Virus record (IMG/VR): IMGVR_UViG_3300037484_000445
Location: 96,001 to 160,000 of that record
From: a virus
Taxonomy: Duplodnaviria > Heunggongvirae > Uroviricota > Caudoviricetes
DNA length: 64,000 nt
Reading direction: 5' to 3' (one strand)
Shown: in pieces, positions 1 through 64,000 of the stretch
Position numbering within the stretch: position 1 is the stretch's first letter
How the letters are laid out: each line of letters starts with the position of its first letter
The notes under the pieces: model-generated
Told to the model about the DNA's origin: nothing
Database searches by the model: none
What the model saw: only the letters and a program-made list of their open reading frames with translations
Translations under genes and position numbers: made by a program

Positions 1-1
1 G

Positions 2-163
2 ACGGAAAAAAACGGAAGCGGGAAGGTGTCTTTCATCTTCGACTCGTCCGTGTCAAACACGGAGGAGCTGAAGAACGCTTGGTTTGGGCAAACGGGTAAG
101 GTTCCAGCCCTTCCCTATGCAAACGCCATTAAGACCCTTAAATCGGTATGCCACATGCCCTGA
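2..163 (+). CDS. 5'-truncated small protein, DUF5659-like
   Basis: Not in the ORF track. Frame 2 reads TEKNGSGKVSFIFDSSVSNTEELKNAWFGQTGKVPALPYANAIKTLKSVCHMP-stop (TGA 161-163). The F-x-F...V-x-A-x-x-Y-x-x-AIK-x-LKS pattern resembles DUF5659 phage proteins. Confidence 0.55.
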   Translation, partial: TEKNGSGKVSFIFDSSVSNTEELKNAWFGQTGKVPALPYANAIKTLKSVCHMP

Positions 164-190
164 CATACGAGTCCTTTGTTCTAGTGGGTC

Positions 191-574
191 ATGGCAACTA
201 CCAATCGCACACGCGCCGTTCAAGTAAACCAAGTCATCTTCGACCAGGTTGAGATCCTGCAAGCGGATCTATTCACCCGGGTTTTGGGGTTGACTGTGGC
301 AAACGTGACCCTAACGTTGACTTACAACAATGGTGTTGTGAGTTGGCCTTTGGTCTCTGGTGTCAGCGTTATTGACTCTCTGATCGTTGCGGGCAACGTG
401 TATTGGGATCAACTACCCTCGGGGGCGTACGGGCTTCGATTCTTCCCAAATGCCCTCGGTACCTGGTCCATCGAGATTGCCTATTCCGCAGGGTCACCCA
501 ATCAGAGGGTGACCGTGACCTACGACGTTTTCAATCCACTCTCCATTGAGAATGAATTGAAAGCTTCGTTCTAA
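191..574 (+). CDS. hypothetical beta-rich (Ig-like) virion protein
   Basis: 127-aa ORF with alternating hydrophobic strands and a G-x-Y...G-x-W-x-I pattern, in the same orientation as all neighbours. Confidence 0.6.
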   Translation: MATTNRTRAVQVNQVIFDQVEILQADLFTRVLGLTVANVTLTLTYNNGVVSWPLVSGVSVIDSLIVAGNVYWDQLPSGAYGLRFFPNALGTWSIEIAYSAGSPNQRVTVTYDVFNPLSIENELKASF

Positions 575-595
575 CCCCTTCCAAGGGATATGTAA

Positions 596-2377
596 ATGAA
601 CACAGATGTAAGTGACTCTAAGGATACCTCTGCCGTCGAACGAGCTGCAAGACTAGCCAACAGTCCGGACCTTTGGAACGTTCTGTGGAAGTCTGAGGGT
701 CAAGATACCTGGCGAAAACAGGCTTTGACGCAGGTTTACTCAAGAATCGTTCACCTGATGCCTCGAGAGGCGTCGGTCGTTGATTTGGGTGGTGGATTGG
801 GTATCCTAGGCAAGCGTCTTCAAGGGGAGAAGAAGGCGAACGTAGTAGTCGCGGATCATAGTCCTGATGCCCTTCAGATCGCTTGTGAAGCGGGTTTAAA
901 GACGGTCGAACTAGACTTGGAGGGGGACTACTCGATTGATCTGTTTGAGGGTACTACACCAATTCTAGTGGCCACTGAAGTAGCCGAGCACTTGAGCCAC
1001 GAGGCCAGGCAGACGCTCTTCCAGAAGGCAGCCCAGGCGGGTCACGCCTTTATCTCTGTGCCGAATGACCGTTTGGGTCCTGATGAAGAGCCTCAGCACA
1101 CGATCAAGTACACAGCCCTCGAGTTTCTAGAGGACCTAAAAAAGCATTTCGAGCACGTCCGTGTTGAGGCCTTAGGTCCTTACTTGTTAGGGGTCTGTGG
1201 TTGGAAGAAAGCCTTCACCCTATCGGTTACCTTTCCGTGCCGCGACGAGGCCGATGACATCGAGGCAACCCTCGCAAGCTTACGTGGGGTGGCGGATGAG
1301 ATCGTCATTGGGGTTGATCCTAGGACCTCGGACAACACTCGAGAGATTGCCCGTAAGTATGCAGAAGTAGTCTTCGATTTGGTGGATCCTGAAGGCCCTG
1401 AGGGTGACCAAGTCCCTTCTGGGGGTGTCCACTTTTCATGGATCCGCAACCAGTGTATGGACCGTTGTAAGAGCGAGTGGATCTTCATGACGGAGGCCCA
1501 TGAACGCCTAGTTTCTGGCTGGGATGCTTTACTCAACTTAGATCAGCTTCCTAAGCATGCACGGATTGGTTTCGTCCTACGCACGGGTAGCGACCAACAA
1601 TGGGCTTTTCCGTGGTTATGTAAGCAGGATCCCAAGATTCGCTACATTCGCCAGACCCACAACACTTTAGATTACCCTGCCGGTACCTACGTGATTCAAC
1701 TTCCGCAGGTTAGGACCTTGCATGAGAGGACTAAGGACCGCGAAATCCAGCGGCATAAGCAGCGTAAGGTTCAAAACCGTGTGACTCTTTTAGATGATTG
1801 GGTCACCCACGGCAATGAGAACTCATTGCACTATCTTGGGGCTGAATGGCGTGAGCACAACCCTACTAAGGCGATTGAGCGTCTCGAGGAGTATCTCAAT
1901 TTACCTAAGAAAAACGGGCCTATGCGTTACCATACGCGGCTCATACTCTCGAAGCTGTATTCTCAACAGAACGACCTTAAGAAGGCTCGTGAAGTCCTCA
2001 TGGGCTGCGTCGAGGACGATTGGAATCGAACTGAGCATTGGGTTAGATTAGGGGATATTGCTCATATCGAGGATCGTTTAGAAGAGGCCCTTCAGTGGTA
2101 CATCTACGCAGGAACCCGGGTGGGAGATCCACCTTTCACTCTTTGGTGGGTGGACCTACACATGTATTCGTGGATTCCGGCACAAAGATTGGCCATGGTC
2201 TACGGAGAATTGGGTTTGCTTGACAAATCTCTTTATTGGGCAACTAGGGTGTTAGAACTGCTTCCTGACAACGCTGAACCCTCGGCGTTCGAAGAGGCAC
2301 AAGCCAATGTCACCCTAATAGAGGAGGCAATCGAAAATGCAGGCCAAGGACATTCAGAACTCGCTGGGAATGCCTGA
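596..2377 (+). CDS. class I SAM methyltransferase / GT2 glycosyltransferase / TPR fusion protein
   Basis: Methyltransferase motifs VVDLGGGLG, VADHS, TEVAEHL, ISVPN. GT2 N-terminus LSVTFPCRDEADDIEATLASL...DEIVIGVD...SDNTREIA...FSWIRN. C-terminal helical TPR-like repeats. Confidence 0.85.
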   Translation: MNTDVSDSKDTSAVERAARLANSPDLWNVLWKSEGQDTWRKQALTQVYSRIVHLMPREASVVDLGGGLGILGKRLQGEKKANVVVADHSPDALQIACEAGLKTVELDLEGDYSIDLFEGTTPILVATEVAEHLSHEARQTLFQKAAQAGHAFISVPNDRLGPDEEPQHTIKYTALEFLEDLKKHFEHVRVEALGPYLLGVCGWKKAFTLSVTFPCRDEADDIEATLASLRGVADEIVIGVDPRTSDNTREIARKYAEVVFDLVDPEGPEGDQVPSGGVHFSWIRNQCMDRCKSEWIFMTEAHERLVSGWDALLNLDQLPKHARIGFVLRTGSDQQWAFPWLCKQDPKIRYIRQTHNTLDYPAGTYVIQLPQVRTLHERTKDREIQRHKQRKVQNRVTLLDDWVTHGNENSLHYLGAEWREHNPTKAIERLEEYLNLPKKNGPMRYHTRLILSKLYSQQNDLKKAREVLMGCVEDDWNRTEHWVRLGDIAHIEDRLEEALQWYIYAGTRVGDPPFTLWWVDLHMYSWIPAQRLAMVYGELGLLDKSLYWATRVLELLPDNAEPSAFEEAQANVTLIEEAIENAGQGHSELAGNA

Positions 2378-2849
2378 CGAACTCCAGGCCAAGGGCATAT
2401 TTATCGTCGAGGTTATTCGCGACGGTAAGAATGGTCCCGAGGTCTTGCAGCGTCGGGTTACCCCAAACCTGGTAGTGAACACGGGCAAGCGCCAGCTGTG
2501 GCGTATGGCTTCGGGTTTGAACGCTACTGCTGGTTTCTTCGATCAGATGCGGATCGGCACTTCGGCCGTGGCCGCCAACTCTGGTCAGACCAATGTTGTC
2601 AGTCCCGTAACTGGTACGCTCAACACTGTTGATTCTCGTACTCTTCTTGCGGGTACACGTACGTTCCAGTGGGTAATTAGCTACGCTTCAGGTGCTGGCA
2701 CCAAGTCGGCTACGAACATCCGTGAAGTCGTGGTTTTGAACCAGAACACCTCTCCAGGTGGCTCGGCTCTCAGTCGTTCGGTGTTCACGGCGGTGAACAA
2801 GACGACCGCGGACAAGCTTCGTATCACCTACCGCGCTCGCGTGACATGA
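2337..2849 (+). CDS. small tail-collar/fibre-associated structural protein
   Basis: Shine-Dalgarno (SD) GAGGAGG at 2321-2327. The NLVVNTGK...IGT...IREVVVLN...SRSVFTAVNKT...LRITY pattern is typical of about 150-170 aa phage tail-collar/fibre proteins. Confidence 0.7.
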   Translation: MQAKDIQNSLGMPDELQAKGIFIVEVIRDGKNGPEVLQRRVTPNLVVNTGKRQLWRMASGLNATAGFFDQMRIGTSAVAANSGQTNVVSPVTGTLNTVDSRTLLAGTRTFQWVISYASGAGTKSATNIREVVVLNQNTSPGGSALSRSVFTAVNKTTADKLRITYRARVT

Positions 2850-2855
2850 CCCTCG

Positions 2856-2903
2856 CCACTGAACACCCTACTTGAGCTAAGTCTCGTGTAGAGTGTTCAG
2901 TGG
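2856..2903 (+). terminator. long stem-loop immediately after the 2337-2849 gene (terminator or RNA stability element)
   Basis: CCACTGAACACCCTAC (2856-2871) pairs with GTAGAGTGTTCAGTGG (2888-2903) with one mismatch. There is no U-tract. Confidence 0.5.
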
Positions 2904-2990
2904 GCTAAATACACAGCATTGGCGCTTGTGAGGATGCCGTGATCGATGTTCGTTTGTCGACACGGCATACTTGTGCGTTGGGTGGTCATT

Positions 2991-3449
2991 ATGCTGTACT
3001 CACGTGAGAACGACGACACACTCGTAATTTACGACACCCTTATCATTAGGGTTAGTAGAAATGTAGCCCCTAGGGCTTGTGTCCTACCGGTACGGGGGTT
3101 GATACCTTCTAGGACATTTGGGTATCTGCAGTCCTTAGGTCCGGGTGACTTGGCGATCCACCTCGAGAGTGACCAAGGGGCAGTTTCACCTTTTTCTGTC
3201 CACTACACCCTATACCAAGTAGCCTCTTCGGGAGCGTTACTTCGAATTGGCGTTTGTAAGACGGCTCTGGGTGATTCTTCAGGGGGTTACTACGTTGTGG
3301 GCCGTGCTGGGGAGCTAGGCCAACCCGGCCTTTGGGCGATTCGATGGGAGGTCCGCCTAACACATCATTCTATGCCCCAGTATGTTCAGCAGCAGTTCAC
3401 GGTTACTTCGGAATCCACCCTAGCCTCGAGTCGTATTCAAGGGTGGTAG
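2991..3449 (+). CDS. hypothetical virion protein, paralogue of the N-terminal domain of the 3872 neck protein
   Basis: In-frame ATG at 2991 (the track starts at 2946, inside a hairpin). Aligns by eye with the 3872 gene N-terminus (LG..DL.I.LE, Y.LY.V, DS.G.YY, G...IRW..R.T, V.Q.F.V). Confidence 0.6.
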   Translation: MLYSRENDDTLVIYDTLIIRVSRNVAPRACVLPVRGLIPSRTFGYLQSLGPGDLAIHLESDQGAVSPFSVHYTLYQVASSGALLRIGVCKTALGDSSGGYYVVGRAGELGQPGLWAIRWEVRLTHHSMPQYVQQQFTVTSESTLASSRIQGW

Positions 3450-3485
3450 AGAATCGATTTATGCTAATGCTTGAAGGGATCCGCT

Positions 3486-3872
3486 ATGTCCGCCAAGACC
3501 CTAGTGCAGCGCTTTAAGTCAGCCAACGAGGACGTGTGGCTTTCACGGGAAGATGTTGCTCAGATTTGTCCTTCCTGTGCCAACAAGATGGCTTCCAAGG
3601 GCATCTCCAAGGTTCGAGCTTCAGTGCTATTCTCGGACGAGCGCTTGATGACGGCTGCCCTAGGTCGGATGGCTAAGGGGTGGGGGAGTCTCCCCAAGGG
3701 GTGGACACAAGCATCTCTCAAAAGCTTTTGGGAGTCCTTGACGGGCGATCGTAAGCACAAGGTGACTGCGTGTATCTCTAAACTGAAGGGATCCGAAGGG
3801 GTCGATGATCCGGGAGCCTTTTGCGCATCACTCGCGGACCGCCTGGAACCCGGCTGGAGAAGCGAGCGATAA
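3486..3872 (+). CDS. hypothetical protein with CPSC motif
   Basis: ATG at 3486 downstream of a candidate promoter motif. The stop overlaps the next start (TAATG). Confidence 0.7.
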   Translation: MSAKTLVQRFKSANEDVWLSREDVAQICPSCANKMASKGISKVRASVLFSDERLMTAALGRMAKGWGSLPKGWTQASLKSFWESLTGDRKHKVTACISKLKGSEGVDDPGAFCASLADRLEPGWRSER

Positions 3873-4768
3873 TGTCTGTAGCCTTCCTTCGTGGGCAGCA
3901 GCTAGGGACAAGCGATCTGGACATCAGTTTGGAGAACTCGTCATCGTATCCTATTAATGCCGCTGAAATCAGTTATGCCTTATATGATGTGACCACGGGG
4001 CAAGAGGTCCTTTTAGGGATCCCGAGGAGAGATCCAGCCAATGATAGCGTAGGGCACTACTACGCTAGTGTCATCATCCCCTTGGACGCCAACATCGGGG
4101 ACTACCGAATTCGTTGGACTTTTCGAGAGACGGTCGGGGGTCCTATACACTCAGTTGTTCAAGAGTTCAACGTCATCGATAAGGCTCAGGCTGCAACAAA
4201 TTGTTGTTGTGTTTCACAGCACGAGTTAGAGCTGATCCGTAGACTAAGGATTCTGCTTCGGGACAACAACCCCGATCGTAACTACCACTTCCGACCCCCA
4301 GCCCACGAAGAGACCATCCGACAGTTCAACCAGGTATTTGGGTTCATTTGGGAGGACTATGAATTGGAGGAGTTCCTCTTTAACGGCCTGGATATGGTCT
4401 CGGCGGCTCCCCCTAGGACGCCTATTCCAAACTTTGAGGTCCTCTATAACAACTACCCAGAGTGGCGAACGTTGGTCCTCAACGGGGCTATGATGTATGC
4501 CTTATTTGCTATGATGGTGAATTGGATTGCCGATGAATTCGACTACTCCATCGGTGGTGTGTCCTTGTCCATCGAGAAATCAAGCAAATACGAGTCGGCT
4601 TACCAAGCCATCAAGGATCAATTCGACACTCAGCTCGAACGAGCCAAACAGACGGTGAAGATCGTCAAGGGTTTGCAACAACCTCGCTTTGGTATTGGTA
4701 TTCGATCCTCTTTCGGCCCGTACGTCGGAGCTGGTGTCCTAAGTCCCCGTAAATTCGTGGGTTTCTGA
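3872..4768 (+). CDS. putative neck / head-tail adaptor protein
   Basis: ATG at 3872 coupled to the upstream stop. Helical core ending in a DYSIGGVSLSI beta-hairpin plus coiled helix, as in head-tail adaptor proteins. Lies ahead of the head-closure gene. Confidence 0.6.
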   Translation: MSVAFLRGQQLGTSDLDISLENSSSYPINAAEISYALYDVTTGQEVLLGIPRRDPANDSVGHYYASVIIPLDANIGDYRIRWTFRETVGGPIHSVVQEFNVIDKAQAATNCCCVSQHELELIRRLRILLRDNNPDRNYHFRPPAHEETIRQFNQVFGFIWEDYELEEFLFNGLDMVSAAPPRTPIPNFEVLYNNYPEWRTLVLNGAMMYALFAMMVNWIADEFDYSIGGVSLSIEKSSKYESAYQAIKDQFDTQLERAKQTVKIVKGLQQPRFGIGIRSSFGPYVGAGVLSPRKFVGF

Positions 4769-4774
4769 TCCGGC

Positions 4775-4804
4775 TAATCCTTTTATCGGATCGATCCCTG
4801 TGAG
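4775..4804 (+). promoter_or_regulatory. bipartite upstream motif (candidate phage late promoter)
   Basis: TAATCCTTTTAT-N13-GTGAG. The same architecture recurs at 5207, 7682, 11382, 16216, 22094, 22372 and 46515. Confidence 0.55.
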
Positions 4805-4818
4805 CCCCTTGTGGGCAG

Positions 4819-5205
4819 ATGGACACCCAAATGACAAACGAGAAGCGTTCCCTTACGCCCGAAGATCCTGTAGACGCTGAGACCTTGGCTCAATTTGCTC
4901 GACTACAGGAGACCAAGCAACATCTGGCTTTGGTCTTGACTCAACTCGAGTTGGACAAGATCGAGATCCTTCGTTCTGTGAGTCGCATTGACGAGCAGAA
5001 TCGCAGGCTATTTGAAACATGCCTAGTTGATCGGGGTATTCCCCCCACCAACGATATTGAGATCGATTCCAAGACAGGCCGGCTTGTTCGCAAGAGAAGC
5101 CTTGAGGAAGTTACTGAACAGGCTCAACCCGTGCCTCCGCCTGAGGTTGCATCCGAGGTAATTGAACCTCCAGTTGAGCCTAGTGACCCTAAACCTGAGG
5201 GCTAG
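4819..5205 (+). CDS. hypothetical coiled-coil protein with Pro/Glu-rich tail
   Basis: 128-aa ORF filling the gap between the neck genes, with a heptad-like central helix. Confidence 0.7.
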   Translation: MDTQMTNEKRSLTPEDPVDAETLAQFARLQETKQHLALVLTQLELDKIEILRSVSRIDEQNRRLFETCLVDRGIPPTNDIEIDSKTGRLVRKRSLEEVTEQAQPVPPPEVASEVIEPPVEPSDPKPEG

Positions 5206-5206
5206 A

Positions 5207-5236
5207 AGTTCCCCTTATGGGCACTCTTGATCAGAG
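5207..5236 (+). promoter_or_regulatory. bipartite upstream motif (candidate late promoter)
   Basis: AGTTCCCCTTAT-N13-CAGAG, 3 nt before ATG 5240. Confidence 0.5.
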
Positions 5237-5239
5237 CCT

Positions 5240-6598
5240 ATGCCCTATGCCACTCAGCGCGATCGTGACCCTAGCATCCTAGAGGTGGAGCAGACGCCGT
5301 GGCCTGCTCCACCACTCTCATTGTTCTTGACTAGCGGGTACGTACCTGGGATTTTTGACCTAGTTTGGACAAATCCTTTGGATATGCGGTTGAACGCCCG
5401 CTTCCAAATCCTGGGCGTGAATCTCTATCGTTCGTTCGATTCCGAGTTCGGTCCTTATGACCGTGTGAATGAATTCCCAATAGGAACGACTTTTTGGCGA
5501 GACCAAACGGACAACGTAATGGTGCTCGATGAAGAGGTGACGGAAGACCGTTGGATCATTCAGGGCTACACGTCTGGATCTGAGTTGGAGGCACCGCGAT
5601 ACGTTTTTCGTACGGTGCATTGGCCTATCATTCAAGCTGGTTCTCAGAAGCTTCCCACGGCAAATCCCGACGACGTAGATGTCCGAATTGATGGACAACC
5701 TGCACGTATTGTGCGAATTCTTGGAGAGTCTGGCGAGATTGAGATCGATCCGAACGCCTATCCTGACGTAGCTACTCAAAGCAAGTATCCTGGCACTGTG
5801 CCTTCAACTACGTCTCAGGTGACTGTTAGCTATCGTTATACGCGGTCCTTCCTACGTACTGATCTCAGTCAGAGGGTTTTTTACCGGGTTACGGCCGTAG
5901 GTTATCTTGTAGACGCTAACGGTGGCATCGACTTGAACCAGTTGATGGAAACGCCTCTTGAGAGAGCCGCCTTCACCAGCAGCTATGAAATCGAGAAGAT
6001 CGACTACATATGGCGTGAAGCTGTCCGACGTAACCGTTGGATTCTCGACCAAGGTGGGGAACGAGTCAAGGTCTTCATCCGCAAGCGTGTAGGCATGACT
6101 TGCCCTTGCTACTCGACGACGACACACCATCAAGCTTTGGGTGATTGTATTTCTTGCTACGGTACGGGCATCATTGGCGGCTACGAGGGTCCATACGACA
6201 TCGTAATTGCTCCGGACGACTCCAACCGGAAGATAGCCTCGCAGGCTATGGGTGGCACCGTAGAACACACTTACGAGGTTTGGACGGGGCCTAGTCCTTT
6301 GTTAACCCAAAGGGACTTCTTCGTCAAAATCAACGGTGAACGCTACAGTGTTGGTGCTGTGAGGATGCCTACCAATCGCGGTATGGTTCTGCAGCAACAC
6401 TTCGATATAGGCCATCTCGATGAGAAGGACATACGGTACAAGGTCCCGGTAGATAGCTTGGTACACAGCTTGGCAAACCAAGCACAACTTTTGGTGCCCC
6501 CTCTCAATAGTCCAGCTCAGATTACGGACAAACCCAATATCCCAGATGAACGTGAGCTACGAGGCCGCAACATTGTTTGGGAAAACATCACCTACTAA
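5240..6598 (+). CDS. putative head-closure/neck protein with Zn-binding CxC...CxxC motif and N-terminal FN3-like domain
   Basis: GERVKVFIRKRVGMTCPC...DCISCYGTGIIGGY followed by a stopper-like beta-barrel (RDFFVKINGERYSV). The N-terminus has an FN3-like W...NLYRS...FYRVTAV pattern. Confidence 0.6.
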   Translation: MPYATQRDRDPSILEVEQTPWPAPPLSLFLTSGYVPGIFDLVWTNPLDMRLNARFQILGVNLYRSFDSEFGPYDRVNEFPIGTTFWRDQTDNVMVLDEEVTEDRWIIQGYTSGSELEAPRYVFRTVHWPIIQAGSQKLPTANPDDVDVRIDGQPARIVRILGESGEIEIDPNAYPDVATQSKYPGTVPSTTSQVTVSYRYTRSFLRTDLSQRVFYRVTAVGYLVDANGGIDLNQLMETPLERAAFTSSYEIEKIDYIWREAVRRNRWILDQGGERVKVFIRKRVGMTCPCYSTTTHHQALGDCISCYGTGIIGGYEGPYDIVIAPDDSNRKIASQAMGGTVEHTYEVWTGPSPLLTQRDFFVKINGERYSVGAVRMPTNRGMVLQQHFDIGHLDEKDIRYKVPVDSLVHSLANQAQLLVPPLNSPAQITDKPNIPDERELRGRNIVWENITY

Positions 6599-6599
6599 C

Positions 6600-7100
6600 A
6601 TGGTCTTCTTTCCCCGATTCCGTATCAACCTGAAGCCCCTAATCCCCGAGGGTATGGGTGATGTTGATGCTAAGAAAGTCCTGAAGGCCGTGCAGAAGGA
6701 GATCCTCAAGTCGCTTCAAGATGAGATCCAAGGTCAAGCCTTTTCCCACAGAGCTAAGGCGGCTTTAGCTAAGGGTATGACCACCAAGATGGGCCCCAAT
6801 AGCCTAACTGTCATTGCAACGCATCCAGCCTTTCTACCCCTTCTCGACGGGCAGAAGCGTCAGCAAATGACTTGGCTTACGAAGGCTAAGACACCCATAC
6901 CCATCATCTTGGACAACGGTGAATTGATCTTTCGAAACGCCACGCCACACTCTATGAATCGTGGGCGTTGGTATCACCCTGGGCGCCAGTCAACCACGGT
7001 TATCGAAAAGGCTCGTGACCACACGCGTGAGGTAATCAAGAAACGCTTAGCCAAAGAGCTTCAGCGTAGGCTCGGTAAGGCCATGCGGGGCGGAAGATGA
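6600..7100 (+). CDS. putative tail-completion (HK97 gp10-like) neck protein
   Basis: ATG at 6600 just after the upstream stop. Basic protein ending in W-x-HPG plus an amphipathic helix, in the expected position after the head-closure gene. Confidence 0.5.
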   Translation: MVFFPRFRINLKPLIPEGMGDVDAKKVLKAVQKEILKSLQDEIQGQAFSHRAKAALAKGMTTKMGPNSLTVIATHPAFLPLLDGQKRQQMTWLTKAKTPIPIILDNGELIFRNATPHSMNRGRWYHPGRQSTTVIEKARDHTREVIKKRLAKELQRRLGKAMRGGR

Positions 7101-7684
7101 AGGGCGGTATGTTAGTCACCAAATCTTCTACGGGCTCGTTTCTCATTGAGGACATCAAGATCTGTGTTACTCATGGTGGTACGGGTACGTACATTTGTGC
7201 GGATGACGCCGTTAACTCTTCGGACCTTTACCGAGCCATCAACTCGGGTGTCCTAATGCTGTTGGTTGATTCTATGCCTCAGGTTCCTGTAAAGCCGGCC
7301 CAACAACCTGGATTCTCAAAAGAGGAGCTCCTACAGAACGAAAATCAGGAGCTTCGTGAGGCTCTAGCTCGCTCGACTCAACAGGGGGACTCCCTTCAGA
7401 CGAGTATGTCCTCGTTGCAGGACCAGCTAACCACTCTTTTGGCCGCCGTAGGGCGCATAGAGACGGCGCCTAAGGCCGTTCAGACCATAGTCGTAGCAGA
7501 AGGTCAGGCAAGGTCTGTCCAGGCTCAAGAGCCTTCTGAGAGGCTCCCTGTGTTCGTTCCCGATGATTTGATCCCTAAAGATGCGGAAGTACGGATCAAC
7601 TTCCACACAGAGACCGCTGAGGAAGACACGACTTCAGACACCGTTAGTAAACTGCGGGAGTTACGTCGAAGGAACAAGGGTTGA
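7097..7684 (+). CDS. hypothetical coiled-coil protein
   Basis: ATGA overlap with the previous stop, central coiled coil, KLRELRRR C-terminus. Confidence 0.7.
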   Translation: MKGGMLVTKSSTGSFLIEDIKICVTHGGTGTYICADDAVNSSDLYRAINSGVLMLLVDSMPQVPVKPAQQPGFSKEELLQNENQELREALARSTQQGDSLQTSMSSLQDQLTTLLAAVGRIETAPKAVQTIVVAEGQARSVQAQEPSERLPVFVPDDLIPKDAEVRINFHTETAEEDTTSDTVSKLRELRRRNKG

Positions 7685-7713
7685 TCTTTTGATGGCCCCT
7701 TGTTTCATGTGAG
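7682..7713 (+). promoter_or_regulatory. bipartite upstream motif (candidate late promoter)
   Basis: TGATCTTTTGAT-N15-GTGAG upstream of ATG 7720. Confidence 0.45.
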
Positions 7714-7719
7714 GTATTT

Positions 7720-8382
7720 ATGTCCGCGAATTCTAGTGAGAGCCAGAAGGTTGTTTGGTACGCCCCGACAGACTATGATGCCCTGAAGCACGGGCCTCCC
7801 TACTTGCCCCCATCGGGAGCAGTCAAGCTGAGCTCTGAGCAACGAGCGAGCATAAAGACCCATATCAAGCAAGCCGCCTTCTATGACGCTCCATCAATCA
7901 TGGACCCAGGAGCTTCGAGTTCAACACACCTGACCCAACTCTTAGGGCTTCTTCAAGCTTTGGCCATGTTGCATCAGGCACACCATTGGAACACTAAAGG
8001 TTCTGCCTACTACGCTGATCACTTGTTGTTCGAGCGATTGTACAACGATTCCGTCGGCTTTATCGATGGGTTAGCTGAAAAGGCTTTGGGCCTGAAAGAA
8101 ACTGTCACGGTCATAGCCGTGAATCAGGCTCAAATCATTCACGAGCTCTTAGCTTTTTTCGGTCAGGGTTCCAACCCCGATGAGATGGTGGCTATCAGTC
8201 TGAAGGCTGAGATGGTCTGTTTGAACTGCATAGCCAAGGTGCTGGACACCAAAGAGCTAGAGGGAACCCTTTCACACGGCCTTTCGAACATGTTGGAAGG
8301 GGTCGCAGATAAACATGAAGAGTTCGTTTACCTTTTGCAGCAACGTCACTCCGACCAGGTCTATAACTACGACCGTAGGTAG
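7720..8382 (+). CDS. dps: Dps-like ferritin-superfamily protein with N-terminal extension
   Basis: HQAHHWNTKG...ADHLLFERLYND...IDGLAEK matches the Dps ferroxidase signature (HWNxxG, H-x3-E, D-x3-E). Confidence 0.8.
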   Translation: MSANSSESQKVVWYAPTDYDALKHGPPYLPPSGAVKLSSEQRASIKTHIKQAAFYDAPSIMDPGASSSTHLTQLLGLLQALAMLHQAHHWNTKGSAYYADHLLFERLYNDSVGFIDGLAEKALGLKETVTVIAVNQAQIIHELLAFFGQGSNPDEMVAISLKAEMVCLNCIAKVLDTKELEGTLSHGLSNMLEGVADKHEEFVYLLQQRHSDQVYNYDRR

Positions 8383-8395
8383 AACGCGAGCGACA

Positions 8396-9784
8396 ATGTC
8401 CTCAGCCAAGCCCAAAAAGGCGACCAAGTCTCGACGTCGTGAGACTGACTTGGAACGCCTTTTCAGGCCATTGTTGGAGGGTGTTAGCCACAAGTTTCGA
8501 ACTAAGGCCACAGTACGTGGCCATTCAGTGGACTTTTTGTTTCAGGGTATCAAGCTTGCCGTTCAGATCTACGATGACTGTTGGCACGCCAATCCGGAAG
8601 TCTATGGTCCTGGGAAGATCCCTGTTACCAAGATTCAGCGAGATATACGTCAAAAAGACGTGAAAATCGACGATGCCTTACAGAAGGCCGGTTATCGAGT
8701 CGAGCACTTTTGGGAGCTGGACTTGAGGACTCGTTTATCTGACTGCAAGTGTAGAATCGACCAGATCATAGGAGAATGTAAAATGGAAAACCAGAAGTTT
8801 GGGGTAGGTCTCGATATAGGTACGATGAACATCGTTTCGGCGAGGAAGCCCACGGGAACGCCGTCCTTCAATAACATTCGAGACGCCTTTTTGGACTTAG
8901 AACTCGATGCTAAGAGAAGCTTGAAGCTCTCTGACGTGAACTATGTCGAGCGTAATGGTTCTCTGGTCGTTGTAGGCGATGAGGCTCTTACGATGGCCAA
9001 CTTGTTCAAGCGAGAGGCTAGACGCCCCTTGTCCAAGGGTGTCGTTTCTTCGGGTGAGGTCGACGCCCAAGAAATTCTGAGCATTCTGATTCAGACAGCT
9101 CTAGGTAAGCCCTCTGTTGCAGGGGAGCACTGCTTCTTCAGCGTTCCTGCATCACCGTTAGATGACCCCACACAGGATGTGATTTATCACACAGAGGTGT
9201 TTCGCTCGATCATCGCTTCATTGGGATACACCCCACATCCGACGAATGAAGCCATGGCTATCATCTTCAGTGAATGCGAGAATGTCAAGTTTTCTGGGCT
9301 TAGCATCAGTTTTGGTTCGGGTATGGCCAATGTGGCGCTGGCCTACCAAGCCATGGAAGCCATGTCCTTCAGCTTGGCACGTGGCGGCGACTTCGTAGAC
9401 CAGCAGTCGGCTAAAGCTGTGGGTAAGACAGCTAGTCAGATGTGCTCGATCAAGGAACGAGGCGTGAACCTAGCGGCACCCGAAGGACGAGACCAACAAG
9501 CTATTGCCTTGTATCTCAAGTCTCTGATTAGCTACACACTTCAGAAAATCAGTGCCCAGTTTAGGGTGATGAAAAACTCCATTGATCTGCCTGAAGCCAT
9601 CCCCTTCATCATCTCGGGTGGCACGTCCAAAGCCGGAGGCTTTATGGATGTCTTCCAGGGGGAATTTGACAAGATTCGAAGTAGCTTTCCGATCAAGATC
9701 AGTGAGGTCCGTCAAGCTAAGGAACCACTTAGAGCAGTGGCTAATGGGCTCTTGGTCTTGGCTTTGGAGGAGCACGAAGGCTAA
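8396..9784 (+). CDS. Vsr/DUF559-like nuclease domain fused in frame to an actin-like (MreB/ParM superfamily) ATPase; probable internal start at 8783
   Basis: N-part: VDFLF...KLAVQIYDDCWH...KD..IDDALQKAGYRVEHFWE (Vsr/DUF559 pattern). C-part: GLDIGTMN (phosphate 1), NEAMAII, SFGSGMAN (phosphate 2), IISGGTS (adenosine), AVANG. AGGAG at 8770-8774 lies 8 nt before in-frame ATG 8783. Confidence 0.8.
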   Translation: MSSAKPKKATKSRRRETDLERLFRPLLEGVSHKFRTKATVRGHSVDFLFQGIKLAVQIYDDCWHANPEVYGPGKIPVTKIQRDIRQKDVKIDDALQKAGYRVEHFWELDLRTRLSDCKCRIDQIIGECKMENQKFGVGLDIGTMNIVSARKPTGTPSFNNIRDAFLDLELDAKRSLKLSDVNYVERNGSLVVVGDEALTMANLFKREARRPLSKGVVSSGEVDAQEILSILIQTALGKPSVAGEHCFFSVPASPLDDPTQDVIYHTEVFRSIIASLGYTPHPTNEAMAIIFSECENVKFSGLSISFGSGMANVALAYQAMEAMSFSLARGGDFVDQQSAKAVGKTASQMCSIKERGVNLAAPEGRDQQAIALYLKSLISYTLQKISAQFRVMKNSIDLPEAIPFIISGGTSKAGGFMDVFQGEFDKIRSSFPIKISEVRQAKEPLRAVANGLLVLALEEHEG

Positions 9785-10957
9785 GTGTACTACTACCTCG
9801 TCCAGGCCCTAAAACGTCGGCTCATCCTTGAGTTGAAGGATAGCTTTGGTAAACACCCGATTTACCAGAAGATAACGCCTTTCATTCAAAACCGCTTCTC
9901 GTTTGAAGAGCGGCCTCAGTATGGCATCGTCGTCAAAGGGTCAAGCACCAGTAAGGTGGTACTTTCGGGGGACAACTTCGTAGGCAATCTTCAAAGCCAT
10001 GTGATGTTGGCTTATGTCGGTCAAGAGGTGAACCCTATTGAATGGGTACGTGAAGATCTTAAGGCTATAACCAAGAACAAGGGTATGCCTACTCTGCCGG
10101 GAGTCTACTACATTGAGATCTTGACGGCCCCAACGCTTCCTGGTGAGTCTGGTTATTTCATGGTTGACCCTCTACTCACGGTGAATGATGAGCCCGTTCT
10201 CATGTTTCAATCCGGTGTTGAACGTGAGGCTCAGCTACAACGGGCCCCGACGCCCAATACCCTAAGGCTATACGAAAATAGAAACTACCTTCTTCGTGAA
10301 GGTGTTGACTACACGGTAGATTATGGAACGGGTGCTATTTCCCTAATCACGACGTTCGGTGTTGGATCTACCTTGTCTGCTGACTATCGCTATCCTGGTG
10401 AATCCGTAGGACCTATAGAGTTTTTGTGGAACACAGCGGATCTGACTACTTTGCCAGGGGTTGTCATGGCTTTCGGTAAGAGAGCCGCCGATGGGCAAAA
10501 GGTAGCTGTGGTGGTTTATGGGGACCGTGTTGACGCAGCCCTTGTTTATGGCGGTAAGAACGAAGTGTCCTTCGACATGGACGTGATATCTCGAGATCCT
10601 ACACAGATGGAGGAGATCTCGGACTTAGTTCAGATGTACCTCTTGAAGCGAAAGTCGCTTTTGGAGTTCGAAGGTATTGAACTGCTCGATGTCTCAATGG
10701 GTGGTGAAGGTGAAGAACTCGCGGATGAGACCGGAGAAAACTTCTTCTACCAGGCTTCTATGTCCGTTCAACTTCGAGCGGATTGGGAATTCCACGTACC
10801 TTTGCCTCTGACGATAAGTAAAGCCACACCAGTTAGACCCCAAGGGGAGCTTGATCCAAATTCACAGTCGGGGATCATACAGGTTGCGGGAGACCTGTTC
10901 TTCCTGACCCATGATGCCGTCGAAAAACGTAGTGATGACTACGAGAGGATCGGCTAA
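9785..10957 (+). CDS. putative tail terminator / tail completion protein
   Basis: GTG start abutting the upstream stop. The P-x-x-x-I-VV...SFDMDVISRD..QMEEISDLV...YQASMSV pattern fits tail terminator folds. Carries an inserted GVDYTVDY.TG.I beta-domain and lies upstream of the sheath. Confidence 0.55.
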   Translation: MYYYLVQALKRRLILELKDSFGKHPIYQKITPFIQNRFSFEERPQYGIVVKGSSTSKVVLSGDNFVGNLQSHVMLAYVGQEVNPIEWVREDLKAITKNKGMPTLPGVYYIEILTAPTLPGESGYFMVDPLLTVNDEPVLMFQSGVEREAQLQRAPTPNTLRLYENRNYLLREGVDYTVDYGTGAISLITTFGVGSTLSADYRYPGESVGPIEFLWNTADLTTLPGVVMAFGKRAADGQKVAVVVYGDRVDAALVYGGKNEVSFDMDVISRDPTQMEEISDLVQMYLLKRKSLLEFEGIELLDVSMGGEGEELADETGENFFYQASMSVQLRADWEFHVPLPLTISKATPVRPQGELDPNSQSGIIQVAGDLFFLTHDAVEKRSDDYERIG

Positions 10958-11374
10958 ATGCCTAAATTTACATTCGAGTGCAAATGTGGCCTAAATTTCT
11001 CACGCACCTTGAAGATGGGGGATCACAAGACGTTTGAGTGTCCTTCTTGCCATGAGGAAGCCCCTCGAGTGTGGGAGAGCTTTGGATTTAGCTTCGCCCC
11101 CGGGGGTTCGGCGCCAGCTAACAGTGGGGTATCTAAGCACGATTACCCTAGTGCTGACCAAATTGTAGGGTCTGATGCCGACAAACGTTGGCAGATCTAT
11201 CAAGAACGAGAAAAAGTGAAGGGTACTGTCCGAAAAGTGGGGGGTAATAGGGCTTTGGTGCGAAAAAACGGCAAGGACTTCATCGAATACTCAGCTGGCA
11301 GCCAAAAGACCATTGAGACCCGTAAGGGCCTAGCGACCGAGCTGTCGAACATTCTGAAGCGTCCCCCTGCTTAA
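10958..11374 (+). CDS. FmdB-like zinc-ribbon protein
   Basis: MPKFTFECKCG..F...ECPSCHEEAPRV matches the MP-x-Y/F-x-Y/F-x-C...CP-x-C FmdB zinc-ribbon pattern. Confidence 0.75.
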   Translation: MPKFTFECKCGLNFSRTLKMGDHKTFECPSCHEEAPRVWESFGFSFAPGGSAPANSGVSKHDYPSADQIVGSDADKRWQIYQEREKVKGTVRKVGGNRALVRKNGKDFIEYSAGSQKTIETRKGLATELSNILKRPPA

Positions 11375-11381
11375 CACCCAA

Positions 11382-11411
11382 TAATTCCTTGTTGGGCACA
11401 GTCCTTGTGAG
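11382..11411 (+). promoter_or_regulatory. bipartite upstream motif (candidate late promoter for the sheath gene)
   Basis: TAATTCCTTGTT-N13-GTGAG, with the same spacing as the 4775 copy, 110 nt upstream of the sheath ATG. Confidence 0.55.
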
Positions 11412-11521
11412 ACCTGGGTTTCTACCCGGGCCAGATGCAGACCAAGATCAGATCCAAAGAGCCCTCGATATAGACCCAAATCGACAACGCCGGTTTATTG
11501 CCGGCACACAAGGAGTTCAGG

Positions 11522-14500
11522 ATGGCCGCAGGTCTTGGTCCGTTTACTACGTATGTACCCCCTGGTGTTTACACTCGGACTCTTTCCGAGGCCAATGCTG
11601 CCAACCTGGTAGCAGGGCTTAGAATCCCTGTCGTAATTGGTGTCGGTCAAGAAGAGCTAGAACAGGATGACCTTGAGTTAGTCCGCGGTTCCAGTGCCAA
11701 CCTCGACCAACAGATCGTCAATGAAGACGTCTCGGCTCGATTCGTTGTCGACTTCACCAACCCGAACAACCCTATCCTCGGCGCGGCCAATGGAACCGTA
11801 ACTCGTTTCCGGGTAAGAAACTTCCCGATCGTTGACGGCCAGGGATTCGGCCGTGTGACCAATAACGTTCGAAGCGTTTCGGTCACCATCAACGGCAGTC
11901 CAGTGGCTGTTGGTGCGGTTCAAGGCCAGGGCGGTTACGTCATTCTTCAGGTGCCCCCGCAAACGGGCGACAACGTTCGTGTCACCTACTACTTCCACCG
12001 CTCGGACACCGCTTTTACGGACGATGTTTCGGAGCAAGTAACCGCATCTCAGGCTGAATTGATCACTCCTGGGTATGCCCCATTCGTTGTTACGACGGGT
12101 GTGACGGATACCTTTACTCTGAACATCGACGGTACCGACACAACTCTTTCCTTCGCCGCGGGTAGCTACACGGCTTCAGGCCTCAAAACCCTCATCGACT
12201 CCAATCTGATCACTGGCTTGGCGACGGCAGTTTTCACGGACAACCAGGGCCTCGACCATATCAAGTTCATCTCGGCTCGTAGCTTGACGATTGGTACAGG
12301 CAACGCCAACGGCGCTCTAGGTTTTGCCGCTGGGACAACGACCACTCGTAATGCTAGTTTCCGTGTTTTTCAGCGTCCTATTGTGGACGGTACGGACGGT
12401 GGTATCACCACCACGGATACGACCAAGGTCGTGGTTACGGTCAACAGTGTTCAGGTGGTTGCCTCGTCTGTGGACGGTACCAACGGCATTGTCACCCTTC
12501 CCTACGCCCCGGCGGCGGGATCCACGGTCAGGATTCAGTACTTTGCCAACACCTGGCAAGACACGTTTGACTACCTGCCGAATACGCTGGTAACCAACGT
12601 CATTCGTTGTGGTTTTGCCACGGGACGTAGTGACTTCATTCAGGGTCAAGACTTCGTGGTTTCCAACCCAAGTCCGGATGTGTCGATCCTGCATTGGGGT
12701 GCCAGCTACGTAGCCGCCTCTGCACAGAGAACTGCTGGGGCAACGCTCTTCAATGACACTCAGATTCTTCCGACTCTCGTGGACAACAAGATGTTCATGG
12801 CGGCGGCGGATCGTGTCATTGACACGACGGTAGTTCCAGCATTGGTTTCTACCAACAAGTTCACGCTGCCTGAGGTCCCAACGACTGGTAACGGTCGAGA
12901 CACGCCCCTAGGTTCGGCGTTGTATAGCGAGGTAACCAACGGTCGTATTGGTCTCAACACCAACCGACCCGACCTGGTTTCGGTCTACACGGGTCGCAAT
13001 ATCTTGGATGCCCTTGGTAGGGCTCCTGCTGTCGTGACCGAGGTTGATGGTGCCACTCGGCAGATCACCCTCAAGAACGAGGTTCCTCCGGATCACCAAG
13101 CGTTCTGCACGTTCTACTACAACCGTCTGCAGGATGACACCTTCATCCTAACCAACCTTGTCTCGGGTCCTATCGGTACGGGTCAGTTCGAAGTCCTTAG
13201 TACGCTCACGGGCACGAATGTTCTCCAAGTTCGTTTTGGCACCAAGACGGGACTTCCAGAAACGATTCAGTGGCCGCGTGGGGTAGAGACGGTACCGGAT
13301 GCCTTCCACACAGGTGCTGGCACGCCAGTATCGGAGACGGTTACGGTTACTTTCGGACAGACCACGGCTCAAAACGCTGTGTTCACGAACGAGGGCGCCG
13401 CTCCGTACTCTTTCTACCAGACGACTTCGGATCAGTGGGGAACGACGGTCAACGGCAACCCTTATGTGACCAACCTGTTTAGCCCTGCTAACGGTTATTT
13501 GGTCTCGTCTCGGGTTGAGGTAGACGGCTCCAACCAAATCACAATCCCCGTTGCACCGAACAACGTCCTTTCGGTGGCTTTCGGTGGTGCAACTTCCGCT
13601 ACTGGTACGATCACGGTCGTAGCTGGATCGGCTCTTGTGGACACCGAAACCTTCACCCTAAATGACGGTGTGAATCCGGCAACGATCTTCGAGTTTGATA
13701 GTGGTGGTGGCGTAACGCCTGGTCACGTCGCGGTGGCTTACACAGCCTTGGACACCATAGCTACCGTTCGAACCTCTGTGATTGCAGCCATCAATGGTGT
13801 GCTTGGAACACTGCTCATTACAGCGGCTCCTTCGGCAACACCTGGTGTCATCAACCTGATCAATGATGGCGTGGGTGCCGCTGGCAACCAAGCTATCACC
13901 GAGACAGTCGCTGATGTTGGCTTCATCGTCACGGGTATGGCAGGTGGCGTTGGAACGCAGTCCAACATATCCATCACAGCCGGTGCTCGCACACCGGCTC
14001 AAATTGTGTCGGACATCAATACGGCTTTGGGCTCGCCCTTGGCTTCGTTCCGTCAGATCGGTGGTATCAACGGTCCGGTGTTCTTCCTCATTCAGACCAA
14101 CACCATTCCAGCGGTTCTGCCTGGTGGTTTTGATCACGCCTCAACGGTTTCAATCCGTCAAGGTACGGTCGAAAATGTCCTTGGTTTTAGTACGTTCCAG
14201 TCGGCTACGGGTACGCCAACGGCTACCAACAAGCCAGCTACGATCCTTGGAACTTTGGCAGGTCCGTTCATTATCACGACGGGTGTCAACGACCAGTTGA
14301 ACATTCGCCTAAATGGCATCGACTATACGGTAACCTTGCCGGCGGGTGTGGCAGTTACGGCAGCAGCTGTTGCTGCGGCTATCAATCTGGTGCCTGGTCT
14401 GGCGGGTGTGTCCTCGGTAGGTACGTTGGCGAACTTGAACAAGGTTCGCCTTACGAGTGGCCTTACGAACCCAAGCTCAAGCATCCGGATCTTGGCTGGT

Positions 14501-16144
14501 TCGGCTAACATTGTTCTCGGTTTCACCGAGGGAACCATAGCTAGCCAGACTTTGGTCGGTGCCCAGGAAGTTACCAACGCCATCAACGCTACAGCAGGCT
14601 TCGCCACCGATGGTGTTGCCTATGTTAGTGCCATCGAAGGCCAACAGTACGTCACGATCGAGTCTCTTACGACAGGGGCTGCTACCTCGACCGTAGCCTT
14701 TGCTACGGGCGTAGGAAGTGCCTTCAACACGACCACAGGAACCAAGATAGTTCCTGGAACCAGTGGTGATAATGGCGAAGACATCGAGGACAACTACACG
14801 GTAACCTCTTCGCTGTCTCCGGTTCTGCATACCCAGGGATCTTACGGAATTGGCTACCCGGGACAAACCTACACGGATGTAAGGACAGGACTCCGGTTCA
14901 CGATCCTCGTATCCAATGTGGGTGGCTACACGAATGGTGGATCGTTCACCATGGAAGTCAGCCCGACTTGGAAGGTCAACCCCGCGGTTCCTTACATGTC
15001 GATCCCGGGTCTCGAGACAATCGTTACGGACACGGTGGGCGTCGGCGTAAACGACACTGCGACCCTCCAGACGTTCGATCCCGGTGGTCTCGAACCAGCG
15101 ATTGGAGACTTCTACTACGTCTCTTACCGCTACATGAAGCAGGACTTCTCAACACGTCTGTTCCAGACGTTCAAGACGATCGAGGCAGAGTTTGGTCCAA
15201 TCTCGGCCGAAAATCGGGTAACCCTGGGCGCCTCTTTGATGATCCAAAACGGGGCGGTCCTCGTGGGCATCAAGCAGGTTCTCAAGGTCACCAACACTAA
15301 CCAGGCTTCGGACGCATCGTTCATCCAGGCTATCAATGACCTGGCAACACCGCTTCCGGGAAACATCAAGCCCAATGTCTTGGTCCCCCTTACGACCAGC
15401 ACCACCGTCTACTCGGCTCTTATGCAGCACTGTGCTGTTCAGTCGGGGATCCGGAACCAGGCTGAGCGTATGGGCTTCATCGGGTTTGCCTCGGGGACTT
15501 CTCCGACTTCAGCTCAAACGGTTGCCAAGGCTCTCCTGTCGAACCGCATCATCGCTGTCTACCCAGATTCCGCTGTGATTACAATCACAAACGAGCTTGG
15601 GGAAAACTACGAAACCCTGGTCGATGGCACCTTCTTGGCAGCGGCCTTGGCGGGTTCGGCCGTAAGTCCTGCGGTCGATGTGGCAACACCTTACACTCGT
15701 CGTCGCATTCTGGGCTTCACGCGATTGCCTCGTATTCTTGACCCTGTTGAGGCCAATCAAACGGCCACGTCGGGCATCACGGTCTTCGAGGACCTCAGCA
15801 CCACGATCCGCGTTCGTCACGGCCTAACCACGGACATGACCAATGTGCTGACCCGTCTGCCAACGGTCACGCAGATTGCAGATTATGTGCAGCAACAGAG
15901 CCGTTCGACCCTCGATTCCTTCGTCGGTACGAAGTTCTTGGCGAGCCGCACGAATGAGGTGGAAGTCTCGATGACCTCCTTGTTCAAGCAGCTCATCCAG
16001 GCTGAGATCGTTGGAGCCTTTGCGGGTATTACGGCAGCAGTTGACCCCGATGACCCAACGGTACTCAGGTTTGAGGCTTTCTATCAGCCGATCTTCCCGC
16101 TGTTGTACCTCTACCTGACCTTCAACCTACGTAGCAAGCTGTAG
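11522..16144 (+). CDS. contractile tail sheath protein, very large (about 1540 aa) with many inserted beta-domains
   Basis: SD AGGAG at 11511-11515 then ATG 11522. N-terminal YVPPGVYTRT. C-terminal sheath core (HC...ERMGFIG, RIIAVYP, IRVRHGLTT, IADYV, YQPIFPLLYLYLTF). Confidence 0.92.
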   Translation: MAAGLGPFTTYVPPGVYTRTLSEANAANLVAGLRIPVVIGVGQEELEQDDLELVRGSSANLDQQIVNEDVSARFVVDFTNPNNPILGAANGTVTRFRVRNFPIVDGQGFGRVTNNVRSVSVTINGSPVAVGAVQGQGGYVILQVPPQTGDNVRVTYYFHRSDTAFTDDVSEQVTASQAELITPGYAPFVVTTGVTDTFTLNIDGTDTTLSFAAGSYTASGLKTLIDSNLITGLATAVFTDNQGLDHIKFISARSLTIGTGNANGALGFAAGTTTTRNASFRVFQRPIVDGTDGGITTTDTTKVVVTVNSVQVVASSVDGTNGIVTLPYAPAAGSTVRIQYFANTWQDTFDYLPNTLVTNVIRCGFATGRSDFIQGQDFVVSNPSPDVSILHWGASYVAASAQRTAGATLFNDTQILPTLVDNKMFMAAADRVIDTTVVPALVSTNKFTLPEVPTTGNGRDTPLGSALYSEVTNGRIGLNTNRPDLVSVYTGRNILDALGRAPAVVTEVDGATRQITLKNEVPPDHQAFCTFYYNRLQDDTFILTNLVSGPIGTGQFEVLSTLTGTNVLQVRFGTKTGLPETIQWPRGVETVPDAFHTGAGTPVSETVTVTFGQTTAQNAVFTNEGAAPYSFYQTTSDQWGTTVNGNPYVTNLFSPANGYLVSSRVEVDGSNQITIPVAPNNVLSVAFGGATSATGTITVVAGSALVDTETFTLNDGVNPATIFEFDSGGGVTPGHVAVAYTALDTIATVRTSVIAAINGVLGTLLITAAPSATPGVINLINDGVGAAGNQAITETVADVGFIVTGMAGGVGTQSNISITAGARTPAQIVSDINTALGSPLASFRQIGGINGPVFFLIQTNTIPAVLPGGFDHASTVSIRQGTVENVLGFSTFQSATGTPTATNKPATILGTLAGPFIITTGVNDQLNIRLNGIDYTVTLPAGVAVTAAAVAAAINLVPGLAGVSSVGTLANLNKVRLTSGLTNPSSSIRILAGSANIVLGFTEGTIASQTLVGAQEVTNAINATAGFATDGVAYVSAIEGQQYVTIESLTTGAATSTVAFATGVGSAFNTTTGTKIVPGTSGDNGEDIEDNYTVTSSLSPVLHTQGSYGIGYPGQTYTDVRTGLRFTILVSNVGGYTNGGSFTMEVSPTWKVNPAVPYMSIPGLETIVTDTVGVGVNDTATLQTFDPGGLEPAIGDFYYVSYRYMKQDFSTRLFQTFKTIEAEFGPISAENRVTLGASLMIQNGAVLVGIKQVLKVTNTNQASDASFIQAINDLATPLPGNIKPNVLVPLTTSTTVYSALMQHCAVQSGIRNQAERMGFIGFASGTSPTSAQTVAKALLSNRIIAVYPDSAVITITNELGENYETLVDGTFLAAALAGSAVSPAVDVATPYTRRRILGFTRLPRILDPVEANQTATSGITVFEDLSTTIRVRHGLTTDMTNVLTRLPTVTQIADYVQQQSRSTLDSFVGTKFLASRTNEVEVSMTSLFKQLIQAEIVGAFAGITAAVDPDDPTVLRFEAFYQPIFPLLYLYLTFNLRSKL

Positions 16145-16162
16145 AAGCTCAAGGTTTGAGTC

Positions 16163-16205
16163 CTAAAGGGTGCTCCTGGAAACAAGAGCGCCCTTTAGCA
16201 TTTAA
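16163..16205 (+). terminator. rho-independent terminator-like hairpin after the sheath gene
   Basis: CTAAAGGGTGCTC (16163-16175) / GAGCGCCCTTTAG (16186-16198) form a 13-bp stem with one G-U pair and a GAAA loop, followed by CATTTAA. Confidence 0.65.
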
Positions 16206-16215
16206 CCTCCTCTAA

Positions 16216-16246
16216 CTTTCTACTTATCTAGCCCTTTTGGTGTAAG
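16216..16246 (+). promoter_or_regulatory. bipartite upstream motif (candidate late promoter for the helicase)
   Basis: CTTTCTACTTAT-N14-GTAAG between the terminator and ATG 16258. Confidence 0.4.
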
Positions 16247-16257
16247 GGACCCTCCTG

Positions 16258-19200
16258 ATGCAACTCACAGAGCAACCCATGGCTATCGTGGCGGCGGAAG
16301 AAGAAACTGAGGAGCCCCTTGGTGAATTCCAAGTCGCTGAATACATCATTTTCATTCTTGCCCTCGATACATACATGCGGTACGCCGAGGAAACCTCGGG
16401 GGTTGATGACATTGAAGACCAAGTCATTCATAAGGGTATGCGTATCCTACGTATGGCTGAGACGGAGATTGAACGTCTTCAAGCTTTTCTTCAGGAGCAT
16501 CTCGAGACTAACACTCAACAGTCAATGCTCCGTCGTGCCCTGACTATGACGGTGGCCACGACTGCAGGGATCTCGAGGAGAGCCTTGCAGTTCAGGACTC
16601 TTCTATCGAGGGGTGGGCCAGCTACAATCAAGGGGATCTTCACCTCACAGAAGTATATTCGACAGGTTCGTGAGGCCATCACGGCTTCAACGCTCTCTGA
16701 TGCTGATGCTGCCTTGGACGTCTTTGCTGCCCTGCCTATAAAGAACGCCAGGATGCGCAATTGGATCGACATAGCAGCCAAGCAGGCTGGTTCGGGCATA
16801 GCAGCTCCGGCGCCTGTGGACAATGCAGCCAATGAGGTAGTAGCTGCTCCCGAGATCACGAACACGAGTTTGCAAGGGGCTGCGGCTTCTGGAGCTTCTG
16901 ACGCCAAGGATTCTCAAGACAATCGGGCAGCCATGCTCTCGAGGGTTCAGACCGATGCCACGGAGGCTGCCCGAAAATCCTTGGAAATCAACCAGCAACC
17001 GGACACGCCCCCTATTCAGTCCGAGGTTGTTGGTATTGCCACGGCAGCAGCCGTAGCGGCCATCAGCGACCCGCTTCTCTCTCAGAACGTCCCAGCCCCC
17101 CTACGTAAGCTAGACGACGAGCAGAGGGCAGCAGCGGTCACGGATGGCAGGGTCCTCGTAGCGGCCGGTGCTGGCGCTGGTAAATCGACGACCCTTGTAG
17201 CCAGGATCGAGTATCTTGTAAAGGATCGACGAGTTCTCCCGAGTCGTATCCTGGCCACATCCTTCAACAAAAAGGCAGCCAGCGAGCTGAGAGAAAAGAT
17301 TGGCCGGACATCAGGTGGTGATGCCCTGACCCAAATGAGCGTCGGTACCATGCACGGGTTGTTCCGGAAGTTCATTGGTAGCTACGGAACCACTGCCGAA
17401 CAGATCGCCGTTGGTGCCTCACGAAGTCCTAATGGGTTCATTGAGGGGGGTGCTTCTGTAGCTCGTACGGTACAACGTATGTGGGAAGAGTGCTACGGGA
17501 AAGACGAGCCAGCACCTAAGCTCAAAGATGTCATGCGTTACAAGAGCTTGTGGGCAGGGAACAACATTCCTCCAGCTCAAGCTCGGGCAGAGGCCAAGAC
17601 TAAAAAAGAATCTGAGGCAGCCCTTTGGTACGAAATGTATGAAGGGCTCAAGGGAGCCATTCCTGGGTGGGATCCTCCTTGTAGAGGTCGAGCCTATGAA
17701 GGCTTCATGGCACGCTACCGTCCTCGAGACATTCGTCTAGGAGACTTTGACGACATGTTGAACATCTTCCACGCGGTTCTCAAGCGGGAACCAGCCGTAA
17801 GGAAGACTATTCAATCCATGTACGACCACATCATGGTCGATGAGGCCCAGGATCGTAATGCCGTTCAAGCCGAAATCATCGATATGATCTCGGAGCACAT
17901 AGGTGACGGTTCTGACGGACGATCACTTTGGGTTGTGGGCGACGACAAGCAATGTGTTCAAGAGGACACTCCTATCTCAATTGATGAAGAGCATCAAGTC
18001 CCAGCTAAAGACCTCAAGGAGGGGGATACTGTCCTATCTTACCGAAACGGATCCTTGGTTAAACAGGTGGTTCGTTGTGTTAAACCCAGTTTTTGGGCGT
18101 CCGGTTATTGTATCACAACATCTAGTGGTCGAAGCCTCACAATGTCTCCAAACCACAAGATCTGGGCTCAAAGCCCAGTACTTAGTGGTAATCAAGTAGC
18201 TGTCTACCTGATGTTCCGCAAGGACTTTGGCTTTCGCGTAGGCATCACTAATAAGTGTCATGATGAGGAGTATCTGAATTCCTTTGGTGGTCGAGCTTTC
18301 ATGGAGAAAGCTGAACGTATGTGGATTTTGGAGGTGTGCCAAGACCGTGAGACAGCCCTTCTCGTTGAAGCTCGCTATTCTCTCAAATACGGCGTACCAA
18401 CAGCGGTGTTTGGTGGAGAGAATCGCGGACTCAACCAAGATCGTATAGATCAGCTATTCAAGGAGTTTGGTGCTAACGGGTATCAGGTTTTGGAGGCTAA
18501 ACACTTGAGCTTCGACCTCCCTCATTGGCTTAGTCAATCTTACACCAAACACGGTCGAGGTCGGCGTACTGTCCAGATGACGGCACATGGGGGTAAGGGC
18601 TCACAAGTGAGCTTAGAGTGGTCTGGCGACGACTTGGACTCTAAATTAGAGCATGTGGCATTCCATCAGAATGGCGAACGTCGTCGAATTCGAAAGTGGT
18701 TTGCTAGCTATCGAGAAGCTCTGGATTTTGCTGAACACGTTTCGGAACTTGCTGAAGCCAATCTATCTCGTCGACTGTCGACAGATAGTGGTGTGATTCG
18801 TTTGCTTACAGCATCGGGGCTATTCCCGGGTATGCAAGTTGCTGTTCTTGATACAGGTACAGTGTGTTTGGAGGAAATACTCTCAGTTGAAGAGGTCAAG
18901 GGCTCGTTCATCGATCTGGATGTTGATGATGCCTCTAACTTTTTTGGTGGGGGTATTCTCTCACACAACAGTATTTACGGATTCCGTGGAGCCCGACCAG
19001 ACTTGTTCTCCGATTTGAATGGTAAAGAGGGTTGGAAGACCCGAATGATTCGCACTAACTATCGCTGTGAGCCAGAGATCGTTGAAGCTGCTAATCGTTT
19101 GGTTGCTCACAATGAGGGGCAGATTCCAATGGAAGCCGTCCCGAGTCCGCACAAGACTCGAGGAGTTGGCAGCATTGCGGTGACCAATCCCAGTGATGAA

Positions 19201-20514
19201 GCTGAGGGCGCCATCCAGGTTGCTAGTGAGATCAAAGCTAACTTGGACATTGGCGGCAATGTGACGGATAATGCCGTCTTATGTCGCACCAACCGAGAGA
19301 TTCATGCTTACGAGACGGCATGCATCCTTCGGGGTATACCGTATGCACGCAAGGGTGTTTCCAGCTTTTTAGGATCCCCCGAAACCAATGCCTTTTTGGG
19401 CTACATTCAATTGGTCACGGGCACCGATTTTGAAAAGATGCAGAAGGCTTTGGGTAACATCATCAACCGTCCGAACCGGTTCTTCATATCGCCCAAGGTT
19501 GGTGAAGAGGCTGTTTCTGGCGCTCTTGTGGATTACGCTCGTAGTACCAGGTCAGACCTGAAGCACGTCAATCCTGTCACAGCTCTGCAAGACAGGCAGT
19601 TTCAGAGGATTCTTGCGGGTAAGTTGACGGGCACCTTCTCTGGTTTCAAGTTTGAGAAGGCTGTTGAGCAACTACAATCGATTTACTCATCACTTGCTCA
19701 GATGCAAGCTAACTCATCAGATCCCGGGTATACAACGAAGGTGATGTTCGATGACATCTTGGCCTTGAATGGTGTCGTAACGGTCACTGACCCCAACACT
19801 CAACGTGTCAAGTACGTTGAGCAATCCCTGCGAGAGACGCTTCAGATCGAGATGCGTGATGCTACGGGCGATGACTCTGAGGATGAGGTTGAGGACGAGG
19901 ATGATGAGACCAAGGGCCTAGGTAACATTGCTTTCCTTTACCAACTCATCCAAAAGGATCCTACCGATCCCGGGGATCTTGCCGATGACCCTAATACTCC
20001 TGTAGGGTTTAAGGCCAAGATTGAGCGATATGCAGCGAAGATGAAAGACCTTCGCACAGACATCTCCAAGTGGGATAAGGAGCAAGAGAGTCTCCCACCT
20101 GAGAAACGCTCTCCGCCACCAGGTGTGTACTTGGGCACGGTCCACAGCGTCAAGGGAGCTCAATGGGCTAACACATATGTGTCCATGCCCAAAGGAAAGT
20201 TCCCGTTCGAACCTCCTAAGCAACCAGGAGTTGCTGTCATCGACGATAAGGCCCAACAGGATCAAGAAGAGAGTGAACGTCGTTTGGCCTACGTGGCTTT
20301 GACTCGGGCGGCCAAGTCACTCACAGTGATTTGCCCTAAGTCCGTTGGTGGTAAAGCTGCCGGCATCAGCCCCTTCGTAGCTGAAGCTGGGTTGACGGTT
20401 GGCCAGAATGTGCAACGTCCAGGAAAGCCGATAGAAGCCCCCGTTGGAGAAGAGGAACCCATCAAGACTGCTGAAGTTCTTGAGTGGCATCCAGAGTACG
20501 AGGAGACAGCTTAA
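16258..20514 (+). CDS. uvrD: UvrD/PcrA/Rep superfamily 1 helicase, intein-containing, with about 280-aa N-terminal extension
   Basis: LDDEQRAA (Q motif), AGAGAGKST (Walker A), SFNKKAA, TMHG, VDEAQD (Walker B), GDDKQ/SIYGFRGA (motif III, split by the intein), NYRC, LCRTN, TVHSVKG, ERRLAYVALTRA. Confidence 0.93.
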   Translation: MQLTEQPMAIVAAEEETEEPLGEFQVAEYIIFILALDTYMRYAEETSGVDDIEDQVIHKGMRILRMAETEIERLQAFLQEHLETNTQQSMLRRALTMTVATTAGISRRALQFRTLLSRGGPATIKGIFTSQKYIRQVREAITASTLSDADAALDVFAALPIKNARMRNWIDIAAKQAGSGIAAPAPVDNAANEVVAAPEITNTSLQGAAASGASDAKDSQDNRAAMLSRVQTDATEAARKSLEINQQPDTPPIQSEVVGIATAAAVAAISDPLLSQNVPAPLRKLDDEQRAAAVTDGRVLVAAGAGAGKSTTLVARIEYLVKDRRVLPSRILATSFNKKAASELREKIGRTSGGDALTQMSVGTMHGLFRKFIGSYGTTAEQIAVGASRSPNGFIEGGASVARTVQRMWEECYGKDEPAPKLKDVMRYKSLWAGNNIPPAQARAEAKTKKESEAALWYEMYEGLKGAIPGWDPPCRGRAYEGFMARYRPRDIRLGDFDDMLNIFHAVLKREPAVRKTIQSMYDHIMVDEAQDRNAVQAEIIDMISEHIGDGSDGRSLWVVGDDKQCVQEDTPISIDEEHQVPAKDLKEGDTVLSYRNGSLVKQVVRCVKPSFWASGYCITTSSGRSLTMSPNHKIWAQSPVLSGNQVAVYLMFRKDFGFRVGITNKCHDEEYLNSFGGRAFMEKAERMWILEVCQDRETALLVEARYSLKYGVPTAVFGGENRGLNQDRIDQLFKEFGANGYQVLEAKHLSFDLPHWLSQSYTKHGRGRRTVQMTAHGGKGSQVSLEWSGDDLDSKLEHVAFHQNGERRRIRKWFASYREALDFAEHVSELAEANLSRRLSTDSGVIRLLTASGLFPGMQVAVLDTGTVCLEEILSVEEVKGSFIDLDVDDASNFFGGGILSHNSIYGFRGARPDLFSDLNGKEGWKTRMIRTNYRCEPEIVEAANRLVAHNEGQIPMEAVPSPHKTRGVGSIAVTNPSDEAEGAIQVASEIKANLDIGGNVTDNAVLCRTNREIHAYETACILRGIPYARKGVSSFLGSPETNAFLGYIQLVTGTDFEKMQKALGNIINRPNRFFISPKVGEEAVSGALVDYARSTRSDLKHVNPVTALQDRQFQRILAGKLTGTFSGFKFEKAVEQLQSIYSSLAQMQANSSDPGYTTKVMFDDILALNGVVTVTDPNTQRVKYVEQSLRETLQIEMRDATGDDSEDEVEDEDDETKGLGNIAFLYQLIQKDPTDPGDLADDPNTPVGFKAKIERYAAKMKDLRTDISKWDKEQESLPPEKRSPPPGVYLGTVHSVKGAQWANTYVSMPKGKFPFEPPKQPGVAVIDDKAQQDQEESERRLAYVALTRAAKSLTVICPKSVGGKAAGISPFVAEAGLTVGQNVQRPGKPIEAPVGEEEPIKTAEVLEWHPEYEETA
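17953..18969 (+). mobile_element. intein (339 aa) in helicase motif III with a central endonuclease-like domain
   Basis: Starts with Cys (CVQEDTPI) right after GDDKQ. Block B SPNHKIW, block F FIDLDV. Ends HN before Ser(+1) of SIYGFRGA. Removing it restores the canonical motif. Confidence 0.93.
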
Positions 20515-21266
20515 TGGCCGCTCAGTACACAGAGATTTCGTTGGAGGAAATGGAAACCTTTCTGAAGAGGGCTTTCCGTGCTCTACGCCCGAAGCAAGGT
20601 GTCTATAGAAATACCTACTACTTTGATCTTAAGCTGAGCGATAGTGTTGCCATTCGTGTGTGGAGTTCAATTAAGAGACACTCACAGTCAGGAGCTGATG
20701 TAGGTGAGTCCTCTATTAAGATACTGTTGGTGAGTGCTCAGACGGGTCGACCTTTGATGAAGGATAAGTCTCCTATCGTCAAGAGAACTCAAGGCTGGAA
20801 AAACTCACTTCAGGGCAAGATCGAAGACATGATGGAGACCTACGAGGATAAACCCGATTATTGGGATTCTCGAGGTAGCGGCAGGAGTGCTCCAGCGGAG
20901 ATTGCTCCTCAGGAGCGTTACGAGGATCAGGAAGAACCTGATGCTTGGGATTCAGCGGATGAACCCCGTGAGGTTGCCCCACCTCCACGTCCAGCGCCCC
21001 AGAAAGGGGCCCCTATCACGCCCCCACAGCTGAAGTACTTGGGCTTCCTGATGCGAGGACCTAAGGGGCATTCTTCTGAAATTCGTGGGCTTCTCTACGA
21101 TTATGGTATCGAAGAGCCTTATGATTCTGAGGCTCTGGGTCAATTGACGAAGGCTCAGGCGAGCAACTTGATCTCGAGAATGGCCCCCGAACGCCGTTAC
21201 GCTGAAGATGATGAACTTTCAGCGCCTGAACCTTCATACTCCTACGACTTTCGTGGTGTAGATTGA
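20514..21266 (+). CDS. hypothetical protein with C-terminal DUF3072-like helical motif
   Basis: ATG at 20514 coupled to the helicase stop (TAATG). TPPQLKYL...LTKAQASNLISRM motif after an acidic/Pro linker. Confidence 0.7.
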   Translation: MAAQYTEISLEEMETFLKRAFRALRPKQGVYRNTYYFDLKLSDSVAIRVWSSIKRHSQSGADVGESSIKILLVSAQTGRPLMKDKSPIVKRTQGWKNSLQGKIEDMMETYEDKPDYWDSRGSGRSAPAEIAPQERYEDQEEPDAWDSADEPREVAPPPRPAPQKGAPITPPQLKYLGFLMRGPKGHSSEIRGLLYDYGIEEPYDSEALGQLTKAQASNLISRMAPERRYAEDDELSAPEPSYSYDFRGVD

Positions 21267-21270
21267 TCAG

Positions 21271-22083
21271 GTGGAAGAGCTAAAGTTTCAGGTCGTCCTC
21301 GATCGTAACATCGATTCGAAGGTTTCTGGTGTTTTAGCTTTCGGAGATTTCACGACAGAGGATAAAGCTGCGGCCGTATACAGCGTAGATGGTCTGGCTT
21401 CATTCTTCCGAGATTTGATCCTTGGTCGTCCCTACCCACTAGTCTTTGTCGCTCGGGGGATAGACAACTTAGGGACTTTGACGGCTCTGACCTTGTTTTT
21501 GTACCGTGACCTGGCGATAAACCCAGCTACGCCAGGGTTTATCGCCTCTGTGACTCTAGTTGATGGTCTTGGGACTTCTGGGTTAGCCCATCTCGATCGA
21601 GACACCTCGAGATTCCTAAGGTTCATACGAAGTTTTCTACAGGCCGCGCCCGAGAAGGATACTCAGGAAGCTTTAGCTACGGTTGTGGGTTGGATTCGGG
21701 CTTACATCCTGAATGGCGCTTTGCCGGCTTTACCGCCCGCTATTCCCGAACCGCGAATCATCGATCGAGGTACTGACGGTTTCGTTTTTGCTTCGACCAG
21801 CCATCCGGATTTATTGCTGGGGTGGGAAGAGCTTTTTCGTCAAGGGTTTCTACGGGGAGCACTTCTCCAAAAGGTCGAACTTGACCGTTGGCGCGTTCTG
21901 TGTGCCCGTAAGAGCTTTTATTTGGCCTTCGATCTGAAGAAGGTAGCCTCAGCCCTGAATCAGGCCGAGGAGGCCATGGCTGAGCCGGCGGAGTGGGAAA
22001 CGGACGGTTTGTGGCTGAGGGGACCTGAGAAGGGGTCCCTTGTACTACCTTCGGCGCTACTTAATGTTCTCTTGAAAGCGTAA
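21271..22083 (+). CDS. hypothetical protein (possibly a degenerate DHH-phosphoesterase-like fold)
   Basis: 270-aa GTG-start ORF filling the gap. The fold guess is weak and no intact DHH motif is present. Confidence 0.6.
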   Translation: MEELKFQVVLDRNIDSKVSGVLAFGDFTTEDKAAAVYSVDGLASFFRDLILGRPYPLVFVARGIDNLGTLTALTLFLYRDLAINPATPGFIASVTLVDGLGTSGLAHLDRDTSRFLRFIRSFLQAAPEKDTQEALATVVGWIRAYILNGALPALPPAIPEPRIIDRGTDGFVFASTSHPDLLLGWEELFRQGFLRGALLQKVELDRWRVLCARKSFYLAFDLKKVASALNQAEEAMAEPAEWETDGLWLRGPEKGSLVLPSALLNVLLKA

Positions 22084-22123
22084 TTCTTATCGATAGTGCT
22101 TTCGTTTCCCATGCTTAGTAAGC

Positions 22124-22939
22124 ATGGCTAGCAGGCTATTGGTAACGATCGGGACTGACGGAGTCACGGATTGGGTTAGCACCCCCGATGGCCAGAGGTT
22201 TAACCTTGGCGCTGTTTCAGCCCTCAATCTCGTGACACACACGGTTCAAAAAGGCCTAGCTAAGAGCATTTTGGACCAATTCAACCGGCATGGCGAGGTC
22301 ATGGCCTCGGTTGACGAGGGCCAGTTGTGGGAACTGTTAGCCCCTAAGAGGGCTCGTTGGTCTTCCGACGTTAGTTCTTCTATGCCCTCTCATAAGGCAG
22401 AGCCCTCGCAGAGGAAAGAATCCACCATGAATACGCTTTCTGATGACCTTCAGGCAATTGAGCGACACGTTTCGGCCCTAGACCAGGCAGCATCCCGCAA
22501 GGCTACCAACCTGAGTGAGGGTGTTCAGCTTCTCGTCAAGTTGGCAAACAAGATCAAGTCTCCCAATCAGAGCAAAAACCAGACCTATTACAACCTCGGT
22601 GCTCCCGATGTGTACGAAGTTGGCGATAAGGCTGCAAGCGACAAAGCTGTGTCAGCTCCTACCACGTCGGTTCTTTCGTTCGACGTCTACGAGGGTAACT
22701 TGAATCTTGCCAACCAGATTCTCGCTACGGCTGAGGAAACGGTAGGGAAGATTGACGTGCTTGCGGAAGCGGGTCGTCCATTCAATGCCGCCAAGGCCAA
22801 GTTGGATGTTCACGCAGTGACCGTGAAGGTCGCTGGCATCCTAAGGGCGGACCTCACTGCTTCTTGGGTTCGTGACGACCTCGTCAAATTGGCTTCGCGA
22901 GCCAATGAGATCCACAACCTTTTTGCTAGCGCAAAGTAA
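22124..22939 (+). CDS. hypothetical two-domain protein, probable second start at 22427
   Basis: 271-aa ORF. An internal promoter-like motif at 22372-22402 and GAGGAAAG precede in-frame ATG 22427. Confidence 0.7.
   Translation: MASRLLVTIGTDGVTDWVSTPDGQRFNLGAVSALNLVTHTVQKGLAKSILDQFNRHGEVMASVDEGQLWELLAPKRARWSSDVSSSMPSHKAEPSQRKESTMNTLSDDLQAIERHVSALDQAASRKATNLSEGVQLLVKLANKIKSPNQSKNQTYYNLGAPDVYEVGDKAASDKAVSAPTTSVLSFDVYEGNLNLANQILATAEETVGKIDVLAEAGRPFNAAKAKLDVHAVTVKVAGILRADLTASWVRDDLVKLASRANEIHNLFASAK
22372..22402 (+). promoter_or_regulatory. intragenic bipartite motif (candidate late promoter)
   Basis: TAGTTCTTCTAT-N14-CAGAG inside the 22124 gene, upstream of in-frame ATG 22427 and of the tube gene. 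Confidence 0.5.
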
Positions 22940-22970
22940 TTCATCGGATCCAATCCAGAGGAGATGAGTC

Positions 22971-23693
22971 ATGGGAAGACCTACTGATACCACCAACTAT
23001 ATCTACCGTATGGGGACAGCCCCTAACACTCGTGCGGCCATTTCTCAGAAGAACAAGATCTTCGGGTATATGGTTGGAACGAAGGAGTTCCGACAACTGG
23101 GTGTAGTTTCAGAGTTCGGCCACGACGAGTCTCGAACGATTGATCCAGTTCGTGGCGTTGGCTACGGCGATCAAATCGCTGAGCTGGTTCCTGGCGTAAC
23201 GGAGCCAATGACCCTCACCCTCAACAAGACTCTTCTCTACGCTTTGAACTTGTTTCAGGCGCTTGGGTACAAGGGTGGTGTGTCTGGGTTGGTCCGGTCT
23301 CTGAAGCATCACCGATGGCCCTTCGATATCAAGCAAGAACTCGTTTTCTCGGAGATTGCAGCTAGCCAAGACTTGGAAGGTGTCACGGATCAGGCGGCCC
23401 CTGGCGCTAGTGTTCAGGCATCAGGTCAAGAGTTTCTCACTCCCATTCGAGCCTTGTTCACCTTTTATGAGGGTTGCTGGCTCAATAGCTACTCAGCTTC
23501 CTACACGTCGGATGCAGCCATTGTGGCTGAGAACTCCAGCGTGACCGTGACGGACATTATCGACGGACGTAGTCAGTACGGTGAGTTCGTTGACACGGGT
23601 CTTGCTCCGGTTCAGGCCAATGGGGCCGCAGGAACGGGCTTCTCGTTGAGATTCGCTGGTAACAGCTCTCAGGTTGGAACCCCTAACCTATAA
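22971..23693 (+). CDS. tail tube protein
   Basis: SD GAGGAG at 22958-22963. R.IDPVRGVG...ELVPG...LTLNKTLLY...PFDI...YEGCWLNSYS...IVAEN..VTVTD is a contractile-tail tube pattern. Followed by chaperones and tape measure. Confidence 0.85.
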   Translation: MGRPTDTTNYIYRMGTAPNTRAAISQKNKIFGYMVGTKEFRQLGVVSEFGHDESRTIDPVRGVGYGDQIAELVPGVTEPMTLTLNKTLLYALNLFQALGYKGGVSGLVRSLKHHRWPFDIKQELVFSEIAASQDLEGVTDQAAPGASVQASGQEFLTPIRALFTFYEGCWLNSYSASYTSDAAIVAENSSVTVTDIIDGRSQYGEFVDTGLAPVQANGAAGTGFSLRFAGNSSQVGTPNL

Positions 23694-23709
23694 CAGTCAG
23701 AACGGCCCT

Positions 23710-23771
23710 GAGCGGCGACAATGAAGATGTATATGGTTACCTAGTGCTTTGACTAGGTGTTGTCGTCGTTC
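23710..23771 (+). other. structured intergenic element between tube and chaperone genes
   Basis: 13-bp outer stem GAGCGGCGACAAT/GTTGTCGTCGTTC (3 G-U pairs), inner 7-bp stem ACCTAGT/ACTAGGT, and a 16-nt one-sided bulge. Confidence 0.55.
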
Positions 23772-23795
23772 TCCGCCTTAAAAGAGGAGATTTAG

Positions 23796-24929
23796 ATGGC
23801 AACATTGAAGGCAAAGAAGATACGAGGAGCTCTACAGAAGGCGCGAAATGTAGGACGAGCGGAGGAGTCTGTCACTGTTGACGGCTGCACGATCGTCCTA
23901 CAAAGCATGCCTTCCAGTTACTACGATGCTATCCTCAAAGAGGTTGAGGATCTCGAGGGCGCTGAGTACTTACATGAGTACCAGAATGGCTATCTCTGTA
24001 GAGCCATAGTCGAGATCGAAGGGGTAGATCTTCGAGACGTAGACTTCGTGGAAGACGATGTTCCTGCGGGCAACTACGTCGTCAACGCGATCGTTAATAC
24101 TGAGGCCAAAGCCAAAAAGGCTAAGGAAGAACTGGCCAAGCTGGGTATTGACCTAGTACTCGTTCCCCCAGATGGATCTGAAGGGGAGAGGACTATCATG
24201 CTTGAACGGCATGAGTGGATCCGTAACCAGATCAAGACGTGGAGCCAAGAAGCGCTCGCTGTGGCCTGGCGAAAGTATGCCGATGTTGTCGTCATTGGCG
24301 AAGCCCGTGCTCGTGAAAAGGTTGAGTTTAGGACCCCTGACGAGACTAAAGAGGATAAGTTCCGAAGACTTATCTCTGAGGCGAAGGCTTTGGAGAACGA
24401 ATTGCCTTCCGAGATGTTGGCTTCAATCTTGGCCGAGGCTGGGTATCTCCAAAAGACCTCCACAGTTGAGCTAGATGCCACAACGCAGCGTCTTAGGACA
24501 GTTGCTGCCCAGGAGTCCCTGAAGCCTCCATCGAAGCCGGTAGAGCCTGAAGAAGAGGACCTGGAAGAGAAAGTTGAACCCGTCCGCCCAATAATGACTC
24601 CTGAAGCCTTGGCTCAAAGGGTTCGTACACGAACGCCCTTGAATCGTGTGGCCGTGGAAGAGCCCACGCAACAGGTAGATCAACCGGAGCAGTTGGGGCT
24701 TACCTCGGTTCATCCAAATTCAAAAACTGCCAAGATTGCAGAACTTGAGGGTTTCGACCCTACAGATCCAGCCATTACTTCAGGGTACCCTGTCGTGCGG
24801 GATCATATGGAGGTGGCTGAGATTTCTAGGAAGGCTCCTATCGACGGTCGTGGTGCCCGAAGCATCATTGATGCTCCACCGGTAGTAGGCCTCAATCCGA
24901 GATTCCGTCCCCCACCACGTCATGGCTAA
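23796..24929 (+). CDS. putative tail assembly chaperone 1
   Basis: SD GAGGAG. Lies between tube and tape measure. Has a V-DG..I.LQS...LCRAIVEIEG chaperone-like core and a disordered C-terminus. Confidence 0.6.
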   Translation: MATLKAKKIRGALQKARNVGRAEESVTVDGCTIVLQSMPSSYYDAILKEVEDLEGAEYLHEYQNGYLCRAIVEIEGVDLRDVDFVEDDVPAGNYVVNAIVNTEAKAKKAKEELAKLGIDLVLVPPDGSEGERTIMLERHEWIRNQIKTWSQEALAVAWRKYADVVVIGEARAREKVEFRTPDETKEDKFRRLISEAKALENELPSEMLASILAEAGYLQKTSTVELDATTQRLRTVAAQESLKPPSKPVEPEEEDLEEKVEPVRPIMTPEALAQRVRTRTPLNRVAVEEPTQQVDQPEQLGLTSVHPNSKTAKIAELEGFDPTDPAITSGYPVVRDHMEVAEISRKAPIDGRGARSIIDAPPVVGLNPRFRPPPRHG

Positions 24930-26163
24930 GCCGACTTATGCAGAGTCCCAAGCCAATCTAAACCGTAGTTACAACGGAGATCCGGAGGAATTTCACATCG
25001 ATGTTCCGAAGGAAATTCCGGAGATAAACCCAGAAATCCTAAGGGACGTGGATCCCTTGCTTTTTAGGGGTTTTTTGCATGTGTCTGCGGAAATCAATGA
25101 TGTTCCCTTCGTATTCAAGTCCCTAAACCACCATGAGTTTGGGATGCTCAATTTGTTGGCACCTATTGATGGAACACGCAAGGCTTTGAAGCGTTTTTAC
25201 TCGACGTTTCTGGCTTACGGTGTGTTCATGATCGACGGTGCCAACATCTTGAACGATCGTGAACGCTGGCTTTCTGACATTGTGAGCATGTTCGATTCTA
25301 TGGGAGATGATGTAGTAGGTAAGATCATCCGGCATCTCAGTGAAGTTAACCGTCGAGCGAATATAGCCGTGATCTTAATAGAAGCCTATGTCATGGAATT
25401 TGCTTCTAGAAATCGTTGGGCTCAACTTCGAGGGCTAGACCTCACTTCCACAGCTGTAACAGGAGTTAGTGGAACGCACACTTTGGGTATGAATTGGGGC
25501 CAACTCACATGGAGAGCTCTGAACTACTACGAGGATCTTAGAGATCAGGCAGAACGAGAATGGGAGAACGCAAAGTTCGTAGCCTCATCCATGGCCGGTA
25601 AGGGCATGAACAGAGTCCACAGTCAGGACAAGCGACGCCGAGAGCAGGAGAACGAAGGTCGGCTGGAACGCCGGGACAAAATCCTTCGTTTCGCCGTGTT
25701 AGGTGAGCCCATGGAACAATCCGGCGACAAACGAGTTCCCGTGATGGCAGCAAGGACCGTCGAGGAACTGGCCTTACAACTTGAGAGAGACCTCAAGGGT
25801 GAGAAGGATTGGCACGACATGGTTGTTGAGGCTCATGAGCGTAAGGCTCAAGAGGCCAAGCAAGTTCAGTGGGATCGTCTTCGTGAGATGCAACAGAACT
25901 TCGATGCTGAGTTTGGACCTCGGCAGTTGCTTGGTTCTACGGACATGACTGGCATCTCTCCGGACGAGCTTAAGTTCCAACTGGAGCATCGTCGTCAGTT
26001 GACAGCTCAAAGACTAGCGGCCCAGATCGATCCAGCATTTTTGGACCCTAAAGCCGCTCAGTTCTCGGAAAAATGGGCATCGATCCAACATGGTGCTGAC
26101 CAAATTCCGCTGGTGCCTACATCCAATCGTCAAGCAGGCACTCCATTTAGAATACCTCGGTAA
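24922..26163 (+). CDS. putative tail assembly chaperone 2 (paralogue of chaperone 1)
   Basis: 8-nt overlap with the previous gene. EIND..FVFKSL...LAYGVFMIDG.N core similar to the upstream gene. Directly precedes the tape measure. Confidence 0.55.
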   Translation: MAKPTYAESQANLNRSYNGDPEEFHIDVPKEIPEINPEILRDVDPLLFRGFLHVSAEINDVPFVFKSLNHHEFGMLNLLAPIDGTRKALKRFYSTFLAYGVFMIDGANILNDRERWLSDIVSMFDSMGDDVVGKIIRHLSEVNRRANIAVILIEAYVMEFASRNRWAQLRGLDLTSTAVTGVSGTHTLGMNWGQLTWRALNYYEDLRDQAEREWENAKFVASSMAGKGMNRVHSQDKRRREQENEGRLERRDKILRFAVLGEPMEQSGDKRVPVMAARTVEELALQLERDLKGEKDWHDMVVEAHERKAQEAKQVQWDRLREMQQNFDAEFGPRQLLGSTDMTGISPDELKFQLEHRRQLTAQRLAAQIDPAFLDPKAAQFSEKWASIQHGADQIPLVPTSNRQAGTPFRIPR

Positions 26164-26173
26164 GGATTAGGCC

Positions 26174-29100
26174 ATGGCTAAGAACAAGGAAAACCAGGAG
26201 GTCCTAGAGGTTGGTGTAGACGTCGAGTCAGCATTGGCCGATATGGCCAAGTTGCAACGTGGCTCCACACGTCAGTTTGAAGACATAGCCAAGGCCGTTG
26301 ATGAGTTGGATCGCAAATCCCAGAAGGCTAACAGTAATGCCAAGAAAGGGGCGGCTGAAACAGAAGCTAGTCTCGAGGATTTGGCTAAGGCCTACAAGGG
26401 GGAAGCCAAAGCGATCGACAATGTCCTTCAGAACATAGAGCTCCTGTCCAAGAAATCTGCAGCGGCTAGTGACGATGAACGTGTAGCCTTGGAACAGCAG
26501 ATAGCAGATCTCAAAAAGATTGGTCAAGAGAAGATCAAGAACCTTCGAAGCAAGGACAAGAAGGAAGGGCGAGTCGCTGCTCGAAAGACCTTGGATACCG
26601 TTGGTGATAAGCTGAAGGAGGACATCACCAAGTCCCTAGAGAATTTCAGTGGTTCTTTCGGTCGAGACTTGAAGGGATCTTTTGAGAGCGGTGCCAAACT
26701 TCTAGTGAAGAGCCTCAAGGTCGGTATGTCCGCGGCTACGCTTAAGGCCCCTGCCTTGATGGAGCGTGGCGCCAATCTGAAGACCCGGGGCCAAGAGCGT
26801 GGTGGTTTGGCTGGTAAGGCCATGAGTGCTGGTGGCACTGGGCTCAAGGCTATTGGTGGTTTGGCCGCCAAGATGGGACCCCTCATTCAAACCCTCAGCC
26901 AACTAGGCCCTATTCTCGGGATGCTTGGTTCTTCTGTGATGGCCGTCGTCAAGCTACTTATTGATATGGATGCTAAGGCGAAAGAGTTCAACAAAGACAT
27001 TCTGCAATCTGCTAGTACCGCCGAGTTTATGGGACGAAATGTGGGCAACGTTGACGCCGCTTTTGATGACATGAAGACAACCTTACGGGGTGTACGTGAT
27101 GCTGCTTTTTCTCTGGACAACATAGATTGGGGAATCACTGCAAATGAACACAAGGCTATAATCAATGTTCTCACTCAAGAGGGTGTTAGCTTAGCCCAAA
27201 TCCATGATGAGGCTAAGAGGGTTCATGGGGATTTAGGTGATGATGCAAAGGCTGTACAGGCTTTCACGAGTGACCTAACACATTTGAGTGTGACTTTTTC
27301 TAGAACCTTTGGCGTTCCTCTCCAAGAGATAAATCAGCTTCAAGCTGAGATGGTAACGGAGCTTGGATCTAGTTTGGACCAGACAGCGTTGTCCTTTCAG
27401 AGGATCAATAGAACCGCAGCAGAAACGGGTGTATCTGCCAACAAGTTCTTTGCTATGATTCGAGGAGTGTCCCAAGATCTGTCCTTGTGGGGAAACCGCA
27501 TGGAAGATGCTGTCATGCTCTTAGGACGCATGAACAAGTACATGAACCCTCGCAATGCCCAGAAGTTCTTTCAGACGACCATGCAAGGTCTCAAGAACAT
27601 GGGTCGCACGGATCGTCTTCGTTTGAGTTTGTTGGCTGGAACGAAAAAGACGGATGACGTCCTACGTAAGGACATCATGCATAAGGCTCGGGGCCTCGCC
27701 GACCAGCTAGGTATGTCTATAGAGGAATTCTCAGACAAGTTTGCACAGGGCCCTGAAGCCTTCGAGGAAGCCCTCAACAAGCTCGACAAGTCCCAGCAGG
27801 CCAGTGTTCGGGAAGCCCTAGTAGATGCCCGCTTACAGGCTAAGAGGGCCAACGCGGGAACCTATGGCAAGGCCCTAGCCCTTCGTGGTGTTGGCGCTGC
27901 CGGAGCCTTGGAAGAAAAGGAAGCTGCCGTCAGAAGGTTTTCGGGGGGTAAGGACCTGGAGGAAGCCTCTACGGGTATAGCTGGACAGTCTGTGGCTGAA
28001 TCCCTCAATATTTCAGAGGAAGAACTCGATCAGATGATCAAGTTCAAGATGGCTTTGAAGGACCAGAAGAAGGCCCTTATCAAGCAATTAAAGAGTGGTG
28101 ATGCTTCTCAAGAGGATGCCGCTCGGGCAGCTCTGAAACGAGCCGGTATTGAAGGTAAGGACGCTGAAGAACTAGCTAAGAATGTGGATGCGGCTGGCTA
28201 CCAAGATATCATGGCTACGTTCGACGACGACACCAAGAAACTGTATGATGGTCTTGGTAAGACAGTAGATCAAGCTAAGCGTCAGGCTGATCTGACTATG
28301 TCTTGGACCCAGAAGTTCGAAGTCTTTATGGATTTCATGATGAACGCTCTCTATGGCGTCCTCATGGACATTTGGGACACTATCACATCATGGAGCGATA
28401 AAACAGCTAAGGCTACGCGCAAGGAAGTTCTTAAGTCGGGTGACACGGACCTCATCAAAGCCTTCAATGAGGCTGGTGGGGACATGGGCAAATTCAAGTC
28501 TGAGATCTTCAAGAGTGACGCAGCTTTCAGCAAGAATTTGAGCAATACCCTCAAGGCCGGTAACACTCAGGTGGAGAAGTACATCGGGGATGCCGCGGCT
28601 CTTCTTGGGGATAAGGGCATTCATGCCGTAGAGTCCTCCGGTAAGGCCGTTGGATTAACGCCTGAGCAACGTATGCAGATCGTAACAGACATCTCCAAAG
28701 GGTTGTCCTTAGGCGAAGCTGCTGACAAGGGAGGGCTCAAGGGAGATCAGCGAGCGGCATTCATGCACCAGATGGCTGGGCAATTGAATCCTGTTCACTT
28801 GCCTACGTTGGCGGGGTTGATAAAGCCTACTAAGAAGCCCGAGGGTGAGGCATCTGAAGAGGAGGCCCCAAGTGGGACACCCAAAGTGTCGGCTCAAGCA
28901 AAGCCGCCGCCTAGTAAAGTAGTTGCGACAGCGGCGGGATCCCCGGCCATGACTATGGCGAACCCAGAAGCACCAACCACTACCCCTGTGGCCCCTAGCA
29001 CCGATGCTGCTCTGAAATTTACGTCGTCTGTGGCTGAAGACAACCTCAGTCTATCCAAAGAACAATTGCAAATTCTGCAATCTGTCGACTCGAGGATGGA

Positions 29101-29584
29101 TCGGTTCAAAATGGACACTGGCTTTCTCAGTGGCCCTTATTCGAAGGCTGTTGAAGGCTCTGTCCTGGCTGCAGTGCGGACGGCTTTGTTTGAGTACTAC
29201 CTCTACAAGGATATTGACCAACAGAGCATGCTTTCGGCTATGTCTGCGGGGGGTATGACAGGGCGTTCAATGTCCTCGGCTATGAGTCAATGGCAACAAG
29301 GCGGGGGCACAGGGAATCCTCTAGAGGCTATTCAATCGGCTCCGCACGCTGCTGGAGGGATGGTAACAGGTATTAATGGTGGGTTGGCCATGGTCACGGC
29401 TGCAGCCGGTGAAGGCCTTACCTCGATAGGCAAGGGGGAACGTATCGTACCTGCTGGTGGGGGCGGCAATACTACCTTCCAGATCAATGTTTCGGGTGTT
29501 GGGGGTCAGGACCTAGCTCGTATCATTGAGGCCAAGGTGGTTGATGGTGTTCACGAATACAAGCGTAGGGAGAAGTTCAGCTGA
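26174..29584 (+). CDS. tail tape measure protein
   Basis: 1136 aa, Ala/Lys-rich and helical, with a hydrophobic segment near aa 230-262 and C-terminal HAAGGMV...GERIVP...FQINV motif, in the canonical position. Confidence 0.8.
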   Translation: MAKNKENQEVLEVGVDVESALADMAKLQRGSTRQFEDIAKAVDELDRKSQKANSNAKKGAAETEASLEDLAKAYKGEAKAIDNVLQNIELLSKKSAAASDDERVALEQQIADLKKIGQEKIKNLRSKDKKEGRVAARKTLDTVGDKLKEDITKSLENFSGSFGRDLKGSFESGAKLLVKSLKVGMSAATLKAPALMERGANLKTRGQERGGLAGKAMSAGGTGLKAIGGLAAKMGPLIQTLSQLGPILGMLGSSVMAVVKLLIDMDAKAKEFNKDILQSASTAEFMGRNVGNVDAAFDDMKTTLRGVRDAAFSLDNIDWGITANEHKAIINVLTQEGVSLAQIHDEAKRVHGDLGDDAKAVQAFTSDLTHLSVTFSRTFGVPLQEINQLQAEMVTELGSSLDQTALSFQRINRTAAETGVSANKFFAMIRGVSQDLSLWGNRMEDAVMLLGRMNKYMNPRNAQKFFQTTMQGLKNMGRTDRLRLSLLAGTKKTDDVLRKDIMHKARGLADQLGMSIEEFSDKFAQGPEAFEEALNKLDKSQQASVREALVDARLQAKRANAGTYGKALALRGVGAAGALEEKEAAVRRFSGGKDLEEASTGIAGQSVAESLNISEEELDQMIKFKMALKDQKKALIKQLKSGDASQEDAARAALKRAGIEGKDAEELAKNVDAAGYQDIMATFDDDTKKLYDGLGKTVDQAKRQADLTMSWTQKFEVFMDFMMNALYGVLMDIWDTITSWSDKTAKATRKEVLKSGDTDLIKAFNEAGGDMGKFKSEIFKSDAAFSKNLSNTLKAGNTQVEKYIGDAAALLGDKGIHAVESSGKAVGLTPEQRMQIVTDISKGLSLGEAADKGGLKGDQRAAFMHQMAGQLNPVHLPTLAGLIKPTKKPEGEASEEEAPSGTPKVSAQAKPPPSKVVATAAGSPAMTMANPEAPTTTPVAPSTDAALKFTSSVAEDNLSLSKEQLQILQSVDSRMDRFKMDTGFLSGPYSKAVEGSVLAAVRTALFEYYLYKDIDQQSMLSAMSAGGMTGRSMSSAMSQWQQGGGTGNPLEAIQSAPHAAGGMVTGINGGLAMVTAAAGEGLTSIGKGERIVPAGGGGNTTFQINVSGVGGQDLARIIEAKVVDGVHEYKRREKFS

Positions 29585-30222
29585 TGCCTAGGATCCCTTC
29601 TGCTAATGCTGACTTTCAGCAGATCAATGTACCCTCGTCCGAGGATGTCTACCAACATCCCGCTGAGAAGAGACAGGGTAGCATTCCTATGGCTTTTCAG
29701 ATCACAAGCCCGTTCAACAAGAACACCCTTTTGCTACCGCACGCCTTGGTTTTGCATGTAAATCCCAATTCTTTGGATGAGAATTTTCAGCACAAGATCG
29801 AACGCATACAGACTCGAGGTGGTTGGGTTGAACAGCACTGGGGATCGGACCTTGCGGAGATCTCAGCTAGCGCTTCTACTGGTGCTTTCATGAACATCTA
29901 CACTGGTCTCACCAGTGTTCTTCGGCAGAGAACCATTGCTTGGGATCGCTATAGGGACCTCTACGACCTATACACTAACGACGGTGCTGTGTATGACCCT
30001 TATGGTAACATTGTGCTCAAGGGTAACATCTTGTTGATGTATGACCGGGGCAATTTCCTAGGGTCTTTCAGAACTTTTGAGATGGAGGAAACCGACGATT
30101 CGCCATTCGCGTTCAAACTCAGTTGGACTTTCAAGGTTGAACGAACACTGCTGTACGTTTCACCTCAATCAACTCTGGTTCGGTCCGTACCCACATTCCA
30201 GAGTCAAAACAGACTGACCTAG
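29584..30222 (+). CDS. baseplate tail-tube initiator (tube-fold) protein
   Basis: LHVNPNSL...QTRGGWVEQHWG..L.EISAS...GSFRTFEMEETDDSPFAFKLSWTFKV, immediately after the tape measure. Confidence 0.7.
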   Translation: MPRIPSANADFQQINVPSSEDVYQHPAEKRQGSIPMAFQITSPFNKNTLLLPHALVLHVNPNSLDENFQHKIERIQTRGGWVEQHWGSDLAEISASASTGAFMNIYTGLTSVLRQRTIAWDRYRDLYDLYTNDGAVYDPYGNIVLKGNILLMYDRGNFLGSFRTFEMEETDDSPFAFKLSWTFKVERTLLYVSPQSTLVRSVPTFQSQNRLT

Positions 30223-30240
30223 GATCCAGGGAGATTAGTT

Positions 30241-31851
30241 GTGGCTGATACTCGAATAGCTCAACAGATCGAAGCTTCGGCGGACTACTACCCTCCGGCT
30301 AACTACATTGGGTCTAGCCCGACTTTTGATGGCTCCGTCCTGAGTTATTTGACCTACTACAACGAGTTGAGCCTCAACACGGACTATGTGGGTGACCAGT
30401 TCTATCCCCTGTCCGCGGTCTCTCAGAGGTCCAGAAATCCGAAGATTTTCGCTATAGGCGTTATCCCGCCGACCTCCAACGTGACGGGTAAGCTCTTGGA
30501 TCGTAATGCTTCGGTCAACAGTATCCAGCCGACAGACCCTCAGTATGCCTCAATCCCGACGCAATCGGGGACGGTGTCAATCGTCAACGGCAATGCTTCT
30601 ACGGCAGGCAAAGAGCAAGTACCTAACAAGATCACTAAGCTCTCTGAGAACCAAGTTCGAGAAGCCTTCTATCAAGGGTTCATTCAGGTCACAGGTCAAA
30701 AGCCATCGGAGCAAGTACTTGCTTTGATGATGGCCCAATCGGCTTTGGAAACAGGTCAGTGGGGATCTCTTCACAATTACAATTTCGGCAACATCAAGGC
30801 CACGGGATGGCAGCACCAAACGACCACATTTGGGGCCTGGGAGAGGATCAATGGGAAAAAAGAGACTTTCCCTCCAGGTCATGCCCAAACGCAGTTTAGG
30901 GCCTATCCTACGGCTTCTGAAGGGGCTGCCGACTACATCATCACCCTACTCCAAGACAACAAGCGTCGAAAACCACCAGACGCTTGGAAGCAGGCCTTGA
31001 TGACAGGCGATCCTCAAGCTTTCTCTGAGATTCTGTCTCACCCTCCGCCCTATTACACGGGGGACAAGAACCTTTATGCCAAGTCCATGACCAAATACTA
31101 CAACCAGTACTTGGGCTTGTCTTCGGTCGCATCGGACACTTATACTGGAGATTGGCAGGATTCTGGGAAGGCTTCGGCAGATGCGTCCAAGAACACTATG
31201 GACCAGTTGGCGACGACTCCGTTGACGACGGATAACGCCAATGCTCTCTATACCGCCGCACAGATGGCTCAAATTCTAGGTATCCAACGAGCTTTGGATG
31301 CCATGGCTAACACGCCACCCCTAAGGATGTTGGTCAACCCTTCCACGTTCAGTGTGAAGGGTGAGAAAATTGTTGCCGATGGTTCTTGGTCTAGGAATGG
31401 ACAAGTCATCATCGAGCATTGGGGTAATGGTCAAGAGAAGATCTCGGCTTCTGGAAAGGTTGCTGGGTTCTATGCTATCGACCTCCTGAATTCTTCGGGC
31501 CCGGGACTAACTCGTATGGCCCGCAACTTCTCACAATCCTGGCAGAACCTTCAAAGCATGAGGTTGTTCTACGCCAACAATGGTAGGATTCACACATTGG
31601 ATGCTACGACGTCCAATCTTGAACTCAATATGACAATGGTTGGGTCAATCTACATTTACTATGATAGCATCATGTACATAGGGTCTTTCGACAGCCTAAG
31701 TATCTCCGAGGCTGACACCAACCCCTTTACGGCAGAATACAACTTCGAGTTCACAGTCCGAGCAGCTTTTCTCTTGGATGCCTCTAACAACACAGGAACC
31801 TTTGGGGCGTCCAACGCGGACGTTGCCACAAAGGTTTCTCAAAGTCGGTGA
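30241..31851 (+). CDS. tube-initiator paralogue carrying a GH73/FlgJ-like peptidoglycan glycosidase domain
   Basis: AQSALETG (catalytic Glu), NYNFGNIKA, FRAYPT..EG..DY and YYT motifs. The C-terminal LVNPS...EHWG..QEKISAS...GSFDSLSISE.D.NPF...FEFTV matches the preceding gene. Confidence 0.8.
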   Translation: MADTRIAQQIEASADYYPPANYIGSSPTFDGSVLSYLTYYNELSLNTDYVGDQFYPLSAVSQRSRNPKIFAIGVIPPTSNVTGKLLDRNASVNSIQPTDPQYASIPTQSGTVSIVNGNASTAGKEQVPNKITKLSENQVREAFYQGFIQVTGQKPSEQVLALMMAQSALETGQWGSLHNYNFGNIKATGWQHQTTTFGAWERINGKKETFPPGHAQTQFRAYPTASEGAADYIITLLQDNKRRKPPDAWKQALMTGDPQAFSEILSHPPPYYTGDKNLYAKSMTKYYNQYLGLSSVASDTYTGDWQDSGKASADASKNTMDQLATTPLTTDNANALYTAAQMAQILGIQRALDAMANTPPLRMLVNPSTFSVKGEKIVADGSWSRNGQVIIEHWGNGQEKISASGKVAGFYAIDLLNSSGPGLTRMARNFSQSWQNLQSMRLFYANNGRIHTLDATTSNLELNMTMVGSIYIYYDSIMYIGSFDSLSISEADTNPFTAEYNFEFTVRAAFLLDASNNTGTFGASNADVATKVSQSR

Positions 31852-34800
31852 CTATGGCTCGTAGCCCATTTCAAGGCACTTACCAACCTGGTGTACGACC
31901 TACAGTCATTACGGCTCCAGATGCCTTGGTCTACATCAATGGCGAAACGGACATCCTAGGGTGCTCCAAATGCCGTCGTCGTTTCAACTGGAACCGCTAC
32001 ATCACGAGTATCCAGGTTGACTTGAACGTTGATAGCTCTCCGGGATCAGCTTCGATCAACTTGTCTCTTCCGCGACACTCAGTCGATGAATTCTACTTCG
32101 ACGGAAACCCTCTTATCACAGAGATGATGGAGGTTGAGATCTTCGCTAAGGGTTTCTACTTGTTGGAAGGCGTTCCGCAGTATTACCCAATCTTTTGGGG
32201 GTTGGTCACTGAAGTCAGCGATTCTTATTCGGGCGGGGAACACACATTCTCGATCAACTGTGCAGACATCCTCAAGTGGTGGGAACTCTGCAAAATGAAT
32301 GTGAATCCAGCCTTCACGGAACCAACGGGTCAAGGCGGGCGATCGATCTTTGGTAATGTCTTTTTTGGGATGAACCCCTACGATGTTATTTGGACTCTAG
32401 CCCAACAGTCTTTCGGTGATGTCGTTGTAGGTACGGGTTCACTCAACATGCAGTTGCGTGAGAAGAATCCAGACTTCAAGAGCACTTTCAGCACGGCTCT
32501 TGGCGATATCATGCAGTACTGGAACAAGAGGTTTTCGAAGATACGTTCGAACCTAATGTTGTACGGTACCTCAGGTACCGCCGTACGTGGTGACACCATT
32601 CAAGCAGCCTATCAGAACCGAAAACCCCAATTCGGTAAGCCCTTCGTCTCTCAGCTGGTTCGTCAGGCTAATGGTGGCACGGCTCAGATGGACTTCGACC
32701 CAACAGATCCTGACGTCGTGGCCTTCCGAACTCAAGGAGGTCAGGCAGGACAGGTGAATTTTTGGCAGACTGAGTATCAAACCAAGCTCGAACTTGCCAA
32801 TGCTGCAAAGGAAGCCATAGGGTTTGAGTTCTATATGGATGTCACCGGGGATTTGGTGTTCAAACCCCCCTTCTACAACCTAGACATCCTGAGCAACAAG
32901 CCTGTCTCTTGGATACAGGACATTGATATCATCGATTGGGACTTCTCTCAATCGGAGGCTGAGGTTGTCACACAAATACAACTTCAGGGAAATTTCACCG
33001 GCAGTATCGATTGGGGCTTACCAGAAGAGGCTACACCTCTCACGTCCGTGACGGACTACCACCTACTTCGCAAATATGGTTGGCGCTCGCAGACGTTCAA
33101 CTCCGAATTCTTGGCTGACCCAAAGGTTATGTTTTATGTAGGGTTGGACATGCTGGATCGCTACAACTGCAAGCGGTTCCGAGGCACTGTCACAATACCC
33201 TTCCGTCCTGAACTCCGATTGGGTTTTCCTATCTACGTGGGACCTAAGGACCAAGTTTGGTACATTCAGGGCATCAGTCACAATATTTCGTTTGGTGGTC
33301 GAGCCCAGACTACTCTAAGTCTCACGGCGAAGCGTTCAAAGTTTCTGGCTCCGAGAGGTATCGGCACCCTAACGCTCACGAGCTACAAGGGTGCCAAGGA
33401 GACTTCGGACAAGAAGCCCTTTGATGGCACCACCCTGAATCTCACTCCTAGGCAATTGGCAGATGGGGGTCGTTTCAAAGCCGATGTTGGGGAGGCCGCC
33501 CAGATTCCACCCGTCAATTCTCCGGACACGACGGGTGGTATTGATCCCTATGAGCCCTTGCTTTTAAGGCATCCTAAGACAGGACGCATTGTTGGATACC
33601 CCAACGTTGTGATGGCCTACACTAGACCTTTTACGGCAACTCCCGATCAACTAGCGAAGCTTCAGGGTAGCAAGAAGAAGTCAGACCCTAGGGTTGCCCA
33701 GAGTAAGGTAAAGAAGGCTGAAACGGCGGCTAAGTCTGAATTGGAAGACATTCGTCGGGTGAGTTCTACGGTGACGCCAAGTGATGAAGTGCGTGAAAAG
33801 CACTTGAACAACAGGTACACCTATGGAATCAACTCGGCTGGTGTGTACACCTACCTTCACGATCAGTCGAAGGTGGTCAAGGAGATGTTGCTGATTCCAG
33901 CCAGCAACATCACTTTCAACCAAGAAGTCGTCAAATTCTACGGTCAGTCAGGTATGATTCGACCCGTTTCGGATGAACGCGGTTTCGAAGTCATCGGCCA
34001 TCACCGATACGGTCGTGGAGTTTCTCTTCGAGATGGTGCCTTAGTCTTGACTGAGGGCCCCAATGGCCAGGTTGCGATCGGGACACAACTAGCTCTTGCC
34101 GGTGGCCTTATTGAGACGCTGCAAGCACAATCCGCCGGATTGACGACGGTTTCTACATCCTATGCAAACCCAGCCGATGCTATAGCACGTCTTCAACCGG
34201 ATGACCTTCAAACTGCTGCGGCGATCAACCCTGAGACCAAGAAGCCTGAGTTAGTCACGTCGGGAACGACCTTTATCACCAATGCTTCTGTGAGCTCGAA
34301 ACAGGTTCAGGGTGGTGTGTCTCCTCCAGACGTTGAGGCCAATCAGTTGTCCAAGGCCCTTTCGTTGGCAGAAATGAGCGTGCGTAGCGACATGCTTTCT
34401 TCTGGGGATACTGTTGATCCTAATTGCGATTGTGTGTCAGGCAGATCTGACTTAGCCTTCATCAACGTTGGGTACCAAGTCCAAACCTTGAACCCAACGC
34501 AATCAGATATATCTCTCCATGCTGAGGCCAAGCTAATCGTGGATGCGGCTGCTGCTCAAGCGACTAAGGATTTAGCTGCCCGAAGTGCTTCCAATGCAAC
34601 AGCTGGCCTGGCTGAAGTGGCTGACACGGCCACGAGTTACCAAGAGTTCTACAATCAAGCTCTTCAAACGGCCCTTAATGGGGCTACTCCCGAATTGACC
34701 CAAGCCGTCAACGACGTGAATAACGCCAACATCTCCGAGGACTTGACGGCTAGACCCTCTCCCGTAGTCCCAGGTCAAGTCCTAACCAAGGTCGACAACT

Positions 34801-35306
34801 TTTTGGCTTCCTTGTACAAGGCCTTAGACGGTCCACATCAGCAGTACGAACAGGAGATTCGAGGCGATCTTCTGACGACTGAAACTCGAACCCCAGCACA
34901 GATCAGGTTCGAGAACGCTCCCTCGGATGTAAGCCCATTTGCTCCCCCCTATTCGACGCCTAATCGAGCTGCAGGTGGAGACCCGGCTGCCCTAGCCCTT
35001 CAGGCAAAGACCTCGCTAAACCGTGTTTCTGATGCTTGGAGTGGCTTTGGCAACAAGCTCAAGGCGGAAAGTGAAAGGAAGCAACTCCAATCCCAGATCA
35101 ATACCAGTAAGGCACACATCACTGCTTTGGAAGCCGAGAAAAGGCGACTTCAGACCATTGCCGCTTCTGGGGGTGTCGTAGTTGGTTCGGGTGAGTCCGT
35201 GTCCCAACAGATTGCTCAGATCGACAAGGATATCACTGCTGAAACGCAATCTGTGTCTAGCAATACGACGAAGCTAGGCCAGCTTAGTCAGGAGTTCCCG
35301 CCGTGA
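31848..35306 (+). CDS. baseplate hub (gp27/gpD-like) protein with long C-terminal extension
   Basis: ITSIQV...PGSASINL, FWGLVTEVSDSYS...SINCAD, FEFYMD.TGDLVFKPPFY, GTVTIP.RPELRLGFP, WYIQGISH...TTLSLT. C-terminal coiled coil. Confidence 0.8.
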   Translation: MTMARSPFQGTYQPGVRPTVITAPDALVYINGETDILGCSKCRRRFNWNRYITSIQVDLNVDSSPGSASINLSLPRHSVDEFYFDGNPLITEMMEVEIFAKGFYLLEGVPQYYPIFWGLVTEVSDSYSGGEHTFSINCADILKWWELCKMNVNPAFTEPTGQGGRSIFGNVFFGMNPYDVIWTLAQQSFGDVVVGTGSLNMQLREKNPDFKSTFSTALGDIMQYWNKRFSKIRSNLMLYGTSGTAVRGDTIQAAYQNRKPQFGKPFVSQLVRQANGGTAQMDFDPTDPDVVAFRTQGGQAGQVNFWQTEYQTKLELANAAKEAIGFEFYMDVTGDLVFKPPFYNLDILSNKPVSWIQDIDIIDWDFSQSEAEVVTQIQLQGNFTGSIDWGLPEEATPLTSVTDYHLLRKYGWRSQTFNSEFLADPKVMFYVGLDMLDRYNCKRFRGTVTIPFRPELRLGFPIYVGPKDQVWYIQGISHNISFGGRAQTTLSLTAKRSKFLAPRGIGTLTLTSYKGAKETSDKKPFDGTTLNLTPRQLADGGRFKADVGEAAQIPPVNSPDTTGGIDPYEPLLLRHPKTGRIVGYPNVVMAYTRPFTATPDQLAKLQGSKKKSDPRVAQSKVKKAETAAKSELEDIRRVSSTVTPSDEVREKHLNNRYTYGINSAGVYTYLHDQSKVVKEMLLIPASNITFNQEVVKFYGQSGMIRPVSDERGFEVIGHHRYGRGVSLRDGALVLTEGPNGQVAIGTQLALAGGLIETLQAQSAGLTTVSTSYANPADAIARLQPDDLQTAAAINPETKKPELVTSGTTFITNASVSSKQVQGGVSPPDVEANQLSKALSLAEMSVRSDMLSSGDTVDPNCDCVSGRSDLAFINVGYQVQTLNPTQSDISLHAEAKLIVDAAAAQATKDLAARSASNATAGLAEVADTATSYQEFYNQALQTALNGATPELTQAVNDVNNANISEDLTARPSPVVPGQVLTKVDNFLASLYKALDGPHQQYEQEIRGDLLTTETRTPAQIRFENAPSDVSPFAPPYSTPNRAAGGDPAALALQAKTSLNRVSDAWSGFGNKLKAESERKQLQSQINTSKAHITALEAEKRRLQTIAASGGVVVGSGESVSQQIAQIDKDITAETQSVSSNTTKLGQLSQEFPP

Positions 35307-37486
35307 CCAATTTTCGACGCACACCCAAGCATCTCTCTGGATCGAGCCCTGGTAAGGACTTCGTCGATACTGGTGATTTGGCTGGGTTGAAGGTCGGTGT
35401 CATCACTCGAGTGGATGAAGTCAACCTTAAAGCAGACATCAAGATCATTACTGGTGGTGGTGAACGCTTCGAAATTGACCTGACTCAGGGCTTAGCTGGG
35501 CCTAGAAGCTTTTGGGGCGGTGTCCCAGAAGTTGATTCGGTTGTTATTGTTGGGTACCGTCGAATTCACAAGCAACTCTATGATGCTGTGATTCTCGGTT
35601 ATCTGCCGGTGGGTAATCGTGCTGGTCTCAGGTTCGATCCTTTCTCTATCGCCGATCCAACCGAGATTACAGCGGGTGAGGCTGAGCTCTACGGTGAGTT
35701 GTTTCGTAGTGTCCGACGGACCAAACGACTACTTCTTCATTCTGGGGATGTTGGCGGCATGTCTTCGGCTGGGTCAGAGTTGGCCCTTTCGAAGGATGTT
35801 CGCATGGTCAATCGTGCAGGAGACATCCTAGAGCTTAGGGATGCTGAGCGAACATTCATCACGCAGACCATCCACCGTGTTGAGAGCGATGCTGGCATTA
35901 GGCGTGTGTCGGGGCCCATTCGCCGCGGGGGTACGTACTTGCCTCCGGACATCCTTCAAACCGACAGTAAGACGCTCAAAAGTACGACTGATGGGTACTA
36001 TGGCCGGGATATTCTCCAAGCGGCCGGACCCGGCATGGGTATTGGCAGTAGTGCTAAGTATGCCGACACCGCAGGGGCACTACTCGATATATTCAATGAT
36101 ACCGCTGAGTTCCCCCCAATCACCTACTCGAGTGGACGACGGGTTTTCTATCCCGCTACTTCACCGGGTGTGAATATGGAGGATGCTACAAGCGGCGCCG
36201 ACGCTTTCGTTGAAGATCGTTTTGAGATGAGTCACACATCGGACTTATCCCAAGAGGTCATTGAGGAGATCGATGGGTTTACGATGGATCGCAGATCTCC
36301 CTACATCGAACGGGTCATTGGTACCCTCGTTGGGAATGACTTGAACTCTACGATGGGCCAGCGTCAGTATGCTAGGATTCTCAAACCCAAGTTGTTCCCT
36401 GACTTTACCTCGGGAGCCTTAGGCAAGTTCACCCTAGCCGAGATCGATCGGCAACCAACGACCCCCGACGTCGAAGTTGCTACGACAGCAGGGGCTTTTT
36501 TGTTCCGAATTCGTCCTCCGAGAGCTGTTGGTGAGAACGACTTTGTGGCGGCGGTCAGCAAGCAAGGAAAACTATTTCTCAACATACCCGCGTCGGTCAA
36601 AGAAGACTATCCTAGTGGATCAAAAGGTGTCTCGGCCGAAATGAACTTGGCCGGTGCCCTCAAAATGTTCATCGGAGCTTCTCAACCAGATCGAATTTCC
36701 GCTCACATAACCCTTGAGGGTGGTGTGCATTTGGATATTGGTCGAGACGCCGCAGGTAATGCTGTCACAACTCGCTATCATTCGGCGACAAAAACGATCT
36801 ATGAAGGTAACCCTAACGAAGAAGACATCACCACGAGTGTAGAGGTTCGAGGCGTTAAGGCATCCTTCATTACGGGCGCCGAGAACAAGACCATCGACGG
36901 GTCCAAGAGTACATTGGTCAGTGGTATGCTTCAAGAGCAGGCGGATCGCGTCAGTCTCAATGCTTTCCAGGGGGCGTCGTTCAACTTCGGTGAGTTCAAC
37001 ACTCTGGTGAGTGGTAAGAGTCAGTTCCAGTATGCTATGTCTGTGTTGGAGAATATAGCCATAGGCGGCAAGACCTCCACAATCCTTGCTGGAGGTCTTA
37101 CACAGACTGTTCTGGCGGGTGCTATAGCTTTCAGTGCCTTAGCAGGAGCAATCACCTTCAACGCCCCGGCAGGAGCCTTCAACGTCACTGTGGGGACTGG
37201 GGCCATCTCTTTGACCACGGGTGCTGGAGCAGTCTCTTTGAGCACAGGTGCTGGAGCAGTATCGATCGCGGCCGGTGCTGGAGCTATCTCGCTGACGGCT
37301 GGACTGGCTTTGAACATGATCGCTTCGACGACCATCTCTATGACAGCCCCGATGATTCTTTTGGGGGGCCCGGCGGCCATCCTAGGTGTTGTTCGAGGGC
37401 TCAGGTCATTACCTCCCGGCACCCCCTCGTTGGACTACATAACAGGGCTTCCGCTCATGGGTAGCGCTTTGGTGGGGTCGATTTAA
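35303..37486 (+). CDS. baseplate central spike (gp5/gpV/VgrG-like)
   Basis: N-terminal OB-fold pattern (VGVITRVDE...PEVDSVVIVGY...ILGYL) and C-terminal Gly-rich beta-helix repeats. Confidence 0.75.
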   Translation: MTNFRRTPKHLSGSSPGKDFVDTGDLAGLKVGVITRVDEVNLKADIKIITGGGERFEIDLTQGLAGPRSFWGGVPEVDSVVIVGYRRIHKQLYDAVILGYLPVGNRAGLRFDPFSIADPTEITAGEAELYGELFRSVRRTKRLLLHSGDVGGMSSAGSELALSKDVRMVNRAGDILELRDAERTFITQTIHRVESDAGIRRVSGPIRRGGTYLPPDILQTDSKTLKSTTDGYYGRDILQAAGPGMGIGSSAKYADTAGALLDIFNDTAEFPPITYSSGRRVFYPATSPGVNMEDATSGADAFVEDRFEMSHTSDLSQEVIEEIDGFTMDRRSPYIERVIGTLVGNDLNSTMGQRQYARILKPKLFPDFTSGALGKFTLAEIDRQPTTPDVEVATTAGAFLFRIRPPRAVGENDFVAAVSKQGKLFLNIPASVKEDYPSGSKGVSAEMNLAGALKMFIGASQPDRISAHITLEGGVHLDIGRDAAGNAVTTRYHSATKTIYEGNPNEEDITTSVEVRGVKASFITGAENKTIDGSKSTLVSGMLQEQADRVSLNAFQGASFNFGEFNTLVSGKSQFQYAMSVLENIAIGGKTSTILAGGLTQTVLAGAIAFSALAGAITFNAPAGAFNVTVGTGAISLTTGAGAVSLSTGAGAVSIAAGAGAISLTAGLALNMIASTTISMTAPMILLGGPAAILGVVRGLRSLPPGTPSLDYITGLPLMGSALVGSI
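37193..37300 (+). repeat. 4 x 27-nt tandem repeat encoding G(A/T)GA(I/V)S(L/I)xx beta-helix rungs
   Basis: Units start at 37193, 37220, 37247 and 37274. GGTGCTGGAGC is exact in the last three. Confidence 0.8.
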
Positions 37487-38058
37487 TGCCAGTCACCGTT
37501 CCAGGCATCATGGGAGCTGTGCTTCCTAATCTGGTATCGGTGGCCATGATTGGGACAGGCACACCTAAGTACTCCAAGGGGGTAGCCTTAGGTGTTAGCT
37601 ATTGGATCCCCAAGGTCAAGGTCAATACCGTTGATGTCGGCACAGCCGGTGCGGGTAAGAACGTGCCACTACCCCTTGTTGTTCCGCCCCAGCTTCTGTA
37701 CACCAACATCCTGGTTGGTATGACGGCGAACGGTTTAGCCGGCATTCTCATGCCTGTGTTTGCTTTAGGCCTGGCGAACGGTTTGGCTATGGCCTTTGCT
37801 CAAATGCTTGTTAGCACCAATCACCCCACTGTTGGTGTGGGAGCCGGTGTAGCAAAGTTCTCAGGGCCTCCCGCGTATTCTTCGATCCTTCAGGGGTTCA
37901 AAGATGCCGGCATGGATGGAGACAAACTACCCAAAAAAGCCAAGGCTTTGGGTATGGCCCTAGATGTTACTTTTGCGAGTCTATTGTTGCCTGTAGCTAT
38001 TGTAGGGCCACCTTCAATTTCTCCTGGAGGTGGTTCAGGTTTTGGAAGCATAATTTAG
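37486..38058 (+). CDS. hypothetical Gly/Ala-rich protein, probably spike-associated
   Basis: TAATG coupling to the spike gene. Hydrophobic, 190 aa, no PAAR motif. Confidence 0.65.
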   Translation: MPVTVPGIMGAVLPNLVSVAMIGTGTPKYSKGVALGVSYWIPKVKVNTVDVGTAGAGKNVPLPLVVPPQLLYTNILVGMTANGLAGILMPVFALGLANGLAMAFAQMLVSTNHPTVGVGAGVAKFSGPPAYSSILQGFKDAGMDGDKLPKKAKALGMALDVTFASLLLPVAIVGPPSISPGGGSGFGSII

Positions 38059-38069
38059 ATGAGGATGAA

Positions 38070-38300
38070 ATGTCAGACCCTAACATCATTGGACATGTCG
38101 TAGAGTTTTGCTCGGATCGAGACATCATCACTACGAAGGACGGATCTGGAAAGGTCTTTGCGACAGTTCCGGGACCTGTTAAGTGTCGCTTGCGTTTGAA
38201 TTTAAGAAACACTCTTGGTCAAACCAAGTCGATCTGGGTTGAGGCTTCTTCGGACTTGGAGGGGTTCTTTAGTCCTGAGGGAGATACAACGTGCCGCTAA
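38070..38300 (+). CDS. small hypothetical protein (76 aa)
   Basis: GAGGA at 38061-38065 before the ATG. Fills the only gap in the baseplate cluster. Confidence 0.55.
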   Translation: MSDPNIIGHVVEFCSDRDIITTKDGSGKVFATVPGPVKCRLRLNLRNTLGQTKSIWVEASSDLEGFFSPEGDTTCR

Positions 38301-41300
38301 GCATCACAGGGTATGTCCTCGACCCGCCAAGGGTTGGTGGATCAAACTCACCTTACACGATGACTCCAAACGTCTACGTGTACAACCAGAGTGCGTTTGA
38401 TACGGCATACCCTTCTGATGAGAGTGCTCCGAGAACGGAATACTACGTGTTTGTTCTCGTAGATCCAATCTCAGCTACTTCAGGTACTGGTCCTGGTGGT
38501 AACGGGTCACTCATTGACGCACGTTTCGCCTGGACTAAAAACGAAGTCATCCAACGTTTTGATTACGAAGGTTCCGAGGGGCGCTTCAAGGCGCTCCCCG
38601 GAGCGGCTTTGATTGTTGTGGGTACCCTAGCCAGTAATGCAAATAGCACTCGCTTGAAAGTATTGGCTCCCGTATCGACGAATATTGCCAACTACCCTAT
38701 TCGGATCTCTCTTGGTAGCGGGAGTGGTCAGACTTTCACTGTCGTTCTCGTGTTGGACGACGCCGCCTTTACGAATCCACCTTCGGGTTCGGTCCAGTTG
38801 TCCCTTGCGACAGGCAACCTCAATTGGAACACGGCCGATCTGGTTACGTACCTTGGCCAATCTGTTAGGTTTCAAAGGCAGTCCTTCTATGCCTACAAGG
38901 ATTCGAGTGGTGACCTTGGCCTGATTAACAACGCATTGCTTCTCAACCCATTGCCAGGCACAGGGCAATTCCCCTTGATTCGTATCGGCTTCGGGGAATA
39001 CCTAAGGCCTGTTGAGAGAGCTACGGAAGCAGGATTCTCGGTCAATCCCACTTTGGGTACGGTTGAATGGGCTCGCAACACAGGGCGCCTGAAGTTCAAT
39101 ACCACTGACACAACCAACAACTTCGGCCGAAACATCTACTACGATGGTGTGACGTTCGATTGGGGCTTCTCTGTCTATTCCGCTGATGTAGGTATACTTA
39201 CTCTTCCTACGGTTGTTTCCCCTATACCCCCAGAAGCTAGTGACGTTTTCTTTATGGTTTCTGGAACCGCCCAGTTTGCTCAAACAGAGTTTGTTGACAC
39301 TCTTTCGAGCCCTGGAAAGAAAGGCGTTGTACAAATCAGGCGATCTGACGGCCAAGTACGATTCTCAGCAGCAGATCAAGCACGCTATGGATCTGTTCCA
39401 GTCCAAGTTGTTGTCGCCGATCTCACCATTGAACGGGGAATGAAGTTACGCTTGTTTCGAACCCCAGTGAATCTCGACGATGCTGATGGGACCCTTCAGG
39501 ATGTTTCGGCTTTTTATGAAAGCACTGAGGCTATTTGGGCCAGCCCCATCATTGCTTCACCGACGGTAGACTTACCCGCTGTTCCGGTCGATACTCGGTC
39601 ACTCCAGATTCAAGTCCTTCAGGGGACGGGGACTTTTACGTCGAGCAATTTCCCACGCTTGGATGTGGCCCTACCCCCAACGGGTTTAGGGTACATCCTG
39701 GATTATGAGGCCAAGCAATTCTTATTCGCTCAGCGAAAGGCCAATGTCCTCATCCCGGCAGCGACGCCTTACGGTGGAGTTCAGTTACCCGATCCACTGG
39801 TCTTCAACTCCAACTTGGTTCTCGAGGTTGAGAACGCTCCTGGTGGCGGCACTTTTTCGACGCTTGTGGTCGGGGAATCGGCTTTAGTCGACTTTCCGTC
39901 CGGCCTGGTGACAATGGTCACCACGGATGGCCTTCTGGTGACTTCAGGCGTGGGTGCGAGTTTTCTGGGAACGACTTTCACCGACGCCGCCAACAACTTC
40001 ACCGCAGCAGGGGTAGTTCAAGGAAACCGCCTAGTGGTGCTGGCCGGCCTTTCTAAGGGGGTTTACTCCGTATCGACGGTAGGTACGTCGAGTCTGACCA
40101 CAGACGTTCCTGGAGTAACCTCAACGAGCCTGGAGTACAGCATCCACGAGGGGGTGGAGATCCTAGCAGACCGGTACTTCTACGAAGTTCCTCAGGTTGA
40201 TCCCAACACGAGCGTTGAGCGTATCCGGTCCCTCGGCACCATCACGAACAGTCCTCGTCTGAGTGTGGACTTGATCAAGATCACAACTACTCGGTTTCGC
40301 TTTGGTAAGACAACCTTCTCGACTTCCGTTGTTCTTGTGAACGATGACACAAACTTTACGGTTCCAACTCTACTATCTCCGGGGGTCGTGGAGATCTCTC
40401 TGGCTACAGGACACCTGAACTTCAGCCAGGATGACGTGACTGCGGGGGGTTTGGTCTACTCGGTATGGCTCTTAACCTTGGGTTCGGATTATTCTTTGCA
40501 ACCGCCCTTGGGCTTCGTGCAATTGGCTGAGAGGATGCTTGCCTCGGAAGAGGCTTTGGTTTCCTACAAGAACTCTGATGGGGACATCGTTCAAGAGCGG
40601 GCGACTTTTCTGGTTCGAAAAGAAAAGCTCGTTCATTTGACGCCTACATCTACCATGAGCTTCAATCCAGAAGGTCGTGAGGCTGCAGCTATTCCAGCAC
40701 CTAAGGCTTTTCGTGGTGGTCGTCCTCAAACCTCTTCGCAGGTTCAAGCAGACGTTAGTACTTTGACTATCACTTTCGTTGAAGTACCTACGGTTACCAA
40801 TGCTTTGCCGTCGGGACCTATTGTGGATCCTTCGGAGAACGTCTACCTAGACTACTACCTTTACGAGGCTATCGGAGGAGAACAGAATTTCACGGTATTG
40901 CAACCACCCATGCAGGGGATTGCAATCACGATCACTGCGGACACGAACAACTTCTACATTGCTGGAGATCGAACGAGCATTTTCACTCCCGATGCCTTGT
41001 TGCTCGTTGATGACGCTGAGCTTTACTCTGTGGGTTCATCGACCTATGACTCGTTGAATCAGTGGACCATTGTTGTTTTGGCCGGGCCTCAGCTATTCAT
41101 GTCGGGTCTGAACAACCCGAAGCTTTCGATATCCTCAGGCCGTGTTCGAACCATAGGAAGTCCTCTTTTGCCGTCGTACTTTTTGACGGATATGACAGCC
41201 TATGATGTTGCGGCAAGGGGTTCTTCGGTACTTCATCTCCACGGGGATGTAGCTCGAACCTACGTCACTGGCGTAGTTCTTCTATTTTCGGATGTGGGCT

Positions 41301-44176
41301 ACACCGACTACTACCTCGTTTCCGGATCAACCTACAACAAGGATACTGGAAAGACGGACGTTACCCTAACGACTGAGTCCTTTCGTCAGTATGACGGCGT
41401 ACCTATTAAGCGGTCAGTCCGTCCAGTTCTTCCGACACCTTCAGCCTCGTTGGTGACTTCTCGAAGTCCGGAATTAGGCCAACCACTTACTCTGTATCGT
41501 CGAGTGGAGGGTGCCGTTGGTGTGTTATTGAGTTCTCCCGAAGACTACAAGATCGATGCTTCGGGGACTGTAACCCTTACGGAACCCCTAACACTAAATG
41601 AGGAGATCGGGGCCTTTTATACGGGGGACACTATCGTTGAGGCGGGTAGAAGATTCCGAGCCTCGTACACTTTTGGCATTGCCCCAACTGAGGGTAATGG
41701 CCTCCTGAACCAGATCTTGGTTTCCACCTACACGACGTACAGTCCTGATACGTTCTTTTGGCGCGTTGAGACCTTCACGAACTTCCGAGGTGAACTTGCT
41801 GAAGCCTACGCGGCGGCAGCCAAAGCCAGTGTCCCGACGGGTGGTCCCATTCTTTCGAACTCCTCACAGCCTAAGCTTTTCGAGCAAGGACGTGAATCCA
41901 TCTACTACGAAGAAGGGTATCTCTCGAACGAGGACTTGGTAGCTAGACCCACTCTCAAGTACTACAATGATGCCACGAACTACTTGGAGAATGCCCTCCA
42001 GTACATGGATGGACGTGTAGTTGGGGATCACGATGGACGATTTCTCTTTGATGGCAACATCAACAATCCTTACAGGACGACGTTTGCTTCGGTAACGAAT
42101 CAGATCGATGATGTTTTCAAGGTCAGTCCTGCCCCCTACGCCGTATCAGGACCTCCTTTCGTCACGGTCTCAATTGGGACCTATCGTGAGGTTTACAAGG
42201 CCGCGGCCACGAGTCGCTTCTACCCAACACGTAGAAACCGCTACGGTGCCACAGCTAATCCGGCAGGGCTTGCAGTGGGAGATCCTCTGCTCGATACAGG
42301 CACCACAAACTTGACTTCGATCAAGAACATCCAAAGACGTTTTCCGTGGGCTATGGTCACGGCTAAGGCTTCGATCGGCGATCTGACCATTTACGTGGAT
42401 GATGCTAACGGTTCTACGGACCTCTTGAGGCCCGCCTTTGGCACGGGCATGAGGGTGGCTATCATTGCCCAAAATGGTACTGTTATAGTATCGGATGCTG
42501 CGAGCATAGTTCTTGGTGGCGTATCCGCTACGAGTCTAACTGTCCCAGCTCTTTCAGTGGATATTCCCCGCGGTGCCACTGTTCGTTTGGCGACCAACGA
42601 TACTGTCTATCGTAAGACGTACCGTTTGGGTATTGACTTGGCTGTGGATCTTGAGAAGGGTTTGCTCACTTATTTGGATCCATCGGATCCGGCATGGGCC
42701 CTTTTGTCTCCTTCTGCTCCAGCGGCTGGGGAAGCCTTGGACATGATCGTCACGATGAACAACTCGTTGACGGCTCCAGATCGCTTTCCGGCCTTGGATG
42801 GATCTACGACTGATGACGATGGGGACCGCGGGTTCCCTGTACTCACGCCAAGCTTGGCTTCAGAGGCAGCCAATGTAGGGTACATTCAGGAGGATCTTCG
42901 ACTCATCAATGCTTCCACTGGTGTCATACCTACGGTAACGACACCATCCTTCGTGGGCACAGGAAACTTGAACGTCACTGGTACCGTCATTACGAATACG
43001 GGTGGTGCGTGGCCTTCTCCAGTGCCTCAGCTCTACGACCTAATAGACATTAGAACGGGGCCTAACTCCCCTTCAACCTATCGCATTGTCATTTCCGTCG
43101 GTGCCAGCACACTCACAGTCAACAGTGCCTTTCCTGTCCCTGGTGACACAGGTTTTACTTTCACGGTCACTTCCTGCACGGACTTGGTTTCAGGTACGGC
43201 AACTATTACTCCTAGTACCAATCTGCATGATGCTTCGGCCTCTTTTGATACAGCTGGTGTGATCCCCGGACATACTGTTGTCATAACCACGGGGATTATG
43301 GCAGGACTACGGCGGCAAGTGGTCGCTGTCATGTCTCCGACGGATCTAACGATTGAAGCTCTACCAAATACGGGAGCTTTTGGCTATAGAGTCGTCAATT
43401 CTTTGGCTACTTTTGGCAAGGTGTTGGGGTCTATCCCAGTGGACTATTGGGTCCCTACACTCAATGGCTTGTACGGGGTACTGTCCTCGAATAGTAGCCC
43501 GTTGGCTGAGATCCCCTCTATTGACGCCTTTTTCAACACAGTATTTACGAACGTTGCTACTGGATCAAATGGCGTTAGCAACACTTCGACCTTCAGCGCG
43601 GCTGGTCAAACTTTCTTGACCAGCCATGTCACTACTGCACAAATCTTGTTTGTTCGTTCGGGACTCGTTGCTGGTGTGTACAAGATTCAGTCAGTTGACA
43701 CTGAGACGTCCATCACAATTGAGGGCACTTTTCCTGCCAATACCACGGGGATTACTTTCCGAATCGTTAGTGTTATTGGGTTGACGGCTGAAGGTTTAGA
43801 TGGAGTACTCACGGCTCTATTGGAAGCTGAGGCATTTGCATCACCGTTACCAACTCTCATCTCTAAGGTCACGACAGCCATAGCAGTTTCGGGCGACGCT
43901 GGTGCTTACGCTACTAGACTTTTGGGATCCGACCTAACAACACACGAAAGCCAATTGAATGCAAGGCTTCCTCAAGTAAGCTCTGCCATTACGAATTTGA
44001 CGGGAGAACTGTCTTCTGGTGACAGACTTTACGATAAGAGGTACACATGGATCGACAGTCGAATCAACCTGATGAACGGGATTCTACCAATGCGAGAACT
44101 GGCTGTAGCCAACCGAATCAAGGCACAACAGGATGTGCTGAACCAGCTAACGAAACTCCTGTCGGTGAGAACGTAG
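38291..44176 (+). CDS. very large (1961 aa) baseplate/tail structural protein with repeated beta modules
   Basis: GAGGGAGA before the GTG start. Thr/Val/Gly-rich. Repeated G.V..S.ATG.LN and D....F..AGV..G..V.I..G...G.Y.I modules, helical C-terminus. Confidence 0.75.
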   Translation: MPLSITGYVLDPPRVGGSNSPYTMTPNVYVYNQSAFDTAYPSDESAPRTEYYVFVLVDPISATSGTGPGGNGSLIDARFAWTKNEVIQRFDYEGSEGRFKALPGAALIVVGTLASNANSTRLKVLAPVSTNIANYPIRISLGSGSGQTFTVVLVLDDAAFTNPPSGSVQLSLATGNLNWNTADLVTYLGQSVRFQRQSFYAYKDSSGDLGLINNALLLNPLPGTGQFPLIRIGFGEYLRPVERATEAGFSVNPTLGTVEWARNTGRLKFNTTDTTNNFGRNIYYDGVTFDWGFSVYSADVGILTLPTVVSPIPPEASDVFFMVSGTAQFAQTEFVDTLSSPGKKGVVQIRRSDGQVRFSAADQARYGSVPVQVVVADLTIERGMKLRLFRTPVNLDDADGTLQDVSAFYESTEAIWASPIIASPTVDLPAVPVDTRSLQIQVLQGTGTFTSSNFPRLDVALPPTGLGYILDYEAKQFLFAQRKANVLIPAATPYGGVQLPDPLVFNSNLVLEVENAPGGGTFSTLVVGESALVDFPSGLVTMVTTDGLLVTSGVGASFLGTTFTDAANNFTAAGVVQGNRLVVLAGLSKGVYSVSTVGTSSLTTDVPGVTSTSLEYSIHEGVEILADRYFYEVPQVDPNTSVERIRSLGTITNSPRLSVDLIKITTTRFRFGKTTFSTSVVLVNDDTNFTVPTLLSPGVVEISLATGHLNFSQDDVTAGGLVYSVWLLTLGSDYSLQPPLGFVQLAERMLASEEALVSYKNSDGDIVQERATFLVRKEKLVHLTPTSTMSFNPEGREAAAIPAPKAFRGGRPQTSSQVQADVSTLTITFVEVPTVTNALPSGPIVDPSENVYLDYYLYEAIGGEQNFTVLQPPMQGIAITITADTNNFYIAGDRTSIFTPDALLLVDDAELYSVGSSTYDSLNQWTIVVLAGPQLFMSGLNNPKLSISSGRVRTIGSPLLPSYFLTDMTAYDVAARGSSVLHLHGDVARTYVTGVVLLFSDVGYTDYYLVSGSTYNKDTGKTDVTLTTESFRQYDGVPIKRSVRPVLPTPSASLVTSRSPELGQPLTLYRRVEGAVGVLLSSPEDYKIDASGTVTLTEPLTLNEEIGAFYTGDTIVEAGRRFRASYTFGIAPTEGNGLLNQILVSTYTTYSPDTFFWRVETFTNFRGELAEAYAAAAKASVPTGGPILSNSSQPKLFEQGRESIYYEEGYLSNEDLVARPTLKYYNDATNYLENALQYMDGRVVGDHDGRFLFDGNINNPYRTTFASVTNQIDDVFKVSPAPYAVSGPPFVTVSIGTYREVYKAAATSRFYPTRRNRYGATANPAGLAVGDPLLDTGTTNLTSIKNIQRRFPWAMVTAKASIGDLTIYVDDANGSTDLLRPAFGTGMRVAIIAQNGTVIVSDAASIVLGGVSATSLTVPALSVDIPRGATVRLATNDTVYRKTYRLGIDLAVDLEKGLLTYLDPSDPAWALLSPSAPAAGEALDMIVTMNNSLTAPDRFPALDGSTTDDDGDRGFPVLTPSLASEAANVGYIQEDLRLINASTGVIPTVTTPSFVGTGNLNVTGTVITNTGGAWPSPVPQLYDLIDIRTGPNSPSTYRIVISVGASTLTVNSAFPVPGDTGFTFTVTSCTDLVSGTATITPSTNLHDASASFDTAGVIPGHTVVITTGIMAGLRRQVVAVMSPTDLTIEALPNTGAFGYRVVNSLATFGKVLGSIPVDYWVPTLNGLYGVLSSNSSPLAEIPSIDAFFNTVFTNVATGSNGVSNTSTFSAAGQTFLTSHVTTAQILFVRSGLVAGVYKIQSVDTETSITIEGTFPANTTGITFRIVSVIGLTAEGLDGVLTALLEAEAFASPLPTLISKVTTAIAVSGDAGAYATRLLGSDLTTHESQLNARLPQVSSAITNLTGELSSGDRLYDKRYTWIDSRINLMNGILPMRELAVANRIKAQQDVLNQLTKLLSVRT

Positions 44177-44316
44177 GCGCTCAGTGGCAATACCGTAAGC
44201 GCTTTGCCATCCAAGACCGTTTGGTGGACGTCATCAAATCAACTCTTGATGCTGCCAGGTCCGAACTAGAAGTCACTCGTAAGAAGCTTGAAAAAGCGAA
44301 GTACCGAAGAGGTTAA
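44047..44316 (+). CDS. small coiled-coil protein overlapping the end of the 1961-aa gene
   Basis: TAAGAGGT at 44035-44042 before ATG 44047. The 3' half fills the 44177-44318 gap with an amphipathic helix. Confidence 0.55.
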   Translation: MDRQSNQPDERDSTNARTGCSQPNQGTTGCAEPANETPVGENVGAQWQYRKRFAIQDRLVDVIKSTLDAARSELEVTRKKLEKAKYRRG

Positions 44317-44318
44317 CC

Positions 44319-46505
44319 GTGGCCAATTGGCAGCCTTTCATCGTCCAAGTCCCTGGAAAAGACATCCTCGAACCCGTGAGGAATGTCCTCGAGACGTTGG
44401 TTATATTCCTGGACGTGTTGAAGGCTATCCTGGATACGGTCAAGATTTTCTTGGTCGACTTCGGCAACCCTATTAAGGCTCTAGTAGAAGCGCTCATAAA
44501 GCTCATTGAGGAGCTGTTTCTCTCGCTCAAGGCTTCGGGGGTCTACGCCTACTTTGATGTTCCAGATCCCTCGGCGGACCCTAACTTCAATCGTTACTCT
44601 GGTGGATTTCAGGCTTTCACAGAGAGGTTTAAGGGAAGTCTGTTCGATGCACAAGACTTCAACCGCCCTCAACCTCGTACTGGATCTACCCAAAGTGGCT
44701 TCGTGATTTTGGTCGTAGACGCCTCGTCCCCCTACGCTCTCCTCAATCGTATCAAGCAACTACTTCGGTTCTTTGGGCGTGAATTTGTATCCCCTCGGTA
44801 TGAGCCTCCGGTGAACTTCAAAGCCCTCCCAGTAGGTGCTAAGGGCGATCCGATCTTTGCTGTTACCAAGGTTTTCACTGACGGACCCATTGAGGCAATA
44901 CAACTTCAATGGTCTTTGCCTTCCAGTATGGAAACACCTGACCCTGGTTTTTCCGACGTTGTGACTAGGATGGCCAAGGAGTTCATTCCCCCGAACTTCT
45001 TGATTGAACGCTCGACTATCAACCCAGCTTCACAGAAGATCGACATATCCAAGCTAAGTGATGGGGCCTCTGCGGGTATTGTTCAAGTCACACAGGAGTC
45101 GCCTCTTAGTGTGGGCACCTCTCGTAAGCCAGCGATGCGAACGACCTTGTTGCGGGACGAATATGGCGACTCAGTAGTCAAGTTCCAGAAATACACCATC
45201 CTTGACCAGGTCTCGATCACGTCTTTGATGGGGCAATTGGGTAAATTTCGCTACATTGATACGGACATAACCCCAAACACTACCTACTACTACAGAGTAC
45301 GAGCCTTTAGCGGTGACCTCAAAATGTCTGGGGATCAGGTTGTCTTCCCCAGTCAAGACCAATTGACATTTAGCATCGAGTCTGGATACAAACTTCTAAA
45401 GTGGCCGGCAACGGCTGCCAATGAATCTGTCGTCATGGGTAAAGCCTCAGGCATCATGGCTGCTACGGTGCCACTGCCGATGGATCCCGCGGTCTTTGAT
45501 GTGGTGGAGAACCTCCTGAAGCTATTTGAGGTAGCTTTCTCTTTGGACTTCCATCTCGAATTGGACTATCAAGCTACGTTCGATTCTTTGGGAATGCCCG
45601 CGGGCGGGACGTCACCCATTCAAGTGGGCCGTGGATCTCTCATGAATTTGGCCAGTGCTTTGGCCATGTTCGAGTCGTATCTCACAGTGGGTAACTTATC
45701 CCGAGCCAAGACCATAAATGAGGCTTTTCAGCCAGATCCTATCACGGACTTGTACCCTGAACTGCCTTGGGAGAATACGAGCGTTCAAAAGCAATCTGCT
45801 CGTTTGGCTAACGCCGTAGCTTCGGCGTTGCTGCAGTCTGGAGCGGACGCTCTAAATGGCTTTCGGAACATCATGCAAGGGTCTCTTCCAGCAGGTGCCA
45901 TTTCTACGGGTGGCACTTTGGCAGGAGCTTCTACGCTGGAGACCGTGGTCAAGAGTTTCACGACGGTTAGCGACACTCCCTCAACTAGCCTAAAAGCTGC
46001 TGAGACTTTCGTTAACGGCTACTACGACTCAACCCTTAGATTGAACATCTTAGCCGCTGTTCAATACGTCAAGACGTATTCTTTAGGCGGAGCTCCTGTT
46101 GATTGGGTCTCCGTTGTGCCCCTTAGAGACATCGTGCCCTGGAGTGGTCAGATGATCTACGACTTGTTGGCAAAAATCAACGGGTTGTTGGATGCCTTTG
46201 GCGGTACGATGACAGAAATTAGCGCTTTCATCGATCTCTTGGAGCGCAAAATTGACACGTTGGAGCGGTTCATCGAGTTCTTGATCAACATTCTGAACTT
46301 CATCGAGAGTTTGGAGATGGGTGTCTATGTCTTGAGCGTCCCCGAACTCAATGGAACAGCTCAATCTTGGGTATCTGCGATCGACACGGCGGGTGGAACT
46401 AAGCCTCCAAGTGGCCCTGGCGGCTATTCGGCCGGTATTGCCTTAGGTTACGTTGCTCCGGATATAGCAGCCTTCAAGACGGCGTTCTCCATCATATTCG
46501 GCTAG
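44319..46505 (+). CDS. putative baseplate protein with FN3-like domain and terminal amphipathic helical repeats
   Basis: GAGG before the GTG start. IQLQW...YIDTDITPNTTYYYRVRAF is an FN3 signature. N- and C-terminal helical blocks both end in GVY. Confidence 0.65.
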   Translation: MANWQPFIVQVPGKDILEPVRNVLETLVIFLDVLKAILDTVKIFLVDFGNPIKALVEALIKLIEELFLSLKASGVYAYFDVPDPSADPNFNRYSGGFQAFTERFKGSLFDAQDFNRPQPRTGSTQSGFVILVVDASSPYALLNRIKQLLRFFGREFVSPRYEPPVNFKALPVGAKGDPIFAVTKVFTDGPIEAIQLQWSLPSSMETPDPGFSDVVTRMAKEFIPPNFLIERSTINPASQKIDISKLSDGASAGIVQVTQESPLSVGTSRKPAMRTTLLRDEYGDSVVKFQKYTILDQVSITSLMGQLGKFRYIDTDITPNTTYYYRVRAFSGDLKMSGDQVVFPSQDQLTFSIESGYKLLKWPATAANESVVMGKASGIMAATVPLPMDPAVFDVVENLLKLFEVAFSLDFHLELDYQATFDSLGMPAGGTSPIQVGRGSLMNLASALAMFESYLTVGNLSRAKTINEAFQPDPITDLYPELPWENTSVQKQSARLANAVASALLQSGADALNGFRNIMQGSLPAGAISTGGTLAGASTLETVVKSFTTVSDTPSTSLKAAETFVNGYYDSTLRLNILAAVQYVKTYSLGGAPVDWVSVVPLRDIVPWSGQMIYDLLAKINGLLDAFGGTMTEISAFIDLLERKIDTLERFIEFLINILNFIESLEMGVYVLSVPELNGTAQSWVSAIDTAGGTKPPSGPGGYSAGIALGYVAPDIAAFKTAFSIIFG

Positions 46506-46514
46506 GGCGTCACA

Positions 46515-46543
46515 TAGTCCTCTTTTGGGGTCGCATCAATGAG
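46515..46543 (+). promoter_or_regulatory. bipartite upstream motif (candidate late promoter)
   Basis: TAGTCCTCTTTT-N12-ATGAG in the 50-nt gap before ATG 46556. Confidence 0.4.
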
Positions 46544-46555
46544 ATGTAGACCCAT

Positions 46556-47293
46556 ATGAGTTTTGACTTCTTAGGCACTTTCAACCGGTCGCAGTTCGAG
46601 AGGTTCCTGGTTTTTGCCAGGTCCCAGCTACCTCTTGTAGACGGGCGTATTCAGCACCTTCAAGCTGAAGTGTCTCGCATTGGGACCGTGATGTTTCGTT
46701 ATACCAAGGGGGTTCCACAAGGATTCGCTGCCAATCCGGCCAACTCCTATCTAGGTAAGCTGTTGGGTGCTTATGAAGTGTTAGGCGGCAACCCCTTCAT
46801 TGATCTCAGGGTACGTCTACGCAGTGATCCTGTATTCAAGCTCAAGGGCACCGAAAGTAGTCCTTCCCAGTTCATGAGCAACGGGGAGGTAATCGGCGGG
46901 AAAGGCCTCTCTGACGCGCCTACTTCTGAATTGATGCTTGAGGCAAGGGATTGGCTTACGGACACCCTCAGGTCTCGATTTGACAGCCTGGAGAGGAAGA
47001 TCCGTCGAGCTATGGACTATTCGGATGAGCTTCAATCCGAGATAGCTACTCTGAAGACCATTCAACTGTCGGCCACCACTGTGGGGTCTTTGGAGTACAT
47101 TGCCGCACAAATCAATCAGTATCTGAGCGACCAGAACTATAGAGCCGTTTTCGATGACCGTGGTGGGGACGCCTATGGCTTCCATGTGTATGCGCCATTC
47201 AGCTCTTACGATGTTGTTGGTAGTCGCGTGAGTGATACGCCTCAGCGACAGAATTCGGGCTATGTCGGCCCGGGAGAGTCGGGTACCGGATGA
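46556..47293 (+). CDS. hypothetical protein (baseplate region)
   Basis: 245-aa ORF with coiled segments and an ATGA overlap with the next gene. Confidence 0.7.
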   Translation: MSFDFLGTFNRSQFERFLVFARSQLPLVDGRIQHLQAEVSRIGTVMFRYTKGVPQGFAANPANSYLGKLLGAYEVLGGNPFIDLRVRLRSDPVFKLKGTESSPSQFMSNGEVIGGKGLSDAPTSELMLEARDWLTDTLRSRFDSLERKIRRAMDYSDELQSEIATLKTIQLSATTVGSLEYIAAQINQYLSDQNYRAVFDDRGGDAYGFHVYAPFSSYDVVGSRVSDTPQRQNSGYVGPGESGTG

Positions 47294-48441
47294 GCTACGA
47301 TCGTCTGATAGAACACGTGTGCCCGCACATGGTGGTGGAAGAACCTCTTTACCTATCTGTTGATCGGCAAGTGGTGAGGCCATTACGTCCTATTGCCGCA
47401 GCGGCAACCGTCAAAGTCCGTTTCAATGGCGAGATTGACGTACCTTCGTATGGCTCTTCTATCCCGGCTCAGGCGACGGGTTCAAAGTCGGGACCCTTCA
47501 CGATTCAAGGTGGTGTCAATGACAAGCTCGTATTCACCGTAGGTGACTCGAGTCCTCAGACCCTAACACTACCCTCGGGGAGAGAACTCCCAGCCTCTAA
47601 AATCGTTGACATCTTGAATCGAACGGCGAAGGACATAGCCTTCACTGTTACCACCAAGAGGCAGATCCGAGTCACCACTTACAGGAATGGCCCTGCTGCA
47701 ACCTTGTTCCTTCAATCTACGGGGAGCACCGCGGCTGCAACCTTGGGACTTTCTGTAAACCGTAATTGGCGAGGAAAGACGGTTGTTCCTGGTTGGAGCA
47801 TTGTCAGCGATCCTAACACTTTGGAAGACCGTCCGACGAGGCTCATCATTTTCGATCACCCTCTCAAGGGGTACACCGACTATGTTGAAATCAATTACAC
47901 GACGATCCGACAAGAGTGTCGTCGTTGTGGTGGTTTGGGGATAGAACACGACTGGCGCTACAATGCCGGTGGTGGCCTTGTCAAAGTTGAGGGTCATGAT
48001 CTTTTGCTTCAAGAGGTCATGAAGATTACCTACACTGTCCTCGGTAGTAACAGATTTCATACTTGGTATGGGACCAATGTCATCAATTCGATTGGTAAAA
48101 AGCTGAGTTCTACAGGCATCGTGCAGAACATGATCCTATCAGAGATCAGCGACGCTTTTCGTCGTTGGCAGACTGTAAAGCGCCAACAAGAGGAGACCAT
48201 TGGGCAGCTGGTCTCTGATGAGGAATACCCCTTCAGACTCTCAGTTGTGAACTTGCAGCAGTCGGATCAAGACCCTACGATTATACTTGTGAACGTTGTT
48301 GTGCAAAGCCGTTCCAACAGGACCATTGAGATTGTGCGTGGCGTCAAGGTGCCTATGCCAATCGATCTTCTAGGTTCAACCCAGCAGCAACAACTCTTCA
48401 ACCAAACCATTCCCAACTACTCGATCATACAGAACGCATAA
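47290..48441 (+). CDS. baseplate wedge gp25-like (sheath initiator) protein with extra N-terminal domains
   Basis: C-terminal L.KVEG..LL.QEVMKI..T.LGSN.FH.WYGT...DPT.I.V.VVV gp25 pattern, CRRCGG motif, directly upstream of baseplate J. Confidence 0.75.
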   Translation: MSYDRLIEHVCPHMVVEEPLYLSVDRQVVRPLRPIAAAATVKVRFNGEIDVPSYGSSIPAQATGSKSGPFTIQGGVNDKLVFTVGDSSPQTLTLPSGRELPASKIVDILNRTAKDIAFTVTTKRQIRVTTYRNGPAATLFLQSTGSTAAATLGLSVNRNWRGKTVVPGWSIVSDPNTLEDRPTRLIIFDHPLKGYTDYVEINYTTIRQECRRCGGLGIEHDWRYNAGGGLVKVEGHDLLLQEVMKITYTVLGSNRFHTWYGTNVINSIGKKLSSTGIVQNMILSEISDAFRRWQTVKRQQEETIGQLVSDEEYPFRLSVVNLQQSDQDPTIILVNVVVQSRSNRTIEIVRGVKVPMPIDLLGSTQQQQLFNQTIPNYSIIQNA

Positions 48442-48443
48442 CC

Positions 48444-51400
48444 ATGGCTACCGCACCTCAAATATCGCTTAGGGACGGAAGTGGTTACACTCAGAACTTG
48501 GTCCTCACGACCAATCTGGAGAGTATTACCATTACGGGTTTGGTTGACACCAACACGGTGGACCTACAAGTCTCTTTGAACGGCGGGGCTTTCGTTTCGG
48601 ATCCTACCCTCGTAGCGCTCAATAGCCAGAACTTCACGGTTCCGAACCCCTCTTCATACCCAGACGGGATCCCGTTGGATCTTGGGGTGAATACAATATC
48701 CATTCGAGCCATCGACATTGTGGGTGGGGTTAGTTCTCCCTCGACGGTGACGATCACTCGAGTCGATGCCGTAGGAGACTTGGAGCTACTCATCCCTTCG
48801 GGTATAAGGGTTAATCGTAAGCGATCGTCCGTTGATATCCTAGCGGCCCAGCCTTCCAGCTTCTACCTACAAGGTTCCGTAGACAACCCTCTGAACTTTG
48901 AGTTTCGAGGGTTCAACTTCTACGCCTCGACTAGTCCCGCCGGGACGTCGGGCTACTATAAGGTCAACGATCAACCCATAACCCAGACATCCACGTACGA
49001 AGAGGACTTAGAAGATATCTCGGCTCAAAACGTCGTCTTCACACCTCAAGGCAACATTCGTGTGAAGGTTACCCAAGAAGACGACTTCAATGTCGAGCTT
49101 GTGACTGTTTTGGATGTTGTTACCCCGGGCATAACATTCGCCGGGCAACTCAAGTTCGTGAGTACTCTGCAGACACGAAGTTTGACGAACTTCATCTACT
49201 TCAACCATGTACGGACTTCGGGGCCTAACGCGGATCAATTCGTTGATGTCGATTCAACGTCCCCCTTGTATTACGTGGTTACGGGAGTATTCTACGACAC
49301 TATCCAGAGCAGGGAGTTCGAGACACCCTACTCCCAAGAGGCCCTAGGAACTCCACTGGTCATCGATACCGCCATTCGGGATCTTCCTGGACGCACGCAG
49401 CTTCAAATTGTAACGAACTTCATCCAAGCAATTTTGCGTGTAGATGCCCTGATTTCTTTGAATCCAGGATCGACAACTCGTGATGTGGAAATCGATCCCT
49501 TTGCGTCTGAAGCCGAGCGCCTTTGGTTCATTTGCGACTTCATACACAGATCCTCGAGTTTGCTCACACTTCTGCAAGTCGATGACGCCAATGGCGATAG
49601 TGTTTCGGATTCAGTAGCCAGCAGCTCCTACAAGCAGGCTCTGAAGGCAGCTTTAGGCTTCCAGACTGACACGGCCGTACAACAGCTGATCGACACGCAA
49701 TTCGATAAGCTAGCGGGAAACTACCAGAAGACTCGATTACCCGGGCGTCCTTCAGTAGGTCAAGTTGTCTTCTACTCCACTACACGTCCCACTAAGGACG
49801 TGCCCATTGCCTCGGGCACAATAGTTTCCGCAGATGAGGATACGGCCAACAATCTCCCTGCCGTTAGATTCCTGGTTGGTGGGAGTTATACGATTGTCGC
49901 AGCCCAAGCCGACGCCTATTACAACTTCAATACTCGACGCTACGAGATCACCGTCGATATCACAGCGGAGACCATAGGGTCCAACGGTAACCGTCCCGCG
50001 GGACAAATCCGCAACGTTTCTGGATCTGTGGGCACCTTCCAGGTCATCAACAATGAAGCCACGGTGTTCGGCACAGATAGGGAGACCAATGCTTCCTTGG
50101 CTGCCCGGGCTATGTTGGGCTTCGTTTCTGTCGATACTGGCACTGAGGGTGGGTACACCGCCACCTCGGCTTCTCAGGTGGGTATTGTAAAGACCAAGGT
50201 GGTAAAGTCCGGTGATCCCCTAATGATGAGGGATTACGACGATGTTCGACACAAGCACATCGGGGGTAAGGTTGACATTTGGATCCAAGGTCTTCGTGAG
50301 CGTACGGTCACGGAACGCTTCGCCTTCACCTTTGAAATAGCTAGGGATATTAGGTGCCAGATCCTGGATTTGGCCAACTTGATTTTCCGCGTCCTTGATA
50401 GTCGTGTGACTACAAACACCCCTATCACCGAGATCCTCAACAACCCTGTTCAGGGCCTTGGCGTCAGGAACGTCTCACAGGGGTTGAATTACGATCTCTC
50501 CGGCGTTACCATTTTGGACTATCAAACCTTCCAACTCAACACGGCCATTCCTCAGCCTTCTACGGCCATCAATGACATTGTGACGGCGGACTATCGTTTC
50601 CGATCCGTCAACTTGTTTCAGTTCACAATGCAGCCTGTTAGGCGTGTCGTGTCTGTGGTGGGTGAAGCCTCAGGGGCCTTGGACAATTCTTTGGGTTTTG
50701 ACCTTTACAAGACCGACGACCCGCTGTTGACCGGTGAGAGCACGATTGCCCAAGATTACCTAGTCATCAACCAAGTTGGGGGTATCCCAACCGGCGCCAC
50801 TATCACGGTCAACGACGAACAGCACGTCCTGATAGGGTTCTTTGATGAGCCTTTGAGCTCTATAGGTATCAACACTGCCACCATTCGAGTGTTCAACCAA
50901 ACTCGAAGTATTGAGTATTCGGGTCCTAGTGCGGCAAACCCGGATTTCGACATTATCTTGGGTACTGCGACCACTCCAGCCAAGATTGTGAGGTCGAATC
51001 CTTCAACCATCGTTAGCGGCCAGACTGTGAGCGTTGACTACACGCACGATGAGAACTTCACTGTCTCGTATGTGATCAACGACTTGCTGCAACAGCTTCA
51101 GCGAACCATCAACAGTCGTCGTCACGTAACGGCCGATGTCTTGGTAAAGCAAGCCATCCTGAATTCGGTTGAACTGGAAAGCACTGTGCAGTTGAAATCG
51201 GGAGCTAACAAGGACAAGGTTGACCCAGCTGTTCGATCTTCGGTTTCCTTGGAGTTGAACCAAAAGCTCATTGGTCAGGGATCGGCACAATCCGATGTCG
51301 TCAACGCTATAGACTCGACGGACGGCGTGGACTTCCAAGTTTTGCCAATGGCTCGAATGGGTTATGCTGATGGCTCTCGAAGGATGCGTGAAACGGTCCT

Positions 51401-51881
51401 TTCCACTAGCACACAAGTGCCAAGCTTGGATATTGGAGGTAACCAGGTATTCATTCTGGCTAACGCCCTTCAGTTCCCCACGACCGATGGGGGTGGCCTG
51501 AAGACGGAACATCGTGGGGTTTTCCAAGACGATGTGCTCTTGGTTATGGCTGCAGACCTTTTGCTTGTAGGTCAATACGCCAACCAGTCGTACATCATCG
51601 GGCATACCGGGGCTATCATCACAGGGTACAGCGATGACGCTACTTTGATCTCGGAGGGTTTCACCAACTTGGCTGATATTGCCGCTGAGCGTTTGGTGCG
51701 AACCGCTGATCGAGTTCTCATTAGCTTGTCTGGAGCTGGAATCCCTCCGGATCAGCCTACCAACCATGCCTATGCCGTGAGCTACATTGTTCGAAGTGAT
51801 ATTGGCCCACACGACATTACTGCCTCACAAGTTGAATTCCTCGATCTAGGCAACTTCACTCTCACTGTGAAAGAGGCCTAA
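48444..51881 (+). CDS. baseplate J-like (gp6/gp47) wedge protein, enlarged
   Basis: PGSTTRD..IDP, FDKLA.NY..TR..G..S.G.V.F, I..GTIVS, A...GS.GN..AG.I, N..A...GTDRETN..LA.R, GT..GY, GGKVDIWI.G. Confidence 0.88.
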   Translation: MATAPQISLRDGSGYTQNLVLTTNLESITITGLVDTNTVDLQVSLNGGAFVSDPTLVALNSQNFTVPNPSSYPDGIPLDLGVNTISIRAIDIVGGVSSPSTVTITRVDAVGDLELLIPSGIRVNRKRSSVDILAAQPSSFYLQGSVDNPLNFEFRGFNFYASTSPAGTSGYYKVNDQPITQTSTYEEDLEDISAQNVVFTPQGNIRVKVTQEDDFNVELVTVLDVVTPGITFAGQLKFVSTLQTRSLTNFIYFNHVRTSGPNADQFVDVDSTSPLYYVVTGVFYDTIQSREFETPYSQEALGTPLVIDTAIRDLPGRTQLQIVTNFIQAILRVDALISLNPGSTTRDVEIDPFASEAERLWFICDFIHRSSSLLTLLQVDDANGDSVSDSVASSSYKQALKAALGFQTDTAVQQLIDTQFDKLAGNYQKTRLPGRPSVGQVVFYSTTRPTKDVPIASGTIVSADEDTANNLPAVRFLVGGSYTIVAAQADAYYNFNTRRYEITVDITAETIGSNGNRPAGQIRNVSGSVGTFQVINNEATVFGTDRETNASLAARAMLGFVSVDTGTEGGYTATSASQVGIVKTKVVKSGDPLMMRDYDDVRHKHIGGKVDIWIQGLRERTVTERFAFTFEIARDIRCQILDLANLIFRVLDSRVTTNTPITEILNNPVQGLGVRNVSQGLNYDLSGVTILDYQTFQLNTAIPQPSTAINDIVTADYRFRSVNLFQFTMQPVRRVVSVVGEASGALDNSLGFDLYKTDDPLLTGESTIAQDYLVINQVGGIPTGATITVNDEQHVLIGFFDEPLSSIGINTATIRVFNQTRSIEYSGPSAANPDFDIILGTATTPAKIVRSNPSTIVSGQTVSVDYTHDENFTVSYVINDLLQQLQRTINSRRHVTADVLVKQAILNSVELESTVQLKSGANKDKVDPAVRSSVSLELNQKLIGQGSAQSDVVNAIDSTDGVDFQVLPMARMGYADGSRRMRETVLSTSTQVPSLDIGGNQVFILANALQFPTTDGGGLKTEHRGVFQDDVLLVMAADLLLVGQYANQSYIIGHTGAIITGYSDDATLISEGFTNLADIAAERLVRTADRVLISLSGAGIPPDQPTNHAYAVSYIVRSDIGPHDITASQVEFLDLGNFTLTVKEA

Positions 51882-51882
51882 A

Positions 51883-52692
51883 ATGGCAAGGTTCACCCTA
51901 GACCTTTCTCGTGTCAACTACTCGATCGTTGCCAAAGGTAAGGAGTATAACCTAAGGATCCTTAAGAGATCCCAGGCTATCTTTACGACACTCCTCAATC
52001 TCTTGCCATCGAACTACATTAGCGCCATAAATGGCCCTAACTATGCAGTTGAGTTGAAGGCCGTTGCCGTCGAGCTCGCCAAGATTGAAGTGGCCTTAGA
52101 GGACATCAACCTAGACCACGACTTCAATCACACCCGATCCGAGTTTCTTTACAGCATGATCGGGTACATGGTGTTCCTGAACAATCGGTTACCCCCATTG
52201 GAATTCAGTGATGTGGAGTTCCGAAAGTTCCTTCTGGCTCTGATCCAGATCTACTTCCAGGGCTCTGTCCCCGAATCCATCCGGGATGCCGTGGGCTTGT
52301 TCATCAGCGAAGACTACACGATCTTGGAGAACTTTCTTCTTGAGCGTGAGGGCGCTTCGGGGTTGGACATCTCCGATCAATTTGGGTTTCAGATCAACAT
52401 CGAGACTGGCGGAGTGTTTCCCACGGGACTGTTTGACCTTCAATCGAGCATTCGAATCATCCTCGATATCATTCGTCCCGCACACACTTTGTTCCGAATC
52501 CGCTTTATTTTTAGGGACGACTACCGACCGAACGACCCTATTCGGCGGATTCTCGACTCTATGAAGTGGCGACTATCCAACTACTACTACGAGGACTACC
52601 GGTCGTATTGGGAGGGCTTCAGGGATGTCGATCGCTTGGGTAAGAAGTTGAATCAGCAGGTTGTAGGGGAAAACCACAGCAGCGACTTCTGA
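51883..52692 (+). CDS. baseplate wedge protein (P2 gpI / gp7-like)
   Basis: Follows the J-like gene. LLPSNY, D.EFRKFL..LI.IYFQGS, ILDIIRPAHT motif. Confidence 0.75.
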   Translation: MARFTLDLSRVNYSIVAKGKEYNLRILKRSQAIFTTLLNLLPSNYISAINGPNYAVELKAVAVELAKIEVALEDINLDHDFNHTRSEFLYSMIGYMVFLNNRLPPLEFSDVEFRKFLLALIQIYFQGSVPESIRDAVGLFISEDYTILENFLLEREGASGLDISDQFGFQINIETGGVFPTGLFDLQSSIRIILDIIRPAHTLFRIRFIFRDDYRPNDPIRRILDSMKWRLSNYYYEDYRSYWEGFRDVDRLGKKLNQQVVGENHSSDF

Positions 52693-52700
52693 GGTCTGTA

Positions 52701-55700
52701 ATGATTAATGTAGCCATTCCTACAGATGACACACTTACTTACGACGAAGTCGCCCCTTCGTTGAACAATAGGGATATTGCGGGCAACCCCACAAACCCTA
52801 TCTTCAATGCAGCCATCTATAGCGATACGCCGAGTATTAGGGTTCGCAGTTTGTTCACGGACAAGGGTCCTATCGCCAAACCCTTATTGGTTCTACAGTC
52901 GGGTGTTGGCGCGGTGGTCAATACCGTCACGGAGGTGACTCTTCCAGGAGCTTCTTTGACCTCGGCCCACGTCGGGTTGTACGTCAGACTTGGGCAGCGT
53001 GGCCTTCTGTCTACGTCGACTTCAGCTGTTGTCGGGCTTGATGTCGCGATCTCGGAGGCCATTAGTGTACCCGACTCCCTAAAGGTCGAGATCTTCCGAC
53101 CTTCCAGTATTCGCACAGTCTATACCACTTTGAGTGGTACCTACAAGATTGTGGGTGTCCTCACGAGTACCCGCGTTAGACTTCAAGCGTCATTCACGCT
53201 TCCTGAAGGGGCCAATGGTACGCTGTATTGGGACTTAGTAGACCCTAGGAATGGCCAAATCGCTGATGACCCTGCGGACGTCACGGTTCGTATCAATGGT
53301 ACTACGGTGGTTCCTGACGCGGTTATTGGACTCTTGGGGCAGATTGTCTTGCCTGTAACTCCCTCGCCTACGGACAACGTTCAGGTTGACTATGCTTGGT
53401 GCTTCAATCCAACGGTTGAGTGCCGCCGCCTGAATTCCAAGGAGTTTCGTCTCAATTTTTGGGACCGTAACAAGGGCTTGGGTGCCAACACCGAACAGCA
53501 CCGGTACCGTTACAACAATGTGTTGGTGAAGCCAAGTAGCTACGTCACTCTTAATAGCCTGGGTCGGCAGGTACAGCCCAAGCTTCGTGAACTGCACTAT
53601 CGGGCCTACGAGAGGGCCTACACTCCGGTTTTCAACGACCCTACAACGCTACTTCTCAATAGCCCCACACACAAGATCGCCTACCCCTCATCAAGGCGAG
53701 AGGTTTCCGAAGAATTCGTTGTGTATGAGGGGACGGTATTGCCCGAGAATGACACTGCTCCTTGGGTTCGTCATGGAACGGGCGTTACTACGATCTCAGC
53801 TGGTGTTCTGACTGTCGTAGACAATTCCACGGGGGTTTTTCCTACAGGTCAGTCGATTTTCTGGACCAAGGCTCTCGATCTGACCTTCCCTAGCGCTTTT
53901 GCCTTGTCTTGGCGTATGCTGATCAACAGTGTACCTGTTCTTGATGGGGTCTTCACGGGAGTCGGCGCTGGGTATTCCGATGACTTGTTAGCGTTTGTTG
54001 TCGGCTTCTTGGACGTTGGTGGCGTCAAGAAAATAGGTTTTTTGAAGCGTGGTTTTGGGGACAATCCTTCCGTTGAATCTTCGTGGACAGGTGGCTTGGA
54101 TACAGACTCCTTGCCAACCGGGCTCCCCGTAGAATTCGATTGGAGTGTTCTGCATAGTTACCGTCTATTCAAAGATCCAAGCGGTGTGGTTCATCTTCTT
54201 GTGGATGGCAACATCGTCGACAGCTTGAGGATCACAACAAATGAAGCTCCTTTCCTTGAGGAGCTGAATGCGCCCTTTGATGAGCTACAGGGAGTTTTCT
54301 TTGGTTCCTTGTCTCGAGTAGCCGAGAACTCTTCAGATTGGGATTTCATACGGTACTTGATTCTACCTACGAACCCGATTCAAACGAGCCCTTCCTCTTT
54401 CGTGAACTATGAAGGAACTGTCAATCCTGAGGTGGCGACTAAGCCTTGGACCCCAGTTGGTTACCATGGGACAGAGACCATTCTTGGTGGGACCGCCCTG
54501 TTGCTGGATTCCACAAGTGCTACTGACGTTGGGACTTCGGCTCAAGTCGGCTTGATTGGGGGAGACTTTAGGGGGTTCGTCCGGATGGAGCCCCTGCTGT
54601 TGGCCGCCTCTCAAGTGGTCCTAGATGTAGATGTTCAACTCAGGACATACACCCACGGGATCGACCCATATGGGTTGCTCTTCGCTGTAGACGACGGATC
54701 CAGACTCATTCAAGTGACTTTCTTGGCTAGTAGCTCGACGCCCAAGTTGAGTTATGGGGGCCGCTCATTTCCCGAGGACTTCAGCCCTTACGTTTGGTCC
54801 TCTTTGGGTACGGCTACTGCCAGCATGATCGGTAGGGTCCTTCGCATTACGGATTCGTCGACTTCTACGGGGAAGGTTTACTTCATCGACGATTTGGCCC
54901 CACCTTTGTCGGATGCCCGAGTCGTTGATGTTACCACGGACTACTTCCTCGAGTTCCGGTGCCGTATGCTGTCCTATACGGCGGATCTAGCGGGTTTTGC
55001 TGGGGCGGTTGGCCAAGTTTCTGACGGTACCAGGTCCATTGGCATCATGCTGGAAGATATCGGGGGCACCAAGTACGTGACCCTGCATTCGGACGGAATT
55101 GCTGTATCCTCAGGCCAGTTCGCCTTCAATTGGGGCTCCGCTTATCATACCTACCGTTTGGCCAAGAACACAGCTGGTAACCTAGTCAGCCTATTCGTCG
55201 ATGGGGTCTTTTTGGGATCGGTGGCCTACAGTGCTTTTGCTGCGACGCCAGGCACGGCCGTCATCTCTTTTGGGTCTTCGACGTCCTCGAGTGTTGCTTC
55301 TCGTTCGGTGACTGAGTGGGCCTATTGCAATGCTTGGAGAACGCGTAGTGATCTGAAGCGCTACGTTGGCATCTGGAAGGGTTTTGATGACAACGCTCTC
55401 ACTGGCTACCACCTACCTGTAAAGACTACGGGAATCGGGGCTCAGGTGGCAGGAAACGGCCTTGGTGACAACGCCGCCGATTTCATTGCCGCTTTAGTCA
55501 CAGGCGGGGACCAATTGATAGTGGATGTAGGGTCGAATAAGGGGGTCTACACGATTGTAGCCGTTATCGACGCCAACAACTTAACCATCTCTGTAAGTTG
55601 GCCTGTGGCGCCTTCAGTTGTGAGCTATCGAATCATCAAAGAAACTGATTGGTCGACCTCGCACAAGTACCGTCTCACAAAGGACTCCACGGGTGAAGTG

Positions 55701-56828
55701 GATTTGTTTTTGGATGCTCAACCTGATGCTCTGATCCGCATAGGGTACAACTCCATTGACCTGCCCGAGAGTGGCGTGGGTATCGTCAAAACCCTATCCA
55801 ATGGCTTGGCTTCGATTGTGTTTGGATCCTTCAGTCCAGATGACCTTGAACAATCGTGGTGGGATTTCGTTCGCTACGGGATCACTCGAACTCCAACAGA
55901 ACGAGAAATAGCGCCTCATCATCAAGTTCTAAATCAGTGGAATGTGATGGAAAGCCCCGAGCTCTTGACCACCACCATCCCACACCCTTTGACCAGCTAC
56001 AAGTCGAGCTCTACGGGCATAACTCCGAAGATTGACCCAGACTTTTTGGCAAATACTGGACTCTCGGCTTTCACGCAACTTAACGATGGTACGCCTTTAG
56101 TACCGAGTACACAGACATATGAGGTACGTAAGCCTTACCCGGTTCAAACGAACATTTCGACTTTGAACACCCCTTCGGATGTTATGGCCAATCAGCCATT
56201 CACCATCAATGATGGTGAGATTCAATACGAACTCATCCTCCCGGACGATATTCTGTATTCGTCTTTGGACGTCATCGAGCAGACAACTGGAGACGATGCA
56301 CCAATCACCCCCTTTGGGGACCAAATAGGTCCTACTGATTTGGGTATTCAGTATACCCAGAGGGTGTGCCTAAATTATGTAGCTACTACGTTACCTGAGA
56401 ACGACACGGCGTCGCCTACTCCTTGGTCTCGACACAGTGACGTTCCTTCCGATGTTATGGCGTCGGTTCTTGGTGGAATTCTCACCTATCAAACCATTGG
56501 GTCTCGTACGGCCTACCTGAACAATACCCCGTTACCGGATGCGCCAAGCCTTGTGACGGAGGTTCGTTTCCGACTAAGGCTCATCGATGACGCAACTCTT
56601 GGGACGGGGGACACTAAGGTTCGTTTTGGTCTTTCGGCCCCAGGGTTGACAGTGGCCTTAGCCTTCGTCACGACCGTGATGGCGGAGCGCTATGTCCTAG
56701 TGGTCGATTTGAATTCAGGCAACTATTTAGGTTCTGTGAGTTTCGATTTCTTAGACGGGGCCTTCCACAACTATCGCATTGTGCGAGATCCAGGGGCCGG
56801 TGTGGTCCAAGTTTTCATTGATGCCTAA
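52701..56828 (+). CDS. large baseplate/fibre protein with four ConA/laminin-G-like repeats
   Basis: Four Y.G...PE....W starts and four H.YR..K.....V.LF.D ends. Lies after the wedge genes. Confidence 0.7.
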   Translation: MINVAIPTDDTLTYDEVAPSLNNRDIAGNPTNPIFNAAIYSDTPSIRVRSLFTDKGPIAKPLLVLQSGVGAVVNTVTEVTLPGASLTSAHVGLYVRLGQRGLLSTSTSAVVGLDVAISEAISVPDSLKVEIFRPSSIRTVYTTLSGTYKIVGVLTSTRVRLQASFTLPEGANGTLYWDLVDPRNGQIADDPADVTVRINGTTVVPDAVIGLLGQIVLPVTPSPTDNVQVDYAWCFNPTVECRRLNSKEFRLNFWDRNKGLGANTEQHRYRYNNVLVKPSSYVTLNSLGRQVQPKLRELHYRAYERAYTPVFNDPTTLLLNSPTHKIAYPSSRREVSEEFVVYEGTVLPENDTAPWVRHGTGVTTISAGVLTVVDNSTGVFPTGQSIFWTKALDLTFPSAFALSWRMLINSVPVLDGVFTGVGAGYSDDLLAFVVGFLDVGGVKKIGFLKRGFGDNPSVESSWTGGLDTDSLPTGLPVEFDWSVLHSYRLFKDPSGVVHLLVDGNIVDSLRITTNEAPFLEELNAPFDELQGVFFGSLSRVAENSSDWDFIRYLILPTNPIQTSPSSFVNYEGTVNPEVATKPWTPVGYHGTETILGGTALLLDSTSATDVGTSAQVGLIGGDFRGFVRMEPLLLAASQVVLDVDVQLRTYTHGIDPYGLLFAVDDGSRLIQVTFLASSSTPKLSYGGRSFPEDFSPYVWSSLGTATASMIGRVLRITDSSTSTGKVYFIDDLAPPLSDARVVDVTTDYFLEFRCRMLSYTADLAGFAGAVGQVSDGTRSIGIMLEDIGGTKYVTLHSDGIAVSSGQFAFNWGSAYHTYRLAKNTAGNLVSLFVDGVFLGSVAYSAFAATPGTAVISFGSSTSSSVASRSVTEWAYCNAWRTRSDLKRYVGIWKGFDDNALTGYHLPVKTTGIGAQVAGNGLGDNAADFIAALVTGGDQLIVDVGSNKGVYTIVAVIDANNLTISVSWPVAPSVVSYRIIKETDWSTSHKYRLTKDSTGEVDLFLDAQPDALIRIGYNSIDLPESGVGIVKTLSNGLASIVFGSFSPDDLEQSWWDFVRYGITRTPTEREIAPHHQVLNQWNVMESPELLTTTIPHPLTSYKSSSTGITPKIDPDFLANTGLSAFTQLNDGTPLVPSTQTYEVRKPYPVQTNISTLNTPSDVMANQPFTINDGEIQYELILPDDILYSSLDVIEQTTGDDAPITPFGDQIGPTDLGIQYTQRVCLNYVATTLPENDTASPTPWSRHSDVPSDVMASVLGGILTYQTIGSRTAYLNNTPLPDAPSLVTEVRFRLRLIDDATLGTGDTKVRFGLSAPGLTVALAFVTTVMAERYVLVVDLNSGNYLGSVSFDFLDGAFHNYRIVRDPGAGVVQVFIDA

Positions 56829-56845
56829 ACCACAGTGAGATAACA

Positions 56846-59800
56846 ATGGCCGCAACAGCACTACTCAGGTTCACTCAAGGGCTTACTATTGGCGCCAACG
56901 GTCAGGCCCTCAAGGGTGTCATTGGTACCGCCGTAATGGTGCTAAACAGCGACGACACGGACGTCGCTTCGTGGCAGATTGACTTAGTCTACGTTGATCC
57001 TGCCAGTGCCCTTGTTCCAGTCACACCCTACGCCTTCAATGACAATGGTAGTGTGGCTACGGCGACCTTTACACCTGATGTGCGAGGAAGCTATCGTCTT
57101 GTCCTAAAAGTGTGGGCTCTTCCGGGCCGTGTTGGGGATCCAACAGATACGGATATTCGAGTCTTTGCTGTACCTGAGATCAACGGTTTCGTTGTTCCTC
57201 CGGCTCAGCTATGGCCTCGGCCGTTGCCACCCTTAGCCTCTGGTGAACCCGGTGCCAGGGCTTCTGAATTCAACTTCGGTGGACAGGCTGATGGTTGGGC
57301 TGGTGATGGATCCAGCGATGGCCTTTTGAATGAATTGATCCGTCGGGTTGATAATCTGACCTCAGCCACATCAGTGCAAGAGGTTCTCTCTGTTTTGACG
57401 AATGGTCAGACAGCATTCACTCTCTCTCGTCCGACGACGTCGGATTCGACCGTTGTGCTATATGTGAACGGCGTCAAACAGACCTATGGTACGGACTACA
57501 CAGTAGGTGGATCCAATCTCACTTACTTGGGTACAACGCCAAGCCTTGTGACGACGGACGTAGTTGAAGTTTGGTTCATCGTAGGGAGCCAGCTGGTAGG
57601 CAATAACTCCACCCGTCAAGAGACTGTGCCCGTAACAGTCAATGGCCAGACGGCGTTCACGTTGTCCGAGGCAACAACTTCCAACACCACTGTGGAGATG
57701 TTCCTTAACAGCGCTAAGATGCAGTACGGCACGGACTATTCCGTGAATGGTTTCAATGTGACCTACACGGGGTCAATACCTACTCAGACGACGGACGTAG
57801 TTGAGTTTTGGTACGTCATAGGTCCGATCGTGAGTGGTGGTGGTAGTGGAACTGTTGACTTTTTACCTGATCCTGACACAGGTTGGTACGCTGAGAAACT
57901 TCACTCATTTGGGATGATAAGTCCTAAGTCTCTCATTCAAGCTGGTTCGAATCTTTGGATAGTTGATGAGGGTGATCAGTACAACATACCTGCTGCCTTG
58001 ATTCGTGCTGATGTCACCACTCGACGACCCCAGGTCATCAGTAGAGCTCCCTACTTGGGAGAGCGTTGGAAGTCGTTCGCTTTTTACACCTCAACTGTTG
58101 GGGCGATTCTCTCAGATGATGCCTCAGGTAATCGACACCTCTTTGAGGTAACAATCAACGGGAACCAGATTTTTGTCGATACAGGTAACCCGTACTTGTT
58201 AGGAGCTTCGACAGGTACGGATCCCATCCCGGCTCCTTGGCGTCCTTATGACAACGAGGCCCCTCTCATTTTTGCTGGTGGTTACTATTGGACCGTTGTT
58301 AGCACAGGGGTCGTTCGAATCGATCCCACGAACTTGTCTGGACCCTACACGACGATCCCAATAACCAATTGTCGTTGGTTGGTTTACGATGCTGACGGCA
58401 CACATTATTCCGATAGCCAACCGAGACTCTGGGTGCTTTCAAACTCAGGCATACCTTCGGTTAGCCGTATTGAATTGACGGGTCTAACTGTCGAGAGCTC
58501 TGTAGCACCCTTCGGTGTGACCAATTCTACGGCAACTCAAATTCTGATCGGTGGCAGCAATCTATTCGTGATCGGCTACGATGGTACGACTCTAGACCAT
58601 ATTGCTCGTATCACTCTGAACCCTGTGGCTCTCAGCGATGTAGCCCCTATCACGGGCGTTCACGGGCCTTTGAGTGCTGTCTACGAACCATCCGCCGGTA
58701 AGCTCATAGTCGTTGGTATTGAGGCGAGTCTCAGCATTGATTACACGATAAGCCGCGTTGACCCTTCTACTCTGGCCACAGAGCAAACCGTCATTGGTAA
58801 CCCTGCTTATGGCTACCTGCCGGGACCTGTGTTGGTGCCTTACCCGTTGGCAGCCTTGAGTTCTACGTGGATCCCGGACACCACTATAAATACTGTTCGT
58901 CAAGTAGTTACGAGCTCTTTGGCTTCCAGCAACTTGCATCCCTTCTCACTGGAATACCAAGAACCAAATTACGCGTTTGATGTCGTTTATGTCGACATGC
59001 ATGCCACCTATGCATACTCCTACGGGTCACCTGAAAACCCCTACAAGAGACTGAGTGATGTCTTTCAGTCTGTTTTTATGGACTCTACGTTGATACTAGC
59101 TAGGGGTAACTACACTACTTTGGATGCTGGCCCTCTGACGCCTCCAACCAATATGAGTTTCGTTGGCAGAGGCGAGCCTTCGCTTACGACGATCCCTGCT
59201 TTGACAGCCGCAGGACTAAATATCTCACTGCAGAATGTCACGGTGGGTAACATCACTGCAACTAGTCTCATCTTAGACAACTGCGTCATAGCTCCAGGAT
59301 CGGCCATCGTTGCTACCAGTGTTCAACTTCAGAATACTGTAGTGAGTAGCACTGTTAGCTTCACTTCGACTACCTTGTATGCTGATAACACCTCGACTTA
59401 CTGGTTCGACACGAACGGGGCTACGCTTACAGGTACTCGAACTCTTATTAGTGCTCCAGCTGAAAGGCTACGAACTGCAACGGGAGCGGTAGATATCTCC
59501 GCTGCTGCCGCTCCCTCTATCGGTCAACTCCTTGTGGCAACGAGTCCCACGACGGCAACGTGGCAAACGGTTGCTACATCACTTCAGGTTACGGTTCCCA
59601 ATAGTTCTCCTCAAAACGTAGATACTATCGTAGCGCCTCCCGGTTTCAAGATAACCTCCACGACGTTATCTATCTACAATGGAGGTCAGAACTCTGCCGA
59701 CGTAACCCTAAACACGGATGCGTCAATGGCTGTCTTGGCCGTGGTCATAACCGGGTTGAATATCAACAGCTTCTACACTTGCACTCTAGGCTTCCGTTGT

Positions 59801-60073
59801 GTGATCTGGCAAAGTGGTACGAGGGCTAACTCAGGGTCCATGGATTGTGTAGTGGACTTGTATATCACCACTGATGGGGCTGGTGTGGCTACCGTGGTGG
59901 TTCAAACCACACCTCTCATAGATACTTCGAGACTATTGACCGCGCTTATTGCTTCTACGATGATCGTGGATCCTTCTGTCGGGGGCTTCACTATTTCAGC
60001 GACTCGCCCAATCGGTGTAACCTGTATCACGCGGGCTAAATGGTGGGTGGTTGCTTTCGAGGACATCACATGA
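56846..60073 (+). CDS. tail fibre / receptor-binding protein (Ig-like domain, two tandem beta-domains, propeller-like region, beta-helix)
   Basis: PKD-like TFTPDVRGSYRLVL. Duplicated NGQTAFTLS...YGTDY.V.G...TY.G...TTDVVE.W domain. YVD...GSPENPYK beta-helix cap. Confidence 0.7.
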   Translation: MAATALLRFTQGLTIGANGQALKGVIGTAVMVLNSDDTDVASWQIDLVYVDPASALVPVTPYAFNDNGSVATATFTPDVRGSYRLVLKVWALPGRVGDPTDTDIRVFAVPEINGFVVPPAQLWPRPLPPLASGEPGARASEFNFGGQADGWAGDGSSDGLLNELIRRVDNLTSATSVQEVLSVLTNGQTAFTLSRPTTSDSTVVLYVNGVKQTYGTDYTVGGSNLTYLGTTPSLVTTDVVEVWFIVGSQLVGNNSTRQETVPVTVNGQTAFTLSEATTSNTTVEMFLNSAKMQYGTDYSVNGFNVTYTGSIPTQTTDVVEFWYVIGPIVSGGGSGTVDFLPDPDTGWYAEKLHSFGMISPKSLIQAGSNLWIVDEGDQYNIPAALIRADVTTRRPQVISRAPYLGERWKSFAFYTSTVGAILSDDASGNRHLFEVTINGNQIFVDTGNPYLLGASTGTDPIPAPWRPYDNEAPLIFAGGYYWTVVSTGVVRIDPTNLSGPYTTIPITNCRWLVYDADGTHYSDSQPRLWVLSNSGIPSVSRIELTGLTVESSVAPFGVTNSTATQILIGGSNLFVIGYDGTTLDHIARITLNPVALSDVAPITGVHGPLSAVYEPSAGKLIVVGIEASLSIDYTISRVDPSTLATEQTVIGNPAYGYLPGPVLVPYPLAALSSTWIPDTTINTVRQVVTSSLASSNLHPFSLEYQEPNYAFDVVYVDMHATYAYSYGSPENPYKRLSDVFQSVFMDSTLILARGNYTTLDAGPLTPPTNMSFVGRGEPSLTTIPALTAAGLNISLQNVTVGNITATSLILDNCVIAPGSAIVATSVQLQNTVVSSTVSFTSTTLYADNTSTYWFDTNGATLTGTRTLISAPAERLRTATGAVDISAAAAPSIGQLLVATSPTTATWQTVATSLQVTVPNSSPQNVDTIVAPPGFKITSTTLSIYNGGQNSADVTLNTDASMAVLAVVITGLNINSFYTCTLGFRCVIWQSGTRANSGSMDCVVDLYITTDGAGVATVVVQTTPLIDTSRLLTALIASTMIVDPSVGGFTISATRPIGVTCITRAKWWVVAFEDIT
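57376..57820 (+). repeat. tandem duplication of an 80-aa beta-domain
   Basis: QEVLSVLTNGQTAFTLS...TTDVVEVWF and QETVPVTVNGQTAFTLS...TTDVVEFWY. GACGACGGACGTAGTTGA is shared at DNA level. Confidence 0.8.
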
Positions 60074-61011
60074 GTGCCCCTGGGATCATCAGTACGCCCT
60101 ATCTTCGACCCCTTATTACTTACGCTGGGAGTGTTCAGGCAATTTCAGTGGGTAATGGGCCTCGTGGGCTATCGATCAGTCCTGATAGCAGGTATGTCTA
60201 TGTGGCCAACTTCGATGCTAGTACGGTATCTAGGATCGATCTGATGTCCATGACCGTTGTAGACACTTGGTCCGTAGGTTCAGGGCCAACACATTGTGCG
60301 GTATCCCCCGATGGGACTTTGGCGTTCACCTCCAACAACAATACAGGGGGCGTTACTAGAATCGTTACTGCCACCGGGGCTACGAGCAGTATCTCTACTG
60401 GGTCACTCCCTAGATGGTGTACTTTCACCCCAGACGGATTGTATCTTCTCGTTTGCAACATTGCATCTCAGACTGTTTCCAAACTGAGAATCTCTGACAA
60501 CGCAATCGTTGCAACAATCAGTTCTAGTACGGGCCCGATTGCTGTTGACGTTTCACCTGATGGTTCCCTAGCCTACGTCGCCAACTACGACTCGGGCTCA
60601 ATAACTAGAATCGTAATGGCTACCGATGCAACAAGCAGTTTTGCTGTTGGATCCGCCTTACATGCTGTCAAGTTCACACCAAATGGCAAGTATGCCTATG
60701 TGGCTTCTAATTCAGGCACACCATTGTACCGTATAGATGTAGCCACAAATGCAGTTACATCGGCTGGTTCAATCGGATCTGGTGGTTTGGGTGTCGGTGT
60801 GTCTCCAGACGGATCAATGACCTATCTGGTGCTTAACGGTTCATATGTGTTGAAGCGCGTAAATGTGACAACGGGTGTGGTGTCGGACTTAACTACTTCT
60901 GGTAGTGGGCCTTGGTCTGCAGCATTTGCTCCCAATGGCACTGTTGCTTGTGTGTCGAACAACAATGGTGGTGGGGCAGGTACTGTATCAGTGATTAGGC
61001 TTCGAGGATGA
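60070..61011 (+). CDS. YVTN/YncE-type seven-bladed beta-propeller protein
   Basis: ATGA overlap at 60070. Seven repeats of G..P.....SPDG..AYV.N.....V.RI...T. Confidence 0.88.
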   Translation: MSAPGIISTPYLRPLITYAGSVQAISVGNGPRGLSISPDSRYVYVANFDASTVSRIDLMSMTVVDTWSVGSGPTHCAVSPDGTLAFTSNNNTGGVTRIVTATGATSSISTGSLPRWCTFTPDGLYLLVCNIASQTVSKLRISDNAIVATISSSTGPIAVDVSPDGSLAYVANYDSGSITRIVMATDATSSFAVGSALHAVKFTPNGKYAYVASNSGTPLYRIDVATNAVTSAGSIGSGGLGVGVSPDGSMTYLVLNGSYVLKRVNVTTGVVSDLTTSGSGPWSAAFAPNGTVACVSNNNGGGAGTVSVIRLRG

Positions 61012-61012
61012 A

Positions 61013-61657
61013 TTGTGGGACCCTATGAAATTCTGCATGCTCCATTCAAGAGACTACTCACCGGCAACCATCACTGTGCCGAAGGTTGAACGCTATTGTT
61101 CCCTTCACGGTCACAGCATTGTTCGAAAGGTGTGCCCTACAACCCTTGAAGGTTGGGAAAGAATCCCTTTCCTGCAGGAGATGCTGGCTTCGGTAGATGA
61201 TGGTACTTGGCTAGTTTGGTGCGAAGCCAATGTCCTGTTTCTGCGAGAGGACTTTGACCTAAGTGGCAACCTCTCCGAGGACAAAAGCTTTGTCTTTGCC
61301 GATAGTGGCACTAGCCCTTGGTTGAACGCAGGGTTCTTTGCCCTAAAGGTCGAACCTATTAGCCGGGAACTCTTGAGCCGCTGCTTGATGACCAAGGGTA
61401 TAGGACCTGTTGGCTTTGGATCTCACAAGACAGTTCAAGAGGCTTTCCGTGGGGTTATAGAGACAGACCCGTTGATGAGGATACGAACTGCAAGATTCCC
61501 TTCAAGCGTCATTCAAGGGCCTAATACAGAGTACTCAAAAACTGCTTTCGCCGCTCATTTGAGTACCCCGGGAACGTCAGCACAAGTTCTCGAAAGAGTG
61601 AAACTCGTTCTTGAAAGGGGTTGGGGCTCCGTCGGCTTGTCCCTAACGAGGTCATAA
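61013..61657 (+). CDS. GT34 (galactosyltransferase GMA12/MNN10-like) glycosyltransferase, non-canonical DxD
   Basis: YC..HG, WERIPFL, WLVWCEANVLF, LNAGFFALK, QEAF, F..H. The start is TTG 61013 or ATG 61025. Confidence 0.6.
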   Translation: MWDPMKFCMLHSRDYSPATITVPKVERYCSLHGHSIVRKVCPTTLEGWERIPFLQEMLASVDDGTWLVWCEANVLFLREDFDLSGNLSEDKSFVFADSGTSPWLNAGFFALKVEPISRELLSRCLMTKGIGPVGFGSHKTVQEAFRGVIETDPLMRIRTARFPSSVIQGPNTEYSKTAFAAHLSTPGTSAQVLERVKLVLERGWGSVGLSLTRS

Positions 61658-63984
61658 TGGCTGGATTTGGTGGATCAAGATGGGGTCAAGGCGCTTGGGG
61701 TGATAGCGAAGATTTTGTTCGCCCTGTGCTTGAGGTGTTTGTCGACGACACCTGTCTTGTCACAGACGAATCCGAGTACGCGATTCCGCTTAGGGTAGCT
61801 CATGCCACGGCCTTGAGCCTTTTCACTGTCAGAGTTCGGTTTTCTAACGAAATAGACATCACTTTTCCGCCATTAAGTGACCCCGCCAACTACACAATCC
61901 CTGGACTGATCGTCACTAGCGTTACTATTTCGAGCGCCGATACTGTCATTCTGAGTACGACGCCGGCTCAAAGCAATTTGGTCTACGTGGTTACGGCCGC
62001 TCAAGGTCGAAGCACTAATGGAGATCTGCTCGGTCCTGACAACTCGGCTGCCTTCTTAGGCTTTGTACTGATTCCGTCCTTCATAGCCGGTGCTATCTCA
62101 GCTACCCAAGTCGATCTGATCTTCTCAACTGAGATGACTCCTGATGCTGCCTTTACCTCGATAGGCAGCTACATTATTCGGGGTGGTCCTGGGGGTGTTG
62201 CCATCCCCATCTTGTCTGCCACGATTTCAGGTGGAATCCCCATACGACGGGTGACCCTAAGGCTGGCCACACCTCTTCAGTCGATGGAAACCTACGCTGC
62301 CGTAGTTTCCTCGGCAGTCACGAGCATCCTAGGCCAAATTGTATCCCCCGATACCTACTTGTTCAAGTGGGCCGATATGTCGCGGCCGGCCCATGGGGCA
62401 CCGCTCGAAATTCCAATTCGGGCCTTCTCCGGTGAGGTGAAAAGTGGGATTCTTGGCAATCCTGCCGGGCAAGTCTTCTTCTCACCAGCTTATGAAGCTG
62501 TTGGAGCAACATCCGCTATTGAGTTGGAGTCGGTGTCTGTTTGCACCCGAGCTTTTGATCAGTACGAGTTTCCGAGCCTTCCGGATCCCCCATCCCTGTA
62601 CACATTTGGGCCGGGAGTATCGAGCGTCTTGAGTGCTGGGTTCATTCTTTGGGCCCCCGCAGAGAAGCTTGGCTTGTTCAAGAGTAAGCTTTCCAACTTT
62701 GGACAGGAGGATGTCCTACCCAAGATCTACGACTCTTCTACGGGAAACCTCGAGTCTCCAATCGGGGACACTCCGGCCATTGCTACCCTGCGAGAGACTA
62801 TCGATATCACCAGGGCCTCGTTCTTGAATGACCTCAGGTGGCGTACTTTCCCAGGCACAGGTGCGACCGTTTTTATGACGGCCGACAATATGACGCCCAT
62901 TGGTCCAGGGCCTACTACGATTCGGGCGCTATCCCGGCCGAGGGCTGAAGTTAGGGATCCTCACGACTTCATAGACTTGTTGGATGAAGTCGACGTCATA
63001 ATACCTAAGTTTGAGGACGTCATCAGCGTTACGGACTCGGTGGACGTTGAGGTCTACGCCTTCTTCAGTGTCCTTGTTTCGGATGCTATTGCGTTGGGAG
63101 ACCAAGCCACTTCGGCCATGACTAAGGTGGTCTCACATTCGGATGCTATCTCTGTGAGTGACCAGGTAATCCGATCCGCGACCAAAGGTGTGGTGGTTTC
63201 GGATAGTGTCTCGTTGGTAGATGGCGCCTCAGCTTCAAAGGAGTATGCGGTCTTAGTCTCTGATTCGGTTGCCCTAAGTGATCAAGTGAGTATTGAATGT
63301 TTGATCCTTGTGTCGGATACTCTTAGTGTTACTGATGAAGTGACGATTGAGTCTGGGATGGATCCTGGAGCCCTATACAGTGCTCTGCAGACAATATTCG
63401 GAGCATTACTTACGGGTGTTTGGGTTGGTGAAGACCTTATTGTTGACGGATCGAACAACATCACTAGTTGGCCAGAACGTAACAATACCGGTACGTTGAC
63501 GAATGCTCACGCTACGAACCGTTTCACTACACGTACTGTGAATGGACGTCTGTGGATGTACACATCAGTCGAGGCAGGGAAGTCTCTGGTAAGCCCTGCT
63601 AGAACAGGTGATTCCGTGTACATGGTGATGGTGTCCATGCCACCTCTTCCGTTCACAGATTACAAGTTGGCCTTAGGATCGAGCATTTACCAGGTTCTTG
63701 CTGGGGCATCAGGGACAAGTACCCTGTATAGTTCTCAATCTACCCTCCGATACGTGGACGGGGTTCTAACGAACACAGTGAGCAGTGGTATCCATTTAAT
63801 TGAGGCCACAACAGGAGCAAATACTAGCTTCTTTGTAGGAGGGCTCGAAGCATCCTACCCTGGGTACCCAGGTCGGGATTGGACGGCGGACATTGGCTGC
63901 GTAGTGGTCCTTTCGAGTGCCCCTACCAGCCAACAGCGTGCGGATGCCTTAACACTCCTAAAGACCTACTACAGCGTTCCCTGA
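61657..63984 (+). CDS. fibre-like structural protein: two Ig-like domains, D-x-h-x-h-x-D repeat stalk, C-terminal lectin/LamG-like domain
   Basis: TAATG coupling at 61657, MAGFGGSRWGQGAWG start, two VRVRFS/VDLIFS...NYTI/SYII Ig-like domains, seven stalk repeats, ITSWP.R...YVDG head domain. Confidence 0.7.
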   Translation: MAGFGGSRWGQGAWGDSEDFVRPVLEVFVDDTCLVTDESEYAIPLRVAHATALSLFTVRVRFSNEIDITFPPLSDPANYTIPGLIVTSVTISSADTVILSTTPAQSNLVYVVTAAQGRSTNGDLLGPDNSAAFLGFVLIPSFIAGAISATQVDLIFSTEMTPDAAFTSIGSYIIRGGPGGVAIPILSATISGGIPIRRVTLRLATPLQSMETYAAVVSSAVTSILGQIVSPDTYLFKWADMSRPAHGAPLEIPIRAFSGEVKSGILGNPAGQVFFSPAYEAVGATSAIELESVSVCTRAFDQYEFPSLPDPPSLYTFGPGVSSVLSAGFILWAPAEKLGLFKSKLSNFGQEDVLPKIYDSSTGNLESPIGDTPAIATLRETIDITRASFLNDLRWRTFPGTGATVFMTADNMTPIGPGPTTIRALSRPRAEVRDPHDFIDLLDEVDVIIPKFEDVISVTDSVDVEVYAFFSVLVSDAIALGDQATSAMTKVVSHSDAISVSDQVIRSATKGVVVSDSVSLVDGASASKEYAVLVSDSVALSDQVSIECLILVSDTLSVTDEVTIESGMDPGALYSALQTIFGALLTGVWVGEDLIVDGSNNITSWPERNNTGTLTNAHATNRFTTRTVNGRLWMYTSVEAGKSLVSPARTGDSVYMVMVSMPPLPFTDYKLALGSSIYQVLAGASGTSTLYSSQSTLRYVDGVLTNTVSSGIHLIEATTGANTSFFVGGLEASYPGYPGRDWTADIGCVVVLSSAPTSQQRADALTLLKTYYSVP
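62960..63351 (+). repeat. seven 16-22 aa repeats, consensus VSD(A/S)(I/V)(S/A)(L/V)xDxV
   Basis: HDFIDLLDEV, EDVISVTDSV, SDAIALGDQA, SDAISVSDQV, SDSVSLVDGA, SDSVALSDQV, SDTLSVTDEV. Confidence 0.85.
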
Positions 63985-64000
63985 GGCAATCTTTGCGGAC

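Follow-up and report, generated by a model that had tools for sequence, protein, structure and literature searches.

The open reading frame at positions 8396..9784 (+ strand) of the window, the whole 64,000-nucleotide stretch of phage DNA analysed here, joins a Vsr-fold nuclease in frame to an actin-fold ATPase. On balance, this arrangement probably goes back to a homing nuclease that landed upstream of the actin gene and reads through into it, with the short actin as the main product and the fusion as a minor one. According to this reading, a free-standing gene of the EDxHD family, which has the Vsr fold like I-Bth0305I and phage Hef, would have been inserted into the short spacer that separates a Dps-like gene from the actin gene. 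As this nuclease has no stop of its own, its frame would cross the ancestral leader and the Shine-Dalgarno (SD) sequence of the actin gene and enter the actin ORF. Since the nuclease frame enters the actin while the actin ribosome-binding site (RBS) and ATG are retained, two proteins are expected: mainly a 333-aa actin, started at ATG 8783 behind the strong RBS, and at a low level a 462-aa nuclease-actin fusion from the weak-SD ATG 8396. The nuclease would most likely serve its own spread or retention, be it by intronless homing or by exclusion of competing alleles, and not actin function. In-frame landing of a homing nuclease was the second option in a preliminary description of this DNA, and it is the one that best fits the rarity of the fusion, the intergenic slot, the EDxHD relatives of the domain and the inteins found in the actin gene.

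The window, which spans positions 96001-160000 of a virus record of 451,925 bases, stems from a 452-kb huge-phage genome (record completeness 94% according to CheckV); all its long ORFs lie on the + strand. The phage is present in sequencing runs from sediment and wetland. The stop-less frame runs from ATG 8396 to TAA 9782-9784 and encodes 462 aa (about 51 kDa), in which a 129-aa Vsr-fold nuclease (residues 1-129) is followed by a 333-aa actin-fold ATPase (residues 130-462, Pfam PF25216) with neither a stop nor a linker at the join. The same architecture is present in two related phage proteins, P0004 (lineage L006) and P0005 (L007/L008). The translation contains the motifs QIYDDCWH, GLDIGT, NEA, SFGSG and SGGTS. 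An earlier in-frame ATG at 8315 falls within the preceding gene, and ATG 8396 is the likely start of the long ORF because two related phages begin just after the stop of the preceding gene; in the window, this ATG stands 13 nt past the TAG stop of the Dps-like gene and has a weak SD (-3.7 kcal/mol). At the domain boundary, AGGAG (8770-8774) is separated by 8 nt from an in-frame ATG (8783-8785), with an SD energy of -7.3 kcal/mol compared to a median of -5.95 for the genes of the window. At the other end, GTG 9785 of the next gene directly abuts the actin stop. In these points, i.e. one ORF with two domains, a strong SD with an ATG at their boundary and a stop adjoining the next start, the preliminary description proved accurate. 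A scan for sigma-70 promoters and terminators stayed at chance level (4 found, 3.3 expected).

The boundary is also where the DNA is best conserved. The 19 nt ATAGGAGAATGTAAAATGG (8768..8786, + strand) hold the SD, the spacer and the ATG, and also code for the terminal nuclease residues IGECK. They form the longest run in the whole ORF that is identical among the three fused lineages, and five of the five degenerate codons within them are identical, against a background of 25.7% elsewhere in the ORF. We read this block as the actin's own RBS. An internal control seems to be provided by GAGGAGCACGA (9767..9777, + strand), the SD of the next gene inside the C-terminal codons of the actin: this 11-nt run is identical in all three lineages as well (SD energy for GTG 9785: -9.3 kcal/mol), suggesting that embedded SDs leave such an identity signature. 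The earlier proposal that the protein is made in two forms holds up insofar as the boundary makes a shorter product plausible: the SD and ATG found there look like ancestral translation signals of the actin gene and are the most conserved DNA of the ORF; the use of two isoforms, with an internal start and a ratio in favour of the short form, is what we infer from these signals.

For the nuclease domain (aa 1-129; 8396..8782, + strand), several lines of evidence point to the same fold. Searched alone, the domain gives borderline matches to DUF559 (Pfam PF04480) with 21.2 bits at a cut-off of 20.6 (15.6 bits when the whole protein is searched, the match covering profile positions 5-69 of 109) and to Vsr (Pfam PF03852) with 19.5 bits, under the cut-off of 27, as well as a match to PHROG 13076, annotated as 'endonuclease', at 1.6e-7. 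When a profile of the N-domain, built from the three fused proteins, was run against 1.84 billion representatives, 1,077 proteins were matched. The best relatives are proteins of about 300 aa with the domain at the C-terminus and NUMOD3 motifs, HTH domains or zinc fingers in the N-terminal part (NUMOD3 or HTH in P0125, P0128, P0129 and P0130), and stand-alone short nucleases of 118-154 aa were found, too. A 24-sequence family profile matches Vsr (1cw0) at 2.8e-16 and the catalytic domain of I-Bth0305I (3r3p) at 7.9e-13. With the AF2 model of the domain alone (pLDDT 92.7), Foldseek returned 3r3p_B first (E 1.2e-4, TM by target 0.80) and then Vsr; the full-length AF2 model has low confidence in the N-domain, so that the relative placement of the two domains is unreadable from it.

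The active site is in place. E20, D46, H64 and D88 (codons 8453-8455, 8531-8533, 8585-8587 and 8657-8659, + strand) align with E25, D51, H69 and D97 of Vsr and with E170, D196, H213 and D222 of I-Bth0305I (mapping after PMC3239194, in which the EDxHD catalytic residues are defined). They are kept in the three fused proteins, apart from E20, which is D in P0005, and hardly vary among 24 family members. The domain had been described as possibly inactive, with QIYDDCWH noted as an unusual nuclease site; the Q of this motif occupies the position of Vsr F62 and is also found in 7 of 21 close relatives. With E20, D46, H64 and D88 preserved, that assessment finds no support, and the nuclease is probably catalytically competent as judged from the alignment. 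The zinc site of Vsr (C66, H71, C73, C117) and its catalytic H64 are absent: in the profile alignment, C66 of Vsr corresponds to D61, H64 of Vsr to Y59, and ANPE stands in for the HHHC segment. Because the relatives stop a few residues past the last helix, which is where the domain of the window meets the actin Met, the domain appears to be complete and to miss just a stop codon. A separate N-terminal DNA-binding region (NUMOD or HTH), typical of EDxHD homing endonucleases, is absent, the core being preceded by 16 residues only, and this speaks against homing.

The closest known systems are I-Bth0305I and the EDxHD family including the phage Hef-type free-standing enzymes (PMC3239194), which have the same Vsr-type fold, with 3r3p as the top fold match. 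The motif positions E, D, x, H and D are all kept and neither has the Vsr zinc site; both are phage-borne and located beside a highly conserved gene, the close relatives of the domain bear NUMOD3 or HTH, and its ~300-aa relatives share the layout of I-Bth0305I with a DNA-binding N-part and a nuclease C-part. In contrast to these enzymes, the domain of the window has just the 16-aa basic tail and no DNA-binding domain, lies outside any intron or intein, and is stop-less and translated as the N-terminus of a host protein. In addition, the extra conserved acid of the EDxHD family, at the Vsr F62 position, is Q or L in the fused nucleases. Compared with E. coli Vsr (1cw0, 1vsr), the fold, the equivalents of D51, H69, D97 and E25, and a basic N-terminal arm ahead of the core are shared, whereas the Pfam score is below the cut-off, the zinc ligand C66 corresponds to D61, the Vsr residue H64 to Y, a tie to a Dcm methylase is missing, and the setting is a phage intergenic insertion.

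Free-standing homing endonucleases such as Seg and Mob are found in T4-like phages, where they engage in intronless homing. The resemblance is a small nuclease gene wedged among conserved genes, weakly translated and patchy in relatives; unlike the ORF of the window, which runs through the neighbour's RBS into the neighbour, Seg and Mob genes have their own stop.

The second part of the ORF is the ancestral gene, a volactin-family actin-fold ATPase of 333 aa and about 36 kDa (8783..9784, + strand). Residues 130-462 match Pfam PF25216 (Volactin) with E 9e-72 and 242.7 bits (cut-off 35) over profile positions 3-321 of 321, and the match was repeated on the genome. The AF2 model gives the actin part a pLDDT of about 90, and its best Foldseek match is the MamK filament 5ljv (TM 0.72 by target), with MreB, crenactin and BeeR as further matches. 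A sequence search of the PDB with the actin-family profile gave no match, and the fold search alone succeeded. The two phosphate loops and the adenosine motif of the actin/ASKHA fold are present, and GLDIGT, SFGSGM and SGGTS do not vary among family members. As had been noted before, the phosphate-2 residue, Asp in MreB and ParM, is replaced by Ser (SFGSGM.N). This is correct, but the Ser is shared by every family member seen, including a 28%-identical homologue from LR756511, and because of this invariance it seems to be a family-wide trait and no defect of the window's copy. Within the family, dynamic filaments are known only for volactin HVO_2015 of Haloferax volcanii, which builds them in vivo (PMC10869688); by analogy, the phage actin probably polymerises as well. 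The phage actin matches PF25216 over its full length and shares the actin fold and the MreB-like proportions. The phage protein differs in that its gene belongs to a fixed block of a huge-phage genome rather than to an archaeal chromosome, and its role cannot be cell shape.

Homologues of this actin are numerous. The protein search yielded 1,524 clusters at E <= 0.001, and the best 120 of them are 62-69% identical to the window's actin; all but four of these 120 are unfused proteins of 320-371 aa, and many sit on contigs of 200-465 kb. Among 50,697 GenBank phage records, two encode a homologue, both uncultured huge-phage assemblies (485 and 595 kb). Within the literature library that we searched, no account of an actin in huge phages was found. 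By its distribution, the actin is a conserved and syntenic gene across a large group of uncultivated huge phages, in which it is probably a filament-forming ATPase of the volactin/MamK/MreB type. The neighbouring genes of a Desulfosarcina homologue are unrelated to the phage block.

The actin gene is also a repeated target of selfish elements: a search for longer actin homologues gave 42 clusters, about 40 of which bear inteins with LAGLIDADG or HNH nucleases; one intein site lies after SLAR and before GGD.

The insertion site of the nuclease can be recognised by comparison with the unfused relative L009, in which 31 nt separate the Dps stop from the actin ATG. In the window, the same slot is filled by the 387-nt nuclease ORF. 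The 21 nt ahead of ATG 8783, cagatcataggagaatgtaaa, resemble the L009 leader cagatcagaggaaattcaaa, and both consist of CAGATCA, followed by the SD and an A-rich spacer (CAGATCA is not enriched in the window, with 15 found vs 9.8 expected). Because of this resemblance, the final seven codons of the nuclease (QIIGECK) seem to represent the former leader of the actin gene, translated in frame. In other relatives, the slot holds a 74-aa ORF or is empty, and it is therefore a variable insertion point. In all three fused lineages, the nuclease is placed between the upstream Dps-like gene and the RBS of the actin, as a free-standing intergenic insertion beside a conserved gene, without its own stop and in neither an intron nor an intein; the Rfam scan of 7000-11600 gave no match, so neither a group I nor a group II intron surrounds the nuclease.

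The fusion is rare and real. Among the best 120 of the 1,524 clusters, it is found in three lineages: besides the window's own, two clusters carry the N-domain and one more an intein. The identical stop-less fusion in the two other phage lineages (L006; L007/L008) comes from unrelated samples, the contigs of three further runs span the junction with substitutions only and without any indel or joint, and an identical JGI contig exists. Hence, the search for a stop between the domains returned none, the three lineages and the contigs of the three further runs all keeping the junction open. Whether homologues carry the fusion in the same surroundings, which had been put forward as a check, received a divided answer, as the two other lineages have it with the gene order kept, whereas the rest of the best 120 are unfused. 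Among these 120 clusters, we found no allele lacking the nuclease that exceeds about 69% identity, so nothing points directly to homing still being under way.

At synonymous sites, the three lineages have diverged to saturation (pS 0.69-0.81). The nuclease shows a pN of 0.18-0.20 vs a pS of 0.69-0.77, the non-synonymous divergence of the actin is 0.05-0.09, and the amino acid identities amount to 69-70% for the nuclease and 87-92% for the actin. Judged from these values, both parts are under purifying selection. The greater divergence of the nuclease argues for old vertical inheritance and disfavours a recent transfer, because the nuclease is more diverged than the flanking actin. That purifying selection persists and that no stop arose in three lineages speaks against homing, and a domesticated useful domain predicts the same. 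The nuclease is single-copy in the genome, which also counts against homing: a scan of IMG/VR and JGI contigs for further copies returned the window's own sequence only, and a weak second match at G000:444076 was spurious, being an NAD synthase.

The same selection data also fit a domesticated head domain, i.e. a long isoform that is itself selected and co-assembles with the short actin, so that the filament carries a Vsr-fold head. We consider this unlikely, though it deserves to be weighed in detail. Such a head may act as a built-in adaptor that tethers phage DNA, like ParR or AlpA, or it may be a filament-scaffolded nuclease directed against host or rival DNA. The more explicit version, in which the minor 51-kDa form co-assembles with the major 36-kDa actin and an intact Vsr-fold head tethers DNA or concentrates the nuclease, is slightly less probable still. 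Purifying selection on the N-domain (pN/pS about 0.25 with saturated synonymous sites) and a nuclease that predates any recent transfer fit domestication. The stop-less junction, too, is kept in 3/3 lineages though one substitution within the last three codons could be enough to create a stop; however, the three lineages probably reflect one insertion event, which makes retention weak evidence, and the invariance of the junction is accounted for by its serving as RBS and coding sequence at once. The short basic tail without a DNA-binding module could be compensated by an oligomerising partner that gives avidity, but the intact catalytic residues do not agree with a pure binding module, and the last helix of the nuclease joins the first strand of the actin without a linker.

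A precedent for domestication is offered by phage actin-plus-adaptor systems such as AlpC/AlpA of the Corynebacterium prophage CGP3, whose adaptor is encoded by its own co-transcribed gene and binds DNA at a defined site (PMC4446434). AlpC/AlpA and ParMRC resemble the window in that the actin-like ATPase is virus- or plasmid-borne, and their adaptor, which joins the DNA to the filament, was the model behind the preliminary idea of a one-gene cytomotive system. In contrast to AlpA, the domain attached in the window is a homing-type nuclease and absent from nearly all family members, and nearly all listed homologues lack it in the same synteny. We found no positive evidence for a cytomotive system of this kind, and it is unsupported because almost the entire actin family functions without the nuclease domain.

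It is very unlikely that ATG 8783 is unused and that the three phages rely on the 462-aa fusion as their sole and fully functional actin. The frame is continuous and conserved, and internal start use is not readable from DNA, which would suit a single product; against it, the ancestral SD, the spacing and the ATG are preserved to the base, the signals at ATG 8783 are stronger than those at 8396, and a core protein that is headless in most of >1,500 clusters would need a 129-aa head on every subunit. Even less credible is a programmed shift at the A-rich junction (e.g. +1 on AAA-A, 8780-8783) that frees a nuclease of ~137 aa and seldom allows the fusion to be completed. The 19-nt block is invariant including its spacer bases, and the +1 frame of the window meets TAG eight codons past AAAA. 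This invariance is already accounted for by RBS and coding, though, a canonical slippery heptamer is absent, and in L006 no closure of the +1 frame was seen at this position. Finally, the loss of a stop between two genes by an assembly or sequencing error, conceivable for a window from a metagenome assembly, has a negligible probability and is ruled out by the open junction in three diverged lineages from unrelated samples, the indel-free contigs of the three further runs and the identical JGI contig.

With read-through from an inserted homing nuclease as the preferred explanation, the fusion would show, in a clean natural case, how a selfish nuclease gene can use the frame of a host gene without disturbing the translation signals of the latter. 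It would thereby illustrate a route to new multi-domain proteins and to alternative-start isoforms in phages, and the nuclease itself represents a compact Vsr-fold core without a DNA-binding module. For this explanation, we infer nuclease activity and homing from the family to which the domain belongs, and polymerisation of the actin from its fold and its relatives. The host actin is probably the more important point, as a volactin-family protein that is conserved, syntenic and repeatedly invaded by inteins in a very large group of uncultivated phages of 300-600 kb. Among actins, it would correspond to PhuZ, the tubulin of nucleus-forming jumbo phages (PMC7950403), which is likewise a phage cytoskeletal protein conserved in a clade of very large phages, but has a tubulin fold instead of the actin fold of the window's protein.

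The surrounding genes form a conserved block. Upstream lies the Dps/ferritin-like gene (7720..8382, + strand; Pfam Ferritin 1.3e-5, PHROG 3636 4e-11), which directly precedes the unfused actin in L009 and is absent in L010 and L002. Downstream follow, on the + strand, a gene of 390 aa (9785..10957), recognised as conserved by synteny, and a conserved Zn-ribbon gene of 138 aa (10958..11374; Pfam Zn_ribbon_8 1.6e-5, below the cut-off). The preliminary description had placed the actin in a neck-tail operon and called the next gene a putative tail terminator. These labels could not be confirmed, as no search of Pfam, PHROG or the PDB sequences linked the neighbours to such genes: the 390-aa gene has no match in Pfam, PHROG or PDB, PDB sequence searches with three neighbours returned nothing usable, and the sheath and terminator models PF04984, PF17482 and PF23932 found no match in the genome. 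The sole functional hint for the 390-aa gene is a language-model atlas lead to SP10_terminator (0.89), which we treat as a lead only. Across relatives, the order upstream is a 452-aa gene, genes of about 170 aa and about 190 aa, the variable slot and the actin, followed downstream by a gene of about 390 aa, the Zn-ribbon gene and a gene of about 1,500 aa; the Zn-ribbon gene is found at the same position in L002, L006, L007, L009, L010 and L012. In one further protein, P0289, the actin is fused in frame to a homologue (48% identical) of the downstream 390-aa gene.

In another huge phage, the homologue of the Volactin-family (PF25216) actin-fold gene (window 8783-9784) is joined in frame to a homologue of the conserved 390-aa gene that follows it in the window (9785-10957). 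This fusion lies at L012:5001-7217, and the same arrangement recurs at L013:2257-4473, both contigs coming from a single study. The product has 738 aa, and its two parts are bridged by 10 codons (LCYPGGKVEA) before the second part begins with MYFNL. Since the fusion is natural and in frame, it hints that the actin-fold protein and the 390-aa protein may act jointly. The stop/start abutment of these two genes in the window is not universal, as in L007, a relative with the same nuclease-actin fusion, a gap of about 55 nt precedes the gene after the actin, and that gene carries Ile at the position of the others' start Met (…GPIYYYL…; region L007:7447-7510).

The actin gene is a hot spot of invasion by selfish elements: about 40 clusters of actin homologues (P0118, P0273-P0313) contain inteins that bear LAGLIDADG or HNH nucleases, and one insertion site lies after SLAR and before the invariant GGD. 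In the UvrD-type helicase of the window (16258-20514, 1,418 aa), about 360 aa separate the N- and C-terminal helicase domains. This stretch may be an intein or its remnant, because residues 833-904 give an intein-splicing match, albeit below threshold (23.8 versus 35.8 bits); the L012 homologue contains a clear intein.

The variable slot upstream of actin holds a Dps/ferritin-like gene (window 7720-8382), which is an accessory insertion itself given its patchy occurrence: among relatives carrying the actin gene, L006, L007 and L009 have it, and L010 and L002 lack it. Inside the nuclease domain, a 13-nt run identical in a three-way comparison, GACTTGAGGACTC (window 8720-8732), encodes DLRT and contains GAGGA, with no start codon downstream of it. 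Further upstream, a 593-aa protein with methyltransferase, GT2 glycosyltransferase and TPR domains (window 596-2377) is conserved, with its position, in both L006 and L007.

The volactin family also includes bacterial members, as a gene 37% identical is found in the complete chromosome of Desulfosarcina variabilis (L022:2986-3975); its neighbours are unrelated to the phage block. Fourteen further matches, on MAG contigs labelled as scattered phyla, are probably mis-binned phage DNA.
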